Source: an uncultured Verrucomicrobiae bacterium
Lineage (GTDB): Bacteria; Verrucomicrobiota; Verrucomicrobiia; Chthoniobacterales; Chthoniobacteraceae
NCBI GenBank assembly: GCA_963769025.1
Contig: CAVYKI010000009.1
Location: forward strand, 1,088,001-1,152,000
Direction: 5' to 3'
DNA length: 64,000 nt
Shown: one piece after another, positions 1 through 64,000 of the stretch
How positions within the stretch are numbered: the stretch's first letter is position 1
How the letters are laid out: every line of letters starts with the position of its first letter
The notes under the pieces: model-generated
Databases searched by the model: none
Told to the model about the DNA's origin: nothing
Seen by the model: the letters and a program-made list of their open reading frames with translations, nothing else
Made by a program: the position numbers and the translations under genes

Positions 1-524
1 TAGAGCTGCGTGGTGAGCAGTTCACGGCCGTTCAGGCGCACCATGGCGTGAATGTGCGGGCAGCGTCCGCTGTACGGCACGGGCTTGATGGTGCGGAAAA
101 GATACTCGCCTTTCTCCGCCGTGAGGAAACGCCCGTAGCCCTGGAAATTCGCGTCCTTCTTGTTCGCGCTGGAGCTGCGGGTGTGGATGTACACGCCGTT
201 CGCGTCGCACTGCCATATCTCCACGGTCGCGCCGCGAACGGGCGAGCCATCCGCCCCGAGCACGCGCCCGCTCAGGTAGGTGATATCGCCGACGGCCGGC
301 GTGAGCGCGTTGTTCACGACGATGAGATCGTTGTCCGTGTCGAGCGGCAGATGGTCCGGGTAAAACGGCCCCTCGGGCTGCCGCGCCGTGATTGTGAGCG
401 CCTCGGCGAATGCGCCCGGCGTGCAAAATCCCGCCGTGGCCAGCGCGAGGCTCTGCAACAGCCGGCGGCGGCTGAACGGAATGTAAAACGCGCGGGGAAC
501 AAGCGAAGCGGACGGGGAGTTCAT
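1..524 (-). CDS. Intradiol ring-cleavage dioxygenase (protocatechuate 3,4-dioxygenase-like) with twin-arginine signal; 3' end runs off the window
   Basis: Translated by hand (not in ORF track): MNSPS...FSRRRLLQSLALA...EGPFYP...VEIWQCDANGVY...RTIKPVPYSGRCPHIH. Has the Fe-ligand motifs of intradiol dioxygenases. Confidence 0.85.
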   Translation of the reverse strand, partial: MNSPSASLVPRAFYIPFSRRRLLQSLALATAGFCTPGAFAEALTITARQPEGPFYPDHLPLDTDNDLIVVNNALTPAVGDITYLSGRVLGADGSPVRGATVEIWQCDANGVYIHTRSSSANKKDANFQGYGRFLTAEKGEYLFRTIKPVPYSGRCPHIHAMVRLNGRELLTTQL

Positions 525-574
525 GCGCGAAATCTGCGGCCCACCAGCCCGCTGTCCAGAGCAAATCGGGGCGG

Positions 575-1114
575 CTATTTCCCCTGCGGCTGGGCCAGTT
601 GCTGCAGGAGGGCCGCGCGGCGCTGCTCGTATTCCGCGAGGGCGGACTTGTAAGGGCTGAGCTTTTTCTTCCTCGCGACATTGATGATGACGCCGACAAC
701 CAGCGCGAGAAAGACCGCCGGGGCGATGCTCTTGTCGGACGAAAACATGGAGCCAATCGAGAGCATCATCACGACCGGCACCATGAGCAGCCCGACGGCG
801 CATCCGGCGAGCTTCGACGATCCGCCCGGTTCCACCAGCTTGCCGCGCCGGTCTCGGATAAGCATTGCCTCGCGCTTCATCTGCCACTCGCGGTCGAGCA
901 ATTCCAGTTCGCCCTGGATGCGCAGGACGCCGAGGTTGTCCGCCATGCGGTCCGTCTTTTGCTCGATGCGCTGAAGCACCTCCGTGCAGACCGCGCCATC
1001 GCTCCGCTGCACCGTGAGCTCGCTCTTGCAATACATGCAGGTGACAAACCGCGCCTCAGCGGGAATCTGCAGCGGCGCGCCGCAGTGGTTGCAACGGACG
1101 GAGATGAGTTCCAT
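575..1114 (-). CDS. Hypothetical zinc-ribbon membrane protein
   Basis: N-terminal CNHC...CMYC, a coiled segment, then two hydrophobic helices; 179 aa. Confidence 0.7.
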   Translation of the reverse strand: MELISVRCNHCGAPLQIPAEARFVTCMYCKSELTVQRSDGAVCTEVLQRIEQKTDRMADNLGVLRIQGELELLDREWQMKREAMLIRDRRGKLVEPGGSSKLAGCAVGLLMVPVVMMLSIGSMFSSDKSIAPAVFLALVVGVIINVARKKKLSPYKSALAEYEQRRAALLQQLAQPQGK

Positions 1115-1132
1115 GCGCGCGGTGCGTGAAGG

Positions 1133-2158
1133 TTAAAGCAGTTCGGCGATCTGCACCGCGTTCAGCGCCGCGCCCTTCAGCAACTGGTCGCCCGCGACCC
1201 AGAACGAGAGGCCGTTATCCATCGCGCAGTCCATGCGCAGGCGGCCGACGGCGCAGTTGTCCTTGCCGGCGACGTCGAGCGCGAGCGGGTACTTTTTCAA
1301 AGTCGGATCGTCCACGAGGTCGAGCCCCGGCGCCTTGCCGAGGACTTCGCGCGCGGCGGCGACGCTGACGGGCCTTTCAAACTCCGCGCTCACCGCGACG
1401 CTGTGCGCGCGGAACACGGGCACGCGCACGCACGTCACGCTCGCGCGGAACTTCGGGTGATGCATGATTTTCCGCCCCTCGTTTTCCATCTTCATCTCCT
1501 CCTTCGTGTAGCCGCTCTCGAGGAACGAGTCCACCTGCGGGAGCGCGTTGAAGGCGATCTGATGCGGATAGACGCTCACATGCTCGCTGCCGAGCCGCAC
1601 GTCGTCCCACTTGCGCGCGGACTTCGCCCACTCGCGCGTCTGCTTTTCCAGCTCCTCGATCGCCTGCGCGCCGGTGCCGCTCACGGCTTGGTAGCTCGAC
1701 GCCCACAGGCGCTTCACGCCGAACGCCTGGTGCAGCGGCCAAAGCGCCATGAGCGTGATCGCCGTCGTGCAGTTCGGATTCGCGATGATGCCGCGGTTCG
1801 CCTTCACGTCCGCGCCGTTCACCTCGGGCACGACGAGCGGCACGTCGGCATCCATGCGGAAGGCGCTGGAATTATCCACGACGACCGTGCCGGCCTGCGT
1901 GGCAAAAGGCGCATACTGCTTGGAAATGGAGCCGCCCGCGCTGAACAGCGCGACATCCACGCCCTTGAATGCATGCTCCGTCAGTTCCTGCACGGCGATG
2001 TCCTCGCCGAGATACGGCAGTCGCTTGCCGACCGAGCGGGCGGAGGCGAGCAGCGTCAGTTTGCCGAGCGGAAAGTTCCGCTTTTCGAGCGTCTTCATCA
2101 TTTCGATTCCGACGGCTCCGGTGGCTCCGACAATGGCGACATGCAGGTTCTTGCTCAT
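1133..2158 (-). CDS. asd: Aspartate-semialdehyde dehydrogenase
   Basis: VGATGAVG, ANPNCTT catalytic Cys, DQLLKGAALNAVQIAE; start placed at MSKNL. Confidence 0.97.
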   Translation of the reverse strand: MSKNLHVAIVGATGAVGIEMMKTLEKRNFPLGKLTLLASARSVGKRLPYLGEDIAVQELTEHAFKGVDVALFSAGGSISKQYAPFATQAGTVVVDNSSAFRMDADVPLVVPEVNGADVKANRGIIANPNCTTAITLMALWPLHQAFGVKRLWASSYQAVSGTGAQAIEELEKQTREWAKSARKWDDVRLGSEHVSVYPHQIAFNALPQVDSFLESGYTKEEMKMENEGRKIMHHPKFRASVTCVRVPVFRAHSVAVSAEFERPVSVAAAREVLGKAPGLDLVDDPTLKKYPLALDVAGKDNCAVGRLRMDCAMDNGLSFWVAGDQLLKGAALNAVQIAELL

Positions 2159-2257
2159 AAATGAAAGGGCGCGGAAGTTAGCGTTGCGCGCGCACTTGGC
2201 AAGACGCGGAAGCGACGCGCACTTGGCAGAACCGTAAGGAAGCGGCACATTTTCGCC

Positions 2258-2713
2258 ATGCGCATTTATGTCCATGTCCCGAGCCAGACCCTCGACCTGC
2301 TCGACGATTCCGGCGCGCTGCTCCGGCGTTACCCGTGCTCGACATCAAAGTTCGGCCTCGGCTCCGAACCGGGCTCGAACTGCACGCCGACGGGGCGATT
2401 CCGTGTCGCGGAAAAGCACGGCGAGGGCGCGCCGCTTGGGATGATTTTCAAAGGCCGCCAGCCGACCGGTGAACTCGGCACGCCGACGGACGAGCGCGAC
2501 CATGTGCAGACGCGCATCCTCTGGCTCGAAGGGCTCGATGCCGACAACGCCAACACGAAGGAGCGCTACATCTACATCCATGGCACGAATTGCGAACACC
2601 AGCTCGGCACGCCCGCGAGCCACGGCTGCGTGCGGCTGTCGAACCAGGACGCCATCGATCTTTTCGACGCGGTGCCGGAGGGCACGGAGATGGTGATCGA
2701 CGCGGGCGAGTGA
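2258..2713 (+). CDS. L,D-transpeptidase (YkuD family)
   Basis: TPTGRF and YIHGT...SHGCVRL catalytic motif. Confidence 0.92.
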   Translation: MRIYVHVPSQTLDLLDDSGALLRRYPCSTSKFGLGSEPGSNCTPTGRFRVAEKHGEGAPLGMIFKGRQPTGELGTPTDERDHVQTRILWLEGLDADNANTKERYIYIHGTNCEHQLGTPASHGCVRLSNQDAIDLFDAVPEGTEMVIDAGE

Positions 2714-2939
2714 TCCGGTACCAGCGGTTCCGTTCCGCGCGTTTCATCACCACGAAGACGAGGACCGGGACGAGCAATTCCGCCACGACGATGAGCACCG
2801 AGGCCCACACCGGCAGCACGGTCAAAACGCCCGTGACCGCCATTCCCACCAATGAACCGATGGAGGCCACCGCGCTCGCGGCAGTGACAATCTCGACCTT
2901 GGAACGGCGCGGGGAATCTTCGGGTTTCACACCGTTCAC
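2448..2939 (-). CDS. Possible small two-TM membrane protein (3' end doubtful; overlaps the L,D-transpeptidase)
   Basis: Hydrophobic hairpin IVTAASAVASIGSLVGMAVTGVLTVLPVWASVLIVVAELLVPVLVFVVM fills the otherwise empty 2713-2940 gap, but there is no stop before 2448. Confidence 0.35.
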   Translation of the reverse strand: MNGVKPEDSPRRSKVEIVTAASAVASIGSLVGMAVTGVLTVLPVWASVLIVVAELLVPVLVFVVMKRAERNRWYRITRPRRSPSPCPPAPRRKDRWRPGSTAARSRGSRACRAGVRNSCHGCRCSAPSCWRCRHRALRARGCASAHGRARPSACRVHRSAGGL

Positions 2940-3085
2940 GTATCCCGCGCGAAACCTTCCCGCAAGCCGCGCGAATCCTCTGCGCAAGCCGCGCGGATTT
3001 CCGAAGAATTCTGTTGTCACAAATTACCCCACCCGACTACATGCCCGGCACATGCAACCTGCACAGAAGGGGGTGACACTATAAA

Positions 3086-3193
3086 ATGCGTATCCTCGCC
3101 ATTCTCGCCCTCGCGGCCATGAGCTTCGGTTTCGTGTCCTGCGCGAAGCACAATCCGCCGCCGCCAGCGCCGGAGCACCACTACCACAAGTAA
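3086..3193 (+). CDS. Small lipoprotein, 35 aa
   Basis: MRILAILALAAMSFGFVSCAKHNPPPPAPEHHYHK*: signal peptide, lipobox Cys, Pro/His tail; followed by a short hairpin and T-rich run. Confidence 0.7.
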   Translation: MRILAILALAAMSFGFVSCAKHNPPPPAPEHHYHK

Positions 3194-3249
3194 GCTTCCC
3201 TCTCGGGGAGATTATTTTCGAGGCCAGATTGAATCCGTTCAGTCTGGCC

Positions 3250-3855
3250 TCATCCTTTTCCGGCGGGCTTCACGGAAATGTGCTCGCTGCCCCGCAGCAT
3301 GAAACGCCAAGCGAGATCCAGCGCGCGGGAAATCCCGATCCTCGCCCCGGCTTCGATCTCCACGGCACCGGACGGCCGGACAAATCCCGCGCCTGCGCCC
3401 TCGCAAAAGTCCCGGCCGTGATCGCGCCCCGTCACCCCCAGCGCCTGCGCGAGCTTGCCGGGGCCGCTGCAAAGCCACGCATGGGATTTCAGGTTCGCGG
3501 TTTTTGATTTCAGATTCTTCGCGCGGCGGCGGATCATTGCGGCGATCCCCTCGGTCGGCTCGATGGCGCGGAAGAGCACGAAGCCGTCCTCGCCGCCGCC
3601 CTTCACCAGCACATTCAGCATCCAGTACATGCCGTAGTTGAAATAGACGTACGCCGCGCCGGGCGGATGCTTTGCGACAAAGGCCCGCGCGCTCGGACGA
3701 GACCACGTGTGACACGCCTCGTCGTTCACGGCACCGTAGGCCTCCGTCTCAACGATCACCCCGGCACATCGCCCCCAGCGAAGCGTGCAGCCGATGAGTT
3801 CCCGAGCGCACGTCACGGGGTCGCGTTCAAAAAATGAGCGATCGAGCGGAGTCAC
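3250..3855 (-). CDS. DNA-3-methyladenine glycosylase (MPG/AAG family)
   Basis: ARELIG, IVETEAY, YVYFNYGMYWMLN, CSGPGKL, RIGIS; GTG start chosen. Confidence 0.93.
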   Translation of the reverse strand: MTPLDRSFFERDPVTCARELIGCTLRWGRCAGVIVETEAYGAVNDEACHTWSRPSARAFVAKHPPGAAYVYFNYGMYWMLNVLVKGGGEDGFVLFRAIEPTEGIAAMIRRRAKNLKSKTANLKSHAWLCSGPGKLAQALGVTGRDHGRDFCEGAGAGFVRPSGAVEIEAGARIGISRALDLAWRFMLRGSEHISVKPAGKG

Positions 3856-3860
3856 AAAGT

Positions 3861-3959
3861 AACGTTGAACGCTCAATGCCCGACGTCCAACGCCCAAAGT
3901 TGAAACCCGCACCCGGGGTCTCGCCACCGCGGACGCTCAACGCCGGACGTCGGACGTTT
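3861..3959. repeat. Degenerate heptamer tandem repeats (RACGYYS), groups of 6 and 4 units
   Basis: aacgttg aacgctc aatgccc gacgtcc aacgccc aaagttg at 3861-3902; gacgctc aacgccg gacgtcg gacgttt at 3932-3959. Confidence 0.65.
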
Positions 3960-4709
3960 TTACAGCCCCGTCGGATGATCGATGAATTCCCATGGCTTCC
4001 GGAATTTCCGCGCGACGTGCTGCACGAGCGCCTTCACTCCAAACGTCTCCGTCGCGTAGTGCCCGCCGTAGAAAAGGTTCACACCGAGTTCCTCCGCGAG
4101 CGTGAATGTGTGATGCGCGCCCTCGCCCGTCACGAACGCATCGCAGCCAAGTGCGGCCGCATGCGCGACCATGTCCCCCGCCCCGCCGGTCACCACGCCG
4201 ACGCGCCTCACGCGCGCGGCTCCTCCCGGTATGATCTTCACCGGCCCGCCGACCGCCTTTTCCAACCGCCGCGCAAACTCCGCACGGGTCACATCCACAT
4301 GCCCGACGAGCCCGATGTCCTGTCCCTTCGCGGGAAAGGCTGGCGCACATTTGCGAAGCCCGAGCATCTTCGCGAGCAGGGCGTTGTTGCCGAGCTTTGC
4401 GTGGAGATCCAGCGGCAGGTGCGAGCTGAACACCGCGAGATCCGCGTCGAACGCCAGCTTCAGCTTTCTGCGCAACGCGCCCGTGAATGCCCTCGCCCCA
4501 CCCCACAGCAGTCCGTGATGCACCAGCAGCAGCGTCCCCGGCACACGCGCGGCCTCCGCCAGCACCGCCTCGCACGCGTCCACCGCCGCGCAGACGCGGG
4601 ACACACGCCCGCTGTTCTCGACCTGCAGACCGTTATGCGCGCCGGGATAGTCGCCCGTGTTCGCGTGATTTAGCAGCTTGTCGAGGTGACGGACGATTTC
4701 GGAGAGCAC
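3960..4709 (-). CDS. Nif3-like dinuclear metal centre protein
   Basis: NGLQVE, LLVHHG, SHLPLDLH, GHYATE. Confidence 0.93.
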   Translation of the reverse strand: MLSEIVRHLDKLLNHANTGDYPGAHNGLQVENSGRVSRVCAAVDACEAVLAEAARVPGTLLLVHHGLLWGGARAFTGALRRKLKLAFDADLAVFSSHLPLDLHAKLGNNALLAKMLGLRKCAPAFPAKGQDIGLVGHVDVTRAEFARRLEKAVGGPVKIIPGGAARVRRVGVVTGGAGDMVAHAAALGCDAFVTGEGAHHTFTLAEELGVNLFYGGHYATETFGVKALVQHVARKFRKPWEFIDHPTGL

Positions 4710-4770
4710 GCGCCCACCATGCCCGCATTCGCTCCCCGCGGCAAGGCGGCTGCAGCGGTCTGCGGTCCCG

Positions 4771-5553
4771 CTACTTGATGATTCCCCGCGCGCTCTGCGT
4801 GACGAAACCGATCAGGTGTTCGATCTCCGGGATGTCCGGCAATTCCGAGCGCATCCGCTCCACCGCCTGTGCGACGTTCAGATCGGAGCGGTAGAGAAAT
4901 CGGTACGCCTCCTTCATCGCCCGCACGACCTCGGGTCCGTAGCCGTGCCGTTCGAGGCCGATCTTGTTGATGCCGCGCACGCGCGCCGGATTCCCATCCG
5001 CGAGCATGAAGGGCGGGACGTCCTGCACGATTTTCGAACAGCCGCCGGTCATCGCGTGGTGCCCGAGGCGGCAAAACTGATGCACCGCCGTGAGGCCGCC
5101 GAGCACCACTCTGTCCTCGACCGTGACGTGCCCGGCGAGCGTGCCGTTATTCGAGAAAATCACGTCATCGCCCACCGTGCAGTCGTGCGCGATATGGCAG
5201 TAGGCGAGGAAGTTTCCCCGGCTGCCGACGCGCGTGAACGAACCCGGTGCGGTCCCGCGGTTGACGGTGACGAATTCGCGAAACGTGTTTCCTTCGCCGA
5301 CTTCGAGGTGCGTCGGCTCGCCGGAGTATTTCAGGTCCTGCGACCGCTGCCCTAGCGAGCAGAAGGCGAAAAAGCGGTTCCCATTTCCAAAGCGCGACGG
5401 GCCGGTGAGGCTCACGTGATGTTGCAGCCAGCAGCCGTCGCCGAGCACGACGCCCGCGCCGATGACGCAATACGGCCCGATCTCGCAGTCCGCGCCGATC
5501 TCTGCTCCCGCGTCGATGACGGCGGTCGGGTGGATTTTTGCGCCGTTGCTCAC
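4771..5553 (-). CDS. lpxA: UDP-N-acetylglucosamine O-acyltransferase
   Basis: Hexapeptide repeats, QDLKY, HIAHDC, VHQF. Confidence 0.97.
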   Translation of the reverse strand: MSNGAKIHPTAVIDAGAEIGADCEIGPYCVIGAGVVLGDGCWLQHHVSLTGPSRFGNGNRFFAFCSLGQRSQDLKYSGEPTHLEVGEGNTFREFVTVNRGTAPGSFTRVGSRGNFLAYCHIAHDCTVGDDVIFSNNGTLAGHVTVEDRVVLGGLTAVHQFCRLGHHAMTGGCSKIVQDVPPFMLADGNPARVRGINKIGLERHGYGPEVVRAMKEAYRFLYRSDLNVAQAVERMRSELPDIPEIEHLIGFVTQSARGIIK

Positions 5554-6863
5554 GCGTCAACGATTCCGAAGAGCATCTCCGCCTCGCTGCACACCTCGCC
5601 ATTGACGATGCAGCGACCCTTCGCCTTTGCGATTCCCCTGCCCTTCTTGGAAGTGAGCTCCACCTCGATGAAAAGCGTGTCGCCGGGGACGACGGGCTTG
5701 CGGAATTTCACCGAGTCCGCGCTCATGAAGTAGCCGATCTTGCCCGCGTTGCCCGGCACCCGCAGGAGCAGGATGCTGCCGACCTGCGCCATCGCCTCGA
5801 GTTGCAGGACGCCCGGCATGATCGGGTGGCCGGGAAAGTGGCCCTGGAAAAAAGGCTCGTTGATCGTGACGTTCTTCACGCCCGTGCATCGCGTGTCGCC
5901 GTCGAGCGAGACGATGCGGTCCACCATGAGGAACGGGAAGCGGTGGGGCAGCAGGTTCATCACGTCCTTCACGTCGAGCACGTCGCCGCCCTTCGGCGTC
6001 GTGGCCGGCGGGATGAGCGCGTTCATGCGCGCCTGCTGCTTTGCAATCGCGCGGCAGAGATCCGCATTCGGTCCGTGGCCGGGCTTTATCGCGATGACGT
6101 GGCCCTTGATCGCGCGGCCGAAGAGCGCGAGGTCGCCGATGATGTCGAGAATCTTGTGCCGCACGAACTCGTCCTTGAAGCGCAGCGGCTCCTTGCCGAG
6201 CACCTGCTCGCCGCGAATGACGACCGCGTTCTCCAGGCTGCCGCCCTTGATGAGCCCCTTGTCCATGAGCGGCTTCACGTCCTCGTAAAAGACGAACGTG
6301 CGCGCGGGCGCGATTTCCTTTTCGTAAATCGCGGGCGTGATCTCCGTGGAGAAATACTGCGTGAAACGCCCGTCTGGGCCGACATTGGTGCACGAGACGC
6401 GGAACTTCGAATCCGGGACGATGGTCATCAGCGAGCCGCTTCTCGTCTCGATGTGGATCGGCTCGGTGACGTCATAGATCGGACGCGCCACCTGCTGATC
6501 CACGATGCCCGCCTTGTTGATCAGCTCCACGTATTGCTTCGCCGAGCCGTCGCCGATGGGCGGCTCGCTCGCGTCCATCTCGATGAGGCAGTTGTCCACG
6601 CCCATGCCCGTCAGCGCGCTCAGGACGTGCTCGACGGTCTGCACCTTCGCACTGCCGTCCGCGATGGTCGTGGCGCGCTCGACCGTCTTCACGTGGTCGA
6701 TGCGTGCGTCGATTATCGGCTCATCTTGCAAATCCGCGCGCTTGAATTTCATGCCATGTCCGGCGGGGGCCGGGTGCAGCGTGAGGACGACCTCGTTGCC
6801 CGTGTGAAGGGAGGCGCCGGATACGGAGACGCTCTGGCCGAGCGTGCATTGATTGAGACTCAT
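5550..6863 (-). CDS. lpxC-fabZ: Bifunctional LpxC deacetylase / FabZ dehydratase
   Basis: TVEHVLSAL and HKILD (LpxC) fused to LPHRFPFLMVD and GHFPGHPIMPGV (FabZ). Confidence 0.96.
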   Translation of the reverse strand: MSLNQCTLGQSVSVSGASLHTGNEVVLTLHPAPAGHGMKFKRADLQDEPIIDARIDHVKTVERATTIADGSAKVQTVEHVLSALTGMGVDNCLIEMDASEPPIGDGSAKQYVELINKAGIVDQQVARPIYDVTEPIHIETRSGSLMTIVPDSKFRVSCTNVGPDGRFTQYFSTEITPAIYEKEIAPARTFVFYEDVKPLMDKGLIKGGSLENAVVIRGEQVLGKEPLRFKDEFVRHKILDIIGDLALFGRAIKGHVIAIKPGHGPNADLCRAIAKQQARMNALIPPATTPKGGDVLDVKDVMNLLPHRFPFLMVDRIVSLDGDTRCTGVKNVTINEPFFQGHFPGHPIMPGVLQLEAMAQVGSILLLRVPGNAGKIGYFMSADSVKFRKPVVPGDTLFIEVELTSKKGRGIAKAKGRCIVNGEVCSEAEMLFGIVDA

Positions 6864-6933
6864 CGTTTGGATTCGCGGAAAAGTCCGCCGCTTATGGGGA
6901 ATCCGTCCCCATGCGGCAAGCGCGATGATTCTG

Positions 6934-7007
6934 CTAGGGCGCTCTCGCCGGGAGCGCCCGCTTCGAGCCACAACGAGTCAGGGCGGCCTCGGCGATGCCG
7001 CCCTACC
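6934..7007. repeat. Inverted pair of GTAG-type REP-like palindromes
   Basis: CTAGGGCGCTCTCGCCGGGAGCGCCC on + and GGTAGGGCGGCATCGCCGAGGCCGCCC on -; each forms a hairpin. Confidence 0.6.
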
Positions 7008-8580
7008 TGCGGATCAGCGAGCGCCCTGTCATCTCCGCGGGCTTCGCCACGCCGAGCAGGTCCAGCAGCGTCGGTGCGACGTCGGCGAGGATGCCGCTGT
7101 CGAGGTTCACGCCCGCGTGGTCTTCGCCGACATAGATGAATTGGACGAGGTTCGTCGTGTGCGCGGTGTTCGGCGAACCGTCGGGGTTGCGCATCAGCTC
7201 GCAATTCCCGTGGTCGGCGGTGAGCAGCAGCTTGCCGCCCAATTCCAGCGTGCGCTCGACGAGCAGCCTGCACGCGACATCGATCGTCTCGACCGCGTGG
7301 ATGCCGGCCCCGACCACGCCCGTGTGCCCGACCATGTCAGGATTCGCAAAGTTCACGATGACGAGGTCGAACTCCTCCAGCCGCCGCCGCACCTCGAACG
7401 CCAAATCCGGCGCGCTCATCTGCGGCATGAGGTCGTAAGTCGGCAGCGCCGCCTCCTTGCCGTCCTTACTGTAGTTCTTCGGGCTCAGCGTGAGATAGCG
7501 CGCCTCGCCGGGAAATGGCGTGTCGCTCCCGCCGTTGAAGAAAAATGTGACGTGCGGGAACTTCTCCGTCTCCGCCGCGCGAAGCTGCTTCAGCCCCGCC
7601 GCGGCGACGACTTCGCCGAGAATGTGGCTCATGCTCGCGGGGCCGAAGACCGACTTCACACCGAGCGCCGCATACGTCTCCTTGTATTCCGTCAGCGTGT
7701 AGTAGCCGGCGAGCTTCGGCTTGCCCTGGGTCGCGAAGCCGCTGAACGCCGGGTCCATGAATGCCTCGGTGAGCTGCCGCGCGCGGTCGGCGCGGAAGTT
7801 GAACCACAGGACCACGTCGCCATCGCGCATCCGCTGCTCATTCGCGTGGGAGAAAATGATCGGCTGCATGAACTCGTCGCCGCGCGGGTCCGCCGGATAC
7901 GCGGCCCGCACCGCTGTGGACGGCTTCTCGGCGCTCACCGGCCCGCGCCCGAGCACGATGGCGTCCCACGCGAGCTTGTTGCGCTCCCAGCGCTTGTCCC
8001 GGTCCATGGCAAAATAACGCCCGATGACCGTGGCGATCTTCGCCGCAGTCGGCGCGATCCCCTTCTCCACCATCGCCAGGAAATCCGCACCGCTCGTCGG
8101 CGACGTGTCGCGCCCGTCGGTGATGGCGTGGATGAGGATGTCCTTCACCCCCGCCGCCGTCGCCGCCTTGCACAGCGCGATGAGATGCTCCTGATGCGAA
8201 TGCACCCCGCCATCGCTCACGAGTCCGAGTAGGTGCAATCGCGATCCTTTCGCCTTTGCGAACGCCTCCGCGAGCACCGCATTCGTGGAAAATTCGCCGT
8301 CGAGGATCGCCTTGTTGATGCGCGTGAGGTCCTGATACACGACGCGCCCCGCGCCGAGGTTCAGGTGGCCGACTTCACTGTTCCCCATCTGCCCGTCCGG
8401 CAGCCCCACATCCATCCCGCTCGCCGAGAGGCGCGACTGCGGATACGTGGCGTAAAGGTGATCGTGGAACGGCGTCTTCGCGAGCAACGTGGCATCGCCA
8501 TTTTCGACCGCCTTCGCGCGGCCCCCGGGATTCACACCCCAGCCGTCACGGATGATAAGGACAACAGGCTTCTTCGACAT
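7003..8580 (-). CDS. gpmI: 2,3-bisphosphoglycerate-independent phosphoglycerate mutase
   Basis: GQMGNSEVGH, DGRD, AETEK, NPDMVGHTG, TADHGN. Confidence 0.97.
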   Translation of the reverse strand: MSKKPVVLIIRDGWGVNPGGRAKAVENGDATLLAKTPFHDHLYATYPQSRLSASGMDVGLPDGQMGNSEVGHLNLGAGRVVYQDLTRINKAILDGEFSTNAVLAEAFAKAKGSRLHLLGLVSDGGVHSHQEHLIALCKAATAAGVKDILIHAITDGRDTSPTSGADFLAMVEKGIAPTAAKIATVIGRYFAMDRDKRWERNKLAWDAIVLGRGPVSAEKPSTAVRAAYPADPRGDEFMQPIIFSHANEQRMRDGDVVLWFNFRADRARQLTEAFMDPAFSGFATQGKPKLAGYYTLTEYKETYAALGVKSVFGPASMSHILGEVVAAAGLKQLRAAETEKFPHVTFFFNGGSDTPFPGEARYLTLSPKNYSKDGKEAALPTYDLMPQMSAPDLAFEVRRRLEEFDLVIVNFANPDMVGHTGVVGAGIHAVETIDVACRLLVERTLELGGKLLLTADHGNCELMRNPDGSPNTAHTTNLVQFIYVGEDHAGVNLDSGILADVAPTLLDLLGVAKPAEMTGRSLIRR

Positions 8581-8687
8581 AAGCCCGCGAGAAAAGCAGA
8601 CACGCGCTGCTGTGCAAGCGCGGCGGCGGCTGGCTGCGTGGCAAGGGGGCTCGGTTCATCCCGATGCTGCACATTCCATGGTCGGCG

Positions 8688-9483
8688 TCAGCCATTGCCG
8701 TCCCCAGGCCCGGAAGTCAGCCAGCCCAGCCAGAGGACAATCGCTGAGCCGAAGAAGTAGGACGCGACGGCAGTCCAGCGGACATCCGCCGCGAAGACGA
8801 CCGTATTGCTCATCCCCACGATCGATATCGTCAGGCCGAAAGTCGCCACGAGAAGGATGGCCAGCCGGGCAAGCTGAGGATGAAGTCCAGGTACCTGTGG
8901 ATGATTCCACCTCCATCCGGGGCCGACCGATGCCGAGGAGCGCGCGCCCAGATCGGTCCGCGCCAGTAATACCGGACGACGGCGGCACGCAGGCGCTTAA
9001 ACAGCGGGCGGGGCCGAGACGCTGGCACGGGCGCGAGTGACCGGGCCGCAACCTCTGGCTGCGGCGCGGAAGGCGCGGCAGAACCCTGGCGGAGGTAGGG
9101 CAGCAGCCGTGCCTTTTCATCGGGCCATCTGAACACCTGGAGCTGGCGGAGGGTGCAGGGCAGGTCCGCGGCAGCGATGCCGCCGCAGACGACTGTAAAA
9201 AGGTTCCCGCGGTTCCGGCCCGAAAGCTTCTCGATGGCGAAGGAGTCCCATTCGTAGCGGACCCACTGCTTTTCCGCGTGGGCGCGGCTGGAGGTGACGA
9301 CCATGAGATGCAGGCAGCCTTCAAGGGCACCGTCGATGGTGTGCTTGTACTCCGCCAGCCCGACCTGGTCGATGCTCTGCTCGCTAAACAAGCAGACGCA
9401 GTGAGATGGCGGAAGACTTCCGTGGCGAAGGAATAATCCTCGCTCGCCGCACTGATGAAGACTTCGTAGCCGGTCTCGTCCAT
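8688..9483 (-). pseudogene. TIR-domain protein with two C-terminal TM helices, split by two frameshifts (~9390, ~8868)
   Basis: YEVFISAASEDYSFATEVFRHL in one frame; FSEQSI...IDGALEGCLHLMVVTSS...QWVRYEW in the next; LAILLVATFGLTISIVG...AVASYFFGSAIVLWLGWL in the third. Confidence 0.7.
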
Positions 9484-9534
9484 GCGACCGTTTCGCTAGC
9501 ACGCAGGGCGGCGCGTGACCAGCATCGAACGGCG

Positions 9535-12063
9535 CTACGGGCGGACGATGGCGGTGACGCTCGGCTGTGTGAAGTAGCGCCGGGCGGCTTCGCGGACCTG
9601 TTCGAGCGTCACGGACTCGACCCGCTCGCGAAGGCCTTCGTAGTGGCGGTGGCCGAGGCCGTAGAGTTCGTCGAGGGCGCAGGCAAAGGCGAGGGCGTCG
9701 TTGCTCTGGTTGCGGATGGCTTGCGCTCCGAGGAGTTTCGCCTTCGCGCGTTCCAGTTCGGCAGGCGCAAGGCCATCCTCCGCGAGCTTGCGGATTTCGT
9801 CGGCCAGCGCTGCGCGGACTTCCGTGACCTTCGCGGGGTCCGTGCCGACGTAGAAACTGAACGCGCCGCGGGCGAGGCCGATGAGGTTGCTGCTGCCGAC
9901 AAAGTACGCGAGGCCCATGTCTTCGCGGATGCGGTTGAACATGCGGGAGCCGAGATCGCTGCACGCCTCGTCGATCAATTCCAGCGCCACGGCATCGGCG
10001 CTGAAGATGTCCACCCCGGGGAAACCGATCATGAGGACGGCCTGCTCCTTTGCCTTGATGAGCGTGGCATCGATGCTCGCCGCTGGGAACTGCGATTGCG
10101 GGATTTCCTTCAGTCCTTGGACGCCCTTCGGAATCGCGGCGAGCACGCTCTCGGCGAGGTCGCGGACTTCACGCGAATTCACCGCGCCGAAGACGGATAG
10201 CACGCCGTTGCTGGCGACGACATGCCGGTCGCGGAACGCGGCGAGGTCGGCAGGTTTCAGCGAAGCAAGCGTCGCGGGCGTGCCAAGCACCGGCATCGAG
10301 AATGGATGCCCCGCAAACAGCCGCTCACGGAGCAGATTGCGGGCGATGCTGGTGACCTCTTCGCCGTCGGCCTTGATCGCCGCCAACTGCGCGCTGCGCT
10401 CACGCTCCATCGCGGCCGCCGGAAAACTGGCGTTGAGGAGGATGTCCGAGACGAGTTCGAGCCCGTGCTTCAGATCGGGCCGCAGCACTCGCGCGGAGAC
10501 GCTGAGGCTGTTGTTCCCGCTGTCCGTGCCGATGGCGCCGCCGGTGGCCTCGATGGTTTCCGCGATGTCGTCGGCGGATTTCGTCAGCGTGCCCTTGATG
10601 AGCGTCCTGGCGACCATGCGCGAGATCCCATTGTTCGCCGGAGTCTCGGCGAGGAGGCCGCACCGGAAGGTCGCCACCATGGAGACGAGCGGCAGGCGGT
10701 CGTCCTCGCGCACAAGCACGCAGAGTCCGTTCGAAAGCTGGAACTTTTCCACCGCCCCTGCGCTCCGAGTCACGACGCTGGCGGCGCGCTTGCGCAACGT
10801 GCCCTTCGGCATGAGCGAGGAAATGGTGAGATTTTCCTCCGTGAAATACTGGCGCGACACGCGGCGGAGATCCTCGGGCGTCACGCGCTGGACTGCTGCG
10901 AGGTAGGTCTGGTTGAAATTCAGATCCCGCGCGTGGAGCCAGTTCGAGCCGAGGCTGCTGGCCTTGCCGCGCATCGAGGTGAGCGAGTGGAATTGGTGGC
11001 TGAGGAATTGCCGGCGCGCCTTCTCGAGTTCCGCGGGCGTGACTCCGCTTTCCTTCAACTCGGAAATCATCCGCTGCACTTCGCGGACGGTCTCGTCCGC
11101 CTTGTCCGGGTCGAGCACCGCGTCCGCGCCGAAGAGCCCCGCGGTGGACGAAGTGTAGCACCATGCATCGATGCCATGGACGATTCCCAGGCCTTCGCGG
11201 AGCCGCCGGTAAAACCGGGCGCTGCGACCGGCTCCGAGCACGCTCGAGAGCAGGTCCAGCACGGGAATGTCGGCATGCGTGATCTCCGGCACGTGCCAGG
11301 CAAGGCCGAGTCGCGCCAGTTCAGTGTCGAATTCCGTGTGCCGCTCGCGCCGGCCCATCTGGCCCGCCTCGCGAGGCACGAGCACGTCCGGCAACGGCCG
11401 CCGCGGTTGCGGGCCAAACGACTTGGCCAACTGCGCACGAACCGCGTCCGCCTTCACGTCGCCAACCACGACGAAAAACACGTTGTTCGGCGCGTAGCGC
11501 GTCCGGTAGTAGGCCTGCATGTCGGACCGGGTCAGACGGTCAAAAAGGTCCCGGTGGCCGATGACGGGATGGCGGAACGGATGCTCGGCAAATGCCGTCG
11601 CGAAGAGCTGCTTTCCCGCAACGGTGTCCGGGTCGTCGTTCCCCATCGCGAATTCCCGCCGGATGACCTCCTGCTCCTTGGAAAACTCCGCTTCCGGCAG
11701 GGTGGAATTGAGAACCGCATCCGCCAAAAGGTCAATCGCGACACTCACGTTTTGTGCGGGAATATCAATCCAATACACTGTCTGTTCAAAAGATGTGTAT
11801 GCGTTGATGTATCCGCCTCGTTCCTGGATTCCACGGGCGAAATCCTGCGAACCCCGTGTGCCCGTGCCCTTGAAAAGCATGTGCTCGAGAAAGTGGGAAA
11901 GCCCCGCTCCAAGCCATTGCCCCTCGTGGATGCTCCCCGTCTTCACCCACGCCTGCACGCTCGCGACAGGTGCAGAATCGTCCTCCAGGACGACGAGCTC
12001 AAGCCCGTTGGGAAAATTCAGCACCTGAGCCTCGCTCGGAGGCAAAAGCAGGTCATCATTCAT
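9535..12063 (-). CDS. M16 family zinc peptidase (two-module, PqqL-like)
   Basis: HFLEH inverted zinc motif; second degenerate M16 module. Confidence 0.93.
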   Translation of the reverse strand: MNDDLLLPPSEAQVLNFPNGLELVVLEDDSAPVASVQAWVKTGSIHEGQWLGAGLSHFLEHMLFKGTGTRGSQDFARGIQERGGYINAYTSFEQTVYWIDIPAQNVSVAIDLLADAVLNSTLPEAEFSKEQEVIRREFAMGNDDPDTVAGKQLFATAFAEHPFRHPVIGHRDLFDRLTRSDMQAYYRTRYAPNNVFFVVVGDVKADAVRAQLAKSFGPQPRRPLPDVLVPREAGQMGRRERHTEFDTELARLGLAWHVPEITHADIPVLDLLSSVLGAGRSARFYRRLREGLGIVHGIDAWCYTSSTAGLFGADAVLDPDKADETVREVQRMISELKESGVTPAELEKARRQFLSHQFHSLTSMRGKASSLGSNWLHARDLNFNQTYLAAVQRVTPEDLRRVSRQYFTEENLTISSLMPKGTLRKRAASVVTRSAGAVEKFQLSNGLCVLVREDDRLPLVSMVATFRCGLLAETPANNGISRMVARTLIKGTLTKSADDIAETIEATGGAIGTDSGNNSLSVSARVLRPDLKHGLELVSDILLNASFPAAAMERERSAQLAAIKADGEEVTSIARNLLRERLFAGHPFSMPVLGTPATLASLKPADLAAFRDRHVVASNGVLSVFGAVNSREVRDLAESVLAAIPKGVQGLKEIPQSQFPAASIDATLIKAKEQAVLMIGFPGVDIFSADAVALELIDEACSDLGSRMFNRIREDMGLAYFVGSSNLIGLARGAFSFYVGTDPAKVTEVRAALADEIRKLAEDGLAPAELERAKAKLLGAQAIRNQSNDALAFACALDELYGLGHRHYEGLRERVESVTLEQVREAARRYFTQPSVTAIVRP

Positions 12064-12144
12064 CCCCGCACCTCCATCGCGATGCGATCGCTCAACGCCC
12101 AATCCGGAAGCCGGCCAACATCCCGCCGATACCATCTCGCCACG

Positions 12145-12576
12145 CTAGTTCCTGACTTCCGCGCTGGGTTTCACCTTGCGCCCGATGCGCCCCACATTCC
12201 CCGGCGTGTACGGCTCCACAAATGCCTCATGGAACGAATAGACGTCCTTGAAATCCTCGCGCGAGTCGCCGTCGGTCTTCCCGAAAACGCCGAGTTCGAT
12301 CAGATTCCAGACCATTTCACCAAAATCGTCCGTCTTTTGAATGCCCCAATATTCAAAAACGGTCGGCACCATCGGGCCAAACGCCTTGATCGCCAACTGG
12401 CGGAGCCCCTCGGAAAGCTGCTGCCCAGTGACGTGGCCGCTCTCGCCCAGTTGCCGTTTCCTCAGCTTCACCGCGTGGTCGAGTCCTTCGCGGAGAAAGA
12501 AATAGGCATCAGCGTGATATCGGGGATCTGCATCGGTGAGGACCGCAACCGCTTCGGCGAAATCAAGTTTTTGCAT
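12145..12576 (-). CDS. Verrucomicrobia/Planctomycetes-conserved hypothetical protein
   Basis: DPRY..DAY.FLREGL...HVTGQQL...WGI..TDDFGEMVWNLIE...KTDGDSREDF. Confidence 0.8.
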   Translation of the reverse strand: MQKLDFAEAVAVLTDADPRYHADAYFFLREGLDHAVKLRKRQLGESGHVTGQQLSEGLRQLAIKAFGPMVPTVFEYWGIQKTDDFGEMVWNLIELGVFGKTDGDSREDFKDVYSFHEAFVEPYTPGNVGRIGRKVKPSAEVRN

Positions 12577-12757
12577 GGGGTTTTCCAGAGGACCGAGGTT
12601 ATGCCACGCGTTCGGCAAGGTCAATGCCAGCGCAGCAGAATGGCGGCGAATTTCACCCGAAACGAGTCATTGACGTGCAGACGCGTGGCCCCTAGCTTCA
12701 CGCCCCTTTTTCAAAAGAAACCACTCAACGAAACACTCAACCAGATAGGAGGAAAAA

Positions 12758-12955
12758 ATGCCCGAAGTGACCGTCCGCAAAGGAGAACCCATCGATCGCG
12801 CGCTCAAGCGGCTGAAAAGCAAGCTCGAGTCCGAAGGAATCATGGACGAGGTCCGTCGTTTGCGCGCGTTTGAGACGCCCACACAGCGCACCAAGCGCAA
12901 AGCGAAAGCAAACGCCAAGCGCGCCAAGGCCAAGTTCCGTTTCAACATGAGTTGA
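12758..12955 (+). CDS. rpsU: 30S ribosomal protein S21
   Basis: MPEVTVRKGEPIDRALKRLK...FETP; basic, 65 aa. Confidence 0.95.
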   Translation: MPEVTVRKGEPIDRALKRLKSKLESEGIMDEVRRLRAFETPTQRTKRKAKANAKRAKAKFRFNMS

Positions 12956-12998
12956 TTCGCCGGACTCGGTGCCCGGCACCGTCAGTTCCACTCTCATC

Positions 12999-13033
12999 AA
13001 AGCCCGCCGGGTCCCAGGACCCGCGGGCTTTTT
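12999..13033 (+). terminator. Intrinsic terminator between convergent rpsU and the J-like/FGE gene
   Basis: aaagcccgccgggtcc-ca-ggacccgcgggcttttt hairpin with T tail. Confidence 0.8.
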
Positions 13034-13051
13034 GATTTTCCGGCGCCTGCC

Positions 13052-14761
13052 TCAGGCACACTCGCAGACGATCCGGAACCCGACGTCATTCGCGAGATAC
13101 CCGGGCTCGTTAAACGCCCTCGCCGTCGCCCGCAAGCTGGACATCCGCGATTTCCACGAGCCTCCGCGGTAAATGCGCTGCTGGCTTTTTTGCGTGGCGC
13201 GAGGATTCAGGACTTCCTTGCCCTTGTAAGCCTCGTAGGTGTCGAGGCACCACTCGAAGACATTGCCCGAGAGATCCTCGATGCCGAATGGGCTCGCGCC
13301 GCGCGGAAAACTCCCTGCCGGCGCCGTCTCGGCAAAGCCATCGTCGATCGCCGGATCGCGCCACGGAAAATTGGTCCGTGCATCCGCGAAGTTTGCGAAG
13401 TGCCCGACCGAACTCCAGCAGCCCCACGGAAAAATCCGTCCATCCTCTCCACGGGCGCTGAACTCCCACTCCGCCTCGGTCGGCAGACGGTACGTCTTCT
13501 TCTCGCGTTTGCTGAGCCATTGGCAGAACGCCTCCGCCTCGTTCCAACTCACGTAAAGCACGGGATGTTTCTCGTTCGCCCACGGCGCACGTTTCGCCGC
13601 ATGCCTGGGGTCGAACATTTCGTACTGCGCATTCGTGACCGGCAGCCGCGCCATGTAAAAGGATGTCAGGGTCACGGGCGTCAGCGGATTCTCGTTCGGC
13701 TGCGCATTGGCGTCCTTGCTGCCCATCACGAAACGGCCGGTCGGCACGAGAAACATCTCGGATCCCACGCCGTTGGTAAAATTCGGGTATCTCCGCCGTT
13801 CCAGTGCACGGGCGGTCGGGGAGAGGTTGATCTCAATCCCCGCTTCCTTCTTTGCCACCGGCGGCGCCGGAGCCGCCGCCGCTGCACGGACGGGGACCGG
13901 AGCCGGAGGTTGGGGAGAAGGTGCGGGCCTTGCACCGGCAGCCACCAGGACTGGTTTTGCCTGGCGGTTTGGCACCGGCACCGAAGCGTGCGCGACGGGA
14001 GCCATCGGCTGCGACTCCATCTGTTCCAGATAATCGTCAATGAGGTCCTCCGCCTCGCCACCCGTGAGCCCGAGGCTCTCGCCGAGGTTGCACATCGCGT
14101 CACGCTGGTCATCGCTCATCTCCTCCCCATCGAGGCACAGGCGCGACATCTTCAAAATCCTACGGAATTCATCCGCCGGATTACTGCCGCCCGCCGAAGC
14201 ACCAGCCGATGCAGCCGGCGCGACCGACGCGAACCGGACGGGCTCGGGCGGCGGCGGCGCATCTTCGACGCGGACAGCTCCCGTCCGTTCCAATTCCGAA
14301 CGGATGGCCTCCTCGATATCAGCCGGCCCGAGGCCGAGCCCCTCTCCGGCCACCTGAAGCTTTGCCTCGCTCTCCTTGCTCAGCCGTTTGTCCGCCAGCG
14401 TGAAGCTCAGCAGTTTCTTAAACTCCTCGAGCGCGCGGCCGATGACCTCGACGTGGATCTCGGAATCGATTCTCTCGCGCTCCTTCGGATCGAGCAGCTT
14501 CGTGCGGGCCTCCGCCAGAAAGTGCGGCGCTTCATCCAGCCCCTGGCGCAGCAATTGCGCCATCGGGTTGCTCGGCTGGTTTTTAAGCGGAAGCTTTTTC
14601 TGCCACCAGACGAGAAGCTGGCGGCAGTGATCCTCGATCATGTCTGGCGTCGCATTCGAGGAAAAGTCGAGACACAGGCGCGCGTAAAGATTGGCGGAAT
14701 TGTAGGTCTTCCAGCCTGTCCATTTGATCGGGTTGTCGGGAAGCGGATTGGGAAGTGCCAC
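13052..14761 (-). CDS. J-like domain + 2 TerB-like repeats + Pro/Ala linker + FGE-sulfatase (C-type lectin fold) domain protein
   Basis: NLYARLCL..ATPDMIE...LAEARTKLLDPKERERID (J-like, no HPD); RLPTEAEWE, DLSGNVFEW, RGGSW, GFRIV (FGE family). Confidence 0.85.
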   Translation of the reverse strand: MALPNPLPDNPIKWTGWKTYNSANLYARLCLDFSSNATPDMIEDHCRQLLVWWQKKLPLKNQPSNPMAQLLRQGLDEAPHFLAEARTKLLDPKERERIDSEIHVEVIGRALEEFKKLLSFTLADKRLSKESEAKLQVAGEGLGLGPADIEEAIRSELERTGAVRVEDAPPPPEPVRFASVAPAASAGASAGGSNPADEFRRILKMSRLCLDGEEMSDDQRDAMCNLGESLGLTGGEAEDLIDDYLEQMESQPMAPVAHASVPVPNRQAKPVLVAAGARPAPSPQPPAPVPVRAAAAAPAPPVAKKEAGIEINLSPTARALERRRYPNFTNGVGSEMFLVPTGRFVMGSKDANAQPNENPLTPVTLTSFYMARLPVTNAQYEMFDPRHAAKRAPWANEKHPVLYVSWNEAEAFCQWLSKREKKTYRLPTEAEWEFSARGEDGRIFPWGCWSSVGHFANFADARTNFPWRDPAIDDGFAETAPAGSFPRGASPFGIEDLSGNVFEWCLDTYEAYKGKEVLNPRATQKSQQRIYRGGSWKSRMSSLRATARAFNEPGYLANDVGFRIVCECA

Positions 14762-14795
14762 GGCTTTGGGCTCAGCGGGGCGGCATGGGCCGGCG

Positions 14796-16370
14796 TTACG
14801 AAATGCTCAGTTGGGCAAGATCGGCTGTCGCCAGCGCGATTTCATTTTCCGCAAGTCCGGTATTGCGGGCGATGGACACGCGGCTGGTGCGTCCGTATGC
14901 CTCGACCACGACTTCGAGCACCTGATTCTCGTTGTAATGATACGTCAGTTCGACAGGCGATCCCTTCGGCAGGAATGGCGGAAGCTCGATGTCGCAGATG
15001 CCCAGCGGCGTGCATTCCCCGGGGACGCTGCTTTCCCCCTCCACCACGCGGACGATGGCGTTCTTCATGTTCGCCTTCGCTGTTCCGAATGAATTCTTCA
15101 TGTCCGCCGGCACCGGCGTCATTTTGGCGATCATCGGGAACACGTATTCCTCGACCTTGCTGTCGTCCCACAGCACTACGCCGAGCGTGTGCGTGGTGAT
15201 GTTCGTCACCTTGATGAGCGAGCCGTCGGACGCGGAGAACTGATCCCTCACCTCCTGCGAAATATTGTGCAGCCCCGTCTCATCCTCCTCGTGGAGCATC
15301 GAGAGCATGCCCTGGATGGCGGCCCCCATCGCGACCGCCTCGTCCGGGCTCACATCATCCGCCGTCGGGCGGCCGGACATGTCGTTGATCATCTGGCGCA
15401 CGGAAGGAACGCGGGTCATGCCGCCGGTCATCAGCACGCGATCAATCTGTTCCCAGTTCATGTTCGCCTCCTGCATCACGATTTCGCAGATGGCCTTGCT
15501 CTTTTCGAGCAGGTGCCGGCACCGCTCCTCAAAGTCCTCGCGGGTGAGTTCGAGCTTCACACTGCGTCCATTGTAGTTGTGTACCAAGGTGGTCCGCGGA
15601 CGTGTGGAGAGCTGGATTTTCGCCGTGAGCGCGCGGTTGTAGAGATCCTGGTAGCTCTGCAGATCGAGCAGCGGATTCTCCCCGTGCTGCTTGTCGAATT
15701 CCTCCGCGACCCAGTTCACGATCACGTCGTCCCAGTCCTTGCCACCGAGGCGATGGTCGCCGTTGCTCGCCACCATCCGGATGTGATGGCCGTCGATCCG
15801 CATGATCGTGACGTCGAACGTTCCGCCGCCAAGGTCGAACACGAAGACCGTCTGATCCTGATCCAGCTTGTCCAAACCGTAGGCGAGCGCCGCCGAGGTG
15901 GGCTCGTTGATGATCTGCAGGACGTTCAGTCCGGCGAGCTGCCCGGCGACGAGCGTCGCGGTCCGCTCCGCGTCATTGAAATACGCGGGAACCGTGATGA
16001 CGGCGTCCGTGACCGTTTCGCCGAGATATTTCTCCGCGTCATTCTTCAGCTTCCGGAGGATGATGGCCGACAGTTCCTCCGCAGAATACACCTTCCCGCC
16101 AAACGTGCGGCTGAACTGCGCCTTGCTCTTGCCCATTTCGCGCTTCACGAAATCGACAATCTTGTCGGGCTCGGCGACGGCGTTCTGCTTGGCGATGGTT
16201 CCCACCACGGCATTCGTGCCGTCGAACAGGATCACCGATGGCGTGATGCGCTCGTTCTCGGTGTTTGGGATGATCTGCGGCTTTCCGTAAGCGTCGATGT
16301 GGGCGACGGCGCAGAATGTGGTGCCGAGGTCGATTCCTACGGCTTTGCGGTTTAGTGGTTTTTCAGACAT
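14796..16370 (-). CDS. Hsp70-family protein, atypical (524 aa, lid truncated)
   Basis: GIDLGTT, TVPAYFND, INEPTSAALAYG, FDLGGGTFD, GGMTRVP, PDEAVAMGAA. Confidence 0.95.
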   Translation of the reverse strand: MSEKPLNRKAVGIDLGTTFCAVAHIDAYGKPQIIPNTENERITPSVILFDGTNAVVGTIAKQNAVAEPDKIVDFVKREMGKSKAQFSRTFGGKVYSAEELSAIILRKLKNDAEKYLGETVTDAVITVPAYFNDAERTATLVAGQLAGLNVLQIINEPTSAALAYGLDKLDQDQTVFVFDLGGGTFDVTIMRIDGHHIRMVASNGDHRLGGKDWDDVIVNWVAEEFDKQHGENPLLDLQSYQDLYNRALTAKIQLSTRPRTTLVHNYNGRSVKLELTREDFEERCRHLLEKSKAICEIVMQEANMNWEQIDRVLMTGGMTRVPSVRQMINDMSGRPTADDVSPDEAVAMGAAIQGMLSMLHEEDETGLHNISQEVRDQFSASDGSLIKVTNITTHTLGVVLWDDSKVEEYVFPMIAKMTPVPADMKNSFGTAKANMKNAIVRVVEGESSVPGECTPLGICDIELPPFLPKGSPVELTYHYNENQVLEVVVEAYGRTSRVSIARNTGLAENEIALATADLAQLSIS

Positions 16371-16433
16371 GGCTCTTTGGGCTTAAGAACACTTTTTGGA
16401 TTGCAGAGGTAAATTTGCGGAAGGTTGAAAAGA

Positions 16434-17257
16434 TCATGCCGTGGCCGGGGCTTTTCCGAGGGCGGAGAGGAATCCTTCCTTCCACTTCTTGATCACGACC
16501 TCCTCGGCGCGGACCACGCGATCCTTCCAGAGGAAACCGCGTTTGACGACTTTCACGACCACATGATCCTGATCCGGATCCTCGGTGTATTCCACGGTCA
16601 CCGCCCGCTGGGACTGCTTGTCCAGTTTTCCCGTGCCGGACGGAACGATCGTCACGCCCAAGCCGCTCCAGCATTTCGAGCACCGAATCGCGGTTGTGTT
16701 CGAGCTGGTGGACCGGAGCCGCGACGTTCTCGAAAAAGATCAGCGCACTTCCCGCCATGGTGCCGCGCTGCTCCTGGCTCGAGAGCGCCAAGCGCGAGTT
16801 GCCGATGGATGTCCGAAATGTCGTCGTAGAGCGAAATCAGATCGCGAATCACCGGGCGCAACACCGCTTCGAGGAGAAACGCGTCCTTGTAGGTCTTCAG
16901 CTCCGCGTGGAGCGCCTCAAACATCGCCTTGCTCACCGCATTGCGTTGCTCGAGCGCCACCTTCGTCTCCGCGAGAATCTTCGGCACGCCGGTCTGGTGC
17001 ATCATCACCTTCTCCACGCGGTCCAGCATTTCCACCTGCTCGAACTGCGCGCGGGCCACCGCCTCGATCCCCTGCAGGACGGGACGCAATGATTGCTGAA
17101 AACTCAACGGATGGGATCCTCCATCGCCCGGACTGTTTGCCGATGGAACTCCGTCGGGCTTGACGGAACACATGACCACGGGCGTCGCAATGGGATGCGC
17201 TTCGGGGTTCGCGCAGTCGGCGAGTTCGCTGGTGTTTGCGGGCTGAGGTTCGACCAT
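16434..17257 (-). CDS. GrpE-like nucleotide exchange factor, interrupted by two +1 frameshifts (16790-16791, 16660-16661)
   Basis: Long helix (LRPVIRDLISLYDD), LEMLERLGV, and GrpE beta domain VVKVVKRGFLWKDRVVRAEEV. Removing one A at each CCAAGC restores a 273-aa ORF. Confidence 0.8.
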
Positions 17258-17271
17258 GACGACCTGCGAAA

Positions 17272-17287
17272 AGCGAATTCCGCGCCA
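17272..17287 (-). promoter_or_regulatory. Putative sigma54 -24/-12 promoter of the grpE-hsp70-J operon
   Basis: TGGCGCGGAATTCGCT (GG-N10-GC) in the short intergenic gap. Confidence 0.45.
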
Positions 17288-17314
17288 GCCAGCCGACAAA
17301 TTATGATTCCGCCC

Positions 17315-18847
17315 TCAAATCGCGGCTCTGCAGTAATCCAAAATCGCCTCAACGAGCCCCGGAATGTCGTAGCGAGACGCCTCGACATCCACGTTCAATC
17401 CCAGCCCGCGCATGGTGGCCGAGGTGATCGGGCCGATGGAGGCCGCCTTCAATCCCGGCGGCAGAGGCAGCTTCAGCGCCATGAAATTTTCCGCCGTCGA
17501 GGAACTGGTGAAAGTGACCATGTCCGCGCCCTCCTCGCGAAAGCGCGCGATGGCACCAGATCGGTCCTCCGTCTCCGGCACCGTGCGGTACACGGCGGCC
17601 ACATCCACGATCGCGCCAAGCTTCGTCAATTCCTCCGGCAACACGTCCCGCGCTTCCTGCGCCCGCGCGAGCAAAATGCGGAGGTTCTCGACCGAGCCTT
17701 CCTTCTTGAATGCCTTCACAACGGCCTCTGCGACATACTCCTCAGGCTGCAAATCCACGCTCAGCCGGTATTCGCGCACCTTCGCCGCGGTCGCCGGTCC
17801 GATGGCCGCGATCCGCACACCGCCGATCTCGCGGGCGTCCTTGTAGATCTTGTAGAACGCGTCAAAGAACGCATCGACTCCATTCGGACTCGTGAAGACC
17901 AGCCAGTCGTAGCCGTGCGCGTCGCGCACCATTTCCGCCATCGCGAGTCTGTCCGTCGGCGGCTCGATGCGGATCGTCGGGATTTCCATCACGTCCGCGC
18001 CGAGCTCCCGGAGGCGCGATGAAAGCGCGCCCGCCTGCTTGCGCGTGCGCGTCACCACGATCCGTTTTCCAAAAAGCGGCCGCGTCTCGAACCAGTTCAG
18101 CGACTCCCGCAGCTTCACCACCTCGCCGATGATCGCCACCGCCGGCGCCTTGAACCCCGCCGCCTCCACCTTCCCGGCGATGTCATCCAGCTTGCCCACG
18201 AGCGTCTGCTGACGCCCGGTCGTCCCCCAGCGGATGAGCGCGACGGGCAAATCCGCACGCGCACCGTGCTTGATCAACTCCCCGGCGATCACCCCAATGC
18301 GCTCGACACCCATGAGCATCACTTTGGTTCCCGGATTTTTCGCAAGTTGATCGTAGTCGAGCTTGCTCTCCGGCTTCGTCGGATCCTCGTGCCCGGTGAA
18401 AATGGTGAGCTGCGAAGTATGCTCGCGGTGCGTCACCGGGATGCCCGCGTAGGCACCCGCCGCGACCGTGGAGGAAATGCCGGGGATCACCTCGAAGTGC
18501 AGTCCCGCGCGCACCAGTTCCAGCGCCTCCTCGCCGCCCCGCCCGAAGACAAACGGATCGCCACCCTTGAGCCGCACGACGCGTTTCCCAGCCTTCGTCT
18601 TCTCGACGAGCAGCGCATTCGTCTCCTCCTGCTTGAGCGCATGCTGCGCCGCGCGCTTGCCCGCGTAGATGATCTCCGCCCCTTCCGGCGCCCACTTCAA
18701 GATCTCCGGATTGCAGAGCGCGTCGTACACCACCACGTCCGCCGTCTCCAGGACCTCGCGCAGCCGCAGCGTCACGAGCCCGAGATCCCCCGGCCCGGCT
18801 CCGGCCAGATAGCAGATTCCCGAATGTTTCACTTTAGTCGCAGGCAT
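17315..18847 (-). CDS. cobA-hemD: Uroporphyrinogen-III C-methyltransferase / synthase fusion
   Basis: GAGPGD, RLKGGDPFVFGRGGEE; HemD motifs VFTSPNGV and FTSSS. Confidence 0.95.
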   Translation of the reverse strand: MPATKVKHSGICYLAGAGPGDLGLVTLRLREVLETADVVVYDALCNPEILKWAPEGAEIIYAGKRAAQHALKQEETNALLVEKTKAGKRVVRLKGGDPFVFGRGGEEALELVRAGLHFEVIPGISSTVAAGAYAGIPVTHREHTSQLTIFTGHEDPTKPESKLDYDQLAKNPGTKVMLMGVERIGVIAGELIKHGARADLPVALIRWGTTGRQQTLVGKLDDIAGKVEAAGFKAPAVAIIGEVVKLRESLNWFETRPLFGKRIVVTRTRKQAGALSSRLRELGADVMEIPTIRIEPPTDRLAMAEMVRDAHGYDWLVFTSPNGVDAFFDAFYKIYKDAREIGGVRIAAIGPATAAKVREYRLSVDLQPEEYVAEAVVKAFKKEGSVENLRILLARAQEARDVLPEELTKLGAIVDVAAVYRTVPETEDRSGAIARFREEGADMVTFTSSSTAENFMALKLPLPPGLKAASIGPITSATMRGLGLNVDVEASRYDIPGLVEAILDYCRAAI

Positions 18848-18901
18848 GCGCGGAAACTGTCTGACGCACCGCCCGCCGGGCAAGTGCAACCTCGCATCCC
18901 G

Positions 18902-19843
18902 TCACGACGCCGCACGGGAGAGCTGGCGGAAAAGCTCCGCGGCCAGCGCCTCCGGCTGCGTCGGATCTCCGGTTACCGTGCCCTCTGCCGGAGGCCGGCC
19001 GGGTTCGGAAAAAAGGATGCCCCGCATGACGAGCTCGCCATCGCGCAGTTCCGTACGAACCCCCACCGGCACCGAGCAGTCGCCCGCGAGCAACCGTTGC
19101 AACGCCCGCTCGGCGCGAATCGCCACCATCGTCGGAGGATGGTTGATCCGAGCAAGGACGTCCCGGACATCCATACGGTCCGCGCGAATCTGAAGCGCAA
19201 TCGCCCCCTGCCCGATCGCCGGAATGATCCGCCCCGCGAGCGACGACGCGCGCCACTCGCCGCCGTCCCACTTCAAAATCCCCCGCTCCAAATCCAGCGT
19301 GTATCCGAGACGCCGCAATCCCGCCTCTGCCAGGACAATCGCGGCGATCTCCGCGTTCTCACCCAGTTTCCGCAGCCGGCTCGGCACATTCCCGCGCCAT
19401 TCCCCGATGACGAGATCCGGCCGCAGCCATCCGAGTTGCCGTGCGCGACGAACACTGCTCGTGCCCACGTGCGCGCCTTGCGACAGCGCATCGAGGCCGC
19501 CTGCGGTCTTGCTCACGAGAATGTCCGCAGTCGGTGCGCGCTCCAGCACCGCGACGATCTCCAGGCCGTCCGGATTGTGGCCGGGCAGATCCTTCAGGCT
19601 GTGAATCGCGACGTCGATGCGCCCGTCGAGCAGCGCATCCTCAAGCTCACGCGTAAAGAGCCCCTTCCCGCCCGCTTCGCCCGCCTTCAGCAAATTCAGA
19701 TCGAGCTTCTTGTCGCCGCGCGTGATGAAAACTTCCCGCTCCGTCCGGAGCTCGGGCAACTCCCGCGCGAGCGCAGCCTCGGTAAGGTCCACCTGCGCGA
19801 GCGCAAGCGCCGATCCACGTGTACCGATCCGCAGGACCTTCAC
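18902..19843 (-). CDS. hemC: Hydroxymethylbilane synthase
   Basis: RIGTRGSALALAQ, GKGLFTRELE, HSLKDLP, GTSSVRR, GDCSVPVG; GTG start overlaps the hemA stop. Confidence 0.96.
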   Translation of the reverse strand: MKVLRIGTRGSALALAQVDLTEAALARELPELRTEREVFITRGDKKLDLNLLKAGEAGGKGLFTRELEDALLDGRIDVAIHSLKDLPGHNPDGLEIVAVLERAPTADILVSKTAGGLDALSQGAHVGTSSVRRARQLGWLRPDLVIGEWRGNVPSRLRKLGENAEIAAIVLAEAGLRRLGYTLDLERGILKWDGGEWRASSLAGRIIPAIGQGAIALQIRADRMDVRDVLARINHPPTMVAIRAERALQRLLAGDCSVPVGVRTELRDGELVMRGILFSEPGRPPAEGTVTGDPTQPEALAAELFRQLSRAAS

Positions 19844-20907
19844 TTCGCCCCCTCCGGCTGCATTCCGGCGGTTCCCGTTCCGCCAAAGCCATGGTGCGGC
19901 ACCGAAAGCCATTTCGAAAACTCGGCAACGTGCCGCTCGATCATCTCCTCACAGCGGACGAGTTCCTTCCGCCGCACCTGCATGCTCTGCTCCGCGATCC
20001 CCTGCAGCGCATCGATGTCGTAAAGGTACACGCCCTCGACGTCGTTCACCGTCGCCTCGAAATCGCGCGGCACCGCGAGGTCGATGCAGAACAGCGGCCG
20101 ATCCTGGCGGCGCGTCATGAGGGGTGAAATTTTCGCGTTTGTGACCACCGCGTGCGGCGCGCCGGTCGAGCCGATCAGGATGTCCATCGCATCAAATTCC
20201 TTTTCCCAATCATCGAAATGGATTGCCCGGCCGCCCAGCATCGCCGCGAGCGACGCAGCCCGCTCGTAGGTCCGGTTCGAGACAAAAATCGCCTTTGCCC
20301 CGCGCGATTGCAGCGCCTTCGCAGTCATCTCCGCCGTCTCTCCGGCGCCGAGCACCATCACGTTGCACGCGTCGAGCTTCCCGAAGATTTTCTCCGCGAG
20401 TTCCACCGCCGCGCTGCCGACGCTCACCGCGCCGCGCGTGATGCTCGTCTTCGTCCGCACTTCCTTCGCCACATTAAACGCGCGCTGGAAAAGCTTGTTC
20501 AGCGTGCGCGAAGTCGATCCCGCGGCCTGCGCTGACTGGTAGGCCTTCTTCACCTGTCCGAGGATTTCCGTCTCGCCGAGCACCATGCTCTCGAGCCCGC
20601 TCACCACTCGGAAGAGATGGCGGATTCCCTCCTCGCCTTTCAGTTCCACAAACGTGGGCGCCTGCGGCGGGTGCCCGCTCTTCGTCGCGATGAAATCCGA
20701 CACCGTCCTCAATCCCTCCGTCCCATCCTCGGCGGCGGCGTAATATTCCACCCGGTTGCACGTGGAGATGATGACCGCCTCGCGAAGCCCATGCGCCTGC
20801 GCGAGCAGCGAGCTGAACTCGCCAAGATGCGCGTCCCCGACCGCGAAACGCTCGCGCATTTCCACCGGCGCGGTTTTGTGGCTGAGACCGAGGCAGAGGA
20901 CTTCCAT
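19840..20907 (-). CDS. hemA: Glutamyl-tRNA reductase
   Basis: STCNRVE, GLESMVLGETEILGQVK, DLAVPRD; start MEVLCLG. Confidence 0.96.
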   Translation of the reverse strand: MEVLCLGLSHKTAPVEMRERFAVGDAHLGEFSSLLAQAHGLREAVIISTCNRVEYYAAAEDGTEGLRTVSDFIATKSGHPPQAPTFVELKGEEGIRHLFRVVSGLESMVLGETEILGQVKKAYQSAQAAGSTSRTLNKLFQRAFNVAKEVRTKTSITRGAVSVGSAAVELAEKIFGKLDACNVMVLGAGETAEMTAKALQSRGAKAIFVSNRTYERAASLAAMLGGRAIHFDDWEKEFDAMDILIGSTGAPHAVVTNAKISPLMTRRQDRPLFCIDLAVPRDFEATVNDVEGVYLYDIDALQGIAEQSMQVRRKELVRCEEMIERHVAEFSKWLSVPHHGFGGTGTAGMQPEGAK

Positions 20908-21692
20908 CAGTTGCCGAGGTGGAGGAAGCTGAGTGCTCCCAGTGTGGTAAGCGCCAATGCGAAGGCCGCGACCGCGAGCCACGCGATCCGGCGCGAGCTG
21001 AAGCGGTGCGTGCGGCGCATGACCAAAAGCACGCCGTACGGCAGCCAGACGCACACCGCGAGGATGATGGTGGAGGCCGCCGCGTGCCCGGCAAAAAAGC
21101 CCGCAACGATGCCAACTGTCAGCAGCGCGAAGCCCGCGAGCATCAGCCGCTGCACCGCTTCGGCGAGATTCGCGATGGGCGGGAGATCGTGGAAAAAGGA
21201 ATTCAGCGTGTGCCGCTTCAGGTGCCGCTCCTGCACGAGGAACATCACGCCCGCAACGCACGCCAGCGCGAAGGCACCGTACGCCACGAGCGAAATTGCC
21301 GCGTGCAGCTCTGGCCAGAAGCCTGACGACACCTTGCGCACCGCCGGCTGCGAGGCGGCAGGCAGCAATTGCGCGACGACCTGGATCAGGAAGACCAGTG
21401 GAGCGGTGAACGTCCCGAGCAACGACAGCCGGTAGGTGCTCCCGACGACGAAATACAGCAGCACCACCGACCAGCTCAGGAAGACGAGCACCTCGAAAAG
21501 ATTCGTGAGCGGGCATCGTCCGACATCCTGGCTCCGCAGATGCAGGAAGCCGCTCTGCAAAATGAAACCCGTCAGCATCACCACGAAATTCCAGCGCGAG
21601 GGATGCCGCACTTTCGCGCCGAGCGCATACATCGCGTAGGCGAACCCGGCGAGGAAGCAGAGCGTGGATGAGACGAGGAACGCGCGTTCCAT
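20907..21692 (-). CDS. Cytochrome c assembly protein (CcsA-like)
   Basis: Polytopic membrane protein directly upstream of hemA; P..NLFE, H-containing helix, QER.LK. Confidence 0.85.
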   Translation of the reverse strand: MERAFLVSSTLCFLAGFAYAMYALGAKVRHPSRWNFVVMLTGFILQSGFLHLRSQDVGRCPLTNLFEVLVFLSWSVVLLYFVVGSTYRLSLLGTFTAPLVFLIQVVAQLLPAASQPAVRKVSSGFWPELHAAISLVAYGAFALACVAGVMFLVQERHLKRHTLNSFFHDLPPIANLAEAVQRLMLAGFALLTVGIVAGFFAGHAAASTIILAVCVWLPYGVLLVMRRTHRFSSRRIAWLAVAAFALALTTLGALSFLHLGN

Positions 21693-21746
21693 GGGTGATG
21701 CAGGCTACGTGGCGGCTTTGCGCAATGCAAACGCCCGCCTCGCCGC

Positions 21747-23510
21747 CTACGCGAGGACTCCTTCGGCCGCCGGCGCCCCCTCGGTCACGACGCGGCGCAG
21801 CACGCGTTTCCCGTCGGTGAGCGTGAAGATATACTCGGACGAGAACACAGCACCTTCGACGTTCACGCGATGCTCCTGACTCGCGATCTTCGCAGCCTCC
21901 TTCGCGTGCCATGCACGCAGCGCGTCCGGAGTGACGGCGGTTTCCTTCCAGAATTCCACGCGGTCGAACGGCGTTTCGCGCAAGCGGCGCTGGAGGAAAT
22001 CGCGGTCGAGGAATGCGAGCAGGTTGCCGGCTTTCGGACCGGCGGCCTTGTCGAGGATGACGCGGTAGAGCGCCTTGAAGGCGAGCGGCTGCTCCACGGG
22101 TGTGAGGCGGGCGACCTCGAAGATTTTCGACTGCAGCACGTCGTCTTCCCATGCCGTGTCAGGCAGCGCATCGGCGAGGGCGTGGAGGAAGGCGCGCTGG
22201 GCCTGCGTGAGTTCGGCGGCCCGGGCGGGCAGCGTTTCCTGAAGGTGCGTCTTTTCCTCCTCGCTGGCGTAACGCTCGACCCAGACTCGCGCGGAGCGGA
22301 TGCGGGCGTCGAGGTGGGCACGCTCGCTCGCGGTGAGCGGACGCCCGGCGCGCTTCTCGATCTCCTTCACCGCATCGAGATGCGGGAGCTGGATGAGCGC
22401 GGTCACGAGCTGGAAGTTCGCGTTGAACTCGTGTCCCTCGATGGACGCGGGCGCGGCGAGGCGAGTGACGAACGCCTCGTCCGGCGTCGCCTTGCCGGTC
22501 ACGGTGCGATCGTGGAAGCGGTCGTATTCGTTGAAGAGCTTCACGATGCCTTCCTCGTGCACGTCGAAGTTCACCGGCGAGTTCGGCTTCGTGCGGATCA
22601 TCAGGAATCGCAGCAGTTCCGGCGGCAGAAGGTCGGCCATGTCGCGCGCACTGGCACCGATGCCTTTGCTGGAGCTCATCTTCGCGCCACCGACGAGGAA
22701 GAACTCGTACGGCACGTTGAGCGGCGGCTCCTTTTGGAAGATTGCGCGCAGGCACGCGGCGCTCACGTCGCGCGAGCCGCCCTTCGTCGAGTGATCCTTG
22801 CCCGCGCCCTCGATGGTCACGGGAAAGCTGATCCACTTCGCGAGCCATTCGAGCTTCCACGGCAGCTTTCCACGTCCGTCGAACGGCGAGACTTTTCCCT
22901 CGTGGCCGCAGCCGCGCGCCCACTTCACCATGTCGGGCCGGCAGCGGTAGCTGACCTCGTTGCCGTCATAGGCGAAGACCTCCGTCGTCCCGATGCGCCC
23001 GCACTTTTCGCACACCGTCTGGAACGGGAACCACGTCTCGGAGCGCTCGGAATTCGAAACCTCCTTGTACACGCTGCGCACGGTGGCGGCGTTGCGGAGG
23101 ATGACGTCGATCGCCTCGTTGAACTTCCCGCTGCGGTAGATGTCGCGCATGCGGTACTTCTCCACTTTCACGCCGAGTTCCTCGAAGACCTGGAAAAACT
23201 CCGAGATGTAATGCTCGGCCATGTCGGAAGCGGTCGAATTGTCCGGCGGTGGCACGTTGCAAAGCGGCTGCCCGAGGAACTGCTCGAAGTGCGCGCCCTT
23301 GCCCGCGGGGATTTCATCGAGCGGATCGTAGTCGTCCACGCCGAAGAGGTAGCGCGCCTCGATGCCCTTTTCTTTCAGCGTACGGAAAATCGCGTCGTGG
23401 ATGAGCACGCCGCGCAGCGCGCCGACGTGAACGCGGCCGCTCGGGGTCTTCGAGTCGTTGATGATTTGCGGGCCGACGCACTTGGCGGCGACGTCTTCGG
23501 TCCAGAACAT
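21747..23510 (-). CDS. lysS: Lysine--tRNA ligase, class I
   Basis: TPSGRVHVG (HIGH-like), CEKCG, GKLPWK, EGAGKDH, KMSSSKG. Confidence 0.95.
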   Translation of the reverse strand: MFWTEDVAAKCVGPQIINDSKTPSGRVHVGALRGVLIHDAIFRTLKEKGIEARYLFGVDDYDPLDEIPAGKGAHFEQFLGQPLCNVPPPDNSTASDMAEHYISEFFQVFEELGVKVEKYRMRDIYRSGKFNEAIDVILRNAATVRSVYKEVSNSERSETWFPFQTVCEKCGRIGTTEVFAYDGNEVSYRCRPDMVKWARGCGHEGKVSPFDGRGKLPWKLEWLAKWISFPVTIEGAGKDHSTKGGSRDVSAACLRAIFQKEPPLNVPYEFFLVGGAKMSSSKGIGASARDMADLLPPELLRFLMIRTKPNSPVNFDVHEEGIVKLFNEYDRFHDRTVTGKATPDEAFVTRLAAPASIEGHEFNANFQLVTALIQLPHLDAVKEIEKRAGRPLTASERAHLDARIRSARVWVERYASEEEKTHLQETLPARAAELTQAQRAFLHALADALPDTAWEDDVLQSKIFEVARLTPVEQPLAFKALYRVILDKAAGPKAGNLLAFLDRDFLQRRLRETPFDRVEFWKETAVTPDALRAWHAKEAAKIASQEHRVNVEGAVFSSEYIFTLTDGKRVLRRVVTEGAPAAEGVLA

Positions 23511-23587
23511 AGGGCGCGAGGGATAGCGACGAAATGCGACAAGTCGAGCGAAGCCTTGCGCACCGTGCCGCGCGCCGTAGATTGCGC

Positions 23588-24034
23588 GCGTTGGCCGACG
23601 GTCGCTCGCGGTTCGCCCGCGAGAGGAAAGTCCGGACACCACCAGACAGCAGGCCGTGGAGAATCCGCGGGCGTGGCGGACGAAAGTCCGCCGCGACAGA
23701 CAGTGTCACAGAAAACAGACCGCCTGCGGTCCCTCGCAAGAGATGCCGCGGGTAAGGGTGAAAAGGCGGGGTAAGAGCCCACCGCCCGCTCAGCAATGCG
23801 CGGGGCACGAAAAACCTACTGCGGTGCAAGACAAAACAGGAGGCCTGGCGTCTGGCCGGCTCCGCTTCGGCGGGGCAGCCTCCGGGTAATAGTCGCACTG
23901 GCGGCGCGGGCTCCGGCTCGCGTCATCGGCCGGCCGCCTCCGGGCGGCCGGAGAGAAATGATCGTCACCAGTCGCATTCGCTCGGCGCAAGCCGCGCCAC
24001 GCGGCGGGAACAAAATCCGGCTTATGGCCAGCAA
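23588..24034 (+). ncRNA. rnpB: RNase P RNA (class A)
   Basis: GAGGAAAGTCCGGAC, CAGTGTCACAGAAAACAGACCGCC, GGGTGAAAAGGCGGGGTAAGAGCCCACC, AGAAATGATCG, ACAAAATCCGGCTTA; terminal P1 gttggcc/ggccagc. Ends approximate. Confidence 0.95.
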
Positions 24035-24036
24035 AA

Positions 24037-24075
24037 CGGGGCGCCTCGGGGAAACCCGGGGCGCCCTCACTTTTT
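24037..24075 (+). terminator. Terminator hairpin after rnpB
   Basis: gggcgcctcggg-gaaa-cccggggcgccc followed by tcacttttt. Confidence 0.7.
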
Positions 24076-24153
24076 GCAACGCGGAACGGGGAGGCGGAAC
24101 ACGGAGAAACCGAACATCCGGCGCCGCGAGCTTTCTCCCCGCCCCGTTCGTTA

Positions 24154-24169
24154 CGGCGCAGCGATTGCT
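24154..24169 (+). promoter_or_regulatory. Putative sigma54 promoter of the hybrid kinase operon
   Basis: CGGCGCAGCGATTGCT, with a perfect TTGCT -12. Confidence 0.45.
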
Positions 24170-24195
24170 TTGGAAAATGGGAATCCACCCATCCC

Positions 24196-26706
24196 TTGGC
24201 ACTCCACACTTCCAGCATTCACCATTCACGGCCCCGGCCGTTGCTTCAGCGTGTGCTGGTCCGGTTGAAGGTGCAGGAAAAGCTCCGCCTCTGCGGGATT
24301 CTCAGCATTGGTGCTGGCTTGGTGCCTCCGCTGTTTCTGCTGTGGTGGGCGCAATCCTCGCCAGGTGGAACGGTCGAAAAGGCCACACTCATTCAGCAGC
24401 TTTGCTGGACCGTCGTCGCTCAGGGCCTCGGTTTGCTCGGGGCGACATTCATCAGCCGGCAAATCCTGCTCAACATGGGCCGTTCCTTTCAGCGGCTCGG
24501 CGACGTCGTGGACTCCATCACGGCCGGCCAGACCGAAGGGCCCTTCGAATTCACGAGCCGCACGGACGAACTCGGCGCGCTCGCGACGGCACTGCAAAAG
24601 ATGATTACCGTCAGCAAGGCCGACCGCCAGACGCTCGTCGATGGCAACCTCGCCCTCGTGCTCGCAAACGAAAATCTTGCCGAGGCCAACATGGAACTTG
24701 AGGCCGCCAACAAGCGCGTCCGGGAATTCGCCGAGCAGGCCGGAAGCGCGAATGCGGCGAAGCGCACCTTCCTCGCGGTGATGAGCCACGAGATCCGCAC
24801 GCCCGTAAACGGAATCATCGGCATGACGGAGCTGGCGATGAAAACGCGCCTCGATCCGGCGCAGCGCGACTATCTCGAAACGATCAACAACACCGCGGAA
24901 AGCCTGCTCGATCTGCTCAACGAGGTGCTCGATTTTTCGAAAATCGAAGCGGGCAAGTTCGAACTCGATGTGGCCGACTTCAGCCTTCGCAGCGTGGTCG
25001 GCGACGCGGTGAGCGGCTTCGCCGCCCGGCACCACGCAAAGGGCCTCGAGCTGATTCTCGACATCCAGCCCGATGTCCCCGACGCAGTCATCGGCGATCC
25101 GTTCCGGCTCCGGCAGATTTTGGTAAACCTCATGAGCAACGCCCATCGCTTCACCGAGCGGGGCGAAGTGGTGGTGAGCGTGCAGGTGGATGAACCCGGC
25201 GAGGTGGAAACGCGGTTGCGCTTTTCCGTGACGGACACCGGCTGCGGCATTCCGAGGGAAAAGCAGCAGTCGATTTTCGACCTCTTCACCCAGGGCGACA
25301 GTTCCACGACGCGACGCAGCGGCGGGAGCGGGCTCGGCCTCACGATCAGCAGCCAGCTCGTCCAGATGATGGATGGGCACATCCGCGTGCTCAGCGAGGT
25401 GGGCGGCGGCAGCCGGTTTGATTTCACAGCGGTCCTCGGAGTCGGCGCCCAGACACCCGAGCCCTCGGCAGCGCCATTGTCGGGGCGCCGCGCACTGCTG
25501 ATCGAATCCAACGCCCGGAACGAGGAAGTCGCCACGCGAATGCTCGAAGGATGGGGTGTCACTGTCCACGCAGTCCGATGCGCGGCGGCAGGCATGCGGA
25601 TTATCGAGGCAGCGGCGACACAGCCTTTTGATTTCATCATCGCTGACACATTTCACGCCGGCAGCGGCGGGCTGGAATTTGCGGACTACGCAGCGGCACT
25701 GGGCGCCAACGGCGCAAGGATCGTGCTGCTGACTTCCGCAAACCGGACGGACCTCTCCACGCGCGTGCTGCCGTCCGTGAACGCGCTCGTCAACAAGCCG
25801 GTTCGCGAATCGAAACTGCTCGAGATTTTGCTGCGCGCGCCGGAGCCCGCCGGCGAGGCTTCCGCCAACCCCGCTCGCGACGACGCAGAACGGCTCCCGC
25901 ATGGCCGCTCCCTGAACGTTCTCATCGTCGAGGACAACGCCACCAACCGCCGCATCATCCGCACCTACCTCGAGAGCTGGGGGCATACTGTCGTGGCCGC
26001 GCACGATGGGACCGACGCCACGCTGTTTTTCCCGGCGGACAAATTCGATCTGGTCCTCATGGATCTCCAAATGCCGCGGATGGACGGCATCGCCGCCACG
26101 GCGAGCATCCGGCAGATGGAGGCCAAGGGCTGCCGCGTCCCCATCATCGCGCTGACGGCAAATGTGCTCAAAGGCGTGCGCGAGGAATGCCATGCAGCCG
26201 GGATGGACGGCTACCTTGCGAAGCCCATCCGCGAGCACGAATTGCTCGCAGCGATCGAGGCGGTGGTGCCGGGGCTTCGCGCCGCCTCGCACGCCGTCGC
26301 ACTGCCACCTGCTGGGACTCTGCCCACGATCCCGAAGACGGAGCAGCCATTCCACGAAACCGAACTCGTCGGCAGCGTGAACGGCTCGCATCGCACTCTC
26401 GCAGGGCTGCTCGAAGACTGCCGCGACGGGGACTTTCCCGAGTTGTTCGCGCAGATTGCCACGGCCTTGAAAGAAAACGATCCACGGGCTGCTCAGAGGG
26501 CGGCGCATGCGATCAAGGGAGTCGTCGGCGTGTTTCACGCCCCCGCCGCGTACACGGCTGCGAGGCGACTGGAGGAATGCGCACGGTCCGGAGATGTCCG
26601 ACAGCTCGCTGCGCACGCCGAGGAACTTCACCGGACGGTATCCGAATTGCTGTCCTCCTTGGAACGTTTCGTCGCCTTCTCACCGCTGCTCAGCCGGGCC
26701 GCGTGA
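24196..26706 (+). CDS. Hybrid sensor histidine kinase (TM-HAMP-HisKA-HATPase-REC-REC-Hpt)
   Basis: [25 protein letters not shown], two receivers, AHAIKG Hpt motif. Confidence 0.93.
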
Positions 26707-26738
26707 GACGCAGCCGCCATCTTCCCACCTTCATCTCC

Positions 26739-27467
26739 ATGCCAGACAGCGCACCCGCCATCCTGATTCTCGAAGACACGAGGACCGTCCAGAACTACAT
26801 CCGCGACGTGCTGCGGCCCCTGGAAGGTGCGCACCGTGTCGTCCTCGCGCGCAAGGTGAAGGAAGCGCAGGAAATCGCCGCCGGCACGGACATCGCGCTC
26901 TTCATCGTGGACATCGGGCTGCCCGACGGGGACGGGATCGATTTCCTCTGCGAGATGTCCATGCTGCATCCGGACTCGCGTGCGCTCATCATCACATCGA
27001 CGCCGAGCGACGACTTCCGCGAAAGGGCGAGGCAGCTCGGTGTGCTGCACTTCATGGCGAAGCCGCTCGAGAGGCGCGTGCTGCTCGATGCCGTCCGCAA
27101 ACTCCTCGCGCCGCCGACGGCACCCGGCGATGCGCTTTCGGGATTCGAGGCCACGCTCGGGGGATTGTCGCCGATCGACATCATCCAATTGAAATGCCTG
27201 CGCGGCACGACGGGCGCGATCGAACTGCGCGACCAACACCTATTCGGACAGGTGTGGTTCGAGCGCGGAGAAATCATCCACGCGGAATGCAAGCTGCCCG
27301 GCGCCGAGCACTCTGGACTCGATGCGCTGCACTGCATGTTCACGTGGAGGACAGGCTGCATCCGTGAAGTGGCGGACGCGCGCACGGTGCCGCAGACCAT
27401 CACCATGCCCTGGCAGCAACTGCTCATGGACGCCGATGCGCTGGCCGCGGAAGCCGCACTCCCATGA
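26739..27467 (+). CDS. Response regulator, REC + DUF4388-like domain
   Basis: ILILED, VDIGLPDGDG, KP; LGGLSPIDIIQLKC...TG.I...GQVWFERGEIIHA. Confidence 0.85.
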   Translation: MPDSAPAILILEDTRTVQNYIRDVLRPLEGAHRVVLARKVKEAQEIAAGTDIALFIVDIGLPDGDGIDFLCEMSMLHPDSRALIITSTPSDDFRERARQLGVLHFMAKPLERRVLLDAVRKLLAPPTAPGDALSGFEATLGGLSPIDIIQLKCLRGTTGAIELRDQHLFGQVWFERGEIIHAECKLPGAEHSGLDALHCMFTWRTGCIREVADARTVPQTITMPWQQLLMDADALAAEAALP

Positions 27468-27550
27468 CGGCGCGCCGCTCCGCTCAATCGAGTGCCGAAC
27501 GCGAGGAGCTAGGAAAATTTTTGCACGGAGATCGGCGGGGGAACCTGACG

Positions 27551-27566
27551 TGGCGCGACAGATGCT
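27551..27566 (+). promoter_or_regulatory. Putative sigma54 promoter
   Basis: TGGCGCGACAGATGCT, 25 nt before the ATG at 27592. Confidence 0.5.
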
Positions 27567-27591
27567 TTCTCAGTGCCATCCCAAATCACCA

Positions 27592-28329
27592 ATGAGCAAC
27601 GCAACGTCCACCATTCTCCTGATTGAGGACATCAGCACCGTGCAGTTTTTCGTGCGCAACGCACTCAGCTCGCTGCCGCGCCCTTACACCTTGCTCACCG
27701 CCGGCTCCATCGGGCAGGCGCGCGAGCAGATGGCGGGAAAATTTGTGGATCTCTTCATCGTGGACATCGGCCTGCCCGACGGGGACGGCATCGATTTCCT
27801 GTGCGAAGCCGCAGTGCTCCAGCCGCAGGCCACCGCGATCATCGTGACCGCCACGCCTTCCGAGGAACATCGCGCGCGTGCGGAGCAGCTCGGCGTCGTG
27901 CAGCTCCTCAGCAAGCCCATCCAACGGAACCAGCTCTGCGCGGCCATCTGCAAGCTCCTCGGATGGTCCGACCAGGCAGCCGGCGACACCTCGAATTTCC
28001 GTGCAACGCTCAGCGGCCTCACCCCGCTCGACATCGTGCAGCTCAAGTGCATGAGCGGCGCGACGAGCATCCTGGAGTTCACCAACAACCAGCGCAGCGG
28101 CCGTGTCTATTTTGAAAAAGGCAACGTCGCCCACGCACTCCTTCTGCAGGACGACGGGACGAAGATCCTCGGCTACGACGCCTTCGCGGAGATTTCCGGC
28201 TGGAGCGCCGGCCGCGTCGCCGAGGTCCAGGATGCCTCGCCCTACCCGCACAGCATCCGGACGAACTGGCAGTCGCTCGTGCTCGAGGTCGCGCATCAGC
28301 GCGACGAGATGCAGGGCCACGCCGCCTAG
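27592..28329 (+). CDS. Response regulator, REC + DUF4388-like domain (paralogue of the preceding gene)
   Basis: Same architecture; shares LFIVDIGLPDGDGIDFLCE exactly. Confidence 0.85.
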   Translation: MSNATSTILLIEDISTVQFFVRNALSSLPRPYTLLTAGSIGQAREQMAGKFVDLFIVDIGLPDGDGIDFLCEAAVLQPQATAIIVTATPSEEHRARAEQLGVVQLLSKPIQRNQLCAAICKLLGWSDQAAGDTSNFRATLSGLTPLDIVQLKCMSGATSILEFTNNQRSGRVYFEKGNVAHALLLQDDGTKILGYDAFAEISGWSAGRVAEVQDASPYPHSIRTNWQSLVLEVAHQRDEMQGHAA

Positions 28330-30206
28330 CGCTGGACGGGGCGCAACACGACGCGCCGCAGATCCATCACGGCCCCGCCGGGCTTCGTCTTCGGTTTCAC
28401 GGCAACCGTCTGCCTTCCCGCCGGCATCTCGACTTCGCCGATCGTGCGCTGGATGAAGTTCTGAAAGTGCCCCGTGTCCTGCACGGTGAAGTTCAAAGTC
28501 TTGCCTGCGATCTCCACCGCGACCTCCGCGCCGCCGCTGCCCTTGCCGCAGCCTTGTGTGACTTCCACTTCGTACCTCCCGGGCGTCTTTACCTCAAACT
28601 CCCAGTCCGCCCAGTCCTCGGGCTTTGTCCAAAAGCCCAACGTGTCCTTCTGCGGCTGGGGCTCGTAGCGGAGCTTCTCGCCGTGGACACGCGCGTCCCT
28701 CGCGTGCAGGCGGATGTCGCCCTGCGCCGGCGTGATGAAAGGCTTGTTCCGCTTTTCACCGGGCGCGCCGTCGCCCTTCACGGCCGCATTCATCCCGGCG
28801 CGCCACTCCTTCCACTTTTCCTCCACCGCCGCGGCGCTCGCGCCCTTGGCGAGCAAGCTCGGGTCGGTATCCACGTACAGCGTGCGGTGGAGTTTTTCGT
28901 CGAAGGCCGGGTTGGGCTTCACCTCCTGCGCGCCGACGCTCACGCGCCATTCCGCGAGCTTCGCCTTCATCGTGGAAAGCCGGGCGGACTCCTTCTCAGC
29001 GAGGTCGTGCTTCTCGCCGACATCCTGCGCGAGATTGAAGAGTTCCACCTTCCCGTCCTCGAAATGCTCCACCAGCTTCCAGTCGCCCTCGCGCATCGCG
29101 CCGCCGGGGCGCCCGCCCTGGTTGGTGTAGTTTGGGAAGTGCCAGAAGAGCGCGCGCGGCGCGAGTTCACCGCCCGCGAGGAACTTGGTGAGGCTCGCGC
29201 CATCCAGCGGGCCGACCTGCTTCGCGAGATCGATGCCCGCGGCTTCGAGCAGCGTGGGCACCAGATCGGTGAGCACCACCGGCGTGTCGCTTACCCACGC
29301 GGGCTTCACCGTGCCGGGCCAGCGGATGATGAGCGGCACGCGCAGGCCGCCTTCGTAGTTGTAGCCCTTGCCGGAGCGGTACGGCTCGTTGTGAGTCGCG
29401 GGTGTGCCGGGAAATTCCAGCACGTGCAGTCCGCCATTGTCGCTGGCGAAAATGAAAATGGTCCGTTCGCGCAGACCGAGCGCGTCAATTTTTGCCATCA
29501 CGCGCCCCACGCAGGAATCGAGGTGCTCGATGACCGCCGCGTACACGGGATTGAACGTGTCCTTGTAGCGCGTCACCTCCTCGGGCAGGGCGGCGAACGG
29601 GATGTGCGGGGTATTGTGCGCGAGGTAGAGGAAAAATGGCCGGCCCTTATTCTCTTCAAGCCACTGCTCGGCGCGTGCCGTGAGGTCGTATTCGCCTTTG
29701 CTCCCCTCGGTCGCGCTCGGAGTGGTGTTCGCCTTGCCCGCGTAGGTGGATTCAAAGCCCTGCTCCTTCGGCCCGAAGCCCGCGTTGCCGAGGTGCCACT
29801 TGCCAATGTGCCCCGTGGCATAGCCCGCATCGCGCAGCCGCTCGGCGAGGGTCACTTCCTCCAGCGGCAACTGCCCCTCGATGATCGGCTGCTTCACGCG
29901 CTGGGAAGGAGCATCGGCACGGCCCGGCAGGAAATTCGTGAGGTGCAGCCGCGCAGGGCTCTTGCCAGTCATCAGCGCCGCTCGCGACGGGGAGCAGATC
30001 GGCTGCGCACAATAGCCGCTCGTGAAGCGAACCCCCTCGCCCGCCAGCCGATCCAGATTCGGCGTGCGATGCTCGGCGCGTCCGTAGCAGTGGAGATCAT
30101 TGATGCCGAGATCGTCCGCGAGGATCAGCACAATGTTCGGCCTGTCCGCCGCGCGCGCGGTGAAAGTGACGGCCAGCAGCAACAGGAGGAAACGGAGGGG
30201 TTTCAT
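28326..30206 (-). CDS. Secreted sulfatase with C-terminal beta-sandwich domain
   Basis: Signal peptide, ADDLG, CSPSRAALMTG, GKWHLG, SDNGG. Confidence 0.92.
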   Translation of the reverse strand: MKPLRFLLLLLAVTFTARAADRPNIVLILADDLGINDLHCYGRAEHRTPNLDRLAGEGVRFTSGYCAQPICSPSRAALMTGKSPARLHLTNFLPGRADAPSQRVKQPIIEGQLPLEEVTLAERLRDAGYATGHIGKWHLGNAGFGPKEQGFESTYAGKANTTPSATEGSKGEYDLTARAEQWLEENKGRPFFLYLAHNTPHIPFAALPEEVTRYKDTFNPVYAAVIEHLDSCVGRVMAKIDALGLRERTIFIFASDNGGLHVLEFPGTPATHNEPYRSGKGYNYEGGLRVPLIIRWPGTVKPAWVSDTPVVLTDLVPTLLEAAGIDLAKQVGPLDGASLTKFLAGGELAPRALFWHFPNYTNQGGRPGGAMREGDWKLVEHFEDGKVELFNLAQDVGEKHDLAEKESARLSTMKAKLAEWRVSVGAQEVKPNPAFDEKLHRTLYVDTDPSLLAKGASAAAVEEKWKEWRAGMNAAVKGDGAPGEKRNKPFITPAQGDIRLHARDARVHGEKLRYEPQPQKDTLGFWTKPEDWADWEFEVKTPGRYEVEVTQGCGKGSGGAEVAVEIAGKTLNFTVQDTGHFQNFIQRTIGEVEMPAGRQTVAVKPKTKPGGAVMDLRRVVLRPVQR

Positions 30207-30256
30207 GCAGGCGATGGCATCTGCGCAGCCGCAATGGCGCAAGCGCAGATTCCTTC

Positions 30257-30353
30257 GCAGCCGCCGACGGCAGGAGGCGGGCACCTTGAACGCCGCAAAC
30301 TCAGCCGAGATGGAACGCAAAAAAACAGCCCGCGTCGTCCCCTCGGCGCCTAC
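30257..30353. repeat. Degenerate inverted REP-like pair
   Basis: gcagccgccgacggcaggaggcggg (+) vs gtaggcgccgaggggacgacgcggg (-): 19/25 identical. Confidence 0.5.
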
Positions 30354-30360
30354 CGGCGGA

Positions 30361-31713
30361 TCACTTCTTCTTCCCCGGCCTCGCCCCGATCTTCGTCGGA
30401 TCGTAGTTCGGATTCGGCGTCGGGAATTGCGCGCCTGTCTCCTTCAGCCATGCGTCGAGTTTTCCGCGGACTTCGGCAGTCTTCGCTTTCTCCGTCGCAC
30501 TCACGTCGTGCTTTTCCAAGGGATCGCCCTTGAGATCGTAGAGCTCGTCACGCCCGTCTTCGTAAAAATGCACCAGCCGCCAGTCGCCGTCGCGGATCGC
30601 CGAATACGGCGTCGCCCCACCGGGATGGTAGTGCGGATAGTGCCAGAAAATTGTCCGCGACTGCGCACCGTCCGCGCCCAGCAACGCCCTCACCGACATC
30701 CCATCGCCCGGCGCCTTCACGCCTGCCGCGTCGAGCGCCGTGGCGTTCCAATCCATCGTGATCACCGGCGTCGCATTCTCCGTCCCGGCCCGGCTCACGC
30801 CCGGCCAGAAAATCATCCCCGGCACGCGCACTCCGCCTTCGTACGCACTGCCCTTGCCGGCGCGCATCCCGAGATTTTCCGTGGTGCCGGGCAGCCCGCC
30901 GTTATCGCTCGTGAATACGATCAGCGTGTTCTTATCCAGCTTCAGTTCCGCGAGCCGTGCGCGGATGCGGCCCACGCCGTCATCCACCGCTGCGATCATC
31001 GTCGCGTACTTCGCCTTGCCCTGCGGCGTCATCAGCTTCGCCTTCTCCTCGTACTTCGCCGTCACCTCCGGCAGCCCGCCGAGCGGCGTGTGGACGGCAT
31101 AATGCGAGAGATAGAGAAAGAACGGCTTGTCGCTCTTCGCCTCGATGAACTTCACCGCCTCCTCCGTGAGCCGGTGCGTGAGCGATTCGCCGGGAGGGCC
31201 GTCGGGGAGATTCGGGTTATTGTACGGCGAAAGGTAGGACGCAGGCTGCCCCCTGTGATTGTTCGCGATGGCCACATCAAAACCGTGCGCCGCAGGTCCG
31301 CCCGGCGAAAGATGCCACTTCCCGATCGCGCAAGTCCGGTAGCCCGCTGCGCCGAGCCGTTGCGCGATGGTCGTCTCCGCCTTCGGGAGTTCCTTGCTCC
31401 AGTCGGGGATCGCGAGCTTCGCAGCAGGCCGGTTGTGCCCAGCGATCCAATCCGTGATGTGCAGCCGCGCCGGATACTTGCCCGTCATCATCGCCGCGCG
31501 GGACGGCGAGCACACCGTGCAGGCGGAATACGCATTTGGAAAACGGCAGCCGTCCTTCGCCAGCCGGTCGATGTTCGGCGTCTCGTAAAACTTCGACCCG
31601 CAGCACCCGAGGTCCGTCGCCCCGAGATCGTCGATGAAAAAGATGATGATGTTCGGCTTGTCCGCAGCGCGCGCGGCAAGGACGGAGAGCAGGAGGGCGA
31701 GGAGGAGACGCAT
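30361..31713 (-). CDS. Secreted sulfatase
   Basis: Signal peptide, DDLG, CSPSRAAMMTG, GKWHL, SDNGG. Confidence 0.93.
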   Translation of the reverse strand: MRLLLALLLSVLAARAADKPNIIIFFIDDLGATDLGCCGSKFYETPNIDRLAKDGCRFPNAYSACTVCSPSRAAMMTGKYPARLHITDWIAGHNRPAAKLAIPDWSKELPKAETTIAQRLGAAGYRTCAIGKWHLSPGGPAAHGFDVAIANNHRGQPASYLSPYNNPNLPDGPPGESLTHRLTEEAVKFIEAKSDKPFFLYLSHYAVHTPLGGLPEVTAKYEEKAKLMTPQGKAKYATMIAAVDDGVGRIRARLAELKLDKNTLIVFTSDNGGLPGTTENLGMRAGKGSAYEGGVRVPGMIFWPGVSRAGTENATPVITMDWNATALDAAGVKAPGDGMSVRALLGADGAQSRTIFWHYPHYHPGGATPYSAIRDGDWRLVHFYEDGRDELYDLKGDPLEKHDVSATEKAKTAEVRGKLDAWLKETGAQFPTPNPNYDPTKIGARPGKKK

Positions 31714-31835
31714 GACGTCGAGTGTTCATGCATCCCATCCTGCGGCGAGCGGAAAACAAGGCGGGGAGCCTTCGGAATCGGACTCGCTCGCTCCCGCTTA
31801 GTGCTCCATGTCGTTCGGATTCCCAGCGCCGCAGC

Positions 31836-34800
31836 CTACTTCGCCGGCTCGACGATCATCACGCCACGCATGACGAGGTAGTGGCCGGGGAAGGAGCAGA
31901 TGTAGGGATAGCGGCCCGGCTCCTTCGGCGCGTGGAAGCGCAGCGTGTCGGTCTCGCCCTGCTTGAGCATCTTCGTGGTGTGCATGACTTTTTCCGACTT
32001 GGGGACGAAGTCCATCTTCTCGAATGCACCGGGCAGCGTGGCCATCTGGTTTGCGGCCTGGCCGATCTCGTCCTCGGAGCCTGGCTGCACGATCATCAAG
32101 TTGTGCGGCGTGGCGTCGGGGTTTTCCAGGATGAGCTTCACCGGCGAGCCGGCCTTCACTTTGAACTCCGTGATCGTGAACATCATCCTTTCGTGGAGTG
32201 TGGACATCTGCACGATCTGCGGCTTGAGCTTGTCGAACGGATCGCGCGCGCCCGTGCTGCTCGGCTTGCGCTTCTGCGGCGTGCTGTCGGCAAGGAATTT
32301 CACGAGCTGCGGCTCGGCAGAAAATTTCGCGTCCTTCTCCCAGTGCGGCTTCAGCGAATCGAGCGCGCTGCGCAGGGCGAACGTGAGATACGTGTCCATC
32401 GGGTGCTTCAGCAAATCGAGCGCGACGCCCGCGGCCTCCCGGCTCTGGAAATAGCTCGCGGCAATCGCCGCCTCCAGTCGCACGAGCCCGTTCCCGTCAT
32501 TCGCGCATTCGCGCAGGAGGTCGAGCGCACGCGGTTCGGTCGAGGTGCAGATGAGCGATTCCTTTCCGTCCTCCCCCGTCACTTTGATCAAGTCGTGCCC
32601 CTGCCCCGCGAGCAGCGGATGCGCCCAGCGCAGTTCGCGCGTCGCCGCGGCGCGGGCCTGGGGATCCTTCGCGTGCAGCAGCTTCATGAGCAGATCCACA
32701 TTCGTGAAGCCCAGCCCGCGATACATCCACAACGCCTCGGTTTCGTGATGCAGCACACGCGCATCGCCCGCATCGAGCTTCGGCCACCACGCATCGAGCG
32801 CCTTGCGCACTTCGTCGCGCGGACGCTCGCGCAGTTCCATCTTCGCGAGGTAGCGCGTGCGCGGCTCGGGGACTTTCAAAAGTTCCAGCAGCGCGGGAAC
32901 CTGCTCGCCCGCGATCTTCGGCGCATCGAGCAGCGGCTGTCCCTTCGCGGTGATTCGCCAGATGCGGCCGCTCGTCTTGTCGCGGCGCGTGTCGCGCAGC
33001 GAATACTGCGCGTGGCCCTTCACCGGATTGTACCAGTCGCACACATACATGTCGCCGCGCGGGCCGCAGCGCACGTCGGTCGGGATGAACGACAGGTTCG
33101 TGCTCTCCCACACGTGGCCCTCCAGCTTCTCCTCGAAGTGCGTGTCCTTTTCCTCCCAGCGCATGATTTCCACGCTGTTCGTCGGCTTGTAGCGCACGCG
33201 CGCGAAGCACCCCTGCAGCTCCGCGGGAAAATGCCGGCCCGTGAAAAACTCCTGCCCGCAGGTGCCGCTGTAGGCCGGGAAGAAATTCCCCGCCGGCACG
33301 TGCTGCTGCGGGAATGGCGGGTTCAGCGCATGCACCGCGCTCGCGAAGACCGGATGACTCCCGACGTGCCAGCCCCAGTCATCGAACACGATGCCCCACG
33401 GATTCGTGCTGTAGTAGCTGCCGAATGCGAGCAGCCGCTGCGTCGCCGGGCGGAAGCGGAAGAACGTGCTGTCCTGCGCGCGCACCGGGCCGTAGGGCGT
33501 CTCGACCGACGAGTGATGAAAGATGCTCTCGCGGAAAATGAGGTCGCCGTCCGGGCTCCACGCAAAGTCGTGCAGCGCGTGATGCGAATCCTCCGTGCCG
33601 AAACCCGTCATCACGATCTGCTTCAGGTCCGCCTTTCCGTCGCCGTCCGTGTCCTTGAGAAAAACGAGGCTCGGCTGCTCCGACACATACACGCCGCCGT
33701 CGCCAAACTCGAAGGACAGCGGGATCGTCAGCCCCGTCGCGAACGTCGAGCACTTGTCCGCCTTCCCGTCGCCATCCGTGTCTTCGAGGATGATCGAGCT
33801 TGTCGCCCGGCGCGTCGCCCGGCGTCACCTGCGGATAGGTCTGCGAGCACGACACCCACAGCCGCCCGCGCGTGTCGAAGCGCATCTGGATCGGCTTCGC
33901 CAGTTCGGGAAAATCTTCCTCCGACGCAAAGCAGTTCACCTCAAAGCGCGGATCGATCCGGAACGCCTTCAGCTCGTCCGCAGGCGTGAGCCATTCGTTG
34001 ATGGGCCGGTCGCCCGTGATCGCCGGGAGCGGCGTCGTGTTCGAGTCGTCCACCTTCACGCCCCTTCCCTTCGGCGAGCGCCCACGCCGCGCGGTCGCGG
34101 TTCTCCGTCATCTCCTCCAGCTTCTTCAGCTCGCCGGGGAAATTGACCACGCCATACGGCTGCGCGCGCCCGCCGGTGATGTAGAAGCCATTCAGCGGAC
34201 GGTAATGCAGCAGCCACTGCCGGTTCTTGTCCTCCACCGTTTCCTTCAACTGCGCCGACACGTCCTTCGGCGTCTCGCTGAACAGCCCGCGGAACAGCAT
34301 CTCGCCAAACTGCCGGTAGCCCGCGTCCGTGAGATGGATGCCATTAAAAGTGAGCGCCTCCTTTTTCTCCGCCGCATTTTTCCGCGCCTCCATCGCCGCG
34401 AGAGACGGCGTGAACACATCCACAAACCCCACGCGCTCCCGCTTCGCCACGCGCTCCATCGCCTCCGTGTAGAGGCGCAGCCGCGCGTTGCTCTCGCGCC
34501 CGTCCGGCAGATTCGGATTGCCGAGATTCTCATGCGCGATCGGCGAGATGAGCACGATGGCCGGTGCCGACTTCCCATTGTAGCGATGCGCCCGCAGCCC
34601 CGCGACGAACGCCACCAGATCCGCCTCAAACTTCGCCACGCCCGCCGCACCGGCAAACGACTCATTGAACCCATACCCCGCGAGCACCACGTCCGCCTTC
34701 ACCTCCGCGAGCTGCGCGTGCATGTCCGCATATTTCTCCGGACGCGGCTGCACCGTGATCTCATCCCCCGGCCAGGCGAGCGTCCGCACCACCGGCTGCT

Positions 34801-35047
34801 GCGCCGCAAACCGCGCAAACAGCATCCCCTCAAACCACCCATGCGCCTGCATCCGCTCCATGAGCGTCCCCCCGAGAATCGCAATGCGCGCCCCCTTCTC
34901 GATGGAAAGCGGGAGCATCGTTGGAATCACCTCAGCAGCCTTCGCCGATTGCGCGGCACCCGCCGCATTCTGCGCACACACGGGCCACGAACACGCGACG
35001 GAAAGAACGGCAACGGCGGCGGGGAAAAGAAGGCGAGGGGAATTCAT
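31836..35047 (-). CDS. Large secreted PVC-type protein: SGNH-like domain + beta-propeller + HEAT repeats + azurin-like cupredoxin; two +1 frameshifts (~34062, ~33796)
   Basis: Three consecutive ORF pieces join into about 1069 aa; NGIHL, FASEEDFPELAKP, DTDGDGKAD, DWYN, PHN...YICSFPGHYLVM. Confidence 0.8.
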
Positions 35048-35176
35048 GGGAGTGCTCGGAACACCCTCACCGCCGCGACGACGGACACTCAAGGATTTTC
35101 AAATCAACTTGGTGCATTTCACAAATTCCCCGACCGGCTTACGCCCTAACAGCGAAATTGGGGTTTCGCGGCCGAC

Positions 35177-36889
35177 TCAAATCGTCAGCGCCCAAATCGA
35201 TTTGGCAACTTTCGCCATCTCGCCTTGCCGTTTTGCAATCGTCTCTTCCGTCCAGTCGCTGTATTGAGGCAGTTCCTTCGAAGTTCGATATTGGGATTGT
35301 GCATACACATGCTGTTTTTGTGCAAATGCGGCGTTGCCAGCTTGCTGCCCATTCAATCCTCGCTCCAACAATGAGTAGTTGCCGACGCGCTCGTAGCTGC
35401 GCTCATGTGCCTCGGGAGTAAACTGCTCCCACCCGACCTCACCCGGATTCTCCGGCAGGATATGCTCAACCGTGGCGGTCATCCCTTCGTCGGTGATGTC
35501 GGCACCGCTGAGTTGCTTTTCAATCTTAGCGAGAAGGTAGCGCAACCGCTTGCCAGAAGTGCTGCGGTTCCTCAGTCGAAGCGCTGAGAAATCCGCCTCG
35601 AACTCATCATCGGGAACGTAGATGGGCCGTAGAGCCTGCCGCACCGCAGCAAGTGTTGTAGCAGTGCCACGACGGACTTCCAAGGCTGCGCGGTTGTAAA
35701 TTTCTTCCAGAATGTGAGTGCTGCGTCGGCCGACGCCGTTGAATCTCACCGACAACACCGCGCAATAACGAAGAATCTCCACCAAGTCTTGCGGAGCGAT
35801 GAACACATCCTTCGCAGCAAGGACTAGCGGTGTGAACTGGGATACATTGAAAAGGTTGAGCACGCGCACCTGTTCGCGTGCGCCTTGGTAATCCAGCCAG
35901 AACTGGCTGGAAAAGTCGCTGAGTGCTTCGAACCACGCGGCATCCTTCTCTAATCGATCGAGCAGAGCAAATACGTGGTCCAGTGTCGTCACATCCCGCT
36001 TGATCGTTTTGAAGAGCTGCTTCTGTCGCACGTATTCACGATGAGAGTTCAGGTGGTGACGCAGGAAATCGGGAAAGCTGGCGATGCCCACACGAGCGGT
36101 GATGCGCGCCCACTGCCGGAGCACCGGGTCCATCTGCGACTTGCTGAGACGATCCGCCAGCGACAGCAGGTAGTTTTTCAACAGATCAGTTTCTGTCAGT
36201 TCCAAACCACGCGCGTTCAGAGTTTCAAAGACGGTGTAGGCGCTCAACTGATCCTGCACTCGCACGCTGATGAATACCAATCGCTCGGTAACAATCTCGC
36301 TGACGAAGCCCGCTACCTCCTCGCCCTTCTTCTTGCGCGAAAACTTTTCCTGAACCTTGCGTTTGAAGAACTGGAAACACTCCCAAAGAAGTCTCTCCGA
36401 ATCACGCAAACCTCGAACTCCACCCTGCGGCGGCTTGCGCTGGGCGAGGTTCAACTGAAAGAAGTCGTCGTCGTTGTTGTTGAGCTTGAGTTTTGGCGTG
36501 ATCCTCAGACTAGCCTCGTCTTTCGAGCCGACGTATCGCCCCTCCAAGAGTTCGGCTCGCTCGCGGTTTTCGGCTGGCTCGACGCCTTCTTTCGCAAGCT
36601 CATAGAGATAATCCGCGCAGGCGAGGATCAGGATGCTAAGCGTCGCCATTCGCTGCTGCCCGTAAATAATCCGGAACTGCTTCCGCTCGCCACTTTCCAG
36701 CACCAGCGCGCCCATGTAGTGATCCTCGCGGTTGGCCTCGATAGTCATCAAGTCTTCCCAGAGGTCCTCCCAATGCTCGTCCTTCCACGAGTAGTCACGT
36801 TGATACGGGGGAACACTGTAGCTCTTCCCGTTGCTGAGAAGCTCCTTCAGGTCTTCCGTATCGGTGTTGAGTAGAGTGCTGCGTGCCAT
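35177..36889 (-). CDS. DUF262 + DUF1524 (HNH) protein, GmrSD-like modification-dependent nuclease
   Basis: VPPYQRDYSW, (D>Y)GQQR, FETLNARG, VEHILP...GNYSLL...N; visibly less GC-biased codons than the flanks. Confidence 0.9.
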   Translation of the reverse strand: MARSTLLNTDTEDLKELLSNGKSYSVPPYQRDYSWKDEHWEDLWEDLMTIEANREDHYMGALVLESGERKQFRIIYGQQRMATLSILILACADYLYELAKEGVEPAENRERAELLEGRYVGSKDEASLRITPKLKLNNNDDDFFQLNLAQRKPPQGGVRGLRDSERLLWECFQFFKRKVQEKFSRKKKGEEVAGFVSEIVTERLVFISVRVQDQLSAYTVFETLNARGLELTETDLLKNYLLSLADRLSKSQMDPVLRQWARITARVGIASFPDFLRHHLNSHREYVRQKQLFKTIKRDVTTLDHVFALLDRLEKDAAWFEALSDFSSQFWLDYQGAREQVRVLNLFNVSQFTPLVLAAKDVFIAPQDLVEILRYCAVLSVRFNGVGRRSTHILEEIYNRAALEVRRGTATTLAAVRQALRPIYVPDDEFEADFSALRLRNRSTSGKRLRYLLAKIEKQLSGADITDEGMTATVEHILPENPGEVGWEQFTPEAHERSYERVGNYSLLERGLNGQQAGNAAFAQKQHVYAQSQYRTSKELPQYSDWTEETIAKRQGEMAKVAKSIWALTI

Positions 36890-36959
36890 AATTGACGGTG
36901 AGTTTACACAGTCGATCAGGAATGAACAGTCTCCGCCATACTCAGTTTTCCGCGCAGGA

Positions 36960-37178
36960 GAACCACGCCCGCAGCCCGTCCTTCTTCAGCCGCTCCGCCA
37001 CGTCGCGCATGACCGCGTTGCCGCCAGTGTCGTGCATCAAAGTGGGCGGCTTACTTCGTTTGTCCTTTTCGCTGTGGCTCGGGAAGACGTCGTAGGGGAA
37101 TTCACCGGGCATGGCTGTGGGGAATGGGATTCAGACGCTGGTTCCAACCTGCGGACGCGAGGTGCATAGCAGGGCGGG
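36960..37178 (-). repeat. Direct repeat copy A: leader + truncated TIR N-terminus (mini-ORF 37112-36942)
   Basis: About 90% identical to 38232-38451 by manual alignment (about 22 differences in 219 nt); encodes MPGEFPYDVFPSHSEKDK...AVMRDVAERLKKDGLRAWF. Confidence 0.9.
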
Positions 37179-37273
37179 CACCGGGACGGCAAGCAGTTGG
37201 GCGGGTTTTTGAAGGATGCAAATTTTCCAAAGGTGACGGTGATCTTTCCGGGGGCGCGGGTTTCTCGCTCACA

Positions 37274-37564
37274 TCAGCCGCTGAACGGGCGTCTGGCAGC
37301 ATGACGGATGTGGCCGATGAGCACGGCGGTGGAGTGGATTTGAAAGAAGACAATGTAATTGCCGAAGGGCATCATCCTCCACGTTCTGGCGTACGGATAT
37401 GCCGCGAAGCGTTCAGGGAAAGTCTCCAAAGAGGCGCAGGCGGCGAGCAGTTGGCTGACGAAACGATCGGCCACCGCACGGTCGCGAGCCTCATCAACGA
37501 GCCGGGTGTGAATCCCGTCCAAGTCCCGGAGCGTGCGCCGGGCATGGACAACCTCGCGCTTCAC
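37274..37564 (-). CDS. RelE/ParE-family toxin
   Basis: RDLDGI...L..FPE...RMMPFGNYIVFF...I.HIRHAAR; GTG overlaps the antitoxin stop. Confidence 0.85.
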   Translation of the reverse strand: MKREVVHARRTLRDLDGIHTRLVDEARDRAVADRFVSQLLAACASLETFPERFAAYPYARTWRMMPFGNYIVFFQIHSTAVLIGHIRHAARRPFSG

Positions 37565-37773
37565 GGCAGACCGAAATGCCGCCGCACGTCACCTTCCCGC
37601 AAGACATCTCCCCGGGCGAACTCCGCTTCGGCTTCAGAAAGCGCCTCGCGAATCACCGAGGTCTCTTCGCTGGAAAAACGCGACGCGAGCATTTCGGCAA
37701 TGCCGGTCTGGATCTTCATCCATTCCTCGCTGGGCATCGCGGCAATGGTGGCGAGAAGTTCCTGAGCGTTCAT
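37561..37773 (-). CDS. Putative antitoxin of the ParE-type toxin
   Basis: 70-aa acidic protein ending ALSEAEAEFARGDV...VRRHFGL; translationally coupled to the toxin. Confidence 0.75.
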   Translation of the reverse strand: MNAQELLATIAAMPSEEWMKIQTGIAEMLASRFSSEETSVIREALSEAEAEFARGDVLREGDVRRHFGLP

Positions 37774-37888
37774 GTCGCCCGCACGCTGCCACGGCGAGGC
37801 ATCGCCCTCAAGTGAGAACCCCGCACATTTTTCATTTCGAGGTTCCATGGGGAGTGACGGGGCCGGATGGAGCCGGGTTGCAACACGA

Positions 37889-37915
37889 TTGGTCGCTGAA
37901 GAAGCGCAGGCTCAC
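37889..37915 (-). pseudogene. Nine-codon stub of a probable DUF5615/PIN toxin
   Basis: GTG overlapping the DUF433 stop gives VSLRFFSDQ, resembling the xxFxxDx start of PIN toxins that partner DUF433; then unrelated sequence. Confidence 0.45.
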
Positions 37916-38133
37916 GCAGGCACGGCTTCAAATTCCGACAAGTCGCGGGCGTAATCCAGGCACGCCGCAACATCGGCCGGAGTGATGTCGGGAAATTCCC
38001 GCTGGATGGCTGCCGCATCGCGTCCTGCCGCCAGATAGCCCAGGATGAGCGCCACGGGAATGCGGGTGCCCTTGATGCACGGCTTGCCGCGGAGGATTTG
38101 CGAATCGCTAAGGATGTGTTCGCGCCAGTTCAT
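37912..38133 (-). CDS. DUF433 family antitoxin
   Basis: I.SD..IL.GKPCIKGTRIPV..IL..LAAG......EFP.IT..DV.ACL.YA. Confidence 0.9.
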   Translation of the reverse strand: MNWREHILSDSQILRGKPCIKGTRIPVALILGYLAAGRDAAAIQREFPDITPADVAACLDYARDLSEFEAVPA

Positions 38134-38231
38134 AAGGTGAATTATGTCACACGCTTGGCGGAAGGCGAGAGCTTCGCAGTCTTCGACTGGGTTCTTTCGA
38201 TGCTGCCGCCGGGCCGGATCTCCCATTCATC

Positions 38232-38451
38232 GAACCACCCCCGCAGCCCGTCCTTCCTCAGCCGCTCCGCCACGCCGCGCACGACCGGGTTGCCGCCAGT
38301 GTCGTGCATCAAAGTGGGCGGCATACTTCGTTTGTCCCTTGCGTTGTGGCTCGGGAAAGCATCGCAAGGGAATTCACCGGGCATCGCTCTGGGGAGTGGG
38401 ATTCCAACGCTGGTTCCGACCTGCGGACGCGAGGTGGCATGGCAGGGCGGG
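38232..38451 (-). repeat. Direct repeat copy B: leader + truncated TIR N-terminus (mini-ORF 38384-38142)
   Basis: Encodes MPGEFPCDAFPSHNARDK...PVVRGVAERLRKDGLRGWFDEWEIRPGGSI; 1272 nt from copy A. Confidence 0.9.
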
Positions 38452-38604
38452 AGGGAGGGAAAAGGATGAAGTTTCAAGGATGAGCCGGAAACTTTGGCTT
38501 CCGCGACGGGCAACCTTTTAGTCGAACGCGGTCGCAGACCGGATTTTCCATCGTTTGATGCGGTTTTTGCTTCAAAAAAGGCTCTTTTTCAAGGTTGCGA
38601 GGTG

Positions 38605-39087
38605 ATTCTCCGACGCAAGAAAACCATTCTCCGACGCAAGAAAACCATTCTCCGACGCAAGAAAACCATTCTCCGACGCAAGAAAACCATTCTCCGACGC
38701 AAGAAAACCATTCTCCGACGCAAGAAAACCATTCTCCGACGCAAGAAAACCATTCTCCGACGCAAGAAAACCATTCTCCGACGCAAGAGAACCATTCTCC
38801 GACGCAAGAGAACCATTCTCCGACGCAAGAGAACCATTCTCCGACGCAAGAGAACCATTCTCCGACGCAAGAGAACCATTCTCCGACGCAAGAGAACCAT
38901 TCTCCGACGCAAGAGAACCATTCTCCGACGCAAGAGAACCATTCTCCGACGCAAGAGAACCATTCTCCGACGCAAGAAAACCATTCTCCGACGCAAGAGA
39001 ACCGCTCCCCGACGCAAGTGAACCGTTCTCCGACGCAAGAGAACCATTCTCCGACGCAAGAGAACGATCCTCCGCCGGAAGAGAAGC
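38605..39087. repeat. 21-bp tandem array, 23 units, ATTCTCCGACGCAAGA(A/G)AACC
   Basis: 8 A-variant, 9 G-variant, 1 A, 1 G, then 4 variably degenerate units; no spacers. Confidence 0.98.
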
Positions 39088-39171
39088 GAAGGCGTCCAGC
39101 ATCATCTCCAGAAGGGCAGGCGGTCCGGTTTCCCCTTCCATCATGCAGTCCGCGCGCTAGCGTGCGCGGCT

Positions 39172-39882
39172 GTGCCAGTCTTCTCCGGCATTTTCCGCAA
39201 TCTAGTCTTCAAGCCGATCTTGCGGCCGGTTTTTCGCGTGCTCACCGGGGTGCTGGCCATCCCGGTGTTTCGGTTTGTGATGCGGCGTTTCTTTCACCGG
39301 AAAAAGCTCACGAAGGAAATGGAGCGGGACCTGGAGATGTGGTTCCGGGGCGCGGTGATCCTGCTCGCGGCGACGGCGAATCTGGAGGATTTTCTCTTCG
39401 GCTGGCTGCCCTGGCACAAGAGCGAGGAGCCGTGGCTGACCATGCTGCTGCGCCTGCTGCTGGCCGTCGGGGTCATCGAGCACATGCCCGACCAGGAGGT
39501 GTTTGGCATCCTGCATCGCGGGCCGCCACAGGTGAAGCTGACCAGCCGCAGCGGGTGGAAGGAAGCCTGGCGGCGGCGGCGGGAATTCCTGCGCGGCCTC
39601 GTGGTCCTCCACCTGAAGCGCTCCTCGCCGGTGTTTGTCATCATGACGGTGATCTTCGGAAACCAGCCGGGCACGCGCGAGTTCATCGTCGGATGGATCT
39701 TCTACGGCCTCGCGGTCGCGCAGTACTTGATCATCGGGCTGGTGACCGAGGGCGACCGGCTCCGGGGCTTGCTGGCGGAGTTCGACCGCAGTGCGGAGGC
39801 GCTCCGGAAGGAGATCGCGGCGAAGGAACCTGCTTCCGCAACCCCGGCGAATGACGGGACGACACCGATCTCGCCCCCGTAG
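39172..39882 (+). CDS. Hypothetical membrane protein
   Basis: 236-aa ORF with several hydrophobic helices and host-like codon usage. Confidence 0.75.
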   Translation: MPVFSGIFRNLVFKPILRPVFRVLTGVLAIPVFRFVMRRFFHRKKLTKEMERDLEMWFRGAVILLAATANLEDFLFGWLPWHKSEEPWLTMLLRLLLAVGVIEHMPDQEVFGILHRGPPQVKLTSRSGWKEAWRRRREFLRGLVVLHLKRSSPVFVIMTVIFGNQPGTREFIVGWIFYGLAVAQYLIIGLVTEGDRLRGLLAEFDRSAEALRKEIAAKEPASATPANDGTTPISPP

Positions 39883-39983
39883 CGACGACCGCCAGACTGT
39901 GAATGGGCTGCCCCGCTACACGCCGCCAGCCGAGGGCGGGTAATCGGCATTTGCCTCGCGACGGGGAAGTCGCGCGCGGCTTC

Positions 39984-41753
39984 TCAGGCGCATTGAGTCG
40001 TCGGAATGGCGAAGGCGCTGCCTTGCGATAGGATCGCTTTGTGAAGGACGGTCAGGAGCGTGCCCGTGCTGAAGGGCTTGTTGAGCATCTCGCTCACTTT
40101 GAGTGACTGCAATTCCTCGGCGCGCGCTTCATCCGCATACCCGGTCGAAGCAATCACGGAGACCGCCGGATTCATGCGCTTCAAAAGACGGCAGAGGGTC
40201 ACGCCATCCACCAGTGGCATCATGATGTCGGTGAGGACGACGCGGATTTCTGCGCCGTGCTGGGCATAGATGGATACCGCCTCGGTGCCATCCGCCGCCG
40301 CCATGGTGCTGTAGCCGTATCGGGTGAGCACGGATTCGGTCGTGGTGCGGATGTCGTATTCGTCGTCCACCACGAGGATCAGTTCGCCATGTCCGACCGG
40401 GAACGGCGTTTCGACGTCCTCAAGCATCGGACAGGCGCCTCCGGACGCGACCGGCAGCCAGAATTCGAAGGTGGTGCCCCGGCCCTGTTCGCTCCGCAAG
40501 TTCAGCACGCCGTCGTGGCTTTTCACGATGCCGCTGGCAGTGGAGAGGCCGAGGCCGGTGCCCTTGCCCAGCGGTTTGGTCGTAAAAAATGGATCGAAGA
40601 TTTTGGCGATGATCTCGCGGGGGATGCCCATGCCGCTGTCGGCGACCCTGAATACGACGTACCGTCCGGGTTGAACCCCCGGCGTCATGCACGCAGATGC
40701 CGCGTCGAACTCAACATTGTCGGCGCTGAGGCGCAGCGTGCCGCCGTCGGGCATGGCGTCGCGGGCGTTCACGCAGAGATTCATGAGCACTTGATGGAGT
40801 TGCGTGGCGTCGCCGTTCACGCAGAACAGGTTCTTGGCAATGTCGCACTGGATGCGAACGTTTCGCGGGAAGGTACCCGAGATGACGTTGACGATTTCGT
40901 GGAGCAGATGGCTGGGCTCGAGACGCGAACGCGCGCCCTCCGCACCGCGGGCAAAGGTGAGCACCTGCTTGACCAACACGGCGGCACGCTGCGCGGAATT
41001 TTCGATCATCGCGACCAGTCCCCTCGATTCCTCGGCGATGTCCACATTCAGCAATCCCGCGGACATGAGGATCGGCGAGAGCATGTTGTTCAAGTCATGC
41101 GCGATACCGCTGGCGAGGGTGCCAATGCTCTCGAGACGCTGGGCGCGCAGAAGGTGGTCCTCGGCCTGCTTGCGCTGTTCCATCTCGGCGAGGAGCCGCT
41201 TGTTCATTTCGCGGAGATCGCGGGTGCGCTCCTCGACGACCCGCTCCGTTTCCGCAAGGCGATCGCGGGCCTCGTGGGTCAGCCTCCATTTTTCGCAGAG
41301 CGCGCAGGCGAGTTGCAGCGCCTCGATGGCCGCGAATGGCTTTTTGAGCACCAGCAACCGGTCGCGGTTACCGAGGCGGTCCACCATTTCCTGCCACGAA
41401 TAGTCCGAGTAGGCGGTGCACATGACCACCTGCAGCTCCGGGCAAAGCTGCCAGAGGCGCTCCGCAGTCTCGATGCCATCCGCGCCGGGAGGCATCCGCA
41501 CGTCCACAAACGCCATCGCAAACGGACGCCCCTCCTCGATCGCCAGGCGAAGCGCGACCACGCCTTCATCCCCCTGATAGGCCGAGGTGAGTTCGAAAGT
41601 CGGCTGCCCCGGGGATGGCACGGGCTTGCCGAAGAACTCCGCCTCCGCCTGGTCGCTCGCGTCATTTACGGGGCAGAGGATCTTGCGAAAATCCTCATGG
41701 ATCGCGCGGTTGTCATCGATGACGAGGATGCGGTGGTTGGAGTGCGTGCTCAT
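39984..41753 (-). CDS. Hybrid kinase REC-HisKA-HATPase-REC
   Basis: ILVIDDN...DVRMPPG; IAHDLNN; NLCVNARDAM; GKGTGLGL; second receiver. Confidence 0.93.
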   Translation of the reverse strand: MSTHSNHRILVIDDNRAIHEDFRKILCPVNDASDQAEAEFFGKPVPSPGQPTFELTSAYQGDEGVVALRLAIEEGRPFAMAFVDVRMPPGADGIETAERLWQLCPELQVVMCTAYSDYSWQEMVDRLGNRDRLLVLKKPFAAIEALQLACALCEKWRLTHEARDRLAETERVVEERTRDLREMNKRLLAEMEQRKQAEDHLLRAQRLESIGTLASGIAHDLNNMLSPILMSAGLLNVDIAEESRGLVAMIENSAQRAAVLVKQVLTFARGAEGARSRLEPSHLLHEIVNVISGTFPRNVRIQCDIAKNLFCVNGDATQLHQVLMNLCVNARDAMPDGGTLRLSADNVEFDAASACMTPGVQPGRYVVFRVADSGMGIPREIIAKIFDPFFTTKPLGKGTGLGLSTASGIVKSHDGVLNLRSEQGRGTTFEFWLPVASGGACPMLEDVETPFPVGHGELILVVDDEYDIRTTTESVLTRYGYSTMAAADGTEAVSIYAQHGAEIRVVLTDIMMPLVDGVTLCRLLKRMNPAVSVIASTGYADEARAEELQSLKVSEMLNKPFSTGTLLTVLHKAILSQGSAFAIPTTQCA

Positions 41754-43750
41754 GAATTTTCGGGGGTCAAGGGGATCTCGATGGTGAAAGTGGCGCCCGT
41801 GCCGGGCCCGTCGCTGTGTGCGCGGAGCGAGCCGCCCATCTCGGACGCGGCCAGCGCGCTGCTGTGGAGCCCGAATCCGTGCCCCTGCTTTCGCGTGGTG
41901 AATCCGTGTTCGAAGATGCGGGTGAGGTTTTCCGGAGCGATGCCGATGCCATTGTCGCTCACCGAGACTTTTGCGAACTTCCCGCCATTCAGCTGCGCAC
42001 GCACCGTGACCTGCTTGTGCGTACCGCCGCCCTCGTCACATGCATACTTTGCGTTGCGGACGAGGTTCATCAAAATGAGCAGGAGCTTGTTGCGATCGAA
42101 AGGGATGGGGGGAATCGCGGGATCAAATTCGCGCACGAGATGCGTGCCGTGGCGGAGGAAGGCGTTCGCATTCATCCGCAGCGCGTCCTCGATCACTCCG
42201 TCCAGGGGCAGCGTCTCCACGACGCCGCCCGAGCCCGCGAAGCTCTGCTGCATGGCCACGATCTCGTTGATGTGCTCGATGTTCGCACGCAGCGAGGCGA
42301 GTTCGCGGAGTACCGTCTGCCGTTCCGCGATGAAGTGCTCGGCGAGCTGGGTGAGGAATTTCGGCAGTTTGGAACCCTGCGGGTGCTCCGCAAAAAACGC
42401 CGGAAGCTCCTCCGTATGCTCGTTCACCAGCTCCGCGACGCGGCCCAGTCCCGCGGCCTTCAGGCGGGAGACCTTGTCGGTGGCGATGCCGATGGACGTG
42501 TAGACGCTGTTGAGGACGTTGCCCACATTGTGCAACACGCTGGAGGCCACCTCGGCCATTCCAGCCTGCCTCGAGGTGTCGAGCAACTGCCTGTGGATTC
42601 GACGCAGCTCACTTTCGGCATGCTTTCGCTCGGTGATGTCGTGAAGAAACGCACTGAAAAGCACCGTGGTCCCGAGACGGATCGGGGAGATGGCCAGTTC
42701 GACGGGCAGCTCATGCCCGTCCTGATGCAGGACACCGATCTCGGTGCGCTGGTTCAGCGCCGCGCCGTCCCCAGAGGCAAAGAAGTGATCGAGCCGCTGG
42801 CGGTGGGCTTCGCGGTGGCTCGGCGCGACGAGCATCTCGGAGAAGTTGCGCCCCAGCGCTTCCGCCTGCGTCCAGCCGCAGGTCAGCTCGGCCTGCCGGT
42901 TCCAAGCGGTGATCGCACCGGTCGCGTCGGTCGTGATGATGGCATCCGATGCAGTGTCCACGATGAGTCGGATGCGCTCTTCACTGGCACGCAGGGCCGC
43001 GGTGCGTTCCTCGACCCGCTTTTCCAAGGTGACCTGTGCTGCCTGGCGCTCGGCGTCCCGCGCCTCCACCTGCGCCAGTAATGCGCGGGTGGCGGCGAGC
43101 GAAAGGCCGAGGCAAAGGAGCGTGAACCCCGTGAGCACCACCGTCGCGAGGAGCCCGAAATGATCGGACTGCGCGAGGAGCACGGTGGTGCGCACGCCGG
43201 CTGCGTTGGAGAGCTGAAAGTATTGCTCGTTGAGGGCGCCAAGCTGCGTCTCGATCTTGTCCTGCGCCGGTCCGACCTGCTGGTCGAGCGTGGCCATCGC
43301 CTTTTCAAACTCACCCACGGCGAGCTCGGTCTGGAACTTTTCCGCGCTCTTGCGATAGCGTTCCTCATCCTCGGCAAATGCGGCAAGGAAGCGTTGCGTG
43401 GGCTCATCCTTGGCGAGCAGCTTCAGGAGGGAAATGCTGCGGTTCACCTGCACCGTGGCTTCCTGGAATGCCTGCTTTTGCTGCTTCATGGCCTCCTCGT
43501 CCCTCGCGAGCGCAAACTGGTAGGTAATGCTCTTCAACGTAAGCGCGGCGTCCTGCAACCGGGCAAGGGTGACCAGGCCCGGCAGGAACTGACGGGTGAG
43601 GGTCTCCGTCTGCTGGGTGCCCTGCCGGGAGTATTTCCGGGAGATGATGGTGACGACGGTGACGCCGAGCGCGATCAGCGCGAAGCATCCGGCTGTGAGC
43701 AGCATCGCCTGACGGAACCCGAAATTGCGGGTGAAACGGGTGAGGTTCAT
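41750..43750 (-). CDS. Sensor histidine kinase (periplasmic helical domain, PAS)
   Basis: Two TM helices, PAS (WNRQAE...GW...EALG), VLHNVGN, NLVRNA, GHGFGL. Confidence 0.93.
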   Translation of the reverse strand: MNLTRFTRNFGFRQAMLLTAGCFALIALGVTVVTIISRKYSRQGTQQTETLTRQFLPGLVTLARLQDAALTLKSITYQFALARDEEAMKQQKQAFQEATVQVNRSISLLKLLAKDEPTQRFLAAFAEDEERYRKSAEKFQTELAVGEFEKAMATLDQQVGPAQDKIETQLGALNEQYFQLSNAAGVRTTVLLAQSDHFGLLATVVLTGFTLLCLGLSLAATRALLAQVEARDAERQAAQVTLEKRVEERTAALRASEERIRLIVDTASDAIITTDATGAITAWNRQAELTCGWTQAEALGRNFSEMLVAPSHREAHRQRLDHFFASGDGAALNQRTEIGVLHQDGHELPVELAISPIRLGTTVLFSAFLHDITERKHAESELRRIHRQLLDTSRQAGMAEVASSVLHNVGNVLNSVYTSIGIATDKVSRLKAAGLGRVAELVNEHTEELPAFFAEHPQGSKLPKFLTQLAEHFIAERQTVLRELASLRANIEHINEIVAMQQSFAGSGGVVETLPLDGVIEDALRMNANAFLRHGTHLVREFDPAIPPIPFDRNKLLLILMNLVRNAKYACDEGGGTHKQVTVRAQLNGGKFAKVSVSDNGIGIAPENLTRIFEHGFTTRKQGHGFGLHSSALAASEMGGSLRAHSDGPGTGATFTIEIPLTPENS

Positions 43751-43757
43751 CGGTGGC

Positions 43758-44177
43758 CTACTGCGGGGCTAAAACAGTGAGGCCGGCGGTCCGCCCGGAG
43801 TCGGTGATCACAATGGCGCCGGGCGTTTCAGTGGCGATTCGCTTCGCCTCCGCCTCGGTGTCGACAATCTTGGGCGCGCTGCCTCCGCCGGTCATGAACA
43901 GGCGACGCCAGTGGTTTTGAAACTGGCTGGTCGTCATGCCAAGATGGAACTGGAGAAAGGCGTTCTGGGCCTCGCTGTTCCTCGCCATGACGATGACGAC
44001 GCGCACGCCGCCGAGCGTGATCCTTTTGCCGAGAAGGACGGCCTTGATGCCCTCGGCATCGAGCGACTGGCCCGCAAGTTCGGCGTGACCGAGAAGTGCG
44101 GGCGCAGCGCGGAGATTCACCGACGAGCCGAAGAGGCTCGCAGCAAGAATCAGTGAGCGCAGAAGTTTGATAAGCAC
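43758..44177 (-). CDS. Small exported periplasmic-binding-protein-like protein
   Basis: Signal peptide; FQNHWRRLFMTGGGSAP...TPGAI; lies between the porin and the kinase. Confidence 0.75.
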   Translation of the reverse strand: MLIKLLRSLILAASLFGSSVNLRAAPALLGHAELAGQSLDAEGIKAVLLGKRITLGGVRVVIVMARNSEAQNAFLQFHLGMTTSQFQNHWRRLFMTGGGSAPKIVDTEAEAKRIATETPGAIVITDSGRTAGLTVLAPQ

Positions 44178-44207
44178 GGGAGTTAAGGCAGTGGTTTCCG
44201 GTGCGGG

Positions 44208-45617
44208 TCAGAACGAGAAGGTGAGCTTCGCGGCGAAGAGGAACCACGAATTGTCACGGCCAGAGACGGGCTGCGGGTTCTCGACGGTGTCGAAGACCTT
44301 GCCGGCATTAAGCATATAATGCCCTTCAAGCTTGAAGACGAGGTGCTCGTTGATGTCGAATCGCGCGCTGACGGCAAAGTCGTTCTGTTTGAGGACCGGC
44401 AGGCTTAGGTTGCCGTACGGACTGTTCACCAACGGCTCCGTATCCCGGGAGTGACTGTAATAAACGCCCAGCTCCAGCCACGAGTTGATCCTGCGAGCGA
44501 CCGACAGGTAGTAATAGTCGCTGTTGAAATCCATGTCCAAATAGTGTGCACCGGCCAGATCGGTGTTGTAGAAGGCCGAGTCCCGTCCCGCCTCGGCGGC
44601 GAATACCCAATTGCCCTTCGTATACTCGACCGAAAACAGATGCCGTTGATAGGAGTCCGTGGACTTCGTGCCTACGACGTTCACAAAAGGCTGATCCAGT
44701 CCGTTCAGTGGCAAATCCGCCCGGCGCACGGAACTCAGATTCTGGAACGAGCTGTACGAGTATCCGAGGCGAAGTCCTGCGAGCGGGGTGTTCCAAAATA
44801 CGGAACCCCCAGCCACGGAATCCATCTTCATGCCCAAGCCCACGGACGGATAATCGTTATTGAAGTAGTCGCTGGCTCCCGATTCCGTGCCGATGGGAAT
44901 ATCGCCAAAGAAAGCCCGGTAATCGATGCTCCCGGCTTCCTTCAAACTGACATTGCCGAAGATCATGCCGCCGTTGAAGGAGGCGTTGAAATCCCGCAGG
45001 CGCGCGTCATAGACGCTCTGCGGCAAGAGGACGAAAGGACGGACGGAATCGAGGTCGAGTGCCTCGTTGTAAAGCCCGCGCGGCATTTTCACACGGCCGG
45101 CACGCACGCCAAACCACTGCGCAGGCTGATAATCCACCGTCGCCCAATCGATATCCAGCTTGTCATTGCCGTAATCGCCGAGCTTTTGGCCGAAGGCCTG
45201 AATGCCCAATCGCCATTTTCCTATGGCATAGGACGCATTGACGCCGTACTCGCGGAAATCAAAAGTTCCCGCGCTGGTATCGCCAAGGTACTTGTTGTGC
45301 CCGGTATTGGCGATGAAGCCCTGGCTGACAAACCCGCCGAACTGCACGGAGGTCATGGATCCCTTCATCAGTTGCTGGATGGAATCAGAAAGGCTGGACG
45401 AACGGTCGGCACCCATCGCCGGAGTGCCAAGGAGACCGATGGCACAGGCCAAAGCACAGCCTTTTGCGCCCGAGAGAAGCTGCCGCCGCACTGCAGGTAT
45501 CCGCGGAGCCGCCGACTCGGAAAGCGGGAGGATTGAATCACTCTCCGGGGGGTGGAACTGAGAATTCCGGATAGCGGCTTCCCCGGATATCCATGATGGC
45601 GTGGCGTTTATTTCCAT
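44208..45617 (-). CDS. Outer-membrane beta-barrel (porin-like); start uncertain
   Basis: Aromatic-rich alternating strands, VRAGRVKMPRGLYNE, C-terminal LTFSF. Confidence 0.8.
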   Translation of the reverse strand: MEINATPSWISGEAAIRNSQFHPPESDSILPLSESAAPRIPAVRRQLLSGAKGCALACAIGLLGTPAMGADRSSSLSDSIQQLMKGSMTSVQFGGFVSQGFIANTGHNKYLGDTSAGTFDFREYGVNASYAIGKWRLGIQAFGQKLGDYGNDKLDIDWATVDYQPAQWFGVRAGRVKMPRGLYNEALDLDSVRPFVLLPQSVYDARLRDFNASFNGGMIFGNVSLKEAGSIDYRAFFGDIPIGTESGASDYFNNDYPSVGLGMKMDSVAGGSVFWNTPLAGLRLGYSYSSFQNLSSVRRADLPLNGLDQPFVNVVGTKSTDSYQRHLFSVEYTKGNWVFAAEAGRDSAFYNTDLAGAHYLDMDFNSDYYYLSVARRINSWLELGVYYSHSRDTEPLVNSPYGNLSLPVLKQNDFAVSARFDINEHLVFKLEGHYMLNAGKVFDTVENPQPVSGRDNSWFLFAAKLTFSF

Positions 45618-45635
45618 TTTAGGACAACCAAACCT

Positions 45636-45651
45636 AGCCGACGCCATGCCA
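45636..45651 (-). promoter_or_regulatory. Putative sigma54 promoter of the porin-PBP-kinase operon
   Basis: TGGCATGGCGTCGGCT (GG-N10-GC) in an AT-richer intergenic region. Confidence 0.35.
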
Positions 45652-45826
45652 ACACCCTCCGTAAACTCAATTCTTTTATCACCTCGTTCCCATTCAAATG
45701 TCGCGGATAAAGCCTGTCCGCAGGGTCGACGCACCACGCGTCATTTCCGGCATCGCGCCGTCCTGATGCAGCACTCCATTCACAATCTCATACCCCCGCG
45801 GCACCCGCTTTCCGGCCCGCCGCGGC

Positions 45827-47259
45827 CTAGGCCGACGACTCGAGAACTCTCAGGTCGGCACGCTTGTTTTCGTAGCTCTCGTTAAACGCGGCGACCCTGG
45901 GCTCCGGCTTCACCCCCCAGTTTTCGCACGCGGCGGAATAGACGTCCGGCCACCAGTTGCGGTGCTGCGTGAGGCCCTCGTCGCGCCATTGCGCGCCAGC
46001 CGATGAGGACCTTGCTCCAGCAGCGGTCGCCCTACTCGATGGCCTCCTTCGCGTTGTCGAACTGGCTGACGTACCAGTCGCGGCCGACGCGCGCGTGCAG
46101 CACTTCGTCGGCCCAGTCGTAAGTCCTGGAACGTGCGCGGAGAGCGGTTGCTGCGACGCGACGCGCGATCTCCCACTCGAAGCGCTTGCCGGTCTTCGGC
46201 ATCAGCCCCTGCTCGATGAAGTAGAGCACGGCGTGCCGCTCCTTCGGCGCGAGTTGGGTGTTGAGCCCGAGCGACCAGGTGAAGTTGACCATCACCTTCG
46301 TCCAGTCGACGCCCAGCGTCGACGAAGCCGACCTCGCCCATCATCGCGTGGCGCGCCTCGTCCCAGAGCTGGCGCGTCATGTCGCGGTAGTAGCCCCACG
46401 GCTTGCCCGGCGTCTCGGTGATGATGCTGGCCATCATCTCCGGCACGTCGATTTCGCGGAGGCGCTTGTAGAACATCATCAGCGTCTTCGGCTGCGCGCG
46501 GCATCTCCGGGTCGTAGAGGAACGCCTCGGCGTTCACGCCCATGTTGTAGGGATCGGGGAAACGCTCGTCGCGCTGCGGCACGCGGTCGTAGGTGTACGG
46601 CTTCGCCGAAAAGTGACGGGGTGCGCGTGCGGGCGAGACTTCCGCGGAGCCGTCGAGCGTTCCCGCGGCCGCGAGCGCGCAATCGAGCAGCGCAAGCCAC
46701 TCCGCGAAGCGCGTGCGCTCGGCGGCGGCGACGAGCTGCGCGACGGCCTTCGTGCCGTAGCCGGCATGTCACCGAGTTCGAGCAGCGCGAACCGCAGCAC
46801 GCGACGGCTCGGCGCATCGGCGAGCGGATTCGCCGCCGCGCTGTAGCGTTCCATCGCCTGCACGAGCTCGGGGACCACTTTCTCGTACAGCCCGAGCAGG
46901 AGCGCGGCCGTGTCCGGCGCGGCGAGGATTTCGTCGAAGAAGATCTCGAGGTTCGCATCCGGCACGACCTCCAGCCCGAGCGGCGGCTCGCGCATCTCGC
47001 CGACGCGCGCACGCAGCGCCGTGGCGTGCTCGGCGCAGTAGTGGCCATGCAGCGAGAAGGCCATCTTCAGCTCATAGATCGGCTCGGCGGTGAGCCGTGC
47101 GATGAAGATCTCGTGCAGCCGGCGGAAGGCGTAGTGGAAGCGCTTCAGCCGCCGCACGCATTCGTCCACGGAGAGGCCGGGCGTCCGCGCTTCGTCGAAC
47201 GAAGCGAGGCCGGCGAGGGGCGGGAGGCTCTGGTACGGGGTGTAGTTCTCGATGGCCAT
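45827..47259 (-). pseudogene. Ferritin-like / di-iron protein, broken by roughly six frameshifts
   Basis: Pieces from MAIENYTPY to LRVLESSA* in alternating frames; ExxH-type motifs WDEARH and DWADEVLH. Confidence 0.65.
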
Positions 47260-47322
47260 GCAGGGAGAATAACCTGCGGGCGGCGCGATTCCAGACTTCG
47301 CGTGAGCCCGGCGACCCCGCAA

Positions 47323-48318
47323 CTACTCCGGTTTCGGATCGCGGCCGAGCAGGCGCGCCATCGCGTCGGCGGGCGAGACGGCACCGTCGAGGATTGCCTT
47401 CACCTGATCGATGATCGGAGTTTCGACCCCGAGCTTCCGCGCGCATTCGAATGCGCTGTAAGTCGTCGGCACGCCTTCCGCGACCATCTGCATCGACGAC
47501 ACGATGTCCGCGAGACGCTCGCCTTTTCCGAGGCGCTCGCCGACCGCGCGGTTGCGGCTGTGCCGGCTGAAGCACGTGACCATCAAATCCCCCACCCCGC
47601 TGAGGCCCATGAAGGTCTCGCGCCTGCCGCCGAGCGCGGTGCCGAGGCGGCCGAGTTCCACAAGCGCACGCGTCACGAGCGCGGACTTCGCATTGTCGCC
47701 GAGGCCGAGTCCGTCGCCTGCGCCCGCAGCGAGCGCGTAGATGTTTTTCAGCGCGCCGCCAAACTCAACGCCCGCGACATCCTCGCTCGTGTAGGCCCGG
47801 AAAAACGGGGCGGTGAATGCGCGCTGCAGCTTTTGCGCGATGCCGGAATCGCTGCAGCCGAGCACCACGCAGGTCGGCATCTTGCGCGCGACTTCCTCCG
47901 CGTGGCTCGGCCCGCTCAGTGCGGCGAGCGGATGATCCGGAAAATGTTCGGCGATGACTTCGCTCATCCGCAGCCCGCTCCCGCGCTCCACGCCTTTCGT
48001 GCAGCTCAGGAGCACGGCGCCGGCCCGCACGCCGCTCGCCGAAAGCCGCGCGGCCACCTCGCGGACCGCCTTCGATGGCGTGACGACGAGCAGGAGATCG
48101 CACTCTGCGAGATCGCCGAGTTCCGGGGTGAGGCGGAGCGATTCGGGAATGGCCACGCCCGGCAGGCAGATGGCGTTCTCGCGCCGCGTCGCGATTTCAC
48201 CGACGTGCCTGGGATCGTGGCCCCACATGGTGACCGGCACTCCGTTGCCGAGCAGCACGAGCGAGAGCGCAGTGCCCCAACTCCCGGCCCCGATGACTCC
48301 GACATTTTGAAAACTCAC
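47323..48318 (-). CDS. gpsA: NAD(P)H-dependent glycerol-3-phosphate dehydrogenase
   Basis: GAGSWGTAL, GGALKN, GVGDLMVTC..SRN. Confidence 0.96.
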   Translation of the reverse strand: MSFQNVGVIGAGSWGTALSLVLLGNGVPVTMWGHDPRHVGEIATRRENAICLPGVAIPESLRLTPELGDLAECDLLLVVTPSKAVREVAARLSASGVRAGAVLLSCTKGVERGSGLRMSEVIAEHFPDHPLAALSGPSHAEEVARKMPTCVVLGCSDSGIAQKLQRAFTAPFFRAYTSEDVAGVEFGGALKNIYALAAGAGDGLGLGDNAKSALVTRALVELGRLGTALGGRRETFMGLSGVGDLMVTCFSRHSRNRAVGERLGKGERLADIVSSMQMVAEGVPTTYSAFECARKLGVETPIIDQVKAILDGAVSPADAMARLLGRDPKPE

Positions 48319-48938
48319 GACTTTTTCCTCCCGAAGCGGTTCTCAGTCCCCGCGCGCAGCCGGGCGATGTTTGCCCGGTGGCGCACGATCACCAGAACGC
48401 CGGCAAACGTAGCGAAGCCGGCGCTGGGCCAGCCATACGGCCATTCCGTGAACTGCGCCACGATCGCGACGGCCGGCAGCGCCACCGCCGCGACGATGCT
48501 GGCGAGCGAGACGTAGCCGCTCGCCTTGAAAACGATCAGCCACAGCAGCAGCGCGCAAAGGCTCGCGAGCGGCATCAGTCCCAGCAGCACGCCGAGCGAG
48601 GTCGCGACTCCCTTGCCTCCTTTGAACCCGAGCCAGACTGGAAAGCTGTGGCCGAGCACGCAGGCAAGCGCGCCCGCGATGGCCGCCCAAGCCGGATCGC
48701 CGCCCAGTCGCACGGCCAGCCAGCGCGAGAAATAGACGGCGGCAACGCCCTTCACCACATCGAGCACGAAGACCGGCAGGCCGTACCGCCAGCCGCAGAC
48801 ACGCCAGACATTCGTCGCGCCGATGTTGCCGCTCCCGTGCTTGCGGATGTCCAAGCCCTTCAGGCGCGCCGCCAACAATCCGAATGGCACGGAGCCAAGC
48901 AAGTAACCGGCGAGGAGGCTGAGGCAGAGGGCGAGCAC
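48315..48938 (-). CDS. plsY: Glycerol-3-phosphate acyltransferase
   Basis: GSGNIGATN, FKGGKGVAT, RHRANI.RL..GTE. Confidence 0.96.
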   Translation of the reverse strand: MLALCLSLLAGYLLGSVPFGLLAARLKGLDIRKHGSGNIGATNVWRVCGWRYGLPVFVLDVVKGVAAVYFSRWLAVRLGGDPAWAAIAGALACVLGHSFPVWLGFKGGKGVATSLGVLLGLMPLASLCALLLWLIVFKASGYVSLASIVAAVALPAVAIVAQFTEWPYGWPSAGFATFAGVLVIVRHRANIARLRAGTENRFGRKKS

Positions 48939-48996
48939 GTGCCGGATGGGATGTTTTCGCGAGGCGCGGTGTCAAGCACGCGGCAAGACGAACGCG

Positions 48997-49674
48997 CTAC
49001 TTCAGCTTCTCGTAAAAGCGGAGCGCCTCAATCTGGCTGCCGAATTCCTTCAGCGGATAGAGGCCCTTCGCCGCGCCTGCGCCGGGGTCGCGCACGAGGT
49101 AGTCGTAGCCTTCCTTGCCCGCGATGACGACGAAGTGCGTGATGCCGCCGGTGGTGCGCAGGCGGACGATGACGGGATTCCGCCGAGCGAGGTTTTCGTC
49201 GATCAGGCGGTAGCTCGGGTCGGCCTCATACGCCTTGCGCGCGATGTTTCCGGTGACCTCCGCGGCCTTCTCCCACACGAGCCAGCCGGTTCCCTCGTAG
49301 CCGTTCGCTTCGGTCACGAGTTTGTTCAGCCGGCCGGGGTCGGTGTCGGCCCCGTAGCTCGCGAGCACCATCGCGGCAGAGGCAACGGCGCAGCCTTCCG
49401 CTGCGAGCGACGCGGGGGTGTTGCCGAGGAGATCCTTTCCCCATCGCTCATCAGCCTGCCGGAAAATGGGGACATCCAGCTCGATGCGCGGCTGGAAAAA
49501 AAGTCCGCCGCTCGGCTCCAGCGGACCGAGGCGATTCCAGTCCTGCTGCCAGCGGTGCCAGCGCACCCAGCCATACACCAGGCTCCCGATGATGCTCAGG
49601 ACGATGACGAGAATCGTGAGTCGCAGCGAACGCTTCGAGTTCGGGTGCGGCAGGGCGAGCGGGTCGGCTGGCAT
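48997..49674 (-). CDS. C39-like peptidase with N-terminal anchor
   Basis: Q.DERW, GCAVASAAM, HFVVI, VRDPG (Cys-His-Asp). Confidence 0.8.
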   Translation of the reverse strand: MPADPLALPHPNSKRSLRLTILVIVLSIIGSLVYGWVRWHRWQQDWNRLGPLEPSGGLFFQPRIELDVPIFRQADERWGKDLLGNTPASLAAEGCAVASAAMVLASYGADTDPGRLNKLVTEANGYEGTGWLVWEKAAEVTGNIARKAYEADPSYRLIDENLARRNPVIVRLRTTGGITHFVVIAGKEGYDYLVRDPGAGAAKGLYPLKEFGSQIEALRFYEKLK

Positions 49675-49677
49675 GGG

Positions 49678-50667
49678 TCAGGAGCAGCGGAGCAAAATCT
49701 TCCCGCCACGCTGCGAACGCTGCGCGTGGGCAAGGGCGTCGGCGATTTGCTCGAGCGGATAGACGGCCTCGACGGGCGTCGCGATGATTCCGCGCGCGGC
49801 GAGCGCGGACAATTCGGCGAGCAACGCAGCCGCGGCAGCCTCACCGGCCTGCTGGTACCAGCGCGTGATCCACAGGCCGCGCCACACGGTGTTTTGGAAA
49901 ATCAGCAGGCCGTTCGGAATCTTCAGCGGCTGGCGGGCCATCGCGCCGAACGTGACGATGGTTCCGTCCGGCGCAAGCGCGCCTGCGAGCCGCACCGCGC
50001 TGTCGCCGCCGACGGAATTCAACGCAAGGCGGGCTGGCTCGCCGCCGGTCGCGGCCTTGATCTCGGCGGAGGTTTTTTCCCCATCCACGAGCACGACATC
50101 CGCGCCTTCGGCTTTCAGTTCATCCACGAGTTCGGGACGGCGCACGACATTCACCGTGCGCCAGCCGAAGTGCCGCGCGAGCCGGATCACGCAGCGGCCC
50201 ACGGCGGAGTTTGCGGCGTTCTGGAGGACCCATTCGCCGGGCTGCAGCGCGACGAATTCACGGAGCAGCACGAGCGCGGTCGCCGGGTTGATGCGCAGCA
50301 TCGCCGCCTGCTCCAGCGGCACATCGGATCCGATTTTCAAAAGCTCGCCCGCCTTCACATTCCCCGCTTCACGCCAGGTGCCGAATCCGTGCGGCAGGAG
50401 CACGACGCTCCCGACGACGAGGCCTTCAACGCCCACCCCGCATTCCTCGACCACGCCGACGCCCTCGATGCCCGGCGTGGCGGGCAGTGCCGGACGGACC
50501 GGGTATTTGCCCTCGATGACGTTCAAGTCCGCCGGATTGACCGGCGCGAACTTCACGCGCACCCGCACCTCGCCGGGGCCGGGGTCAGGGAGGTTCAGCG
50601 CTGCGACCCGAACGACTTCGCGGGGCTCGCCGTGTTCATGGATGATGATGGCGCGGACGTTTTGCAT
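49678..50667 (-). CDS. 2-enoyl thioester reductase (MDR, MECR/Etr1-like)
   Basis: PVNPADLNVIEGKY, GTWRE, INPATA, QNAANSAVG, LALNSVGG. Confidence 0.85.
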   Translation of the reverse strand: MQNVRAIIIHEHGEPREVVRVAALNLPDPGPGEVRVRVKFAPVNPADLNVIEGKYPVRPALPATPGIEGVGVVEECGVGVEGLVVGSVVLLPHGFGTWREAGNVKAGELLKIGSDVPLEQAAMLRINPATALVLLREFVALQPGEWVLQNAANSAVGRCVIRLARHFGWRTVNVVRRPELVDELKAEGADVVLVDGEKTSAEIKAATGGEPARLALNSVGGDSAVRLAGALAPDGTIVTFGAMARQPLKIPNGLLIFQNTVWRGLWITRWYQQAGEAAAAALLAELSALAARGIIATPVEAVYPLEQIADALAHAQRSQRGGKILLRCS

Positions 50668-50695
50668 GATGCGACGACGATGCCGGGTTCTGACG

Positions 50696-50745
50696 AAAAA
50701 GGAAGGGCGGGCGAGCTTTCAACTGGGGGAATGCTCGCCCGCCCT
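50696..50745 (-). terminator. clpC terminator
   Basis: agggcgggcgagc...gctcgcccgccct 13-bp stem followed by tccttttt on -. Confidence 0.75.
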
Positions 50746-50770
50746 CATAGGAGGAATCTGTTTCTCCGCG

Positions 50771-53257
50771 CTAAGCGGTCGGCGCCGGCTCGGAAGACTT
50801 CGCGGGCTTCGAGGCCTTGAAGGTGAGTCCCTTGTCGTCGGTGCTGACCTCGGTGGTGTCCCCGGGTTTGATGGTGCCCTTGAGCATCTCCTCGGCCATC
50901 GGGTCCTCGAGGTAGCGCTCGACGGCGCGGCGCATCGGACGCGCGCCGTAGGCCGGGTCGAATCCCTTTTCGATGAGGAAGTCGCGGGCCTTGTCGTCGA
51001 GGACGACCTTGATGTCCTTCTGCTTGATGCGCGCCACGAGCTTCGCGATCTCGAGCTCCACGATCTGCTGGAGGTCGGGTTTGCCGAGCTGGTGGAAGAC
51101 GATGAGGTCGTCGAAACGGTTGATGAACTCGGGCTTCAGCACGCGCTTCGCCTCGTTGAGCACCTTGCCCTTCATCGAGTCGTAAGTGCCGTCCTCACGG
51201 TCACCGCCGAATCCGAGCGTGACCTTCTTCATCTGCTCCGCGCCGATGTTGGTCGTGAGGATGATGATGGTATTGCGGAAGTCGATCTTCCGGCCGAGCG
51301 AGTCGGTGAGCTTGCCCTCTTCGAGCACCTGCAGGAGGAGATGCAGGACGTTCGGGTGCGCCTTTTCGATCTCGTCGAAGAGCACGACCGAATACGGACG
51401 GCGGCGCACCTGCTCGGAAAGCTGGCCGCCTTCGTCGTGACCGATGTAGCCGGGAGGCGAACCGACCAGACGCGAGATCGTGTGCTCCTCGCGATACTCC
51501 GACATGTCGAACTGGATGAGCGCATCGCGGTCGCCAAACATGTATTCGGCGAGCGTCTGCGCGAGGTAGGTCTTTCCGACGCCGGTCGGGCCGAGGAAAA
51601 TGAACGAGCCAATCGGACGCCGCGGATCCTTGAGATCCGCACGGCTGCGGCGGAGCGCCTTCGCCACGGCAATGACAGCTTCGTTCTGGCCGACGACCTT
51701 GCCCTTCAGCTCGGCCTCCATCTTCAGCAGCTTCTCGGTGTCCTCCTGCTCCATGCGGTGCAGCGGCACGCCGGTCCACTTCGCGACGACGACACGCATG
51801 TCCTCCTCGGTGACGACGATTTCCTTTTCCTCGCGCTTCTTTTCCCAGTCCTTGAGCACGGAGTCCTTCCGCTCCTTGGCCTGCTTTTCGGTGTCACGGA
51901 GAGCCGCGGCCTTCTCGAAGTCCTGCGCTTTGATCGCGCCTTCCTTCTGGGCCTTGATGGCTTCGATTTCCTTGTCGATGTCCTTGATGTCCGGCGGGCG
52001 CGTCATCGAGGCGATGCGTGCGCGGGAACCGGCCTCGTCCATCACGTCGATGGCCTTGTCCGGCAGGAAGCGCCCGGTGAGATACCGGTCGCTCAGTTCG
52101 GCGGCGGCCTTCACGGCTTCGTCGGTGATGCGCGCCTTGTGATGCTGCTCGTACTTGTGGCGGATGCCCTTCAAAATGAGGATCGTGTCCTCGACGCTCG
52201 GCGCCTCGACTTTCACCTGCTGGAAACGGCGCTCGAGCGCGGCGTCCTTCTCGATGTACTTGCGGTACTCGTTCAGCGTGGTCGCGCCGACGCACTGGAG
52301 TTCGCCGCGGCTGAGCGCGGGCTTGATGATGTTGCTCGCGTCCATCGCGCCTTCCGCGGAGCCCGCGCCGACGATGGTGTGCAGTTCGTCGATGAAAAGG
52401 ATGACGTTCTTCGTGCGGCGGATTTCGTCCATCACGGCCTTGATGCGCTCCTCGAACTGGCCGCGATATTTCGTGCCCGCGACCATGAGCGCGAGGTCGA
52501 GCGTGATCACGCGCTTGTCGCGCAGCAGCTCCGGCACGTTGCCCGCTGCGATTTCCTGCGCGAGGCCCTCGACGATGGCCGTCTTGCCGACGCCCGCTTC
52601 GCCGATGAGCACGGGGTTGTTCTTCGTGCGGCGGCAGAGGATCTGGATGACACGCTCGATTTCATTCGCGCGCCCGATGACCGGGTCCATGTCGCCCTTG
52701 CGCGCAAGCTCCGTGAGGTCGCGGCCAAATGCGCGGAGCGCGGGAGTCTTGCTGTCCTTCTTGCTGCCGGACTGCGGCGCTTCCTGCGGGGCATCCTGCT
52801 CGCCTTCCGGCGGCGTGAAATTCGGGTCGAGTTCCTTCAGGATTTCGTTCCGCGTGCGCTCGATGTCCACCTCGAGATTCTTCAGCACACGCGCGGCCAC
52901 GCCTTCGCCCTCGCGGAGCAGTCCGAGCAGGATGTGCTCGGTGCCGACGTAGCTGTGATTCAGCGCCTTCGCCTCCTTGCCCGCCAGCGCGAGCACCTTC
53001 TTCACGCGGGGCGTGTACGGGATGTTGCCGACCATCTTCTGGTCCGGCCCGCTGCCGACCTGTTTCTCGACTTCCATGCGGACGGTCTCGAGATCGAGGC
53101 CCATTTTTTGGAGGACGTTTACGGCGACGCCTTGGCCGAGTTTGATGAGGCCGAGCAGGAGGTGCTCGGTGCCGACGTAGTTGTGGTTGAACCGGTCGGC
53201 TTCCTTGCGGGCGAGTGCGAGGACCTGCTGCGCGCGGGGCGTGAAGTTATTCATCAT
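50771..53257 (-). CDS. clpC: ATP-dependent Clp protease ATP-binding subunit ClpC
   Basis: Two Clp-N repeats, [11 protein letters not shown] domain (FEKAAALRD), [11 protein letters not shown] loop. Confidence 0.96.
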
Positions 53258-53468
53258 GGTTTGGCTGAGCTAGCCCCATGCCTCGCCACCTTTGCTCCGC
53301 ACTTCGCGAGAGCTGGAGCGCTGCAACAGGGATGCGATGCACAGTGGAGTGCCTCCAGGATTTGCGCAAGGTGCGACATCGCGGCCCGGCGAAATATTTT
53401 TTTGGCGCAGAAGGTTTGTCACATCGGCGCACTTGCGTTCGCGTCCTCCGCGTGCAAAAAACGCACCG

Positions 53469-53942
53469 ATGAAACTCCCTTCCCTCCTCCTCGTCATTTT
53501 CTCGGCCGCCACGCTGTCCCTCCACGCGCAGGTCAGTCCGATCCGCATCGCAGTCGAGCAAGTCAGCAAGACCGAAACAAAGGACAAGACGGGACGCGAC
53601 AAGACGCAGATCCGATCCCTCAAGATTTCCCTCAACAACAATTCCGCAGAGACGTTCGAAAGTCTGATGGTCAAGTATTGGTTCCTCGGACGCGACGTGA
53701 AGGACCCCGCGACCAAAGTGGTCGCCGAGGGCGAACGCAAATCCGCGCTCACTCCGCGTGGCAAGGATCTGGTGGAAAGCGAATCCGTCTCCAAGCGCTA
53801 CGTCGAGGCGCACTCTGACAAGGGCAAGAAGGTCCCGGCCTCCGGCGAAAAAATCTCCGGCTACGCGGTGCGGGTGTTGAAGGACGGCAAGGTCCTCGCG
53901 GAGTATTACAGCGAGCCGTCTTACAAAACGCTCCTCAAGTAA
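53469..53942 (+). CDS. Hypothetical secreted protein
   Basis: Signal peptide MKLPSLLLVIFSAATLSLHA; Lys-rich beta-type domain. Confidence 0.75.
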   Translation: MKLPSLLLVIFSAATLSLHAQVSPIRIAVEQVSKTETKDKTGRDKTQIRSLKISLNNNSAETFESLMVKYWFLGRDVKDPATKVVAEGERKSALTPRGKDLVESESVSKRYVEAHSDKGKKVPASGEKISGYAVRVLKDGKVLAEYYSEPSYKTLLK

Positions 53943-53957
53943 GCCGTCGCGCCCGTC

Positions 53958-54602
53958 CTATTGCGCTCCGGCAAGGATCCCCTCGCCGTGCCGCTGGATC
54001 ATGATTCCGCGCACGATCGCCTGCGCGAGCTGCTCGCGATACGCCCCGCTGGCACAGCGCCGGCCCTCGACGGGATTGCTGAGATAGCCGCATTCCACGA
54101 GCACGGCCGGATACTCGGCCTTCTTCAGCACGCGGAAATTTGCCGTGCGGATTCCCCGCGACGACGTGCCGCGAATCGCGGACAGCTGGTTCAGGATGTT
54201 GCGCGCGATCTCCGCTGAACAACGCGAATTGTAATACACCTCCGCCCCACGAATCCGAGACTTCGGCGAGTGGTTGAAATGGACGCTGACGAAAATGACG
54301 TTGTGGTTGCGGTTCGAGATCGCGGCCCGGGTGTCGAGCGGGATGAACCGGTCATCGCTGCGCGTCATCACCGTCCGGAATCCCGCATCCGCCACCTTCG
54401 GGCGCAGCCGCATCACCACATCGAGCGTCGCGTCCTTTTCCCGGCCGGCGTAGCGGCTCGTCGCCCCGCTGTCGTGCCCGCCATGGCCGGCGTCGAGAAC
54501 CACGCCCGTAAACGTCCGGCTCGTATCCTTCACGCTCGATGCGCACGCGCCAAGCAGGCACGCGACGGCTACCGCTGCCAGCGACGCAACCGCACGGCGC
54601 AC
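53958..54602 (-). CDS. N-acetylmuramoyl-L-alanine amidase (Amidase_3), lipoprotein
   Basis: LLGAC lipobox, [21 protein letters not shown]; start uncertain. Confidence 0.9.
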
Positions 54603-54639
54603 CTTGCCATGTGCTTTTGCTTCACCGAAGATTGCGGGA

Positions 54640-56904
<2,265 letters not shown>

Positions 56905-56924
56905 CCCAGTTCCCTCGCGACCGC

Positions 56925-57929
56925 CTACTTCGCCAGTTCCTTCACGAGCAGCCAGAGGGTGACCCGGCCGATGGTCTGGAGGCTGGCGGCGCTGAGTTTG
57001 TCCATCGTGTCGGCGGAGGTGTGCCAGGGCGGGTAGTCGAAATCGATGATGTCCATCGCCGGGATGCGCGCGATGCGCTGCAACGACGTGTGGTCGTCGA
57101 TGATTTCACCGGCCGCATAGCCGAAGTTCCGCCGTACGCCGAGCGCCTCGGCAGCGGCAAACACACCGCTCGCGAGCGACGCTGGCGTATCGCGCGGGAG
57201 CGTGACGGTGAGGTCGGCATCGCCGATCATGTCCCACACGATGGCGAAGCGGAACTGTGCGGCGCGGCCGGTTTCGCGGAGCGCGTGTGCGTAGTGCCGG
57301 CTGCCGATGAGGCCGTCCGGTCCGATTTCCGGCGGGCCGTATTGTGCGACGGCTTCCTCGCCGTCGAAAAAAACCAGCTCGATGCGCGACGCGAGAGCCG
57401 GCGCGGTGGCGAGGACGCGGGCGAGTTCCAGCAGCGCGCCGGTGGAGGAGCCGGCGTCGTTTGCGCCGACAAAGCGGATGCCGTCCATGCGCTTCGTATC
57501 GTAGTGAGAGCCGATGATGGCGCGCTGTGTGTCCCTCGGCGCGGGTGTCTTTCCATCGGCGGGAAAACGGGCGATCACATTGACAAAATGAAGGCTCCCC
57601 TGCCCCGGAACCGGAACGTGGTCGAATGCCTGCATCTCGACTTCCCAGCCGGATTTTTTCAGCGAGTCCTCGATGTGTCCGCGTGCCCTGGTGATCGCGG
57701 CGGACCCCGAAGGACGGGGGCCGAAGCCGACCTGCGCCTCCACTTCCCGGAGGGCATTTGCGCCGGAAAATTGCTCCCACAACCGCGGCGGCACTTCGGC
57801 TCGCGTGGCACCGTCGCCTTTCGCATCCTCCTTCTTTTCCGGTGAGCAGCCCGCGCACGCCACGAGCGCGGCGGCGAGCATGACACCGAGCGCACGCAGC
57901 GGAAACAAGAAGACCTGCCGTAACGCCAC
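56925..57929 (-). CDS. M28 peptidase / glutaminyl-cyclase-like lipoprotein
   Basis: HYDT, GANDAGS, FFDGEE, DMIG, DDH, WHT. Confidence 0.88.
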   Translation of the reverse strand: MALRQVFLFPLRALGVMLAAALVACAGCSPEKKEDAKGDGATRAEVPPRLWEQFSGANALREVEAQVGFGPRPSGSAAITRARGHIEDSLKKSGWEVEMQAFDHVPVPGQGSLHFVNVIARFPADGKTPAPRDTQRAIIGSHYDTKRMDGIRFVGANDAGSSTGALLELARVLATAPALASRIELVFFDGEEAVAQYGPPEIGPDGLIGSRHYAHALRETGRAAQFRFAIVWDMIGDADLTVTLPRDTPASLASGVFAAAEALGVRRNFGYAAGEIIDDHTSLQRIARIPAMDIIDFDYPPWHTSADTMDKLSAASLQTIGRVTLWLLVKELAK

Positions 57930-57933
57930 GATG

Positions 57934-58821
57934 CTATTCCTCGTCGGGAATGCCGATGAGTTTCAGAAGCCGCTGGAGGTCGTCGTTGCCGTAGTACTCG
58001 ATCTCGATGCGCCCCTTCTTCTCCCCGTGGTGCATCGCGACCTGCGTGCCGAGATGCTGCCGCAGCCGGTTTTGCAAATGCGCGATGGCCGGCTCCAACT
58101 GCGGGCTGCTGGATGCGCCGCGCTTGGGTTTTCTTGTGCCGTTGCCGGCGAAGTGATCCGCGACGAGGCGCTCGGCGCCGCGCACGGTGAGGCCGCGCCG
58201 GAGCGATTCCTCCGCGAGCGCGAGCTGCTCCTCGTGGCCCTTTGCACTGAGCAGGACCTTTGCGTGCCCGACGCTGAGGCGCTGCTGGACGACCCACGTC
58301 TGCACCTGCGGATGCAGGTCGAGCAGGCGCATCGAGTTCGCGACGGCCGCGCGGCTCTTGCCGACCTTTTGCGCGATGTCCTCCTGCTTGAGATGGAAAT
58401 CCGTGGCGAGCCGCTGGAATGCGCGCGCCTCTTCGATCGCGTTCAGATCCTCGCGCTGGAGATTTTCGATGAGGGCGAGTTCGAGCACGTCCTGGTCGCT
58501 CGCCTCGCGGACGATGACGGGCGCCTCCTTCAGCCCGACGCGCTGCGCGGCACGCCACCGGCGCTCGCCAGCGACGAGTTCAAATTTTTCCCCCGCACGG
58601 CGGACGATGAGCGGCTGGATGACGCCCTTCTCGCGGATGCTCTCGGCGAGTTCCTGGAGGTTCTCGTCGCGGAATTCCGTGCGCGGCTGCCACGGGGACG
58701 GGATGATTTGATCGATGGGAACAGTCTGGATCCGCTCACCATCCTCGGGACGAGGCGTGGGCGACGCGACGCGCGGATTGATGAGCGCGCTGAGACCTTT
58801 TCCAAGGGCGGGTTTGACCAT
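57934..58821 (-). CDS. parB: ParB/Spo0J partitioning protein
   Basis: ALGKGLSALI, QPR, AGERRWRAA, IENLQREDLN, HTH. Confidence 0.95.
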   Translation of the reverse strand: MVKPALGKGLSALINPRVASPTPRPEDGERIQTVPIDQIIPSPWQPRTEFRDENLQELAESIREKGVIQPLIVRRAGEKFELVAGERRWRAAQRVGLKEAPVIVREASDQDVLELALIENLQREDLNAIEEARAFQRLATDFHLKQEDIAQKVGKSRAAVANSMRLLDLHPQVQTWVVQQRLSVGHAKVLLSAKGHEEQLALAEESLRRGLTVRGAERLVADHFAGNGTRKPKRGASSSPQLEPAIAHLQNRLRQHLGTQVAMHHGEKKGRIEIEYYGNDDLQRLLKLIGIPDEE

Positions 58822-58949
58822 GCGCGAGACGCTAGTACGCGGATTCGGACGGGGCAATGCGAATCGCTAACGGCAAATTCACGACGCGGGATTTTTTCCA
58901 AGGCGGCTTGCGTTTGCGGATAAAGCCAGCGACACCAACCCGCTCACAC

Positions 58950-59642
58950 ATGAAAACCCTCATTGCATTGTTCACCCTCGGCACGCTCGCATTTGCGGGC
59001 GAAAAGCAACTTTTCAACGGCAAGGATCTCGACGGATGGGATGGCAACATGAAGCTCTGGTCCGTGCAGGACGGCGCCATCACCGGCAAGACCGGCAGCG
59101 AGGGCGACACGAAGATCGGCCACAACACCTTCCTCGTCTGGAAGGGCGGCAACGTCTCGGATTTCGAGCTCACTTTCAAATACCGGATCGAGAAGGGAAA
59201 CAGCGGCGTGCAGTACCGCTCCAAGGCGCTGGCGCCGGGAGCAGCCGGGCCGATCATCAGCGGCTATCAGGCGGATTTCGAGGCGGGGAAAACCTACAGC
59301 GGCATCCTGTATGAAGAGAAAGGCCGTGGCATCCTCGCCAAGCGCGGGGAGAAAACCAAGGTCGCCACGGATCCGGATGGGAAGAAGCACAAGGTCGAGG
59401 TGACCGGGAGCGTGGGCGATTCGAACGAGATTCAGGCCTCGATCAAGGCCGAGGACTGGAACGATTACAAGATCGTCGCCAAGGGCAATCACCTTCAGCA
59501 CTTCATCAACGGCAAGCAGACCGTGGATGTGACGGACGAGCACGCGGGCGCCGCAAAGGAGGGCCTCCTCGCGCTGCAGATCCACGCCGGCCCGGCGATG
59601 GTGGTGCAGTTCAAGGACATCGTCCTGAAGACACAGGACTAG
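58950..59642 (+). CDS. DUF1080 (3-keto-disaccharide hydrolase-like) secreted protein
   Basis: LFNGKDLDGW, GNSGVQY, GYQAD, WNDY, LQIH. Confidence 0.9.
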   Translation: MKTLIALFTLGTLAFAGEKQLFNGKDLDGWDGNMKLWSVQDGAITGKTGSEGDTKIGHNTFLVWKGGNVSDFELTFKYRIEKGNSGVQYRSKALAPGAAGPIISGYQADFEAGKTYSGILYEEKGRGILAKRGEKTKVATDPDGKKHKVEVTGSVGDSNEIQASIKAEDWNDYKIVAKGNHLQHFINGKQTVDVTDEHAGAAKEGLLALQIHAGPAMVVQFKDIVLKTQD

Positions 59643-60531
59643 AGCGTGTCATGCACTTGGGTTGAAAGAAAGGTCTGTACTTTGTAAATACATCCCGGCA
59701 TCAGGCTCGGGATGGCACACAAAACTGACCAAAAGAAAACGTATCCGAGCGACGTCACCGACGAGGAGTGGGCGTTTTGCGCACCGTACCTGACGCTGAT
59801 GAATGAGGAAGCTGCGCAGAGAAAGCATGCATTGCGCACGGTGTTCAACGGGCTGCGTTACATGGTGCGTGCGGGCTGCCCGTGGCGGATGCTGCCGCAC
59901 GACCTGCCGCCCTGGCAGGCGATCCAGCAGCAGACGCTGCGTTGGATCGCGGCGGGGATTTTCGAGGACATGGCGGCGGACCTGCGGCGCATCCTGCGCT
60001 TGATCCTGGAACGCGCGGAGGAGCCGAGCGCGGTGGTCCTTGATGGACGGACGGTGCAATCCACGCCCGAGAGCGGGGCGCGCGCGGGCTATGACGGGCA
60101 CAAGCGGCGCAAGGGTTCGAAGGTGCATATCGCGGTGGACACGCTCGGACATTTGCTGGCGCTGCGCGTGACCAGCGCCGACCAGCAGGAGCGCGCGCAA
60201 GTCGAGGCGCTGGCCAAAGAAGTGCAGCAAGCCACCGGGCAGAGCGTCGGGCTGGCGTATGTGGACCAAGGCTACACCGGCCGGGACGCGGCGGACGCCG
60301 CCGCAGCGCAGGGCATCCAGCTCGAAGTGGTCAAACTCAGCACGGCCAAGCGCGGGTTTGTCCTCCTGCCCAGGCGCTGGGTGGTGGAACGTTCCTTCGC
60401 CTGGATGGCGCGCTTCCGCAGACTGGCCAAGGACTACGAACGATTGCCCCAAACTTTTGCCGACCTTCACTGGCTGGCCTTCATTACCCTCATGCTCGGC
60501 TCGCTCTTCCGTCAAAGTGCATGACACGCTC
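59642..60531 (+). mobile_element. IS5-family insertion sequence, 890 bp
   Basis: Perfect 17-bp TIRs GAGCGTGTCATGCACTT (59642-59658 / 60515-60531); TA duplicated at a CTAG target. Confidence 0.93.
59712..60524 (+). CDS. IS5-family DDE transposase
   Basis: YPSDVTDEEW, GCPWRMLPHDLPPW, D-D-E (LDG, VDQGY, RWVVERSF), RRLAKDYE. Confidence 0.95.
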   Translation: MAHKTDQKKTYPSDVTDEEWAFCAPYLTLMNEEAAQRKHALRTVFNGLRYMVRAGCPWRMLPHDLPPWQAIQQQTLRWIAAGIFEDMAADLRRILRLILERAEEPSAVVLDGRTVQSTPESGARAGYDGHKRRKGSKVHIAVDTLGHLLALRVTSADQQERAQVEALAKEVQQATGQSVGLAYVDQGYTGRDAADAAAAQGIQLEVVKLSTAKRGFVLLPRRWVVERSFAWMARFRRLAKDYERLPQTFADLHWLAFITLMLGSLFRQSA

Positions 60532-60568
60532 TAGGCGCGAGCCTCACCCGTCCGCTTCGGCTCCCGGC

Positions 60569-60665
60569 GTAGCCGGGGCCGGAATTCGAAGGCGGAGGAC
60601 CGGCACAACTGTCAGCCCAATGTCAGTTGCACCGGAGGATCCCCGCCTCCGAATTCCGGCCTCGG
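60569..60665. repeat. GTAG-led long imperfect hairpin (REP/MITE-like)
   Basis: ccggggccggaattcgaaggcgg ... ccgcctccgaattccggcctcgg outer arms, with inner caactg/cagttg. Confidence 0.6.
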
Positions 60666-60670
60666 TAAAA

Positions 60671-62014
60671 TCATGCGCTCTTGCGGATGGTCGCCGCATC
60701 GCCGGACAGCACGTCGCCCACGGTCCGGACGAGCTTGGAAATCTCGTACGGCTTGGCCACCGCGGCGCCGAATCCGTGCTTGCGGCAATCGCGCATCACC
60801 GGATCGCCGTCGTATCCGCTGGAGACGATGGCCTTGATGTCCGGGTCGATGGTCCGCAGCTTTTGCAGCGCCTGGATGCCATTCATGTCTCCTGGCAGGC
60901 TGAGGTCGCAAATCACGAGTGAGAATGGCTGGCCTGAACGCGTCGCCTCCTCGCAGGCTTGAATCGCGATCGCCGTGGAAGTCGCCGGCGTCACTTCAAA
61001 TCCCGACGCGTCGAGCGCGCTCGCCACGAGGAGACAGATGGCCTCCTCGTCATCGAGAATCAAAATGCGCGACGGACCGGAAGGATGGGACGATTCCAGC
61101 TTCGGCGCCGCCTGCATGATTGGCATCGGCAAAATCGTGCAGCCCACATCGGCCCTCCCGGACGAGACCGTTTCGTCACCTTCGCCCGGTTGGATGAGGG
61201 ACTGCAGTTTCTGGCTGAGCACCTGCGCGCGGACGGCGGTCTTCTTGGCAGTCAGCACGCGCCCGTGCGTCGCCGGGTCGCCGGGCCTGGCCATCAGGAT
61301 GAGGGACAGATTGCCGAGCACCGAAGTGAGCTCGTTGTTCAGGTCATGCGTGAATTTCCCGACGGCGTCGTTCAATTCCAATTTCCGAGGCGACTTCTTC
61401 AGCGGATCACGGGGAAATGCCTCCCGGGTCTCGTGAAGGATCGCCAGGTAGCCCCTGCCGCCGTTCATATCGACCGGCGAAAGCAGCATCTCCACCTGCG
61501 CAAATGCCTCCTCGCCGCGCCGTGCGGTCGTTTCAAAGTTTGCAGGCCCGTGCTTCGTCAGTTCACCCAGGGACAGCGGTTGCGCCATGACCTTCGTGAG
61601 TGGTTCGCCGATGAATTCCTCCGCGTCCCGGTCAAACAGTTCCTCCGCTGCCGGATTCGCCGCGCGGATGCTGCCCTCCGAGGAAAGCACAAGCACCGCC
61701 TCGTCGGTCATCATCAGCAGCGCGCGCAATTCCGCCTCCGCGTTTTCAGCACGGCGGCGCAGTTCCTCCTCCCGCTGATGCATGTGCCGGTAAAGAAGCG
61801 CCGCCGAAAGTCCGAGAATCCCGGCACCCACCGCGAGGATCGCCGTGAAAGCCGATTCCGGCGCGATCTCCACAGCCGCGATGGCGTGTCCGTGAAAAGG
61901 GCCGGCAAGCAGGGCTGCACAACCGAACGCGTGGCCTCCCACGGGTTTCTTCGCCGGTTTGGCAAAGGCTCGGATCGAGCGAGCTAGGATGGACTGACTG
62001 GGCTGTTTTCGCAT
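60671..62014 (-). CDS. TM-PAS-HisKA-REC signalling protein lacking the HATPase domain
   Basis: PAS (ANPAAEELF), FTHDLNN H-box, then a short linker straight into ILILDDE...DLSLPG receiver. Confidence 0.85.
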   Translation of the reverse strand: MRKQPSQSILARSIRAFAKPAKKPVGGHAFGCAALLAGPFHGHAIAAVEIAPESAFTAILAVGAGILGLSAALLYRHMHQREEELRRRAENAEAELRALLMMTDEAVLVLSSEGSIRAANPAAEELFDRDAEEFIGEPLTKVMAQPLSLGELTKHGPANFETTARRGEEAFAQVEMLLSPVDMNGGRGYLAILHETREAFPRDPLKKSPRKLELNDAVGKFTHDLNNELTSVLGNLSLILMARPGDPATHGRVLTAKKTAVRAQVLSQKLQSLIQPGEGDETVSSGRADVGCTILPMPIMQAAPKLESSHPSGPSRILILDDEEAICLLVASALDASGFEVTPATSTAIAIQACEEATRSGQPFSLVICDLSLPGDMNGIQALQKLRTIDPDIKAIVSSGYDGDPVMRDCRKHGFGAAVAKPYEISKLVRTVGDVLSGDAATIRKSA

Positions 62015-62029
62015 GGCTGCCTCCGAGAG

Positions 62030-62045
62030 AGCCAGCCACGTGCCA
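62030..62045 (-). promoter_or_regulatory. Putative sigma54 promoter
   Basis: TGGCACGTGGCTGGCT, one mismatch to TGGCACG-N4-TTGCT. Confidence 0.55.
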
Positions 62046-62067
62046 AACTATGACAATTATAATCCGT

Positions 62068-62592
62068 CTAGTAAATCACCATGCTTACCACTGGAGTAGG
62101 GCAGACATTCTTCCGCCCATCGAGAAACCCCAGTTCCATCAAAAACTGCGCCCTCACCACCTCAGCACCACTTTGGCCGAGGAGTTTCACTGCCGCAGCT
62201 GCCGTTCCGCCGGTTGCAAGCACATCATCGATCAACGCCACCTTCTCCCCTGGCTCCACCCCGTCCACATGCATCTCCACGACAGACTCGCCATATTCGA
62301 GCGTGTAGGCCGCCGAACGCGTCGTCCAAGGGAGCTTGCCCTTCTTGCGGATCGGGATGAACCCGAGCCCAAGTTTGTACGCCACCGCGCCTGCGAAGAT
62401 GAAGCCCCGCGCGTCGATCCCGACCACCTTCGACACACCAAGGCCGCTCAGTTCATCCGCAAACCGATCCACGACGTCCTGAAACAGCTTTCCGTCGGAA
62501 AGCACGGGAGTGATGTCTTTAAAAACGATTCCCGCTTTTGGGAAATCTTGCACGTCGCGGATGGCGGCACGGAGCCGGGCGTTAAAGTCCAT
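62068..62592 (-). CDS. apt: Adenine phosphoribosyltransferase
   Basis: DFPKAGIVFKDIT, IDARGF, RKKGKLP, LEYG, DDVLATGGT. Confidence 0.97.
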   Translation of the reverse strand: MDFNARLRAAIRDVQDFPKAGIVFKDITPVLSDGKLFQDVVDRFADELSGLGVSKVVGIDARGFIFAGAVAYKLGLGFIPIRKKGKLPWTTRSAAYTLEYGESVVEMHVDGVEPGEKVALIDDVLATGGTAAAAVKLLGQSGAEVVRAQFLMELGFLDGRKNVCPTPVVSMVIY

Positions 62593-62640
62593 GGATTGCA
62601 TTTGGCAGAGCGCGGGCCGCGGCGCAAGTCCGACGCAGCG

Positions 62641-64000
62641 TCACGCCACGCCGCCCGCGCTTTCGCCGTTTTCGCTGTGAAGATCGCCGCTCTTGCCAAA
62701 GCTCTCCGCGATGCTCGGCACGGGCGTCGCATTTTCAGCACCGAGAATGTCCCGGCTCTCGTGCGCCTCGTCGCGCGCGCGGAATTTCACGCCGACCAGC
62801 TTCGAAACGCCGTGCTCCTCCATCGTCACGCCGTAGAGCGCGTCGGCCCGCGCGATGGTGCGCTTGTTGTGGCTGATGACCACGAACTGGCTCTGGGCCA
62901 CGAACCGGTCGAGAATCTTGATGAACCGGTTGATGTTCGACTCGTCCAGCGGCGCATCCATTTCGTCCAGCACGCAGAACGGCGACGGCTTCACCATGTA
63001 AATGGAGAACAGCAGCGCGACGGCCGTCATCGTCTTCTCGCCGCCCGAAAGCAGCGTGATGCTCTGGAGCTGCTTGCCCGGCGGCTTTGCGATGATGTCG
63101 ATGCCGCTCTCCAGCGGGTCATCCTCCATCGTGAGGATGAGGTTCGCCTGCCCGCCGCCGAACAGCTCCTTGAACATCTCCTGGAAGTTCACGCGGATCT
63201 TCTCAAACGTGTCCGCGAAGAGCGTCTTGGTCGTCGTGTTGATCTTGTTGATCACGCCGATCAGCTCTTCCTTCGCCGAGGTCGTGTCGCCGATCTGCGT
63301 TTCGAGGAAAGTGTGGCGCTGCTCGAGCTCCTCGAATTCCGCGATGGCGTCGAGGTTCACCGGCCCCATGCCCGCGAGCCGCGTGTCGAGTTCGCGCACG
63401 ATGGTCTCGATGCGCATCCAGTCGATCGTGTCGGACACCGGCGCCTCGCTGACCTCCACGCTTTCGGACAGCGCCTCCGCCGTCGGATCCCCGGCTTCCG
63501 CAGTCCCCTCGCCGCCCGCCTCCGTCTGCGTTTCAAATTTCCGCACGCGCTTCCCGATTTCCCGCATGCACGACGCGAGCGCGTAGCCGTCCGGCACGAA
63601 TTCGCGCAGCGTGAGCTGGTAGCGCTTCTGAATGTGGTCATCGATCGAGGCCGCCTTCAGTTCGAGCTGCGTCGAGCGCACCTCGATCGCCCCGCGCTGC
63701 TCCATGCAGTGCGACTGCTCGCGGCGGAGCTGGCGCATCCGCTCCGCCATCTCCTCCGCGGCGGCGACGACCCCGGCGCGCTCCTCCTGCAACGTCGCGA
63801 CATGCTCGTTCGCCTCGCCGATGCTCGCGCGAAGGCGCTCCATGTTTGCCTCGATCTCAAACTTCTCCGCTTCGAGCGCACCCGCGCGCTCCTCGTAATT
63901 CTGGATGTCGCGCTGCCGCTGCTCGATCAGTTCGCGCAGTTCGCCGATGCGCGCCTCCATCGGCTGCCGCTGGTGATGCAGCGAGGAATGCCGCTGCCGC
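62641..64000 (-). CDS. smc: Chromosome segregation protein SMC, C-terminal part (5' end outside the window)
   Basis: Coiled coil, GPVNLDAI, KPPGK, LSGGEK, LDEMDAPLD, ISH. Confidence 0.96.
   Translation of the reverse strand, partial: RQRHSSLHHQRQPMEARIGELRELIEQRQRDIQNYEERAGALEAEKFEIEANMERLRASIGEANEHVATLQEERAGVVAAAEEMAERMRQLRREQSHCMEQRGAIEVRSTQLELKAASIDDHIQKRYQLTLREFVPDGYALASCMREIGKRVRKFETQTEAGGEGTAEAGDPTAEALSESVEVSEAPVSDTIDWMRIETIVRELDTRLAGMGPVNLDAIAEFEELEQRHTFLETQIGDTTSAKEELIGVINKINTTTKTLFADTFEKIRVNFQEMFKELFGGGQANLILTMEDDPLESGIDIIAKPPGKQLQSITLLSGGEKTMTAVALLFSIYMVKPSPFCVLDEMDAPLDESNINRFIKILDRFVAQSQFVVISHNKRTIARADALYGVTMEEHGVSKLVGVKFRARDEAHESRDILGAENATPVPSIAESFGKSGDLHSENGESAGGVA

Follow-up and report, generated by a model that had tools for sequence, protein, structure and literature searches.

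Pam16/Tim16 is a J fold without the HPD motif within an Hsp70 machine, and it pairs with the HPD-bearing Pam18. Where the review by Mayer (2021; PMC8215388) covers the docking of J domains, D35 of the J domain is described as contacting R167 and Q378 of Hsp70, H33 as contacting L391, and R22, K26, and R27 as contacting E206, D211, and E217; the structural features of HscC that we use for comparison come from section 12 of that review. The parts of Kaur et al. (2020; PMC7159879) that concern these families place HSP70, GrpE, and DnaJ-fused proteins in actinobacterial and firmicute GAP1-N2 GTPase systems and describe FGS/FGE-type domains as nonenzymatic binding modules in conflict systems.

Here, we describe a three-gene operon in a 64,000-nucleotide stretch of DNA (the window) from an uncultured Verrucomicrobiae bacterium. 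We consider it probable (roughly 60%) that the operon encodes a dedicated, self-contained Hsp70 chaperone system that is vertically inherited in the Chthoniobacterales (Verrucomicrobiota), with an HPD-less J-like protein as its specific co-chaperone or adaptor.

Organization of the operon

The three genes were co-oriented on the minus strand, in the order GrpE-like gene (16434 to 17257), Hsp70 gene (14796 to 16370), and J-like/FGE gene (13052 to 14761), with gaps of 63 nt and 34 nt. An earlier note on this DNA had described such a trio with short gaps, and that part of its observation held; its single GrpE open reading frame (ORF), its start for that ORF, and its closing terminator did not hold as described. 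In the case of the terminator, a GC-rich hairpin (13008 to 13023) was indeed present in the gap where the J-like gene and rpsU converge, and it may be a bidirectional terminator. The terminator scan scored it on the plus strand, where a T5 tail followed; read on the minus (operon) strand, the same stem was followed by TTT only.

Directly upstream and co-oriented was a heme cluster on the minus strand (17315 to 21692; Pfam assignments) with genes for a Cytochrom_C_asm protein, hemA, hemC, and a cobA/hemD fusion. The genes flanking the operon were thus these four together with rpsU and the genes for a Minf_1886 family protein and an M16 peptidase.

A lidless Hsp70 with an intact ATPase site

The 524-aa Hsp70 (14796 to 16370, minus strand) had a complete nucleotide-binding domain (NBD), a long nonstandard linker, and a β-sandwich substrate-binding domain (SBD), and the α-helical lid was absent. 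It matched Pfam HSP70 (PF00012) over model positions 1 to 509 of 599 (399.4 bits against a gathering cutoff of 20.6; E = 3e-119), and in the alignment with Escherichia coli DnaK it ended about 12 residues past the start of lid helix A, which agrees with the earlier description of an Hsp70 that stops in the first lid helix. The ATPase motifs, said to be kept, were kept throughout the family: among 113 full-length members (of 120 matches listed), D8, T11, T12, K70, P143, D148, E171, D194, and D201 were invariant (113/113), and T199 was found in 112. These members were 519 to 559 aa long, mostly 524 to 528 aa. Subdomain IB was shorter than in E. coli DnaK, about 22 residues were inserted ahead of the linker, and the linker itself read IKVTN instead of VLLLD; a short subdomain IB and a longer, replaced linker had both been described in the earlier note.

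The protein scored below the NCBIfam cutoffs for DnaK proper (TIGR02350, 408.8 versus 822.55 bits; NF001413, 411.2 versus 648 bits), and the NCBIfam HscA cutoff was not reached either. It was 35% identical to E. coli DnaK and 31% identical to E. coli HscC. In a tree in which HscC was a single reference, from E. coli, on a long branch, the window Hsp70 and the Hsp70s of two distant loci (L046 and L047) formed one clade (support, 99/98) that excluded DnaK, HscA, and HscC of E. coli. The two distant loci, from a Brocadiaceae metagenome-assembled genome and a metagenome contig, carried a J-like module of the same family beside lidless Hsp70s, and their J-like modules were joined to other C-terminal domains.

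When aligned with DnaK, HscA, and HscC of E. coli, the window Hsp70 showed neither of the nucleotide-cleft salt bridges and no GrpE-signature loop region. Such losses go with GrpE independence in HscA and HscC, and they are odd beside a private GrpE.

An HPD-less J-like domain and an FGE-type domain

The third protein (569 aa) combined an HPD-less J-like domain with an FGE-type domain. The J-like domain (aa 22 to 102; 14456 to 14698, minus strand) lay in a part of the AF2 model, aa 10 to 160, with pLDDT values above 90. The four-helix J fold, a check set beforehand, was borne out by hhalign against seven J domains (97.5% probability, E = 6e-12, 71 columns), and the structural matches were middling. 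Specifically, VIA-align gave tied top scores (Z = 7.7) to the J domains 2dmx and 1fpo (HscB), with J-protein titles on 14 of the best 50 rows, and the top Foldseek rows were J domains with probabilities of 0.9 to 1.0 and E values of 0.3 to 3, none at E ≤ 0.001. A Pfam search with aa 1 to 110 returned no DnaJ (PF00226) row, even at E = 10. As predicted from the sequence, the HPD motif was missing: WWQKK...NQPSNP stood where HPD was expected, between helices II and III, and QKK aligned to HPD. The replacement, WWQKKLPLKNQPSNP, was invariant in all 15 loci.

The middle of the protein (13997 to 14455, minus strand) contained a three-helix unit in duplicate (aa 103 to 165 and 193 to 255, from AF2 secondary structure), with a disordered stretch between the copies. 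Both copies had the pattern EF..L...L(S/T)....L...GE.LGL....AE..I, and their fold matches were solely to generic three-helix structures (e.g., ENT/EMSY and FF domains; Z = 6 to 7.6).

The C-terminal domain (aa 335 to 565; 13067 to 13759, minus strand) was an FGE-sulfatase, or C-type-lectin-like, domain (PF03781, E = 9e-52), which confirmed the lectin-fold assignment made earlier, and it matched human FGE (1y1e) with an E value of 1e-32. In the 1y1e alignment, GGSWKSRMS---SLRAT of the window domain faced GGSYMCHRSYCYRYRC. The catalytic cysteine pair, which we take to be C336/C341 of human FGE, was missing; the first cysteine was replaced by serine and the second fell in the 3-residue gap. No cysteine pair was present at that site in the A1 homologues either, and the NCBIfam matches of the protein (GldK, PvdO, and EgtB) were all far under their cutoffs. 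Judged by its sequence, the FGE-type domain is catalytically dead.

Changes at the J/Hsp70 interface in both partners

The Hsp70 residues that contact J domains were altered across the family: R167Q was found in 95, E206R/K in 111, and E217R in 112 of the 113 members, and D211 was deleted. The window Hsp70 had R167Q, E206R, E217R, and the IKVTN linker, and its J-like partner had WWQKK for HPD. The proposal that both sides of the interface had changed together was thus supported by the invariant replacement in the J-like protein and by the residue and linker changes in the Hsp70. The charges at the interface also differed between lineages. In Verrucomicrobia, Hsp70 position 206 was R in 14 of 15 loci and J-like position 43 was E in all 15; at the Brocadiaceae locus the charges were reversed (E at Hsp70 206, K at J-like 43), and the E. 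coli pair for comparison is E206 with R22. This pattern covers three lineages and describes contacts at the level of patches, not residue pairs, and position 206 of the L047 Hsp70 was read by eye from the translation.

An alternative is that the J-like/FGE protein is a regulated client or a passive adaptor instead of a co-chaperone, so that its J-like domain serves only for docking or dimerization, much as the HPD-less Pam16 pairs with Pam18, and that the lidless Hsp70 and the GrpE act as a switch that holds or releases the protein or sets its oligomeric state. The missing HPD motif favors this idea, since HPD mutants fail in every tested system in the part of the review that treats them (Mayer, 2021; PMC8215388), and a lidless SBD would be expected to release substrate quickly. 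Moreover, the distant homologues had, after the J-like module, a second J domain that Pfam detected and that also lacked HPD, an arrangement that resembles J-like/J pairs. Because of this second J domain, the N-terminal module may have another role. However, a Pfam search found no second J domain in the Verrucomicrobia form. In addition, the changed Hsp70 residues were exactly the J-contact residues and were conserved, which is better explained by the upkeep of a docking site than by its loss, and the invariance of WWQKKLPLKNQPSNP points the same way. We therefore regard the client or passive adaptor explanation as unlikely, and we favor a co-chaperone that docks through a rewired interface.

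The GrpE-like gene and its frameshifts

The GrpE-like nucleotide exchange factor gene (16434 to 17257, minus strand) was not the single ORF described in the earlier note, and its likely start was the ATG at 17257, not 17287. In the assembly it ran through three frames (about 16792 to 17257, about 16661 to 16791, and 16434 to 16660) as a result of two 1-base insertions, which were called from a DNA alignment with five relatives. The first was an extra base in cttGGcg (16786 to 16791, minus strand; near 16788/16789), where the five relatives were one base shorter, and the second was in cttGGGcg (16656 to 16662, minus strand; at 16657 to 16661). Each shifted the frame by +1. A related metagenome contig had one base fewer at 16660, and another had 168 letters across both sites versus 170 in the window.

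The C-terminal piece matched Pfam GrpE (PF01025) with 31.1 bits (gathering cutoff, 25.8). The intact orthologue from a relative (G014; 273 aa) scored 41.2 bits over model positions 30 to 162 of 165, and its AF2 model (pLDDT 71), a long helix, a helical bundle, and a C-terminal β domain, matched the GrpE structures 1dkg, 9bls, 4ani, and 3a6m in Foldseek (E = 3e-7 to 4e-4, probability 1.00). GrpE chains were the best 10 of 11 matches at E ≤ 0.001. Similarly, a profile of 13 orthologues matched PDB GrpE with an E value of 1e-4.

An assembly error is most likely the cause of both frameshifts because rpoB, secA, dnaK, and two class I tRNA synthetase genes also had split frames in the same assembly. 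If instead the gene were a true pseudogene in this organism, the Hsp70 would work without GrpE or not at all. Both insertions did fall inside a 130-base stretch of the GrpE-like gene and shared a GCTTGG context, the gene was the only one, and twice, to be frame-broken among the 28 orthologous ORFs of the window (the other 27 were in frame), and the salt bridges that make DnaK dependent on GrpE were absent from the window Hsp70. Against decay, the genes split likewise in this assembly are essential ones, and the GrpE-like gene was one intact ORF in all 13 relatives with a match. Furthermore, pieces A, B, and C were 64%, 77%, and 82% identical to the G014 orthologue (a span of 62 to 82%) with no further defect. 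Decay thus appears improbable, and we treat the operon as a chaperone system with its own GrpE.

Conservation of the trio and its chromosomal position

The co-occurrence of the trio in relatives, a second check set beforehand, was found: the Hsp70 and J-like genes were adjacent in all 14 related loci, and 13 of these also had a GrpE-like gene. In a third check set beforehand, the trio proved not to be the only dnaK/grpE of its genome. Nine HSP70 matches were found in the genome; one was a DnaK on C10 and another an Hsp70 of 615 aa on C3. The genome also had a canonical GrpE gene that adjoined an HPD-bearing DnaJ gene. Of the 24 other genomes in the genus, 23 had the J-like N-terminal module, as did 5 of 16 genomes from the order's other families. 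A survey of the phylum found the locus in 4 of 301 sampled genomes, and all 4 belonged to the same taxonomic order. In 12 of the 14 related loci, 4 of them from other families of the order, cobA/hemD was directly upstream, and the chromosomal position behind hemA-hemC-cobA/hemD was kept.

The earlier note had also suggested a conflict, defense, or signaling module. In such a module, an invader molecule would be recognized by the FGE/lectin-type domain, with the Hsp70 as the switch. The gene families recorded by Kaur et al. in GAP1-N2 and other conflict systems lend this some color, as do the Hsp70-vWA fusion and papain-like peptidase genes that adjoin the L046 locus. PADLOC-DB 2.0 gave zero matches for the Hsp70 and the GrpE-like protein and one subthreshold row for the J-like protein (PDC-S48, E = 9e-5), without a matched stretch. 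A defense role is very improbable, given a locus fixed between heme genes and rpsU with synteny across families of the order, a GC content of 0.607 to 0.616 over 12 to 18 kb (below the adjacent bins at 0.642 to 0.663, inside the window range of 0.58 to 0.68), Pfam and NCBIfam results for the neighbors that included no GTPase, effector, or mobile-element genes beside the operon, and a presence across the genus that is unlike that of patchy defense genes. Hence, the earlier interpretation stood for the interface change, the co-occurrence, and the separate housekeeping set, but not for defense, and the operon resembles an inherited housekeeping trait of these bacteria, which live in soil and fresh water.

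Proposed function of the dedicated chaperone system

In the dedicated chaperone system that we favor, the 524-aa Hsp70 would provide a working ATPase and a peptide-binding β-sandwich with no lid, and the 569-aa J-like/FGE protein would be its specific co-chaperone or adaptor. The diverged J domain probably docks on the NBD/linker/SBDβ face through the rewired interface, where WWQKK...NQPSNP takes the place of HPD and helix II, which is acidic, is predicted to lie opposite basic Hsp70 residues 206 and 217. The dead FGE-type domain may bind one particular client or ligand and hand it to the Hsp70, and the divergent GrpE, to go by its family membership, would reset the Hsp70 cycle. The position behind hemA-hemC-cobA/hemD is the sole clue to the client and is a hint only. 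A helper that docks without a motif usually thought to be essential would be unusual for chaperone biology.

Comparison with known Hsp70 systems

The GAP1-N2 conflict systems resemble the window operon in having an extra Hsp70, a GrpE of their own, and a fusion of a J-type protein with a nonchaperone domain, and FGS/FGE domains serve as binding modules in related systems; as described in the parts of Kaur et al. (2020; PMC7159879) that treat them, however, they are centered on a GTPase and occur in actinobacteria and firmicutes, whereas the window locus is chromosomal and syntenic. Neither a GAP1-N2-type GTPase nor an FNIII/DnaJ protein was found among the genes flanking the operon.

In the canonical bacterial triad, DnaK-DnaJ-GrpE, an operon likewise brings these three protein families together, and the catalytic residues of the two Hsp70s are identical. 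In contrast to DnaK, the window Hsp70 is lidless and has a longer, changed linker and altered J-contact residues. Compared with DnaJ, its partner lacks HPD, the G/F region, the zinc finger, and the client-binding β domains and has an FGE-type domain, and the GrpE-like protein is very divergent from canonical GrpE (41 bits for the intact orthologue).

E. coli HscC, with DjlB/DjlC, is likewise a specialized Hsp70 paralogue with a dedicated partner encoded nearby. HscC and the window Hsp70 share the lobe I deletion in the NBD (DnaK 76 to 101), the deletion of D211, the absence of both the GrpE-signature loop region and the cleft salt bridges, and an insertion in SBD loop L1,2 (5 aa in the window Hsp70, 4 to 8 aa in HscC). 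These HscC hallmarks come with a lid that is absent rather than shortened: HscC is 550 to 580 aa long with a shortened lid. HscC also keeps R167 and the standard linker, DjlB/DjlC keep HPE/HPD-type J domains, and HscC has no exchange factor, unlike the window operon with its GrpE-like gene. Against membership in the HscC subfamily stand the separate clade in the tree (99/98), a partner architecture unlike that of DjlB/DjlC, and the GrpE-like gene.

HscA-HscB, the Fe-S cluster chaperone pair, also joins an Hsp70 paralogue to one specialized J-type partner that brings one client. In that system, HscB still has HPD, HscA retains both the lid and R167, there is no nucleotide exchange factor, and the client, IscU, is known. 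Finally, Pam16 works as a pair with the HPD-bearing Pam18, whereas the window operon encodes no HPD-bearing J protein; what the two have in common is a J fold that is still part of an Hsp70 machine without HPD.

Organization of the chaperone operon

The three genes of the operon were co-oriented on the minus strand and separated by short gaps, as the earlier note had described (63 nt between the GrpE-like and Hsp70 genes, and 34 nt between the Hsp70 gene and the third gene). The GrpE-like gene had a likely start ATG at 17257 and a stop at 16434. It was followed by the gene for the 524-aa Hsp70 (16370-14796), which matched Pfam HSP70 over model positions 1 to 509 of 599 (E 3e-119), and by the gene for the 569-aa third protein (14761-13052), which matched Pfam FGE-sulfatase over aa 335 to 565 (E 9e-52). 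A terminator had been proposed to close the operon. A GC-rich hairpin was indeed present at 13008-13023, in the convergent gap with rpsU, but the terminator scan scored it on the plus strand, and the same stem was followed by just TTT when read on the strand of the operon.

The GrpE-like gene and its frameshifts

In this assembly the GrpE-like gene was broken by two insertions, its translation crossed three frames, and the Pfam GrpE match in the window (31.1 bits versus a cut-off of 25.8) covered only the last 75-aa piece. The three pieces were found in 13 related loci and, where coordinates were checked, lay in a single frame as one ORF of 241 to 322 aa. In a DNA alignment with five relatives, the window had one surplus base at each of two GCTTGG sites, and the two extra bases were also absent from contigs of a related organism (public sequencing run). 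The two CTT-G sites were considered for programmed +1 frameshifting, which was rejected because every relative examined encodes the protein in one frame.

A real and recent inactivation of the GrpE-like gene would agree with the fact that this was the sole ORF with a frame change among the 28 ORFs in the window that were orthologous to those of a related genome (G014). We consider it unlikely, however, because rpoB was matched elsewhere in the same assembly as four pieces in different open frames, and two class I tRNA synthetase genes, secA, and the housekeeping dnaK were split as well, the last by a 1-base indel. The split essential genes were located outside the window, on contigs C3, C9, and C10 of the window's own genome, G000 (loci L002/L003). 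The assembly, which has 13 contigs and a completeness of just 83%, appears rich in indel errors, and frameshifts seen in it call for caution. Given the split essential genes, assembly error is the probable cause of the two insertions. An intact GrpE-like orthologue, although divergent, is a genuine GrpE: it scored 41.2 bits against Pfam GrpE, a profile of 13 orthologues matched PDB GrpE (E 1e-4), and an AF2 model (pLDDT 71) yielded 11 Foldseek matches at E ≤0.001, which were GrpE chains (best 10 of the 11 listed).

The third protein combines a J-like domain with an FGE-type domain

An AF2 model of aa 1 to 270 of the third protein, built from a 31-row alignment, had a pLDDT of 83.9 (>90 for aa 10 to 160), and the J-like domain comprised residues 22 to 102. 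VIA-align gave this domain a Z of 7.7 to DNAJB8 (2dmx) and HscB (1fpo), with 14 of 50 rows titled as J proteins; since a Z below 8 can reflect a common arrangement, a profile test was added. When 30 J-like sequences were compared to seven J domains with hhalign, the probability was 97.5% (E 6e-12, 71 columns). The profile comparison supported the J fold suspected for the N-terminus. The best Foldseek rows were also J domains, with probabilities up to 1.00 and none reaching E 0.001, and Pfam DnaJ did not match the domain even at E 10.

The HPD motif is regarded as indispensable for J-domain action. In the hhalign alignment, Q54-K55-K56 took the place of H33-P34-D35, in agreement with the J-like pattern lacking HPD that was originally seen, and E43/D44 aligned with R22/K23. 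The segment WWQKKLPLKNQPSNP of the J-like domain was invariant in 15 of 15 loci, and W17, Y26, R28, W52, and W53 were invariant even in homologues with 20 to 27% identity. An ESM Atlas search returned nothing but "hypothetical protein" clusters.

The J-like domain was followed by a three-helix unit present twice (generic fold matches only) and, beyond a Pro/Ala-rich linker, by the FGE-type domain. Kinship of the helical repeats with TerB was rejected; the support amounted to one weak row from a single distant fragment (P0240, E 0.009), and the window protein gave no such row. In an alignment of the FGE-type domain to human FGE (E 1e-32), GGSWKSRMS---SLRAT stood opposite GGSYMCHRSYCYRYRC, the stretch with the catalytic cysteine pair. 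Because both cysteines were missing, the FGE-type domain is predicted to be a binding module and not an FGE. This dead domain, for which a client-selecting role was first proposed, probably selects one client.

A lidless Hsp70 with altered J-contact residues

The window Hsp70 was 35% identical to E. coli DnaK, 30% identical to HscA, and 31% identical to HscC, and it scored under the NCBIfam cut-offs for DnaK and HscA. The features first noticed in this protein were reproduced by alignment: subdomain IB was short, about 22 residues were inserted before the linker, IKVTN replaced the VLLLD of the DnaK linker, and the chain stopped about 12 residues into lid helix A. The truncation was a family trait, as 113 full-length members among the 120 best matches to the C-terminal part were 519 to 559 aa long (mostly 524 to 528 aa); these members are close relatives (≥78% identical over the part used in the search), and counts among them are not independent. 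The ATPase motifs were retained, with D8, T11, T12, K70, P143, D148, E171, D194, and D201 invariant in 113/113 members and T199 kept in 112/113.

The DnaK residues that contact the J domain, as named by Mayer 2021 (PMC8215388, section 8), were altered in the same 113 related sequences. R167 was replaced by Q in 95 members, E206 by R or K in 111, E217 by R in 112, and D477 by H, T, or S in 104, and D211 was deleted in all 113. In the linker, L390 became K or R in 109 members, and L391 became V and D393 became N in all 113.

Distribution and genomic context of the operon

The window's own genome contained nine HSP70 matches, including DnaK on C10 and a 615-aa Hsp70 on C3, and a canonical GrpE gene that adjoined a DnaJ gene encoding HPD. 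The operon was thus not the genome's only source of DnaK and GrpE, in keeping with the private Hsp70 machine of the earlier note. Two near-identical 528-aa Hsp70-like ATPase genes were also observed in this genome (L005 and L006; C7:11811-12680 and C3:153617-154159), one of which was split across frames.

Of the other genomes of the genus, 23 of 24 contained the N-terminal J-like module, as did 5 of 16 genomes belonging to other families of the order. A single-protein query, which can miss distant forms, found the module in 4 of 301 genomes sampled across the phylum, all four from the same order. The third protein had 669 homologues at E 0.001 or better, and the names attached to homologues were Chthoniobacteraceae and Verrucomicrobiota. 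The suggested neighborhood survey indicated that the genes co-occur: the Hsp70 and J-like genes were adjacent in all 14 fetched loci, and a GrpE-like gene was detected in 13, the fourteenth giving no detection with the query used.

Upstream of the operon and in the same orientation was a heme cluster (17315-21692, minus strand) consisting of genes for a Cytochrom_C_asm protein, hemA, hemC, and a cobA/hemD fusion, whose stop lay 57 nt from the GrpE-like ATG. In 12 of 14 related loci, four of them from other families of the order, the gene immediately upstream was cobA/hemD. We regard the heme linkage as a lead and not as a result. The downstream genes were kept among close relatives only; these were rpsU, the gene just beyond it (12145-12624, minus strand) for a 159-aa Minf_1886 family protein (TIGR04138, E 9e-42, Planctomycetes/Verrucomicrobia-specific), and an M16 peptidase gene. 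GC content was 0.607 to 0.616 over 12 to 18 kb, somewhat lower than in adjacent bins (0.642 to 0.663) and inside the 0.58 to 0.68 spanned by the window. A signalling, conflict, or defence module, as first proposed, is very improbable, because no mobile, effector, or GTPase genes were found near the operon and PADLOC gave no real match for the triad, which we read instead as a dedicated chaperone system passed on by vertical inheritance.

Downstream of the M16 peptidase gene, two long ORFs overlapped in different frames (8656-9483 and 8831-9964, minus strand) and looked like a single gene split between two frames. A TIR-like 'YEVFISAASEDY' stretch opens the first ORF; a TIR reading was rejected, as neither ORF had a Pfam match at E 0.001.

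Distant relatives and the docking face

A full-library search with the N-terminal region returned just 134 representatives, many of them fragments. Distant members (20 to 27% identity) retained the J-like module and the first helical unit, followed by a Pfam-detectable J domain that itself lacked HPD (YINDR, IWENL) and by Ig-like, transmembrane, and RodZ_C or PEGA domains, by two PDZ domains, or by TPR. With two different alignments as queries, two loci were obtained from metagenome contigs and one from genome contigs; the alignment that gave the two metagenome loci found no relative in the genome contigs. Neighboring genes were visible at two loci (L046 and L047), and at L045 the J-like gene started at contig base 49.

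At L046 (241-5988 of a metagenome contig), genes for a lidless 564-aa Hsp70 and an Hsp70-vWA fusion (686 aa) were directly upstream of the J-like gene, head to tail, and the J-like gene encoded a membrane protein in which a RodZ_C domain accompanies a tandem pair of J-type domains lacking HPD. A papain-family peptidase gene was located downstream. At L047 (6205-12568 of a Candidatus Brocadiaceae MAG contig), the gene for a lidless 538-aa Hsp70 lay about 1.1 kb upstream of the partner gene, with no clear ORF in between. The partner consisted of a J-like module, a J domain with IWENL replacing HPD, a transmembrane segment, and two PDZ domains, and its family comprised 14 clusters, one named Candidatus Kuenenia. 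A gene for a trypsin-like peptidase with many TPR repeats adjoined the partner gene on the opposite strand.

The Hsp70s of L046 and L047 resembled the window's family (F13, R167 lost, D211 deleted, a non-standard linker, and truncation at the same point). They formed one clade with it (99/98 support) in two trees of 17 and 16 rows that had few references and some long branches, and the clade left out E. coli DnaK, HscA, HscC, the genome's own DnaK piece, and the C3 Hsp70. E. coli has E206 in DnaK and R22 in DnaJ. In Verrucomicrobia, position 206 of the Hsp70 was R in 14 of 15 cases and the DnaJ R22 equivalent, position 43 of the J-like protein, was E in 15 of 15; the corresponding residues were E (by eye from the translation) and K at L047, and E or A and Q at L046. 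This charge pattern at two aligned positions would fit a compensated docking face and is suggestive only; the three contexts in which WW-type J-like modules lay beside lidless Hsp70s are too few.

PVC bacteria (at least Chthoniobacterales and the anammox Brocadiaceae) may have a separate Hsp70 subfamily (lidless, F13, R167 lost, and a non-hydrophobic linker) that would be driven by a non-HPD, WW-type J-like module via a charge-swapped docking face; the two would constitute an Hsp70/J pair that is naturally orthogonal to DnaK/DnaJ. Client selection would fall to the interchangeable domains to which the module is fused (dead FGE, PDZ, Ig-like/RodZ_C, or TPR), and the FGE form of Chthoniobacterales would be wired to a heme/siroheme operon and chaperone a client of the tetrapyrrole pathway. 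We assign this joint reading a probability of roughly 0.2.

Comparison with known chaperone systems

We found no description of the triad or of the WW-type J-like module in the literature searched, including passages of PMC10410713, PMC11019930, and PMC13580251; the supplements of the J-domain survey PMC10410713 could list such architectures. According to a 2026 review (PMC13580251), HPD is present in 99% of J domains and truncated DnaK derivatives are largely unexplored. A conserved Hsp70 system that replaces both HPD and the Hsp70 residues touched by HPD and helix II would demonstrate that a J fold can be coupled to Hsp70 by an alternative route, and mechanistic and synthetic studies would gain a chaperone pair that is insulated by nature. 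The operon would be a clean, widespread case, in which the three parts are defined and heme biosynthesis is a possible link.

Sets of HSP70, GrpE, and DnaJ are known in GTPase-centred conflict systems (PMC7159879), and specialised Hsp70 paralogues with private J partners are known from HscA/HscB and HscC/DjlB-C (PMC8215388). The window Hsp70 was without both cleft salt bridges (R56Q, E264N, and E267L), its GrpE-signature loop region was shortened, and its loop L1,2 had a 5-residue insertion; according to section 12 of the same review (PMC8215388), these are HscC-like traits.

Follow-up and report, generated by a model that had tools for sequence, protein, structure and literature searches.

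We consider it reasonably probable that two direct repeats (A and B) in a genome of the family Chthoniobacteraceae are scars of resident TIR genes at strain-variable defense hotspots, and that a stub with its cargo can move by ordinary homologous recombination. The same front end of a TIR gene stands before many defense genes in related genomes, which argues for leftovers of gene replacement rather than for a new gene-capture machine. The stubs probably act as homology anchors at the hotspots.

The repeat pair and its neighbors

The window is the whole analyzed stretch of DNA, 64,000 nucleotides long. The following features were annotated in and around its variable region.

33941..35092, minus strand: GDSL-lipase part of a core gene (Pfam Lipase_GDSL_2), bounding the variable region on the right as a conserved flank
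35177..36889, minus strand: GmrSD-family nuclease of the HEC-06 type, 570 aa (Pfam GmrSD_N, E 1.1e-34; GmrSD_C, E 7e-27)
36960..37246, minus strand: copy A, with an upstream segment at 37179-37246, the leader at 37113-37178, the ATG at 37112 and 51 TIR codons to 36960
37274..37564, minus strand: ParE-type toxin gene (Pfam ParE_toxin, E 5.5e-12)
37561..37773, minus strand: antitoxin gene of the ParE pair, overlapping the ParE start by 4 nt; no Pfam family
37832..37915, minus strand: DUF5615 (PIN-like) toxin stub of 27 codons, whose GTG overlaps the DUF433 stop codon
37912..38133, minus strand: DUF433 gene, antitoxin-like partner of DUF5615 (Pfam, E 2.4e-21)
38169..38458, minus strand: copy B, with the leader at 38385-38458, the ATG at 38384, 72 TIR codons and a non-homologous junction at 38169
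38605..39085, minus strand: 21-nt unit repeated in tandem about 23 times, 221-701 nt upstream of the copy B ATG

According to BLAST, A (36960-37178) and B (38232-38451) are direct repeats of 220 nt on the minus strand, 1272 nt apart and 90.0% identical, extending from -66 to +152 relative to the two ATGs. A repeat search alone returned a pair 205 nt long, placed at 36960 and 38232, with 90% identity and the same spacing. Judging from this length and identity, the likeness cannot be due to chance. Both copies carry a 42-nt insert (37017-37058 in A, 38289-38330 in B). The stub ORF of A ends with a stop at 36942, and a key motif of B is decayed, with CDAFPSH in the translation instead of YDVFLSH.

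The assignment of A and B to the TIR family rests mainly on DNA likeness: over 56-93 nt they share 95-96% identity with an intact TIR-WD40 paralogue in their own genome. In Pfam, copy B matches TIR_2 (PF13676) at E 6.3e-5 with 23.9 bits, under the 28-bit cut-off and over profile positions 10-43 of 122 only, and copy A has no match at E <= 0.01. Neither copy has a complete TIR_2 domain over the cut-off, and both are fragments. Intact relatives match at E 2.7e-22 (metagenome locus L055) and E 3e-28 (the own paralogue). The own genome (G000), a metagenome-assembled bin of 13 contigs that is 83% complete, contains four TIR_2 matches, three of them above the cut-off. The repeat itself matches only A, B and the intact paralogue (C9:~1245935), which has neither the leader nor the 42-nt insert; no further truncated copies were found in this genome.

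The nuclease gene begins 70 nt past the end of copy A. It matches the PADLOC HEC-06 profile at E 1.2e-197 over positions 1-566 of 569, and its G+C content is 54-57% vs 63-67% in the flanks. HEC-06 is described as a GmrSD-like single-gene anti-phage defense, with GQQR as a nucleotide-hydrolysis motif and EH..P as a His-Me nuclease motif (bioRxiv 10.1101/2024.01.29.577857). The gene at 35177-36889 resembles it in the end-to-end match and in combining GmrSD_N (DUF262) and GmrSD_C (DUF1524) with both motifs in one predicted protein, although the translation reads YGQQR and EHILP where that preprint gives DGQQR and EHICP.

Copy B is followed after 36 nt by the ATG of DUF433. The DUF433-DUF5615 pair is incomplete: DUF433 is intact, and DUF5615 is reduced to about 13 recognizable codons, 9 of 15 residues being the same as at the start of the DUF5615 ORF behind DUF433 in genome G023 (E 0.002; that ORF matches Pfam DUF5615 at E 9.2e-11). 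The ParE gene and its overlapping upstream antitoxin form a type II toxin-antitoxin pair of the ParDE kind; a cassette that adjoins dinB in G012:C89 shares 84% identity with it over 550 nt. In both places a leader-TIR module lies downstream of the ParDE cassette, a recurrence that sits less comfortably with simple scars. Upstream of B, TRF reports the array with period 21, 22.9 copies and 96% matches, and the repeat search agrees. An Rfam search of 34500-40000 at E <= 1 returned no family. No integrase or transposase family was found by Pfam among the ORFs scanned from 21.7 to 54.7 kb, about 13 kb to each side, where five larger ORFs match no Pfam family at all.

The layout described in the sequence-only reading thus holds. 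It had noted two repeats of about 220 bp with about 90% identity, 1272 nt apart, each with a leader (66-67 nt by our count), an ATG and a TIR start breaking off at different points, now placed after 51 codons in A and 72 in B. It had also placed a GmrSD-like nuclease behind A and DUF433, a toxin stub and a ParE-type pair behind B, as Pfam and PADLOC confirm, and had seen no adjacent integrase or transposase, in agreement with the scanned ORFs.

The same front end in related genomes

Of 30 genomes examined in the genus, 10 contain matches, at 17 TIR or leader loci; within the +-1.5 kb examined, just one of the 17 reads as an intact multi-domain gene. A scan of metagenomes with the leader pattern gave 14 loci, of which 12 were real, and L054 and L063 were dropped as chance pattern matches in unrelated DNA. 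A 36-nt leader pattern gave three records over the genome contigs. The 42-nt insert is present in the copies of G042 and G016 and in every leader-bearing metagenome copy except L057 (11 of 12), and is therefore a family trait.

The module lies directly behind tgt in 10 records (9 of the 12 metagenome loci and G042:C117). What follows it at this tgt-linked site is an intact 276-aa TIR gene with a PDC-S29 candidate in L055, GmrSD and then GDSL in L052 and L061, a type II R-M system on the opposite strand in L056 and an IS200-type transposase in L051. In the fifth content a PSD1 tail is fused in frame; the same fusion is found in L058, where the upstream side is cut by the contig end. With TIR and PDC-S29, GmrSD/HEC-06, type II R-M, an IS200 transposase and a near-empty state, the variable content of this site is enriched in defense genes. 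The site is bounded by tgt upstream and by GDSL or PSD1-HEAT downstream in relatives. The GDSL gene is 85-87% identical in G004 and G014, and homology returns about 60 nt upstream of its ATG in four occupant types. In G004, the sole close genus member inspected, no TIR stub was seen beside the GDSL gene, which is adjoined by a HEAT gene. In the own genome tgt is on contig C6, so the left tgt flank is absent from the window site.

Across relatives the module heads GmrSD, AAA_13, HNH, reverse transcriptase, RES and AccI-like nuclease genes. Genome G012 contains four copies of array, spacer, leader and TIR start, each with a different cargo and none intact; they are 82-89% identical from -504 to +2. 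Their arrays upstream of the leader also have period 21, with units that differ from those of the window. A reading of the stubs as scars needs four independent truncations in one genome for these copies. No array or TIR sequence was found within about 1.5 kb on either side of homologues of the ORF 39172-39882 at four loci. A 117-nt segment downstream of the cargo in three G012 loci was considered as a second cassette border and rejected; it also occurs by the IS200-type gene of L051 and as one weak copy in G000, and we therefore take it for a dispersed repeat of IS or REP type.

Some joints recur in different surroundings. The A-GmrSD joint is preceded by ParE in the window and by tgt in L052 and L061, and copy A is homologous to these two contigs from -135 to +2507 (95.4-95.5% over 2643 nt). 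The IS200-type joint follows tgt in L051, and in G012:C108 it follows an array (81.6% over 1108 nt). Copy B is homologous from -74 to +215 to G012:C89 and G045:C283.

Direct observation covers the truncations, where the junctions lie, which alternative occupants there are, and how close the homology is and how far it reaches. TIR homology ends at -10, +38, +147/152, +149, +152, +161/166, +185, +267, +278, +305, +315, +345, +355 and +385 to +404, i.e., the stubs join their cargo at about 17 positions between -10 and +404 that have no common motif. The PSD1 junction has an 8-nt microhomology, GTGTTCGA. At the tgt site the cuts of all four replacement types fall in a stretch of 20 nt (+147 to +166), which is not what plain scars would lead one to expect. 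By informal judgement, site specificity as an explanation of this clustering is not compelling against all of the approximately 17 junction types.

These observations are best explained as follows. A and B would be dead 5' remnants of two genes from one TIR family that occupies the upstream edge of small strain-variable defense hotspots in this Chthoniobacteraceae genus, each stub keeping the promoter-proximal leader and the first codons. A stub would arise when a resident TIR gene loses its 3' part and another gene comes to follow it: GmrSD/HEC-06 behind A, and behind B the DUF433-DUF5615 pair, whose DUF5615 gene in turn breaks off after about 13 codons, right before the ParDE cassette. The joints between stub and cargo would have come from illegitimate recombination, with no site-specific enzyme. 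Stub and cargo would then move as a block between strains or loci through homologous recombination anchored in the conserved module and the core flank. A and B would have separate origins and would have been placed side by side by a rearrangement in this lineage. The sequence in which these steps took place is inferred, as is the part played by homologous recombination.

Selection, duplication and other explanations

An explanation that we regard as unlikely, but far from negligible, is that the stubs are kept by selection, with the leader, its upstream region and the TIR start forming a putative working promoter and 5' UTR that would express any defense gene arriving behind it, a recombinase-free landing pad. 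It overlaps with the scar explanation and differs from it just in claiming function and selection. From -213 to +95, the seven tgt-linked copies are 96.3-97.6% identical vs 91.8% at third codon positions of tgt, so that the segment is two to three times better conserved than tgt synonymous sites; such conservation is unexpected for plain neutral scars. Within the stub, identity amounts to 96.4% at third codon positions and 95.2% at first and second ones, near equality that leaves no protein-level constraint. This pattern seems to point to constraint on DNA or RNA, or else to recent exchange, and recent recombination among strains could instead account for the conservation. The leaders of A and B, with 8 differences in 68 nt, are as diverged as the remainder of the repeat or more so.

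In at least six upstream contexts the left edge of homology falls at -67 to -82, just upstream of a conserved YATRCA hexamer, and TTGnnn precedes this hexamer by 17-18 nt in six of nine copies, as a promoter would have it. The promoter-like hexamers TTGCCG-N18-TATGCA that had been pointed out upstream of A are indeed present with this spacing, but a consensus promoter scan of 35000-39300 did not call the site; it called one site elsewhere, against 1.1 expected from shuffles. Nor does a structured leader receive support from covariation: RNAalifold on nine leaders gave a covariation term of 0.04, and 0 of 14 predicted pairs were compensatory.

The position of the cargo is also consistent with a promoter. 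By an informal reading of ORF lists, the first gene behind the stub is co-oriented with it in about 12 of about 16 loci and usually starts 5-125 nt past the joint, an excess that scars by themselves do not predict. The AAA_13 gene of G042:C76 has a TIR-internal AAGGAG 8 nt ahead of its ATG, and in G012:C116 just about 38 nt of TIR is left before the reverse transcriptase gene. Against a promoter, L056, G016:C212 and G015:C36 have their next gene in the opposite orientation.

A wider version, which we hold to be rather doubtful, would join the leader-TIR module, the 21-nt arrays and the 42-nt element into one maintained landing pad that offers a regulated promoter or 5' region and homology-anchored capture without a dedicated recombinase. 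It would be a functional parallel to the Pc/attI platform of integrons.

That one decayed TIR fragment was duplicated locally in tandem and then drifted is very improbable. The copies are on the same strand 1272 nt apart, and both have the 42-nt insert and an L-to-P change in FLSH; the insert, however, is the family trait described above. A and B are as distant from the copy of another genome as from each other (A-B 90.0%, A-G042:C117 90.3% over -134 to +142, B-G042:C117 90.6%). The segment from -134 to -67 is common to A and the tgt-linked copies of other genomes and is missing from B. Equal distances together with different upstream DNA argue against a local duplication. Moreover, B has an 18-nt extra segment and 60 more nt of TIR, both absent from A, and the toxin-antitoxin DNA behind B is unrelated to the GmrSD DNA behind A. 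A simple local duplication with invariant neighbors, the outcome that had been named in advance as fatal to a portable module, was not found; the upstream lineages of A and B differ, and so does their cargo.

Integrons consist of the integrase IntI, the sites attI and attC and the promoter Pc, and their chromosomal arrays contain toxin-antitoxin cassettes. The sequence-only reading had suggested a similar system here, in which the TIR start is a dedicated recombination handle that captures, stacks and shuffles defense cassettes and recombination between A and B excises the toxin-antitoxin block as a circle. The portable part of this idea survives: comparison of the repeat with the own genome and relatives showed the same leader and TIR start before different cargo in 10 of 30 genomes and on 12 metagenome contigs, four cargo types being headed in G012 alone. 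The integron-like mechanism is largely refuted, and we give it hardly any credence. What it has in its favor are same-strand, packed genes behind a shared upstream region, direct repeats that bracket the toxin-antitoxin block and both head cargo on the same strand, and a toxin-antitoxin cassette, typical of integrons, among defense genes, which integrons are reported to store (10.1101/2024.07.02.601686). However, no IntI or other recombinase family was seen in the ORFs scanned from 21.7 to 54.7 kb, the repeated element is part of a gene, the joints are heterogeneous and at no fixed site, and the own genome has two stubs only.

A and B also differ by 10% with a longest identical run of about 34 nt, so that they have not exchanged sequence recently. 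Strains with A-GmrSD and without the toxin-antitoxin block have tgt upstream instead of the upstream DNA of B and thus are not products of recombination between A and B. Contig joints 38278>37095 and 38289>37060 and a joint that skips 44 nt, from four sequencing runs, were rejected as such products: all of these contigs belong to related organisms, whose TIR genes without the 42-nt insert match partly A and partly B. Neither a deletion between A and B nor a circle form was seen in these contigs of relatives.

It is extremely improbable that the side-by-side arrangement is an assembly artifact, even if G000 is an incomplete bin, tgt, PSD1-HEAT and GDSL are on three separate contigs unlike in relatives, and no sequencing run had half or more of the region's words (best share 0.10). 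The joints lie outside the repeat, and 220 nt at 90% identity is unlikely to mislead an assembler that yields megabase contigs. The ParE-to-A junction is spanned by a 201-nt contig of run X2 and the B-to-DUF433 junction by a 513-nt contig of run X6 (37888-38236); both contigs are short, come from related organisms and are 91-96% identical. G000 being metagenome-assembled, its two joints are confirmed by these short related contigs alone.

Known systems and biological meaning

Rhs/CDI loci contain displaced "orphan" modules, in which the fragment is the 3' end of a conserved core with an in-frame toxin tip and an immunity gene. Here, too, a fragment of a conserved gene is repeated before variable modules as a by-product of replacement and a possible homology handle. 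What sets this fragment apart from those of Rhs/CDI loci is that it comes from the 5' end of a TIR gene and precedes independent cargo genes, each having a start codon of its own. Homology-facilitated illegitimate recombination, known from naturally transformable bacteria, combines one homologous anchor with a microhomology joint, and by analogy it would yield exactly such a structure of a stub and a foreign gene.

Core defense hotspots, such as cDHS1 and cDHS2 of Pseudomonas aeruginosa and those of E. coli, are described as variable defense regions between core genes, with homologous recombination in the flanks as a proposed route of transfer (PMC10250203, PMC10121019). The site studied here resembles them in having tgt on the left in relatives, PSD1-HEAT or GDSL on the right and strain-variable defense genes between, mostly without genes of mobile elements. 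In contrast to the hotspots as described there, it is very small (0.3-2.5 kb), and its left border is the 5' TIR stub of a former occupant instead of an intact core gene. Stubs of this family stand before cargo at further loci as well, and the window's own genome has lost the tgt flank from the site.

How the content of hotspots without mobile-element genes is exchanged is presented as an open question (PMC10250203). In this genus a single site shows five or more states whose joints are exactly placed, the front end of a former occupant is the common border, and the module recurs before about a dozen different defense genes. If the module proves to work as a promoter, or to be favored as an anchor for recombination, it would provide a simple, enzyme-free way of swapping immune genes. 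If it is not, the stubs would still be a clear record of gene replacement via illegitimate recombination.

Copies A and B and the genes behind them

All genes concerned lie on the minus strand. A repeat search returned two 205-nt copies at 36960 and 38232 (90% identity, spacing 1272 nt), which BLAST extends to 220 nt at 90.0% identity (-66 to +152, counted from the start codons). Each copy consists of a leader of 66-67 nt, an ATG and TIR codons that break off at a different point. These are the ~220-nt direct repeats described in the sequence-only reading, and the cargo behind them is also as described there.

Copy A: start codon 37112, TIR end 36960, minus strand; 51 TIR codons.
Behind A: gene with GmrSD_N and GmrSD_C (Pfam); full-length match to the PADLOC HEC-06 model (E 1.2e-197).
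Copy B: start codon 38384, TIR homology to 38169, minus strand; 72 TIR codons.
Behind B: DUF433 gene; 27-codon remnant whose start resembles a DUF5615 toxin of a relative; antitoxin-ParE pair.
37017-37058 and 38289-38330: 42-nt in-frame insert of A and B, KRSKPPTLMHDTGGN.
38605-39085: 21-nt tandem array of copy B, ~23 units; copy A has none.

The copies are identified as TIR mainly by the likeness of their DNA to an intact paralogue in the same genome (95-96% over 56-93 nt). Pfam TIR_2 matches B only, below the cut-off (E 6.3e-5), and copy A has no Pfam match. The GmrSD stretch has a G+C content of 54-57%, against 63-67% in its flanks; the HEC-06 type, to which this gene belongs, is described as defending against phages (bioRxiv 10.1101/2024.01.29.577857). 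As had been remarked of the adjacent genes, integrase and transposase families are absent from the ORFs scanned (21.7-54.7 kb).

The compact ParDE cassette begins ~50 nt before the antitoxin gene and ends with the ParE stop. A second one (84% identity) stands on contig C89 of the related genome G012, also upstream of a leader-TIR module but adjoining dinB. Between these two species the cassette (window 37561-37822; locus L021 3198-3750) is 84% identical, compared with 70-79% for core genes; its homology stops exactly at the ParE stop codon, and the G012 ParE frame is broken after 61 codons.

Elsewhere in the window (31836-35092), a GDSL-lipase ORF (33941-35092) is separate from a DUF7133/HEAT/cupredoxin ORF (31836-33692); in the related genome G004 both parts are joined in a single ORF (>893 aa). 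A frameshift, a pseudogene or an assembly error may account for the split.

The window corresponds to C9:1088001-1152000 in a bin of 13 contigs (G000). Within this genome, copy A as a query matches only A, B and C9:~1245935. The last is a TIR-WD40 gene, intact over 862 aa of open frame, that lacks both the leader and the 42-nt insert; apart from A and B, the genome therefore holds no array of handles. TIR_2 occurs in four places, three of them above the cut-off. In the paralogue region (C9:~1243400-1247400; L003, L042) the TIR-WD40 protein has a P-loop/GTPase-like stretch. Upstream of it lie a 42-nt array, a LuxR-type ORF and a divergent 592-aa ORF filled with 42-nt repeats, which opens with a dispersed motif of ~45 nt.

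The insert of A and B resembles this dispersed motif, AAACGRAGTAAGCCGCCCACT-N11-13-CACTGGCGGCAA, in which a GCCGCC/GGCGGC stem is conserved and the loop is variable. Five more copies are found in G000 (C12:195178, C9:1246559, C3:838410, C6:322542, C6:428836), and one of these precedes the intact TIR-WD40 gene by 0.6 kb. The motif has no Rfam match and may be a REP-like element. The insert itself is nearly invariant in the G042 and G016 copies and in most metagenome copies.

TIR starts in the genus and behind tgt

Of 30 genomes of the genus, one per species, 10 match the TIR start (20 matches, E <= 1e-8). The matches yield 17 TIR or leader loci, plus one contig, G005:C179, that holds the 42-nt motif alone. 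Within 1.5 kb on either side of each locus, the only intact multi-domain gene is the paralogue of the window genome; all others stop inside the TIR domain. Tabulating the gene behind each copy, as the sequence-only reading had proposed, confirmed variable cargo among relatives but gave no further truncated copies in the window's own genome.

Genes behind TIR starts in relatives (genome:contig; loci read within 1.5 to 3.5 kb on either side, ORFs chosen heuristically in G+C-rich DNA, cargo orientation counted by eye)
G042:C76: AAA_13
G012:C89: HNH_2
G012:C116: reverse transcriptase
G005:C184: RES-domain protein
G010:C731: AccI-like nuclease
G042:C117: PSD1 tail fused in frame
G019:C38, G012:C120, G016:C218: ORFs without family
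G016:C212, G015:C36: genes on the opposite strand

Nine genus copies carry the 67-nt leader, which starts sharply at GCCCGCCCTGCYATGCACC; upstream of this point the leader-bearing copies split into unrelated groups. Five loci have an array of period 21 nt at 220-310 nt before the TIR start codon, with units that differ between loci: the window (38605-39085) and G012 contigs C89, C116, C108 and C120 (L021, L040, L043, L044). A longer unit (21-nt array, spacer, leader and TIR start; 82-89% identical, -504 to +2) occurs four times in G012, each time with different cargo behind it.

Single loci show further arrangements. The layout of the window has a second case in G005:C184 (L034): a decayed TIR fragment, an AbrB-like ORF, a PIN (VapC-like) gene, a 104-aa TIR stub and the RES-domain gene. 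In G042:C76 (L038) the TIR gene is cut directly behind an internal AAGGAG, which now stands 8 nt before the AAA_13 ATG, the position expected for a ribosome-binding site. On metagenome contig L059, receiver and Roc GTPase domains come behind a TIR start, in a different frame.

A 23-nt leader pattern was used to scan metagenome contigs, which are short; of the 14 loci obtained, two were discarded as chance matches. In nine of the 12 retained loci, and in G042:C117, the module of copy A (-135 to ~+150) stands directly behind tgt, the queuine tRNA-ribosyltransferase gene. Five alternatives follow it there.

Occupants behind the tgt-linked module (joint positions refer to the intact TIR gene of L055)
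L055: intact 276-aa TIR gene (TIR_2 E 2.7e-22), then a 185-aa ORF and a PDC-S29/EcsC-like gene
L052, L061: GmrSD, then GDSL gene; 95.4-95.5% identical to the window over 2643 nt (-135 to +2507); joint +152, as in copy A
L056: type II restriction-modification pair, opposite strand; joint +149
L051: IS200-type Y1 transposase; joint +161/166
L050, L053, L060, L062, G042:C117: PSD1/DUF1553 3' tail fused in frame; joint +147/152
L058: the same PSD1/DUF1553 fusion, upstream part lost at the contig end

On the right side, homology reaches back to ~60 nt upstream of the GDSL start codon in four occupant types. Judged by these occupants, the tgt-linked site is a small strain-variable defence hotspot. 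Its original occupant would have been a TIR gene, the front end of which was left as a scar.

Origin of the stubs

Elsewhere, again counted on the intact L055 gene, the joint lies at +185 in copy B and at +315 in two loci, 1 nt apart; in others TIR homology ends at -10, +38, +267, +278, +305, +345, +355/356 and +385 to +404. The sequences behind the joints share no motif, and the PSD1 joint has a microhomology of 8 nt. Such scattered joints fit illegitimate recombination and not a site-specific enzyme. All cuts of the four types at the tgt site fall within 20 nt; set informally against all ~17 joint types, this narrow spread is odd, though not compelling.

The A-GmrSD joint is found behind tgt in L052 and L061 and behind ParE in the window. 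Likewise, the IS200-type joint follows tgt in L051 and a 21-nt array in G012:C108; these two loci are homologous from -82 to +988 (81.6%) and differ in the N-terminus and in the presence of the 42-nt insert. This is evidence that stub and cargo may move as blocks, and the mosaic module family points to homologous exchange within the module. We consider it probable that resident TIR genes at variable defence hotspots left the stubs as scars and that these serve as homology anchors: illegitimate recombination would have made the stubs, and homologous recombination would have spread them and their blocks.

A retained promoter or landing pad, compatible with the scar reading, is a live though rather unlikely alternative. 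In seven tgt-linked copies, identity is 96.3-97.6% for spacer, leader, insert and the first part of the stub, compared with 91.8% for tgt third codon positions. Within the stub, third positions (96.4%) are as conserved as first and second (95.2%), i.e., there is no codon-position constraint, and the stub protein is apparently dead. Since its DNA is nevertheless kept better than nearby neutral sites, either a role at the DNA or RNA level or recent exchange is indicated. Against such a role, nine leaders contain no compensatory base pair and a consensus promoter scan did not pick out the hexamers proposed earlier. Rfam has no match at the locus.

Simple local duplication of one TIR fragment, which the sequence-only reading had set against its own proposal, is very unlikely. 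A and B (90.0%) are as far from each other as from G042:C117 (90.3% and 90.6%), i.e., all are ~10% apart. The segment -134 to -67 is common to A and the tgt-linked copies and absent from B; B alone carries 18 nt of additional sequence and a TIR part longer by 60 nt, both also present in G012:C89, G045:C283, G019:C38 and G005:C184. Hence A is no local copy of B. Where the module of A meets ParE, the joint is non-homologous; likeness to the tgt-linked copies begins 25 nt behind the ParE stop, at -135. Relatives have the order tgt, TIR site, PSD1-HEAT, GDSL. In the window genome these genes lie on three contigs, with tgt on C6 (406681-407874) adjoining a glycyl-tRNA synthetase-like gene and an intact PSD1 gene with HEAT on C2 (19884-22904); rearrangements have thus broken up the hotspot region. 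The tandem arrangement of A and B would be a by-product of this lineage-specific rearrangement.

The integron-like dedicated system originally proposed is highly improbable. The locus looks like an integron but lacks the defining parts: its own genome has no further handles, joints fall at varied positions and no recombinase family occurs among the nearby ORFs scanned (21.7-54.7 kb). An assembly artefact is scarcely credible, as short contigs span the ParE-to-A joint (run X2, 37153-37351) and the B-to-DUF433 joint (run X6, 37888-38236); these contigs belong to related organisms (91-96% identity), and the window genome is a bin.

Relation to known defence hotspots

The closest known kind of locus is the core defence hotspot. 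In Pseudomonas aeruginosa (PMC10250203) and Escherichia coli (PMC10121019), such hotspots are described as variable defence content between core genes; some are reported to have no recognisable mobile elements, and flank-mediated homologous recombination has been suggested as the transfer route. The present locus differs from those hotspots in that it is bordered by the 5' stub that a former occupant left behind. The new detail relative to those descriptions would be this TIR stub border, together with a stub family that heads ~12 different genes across loci and genomes.
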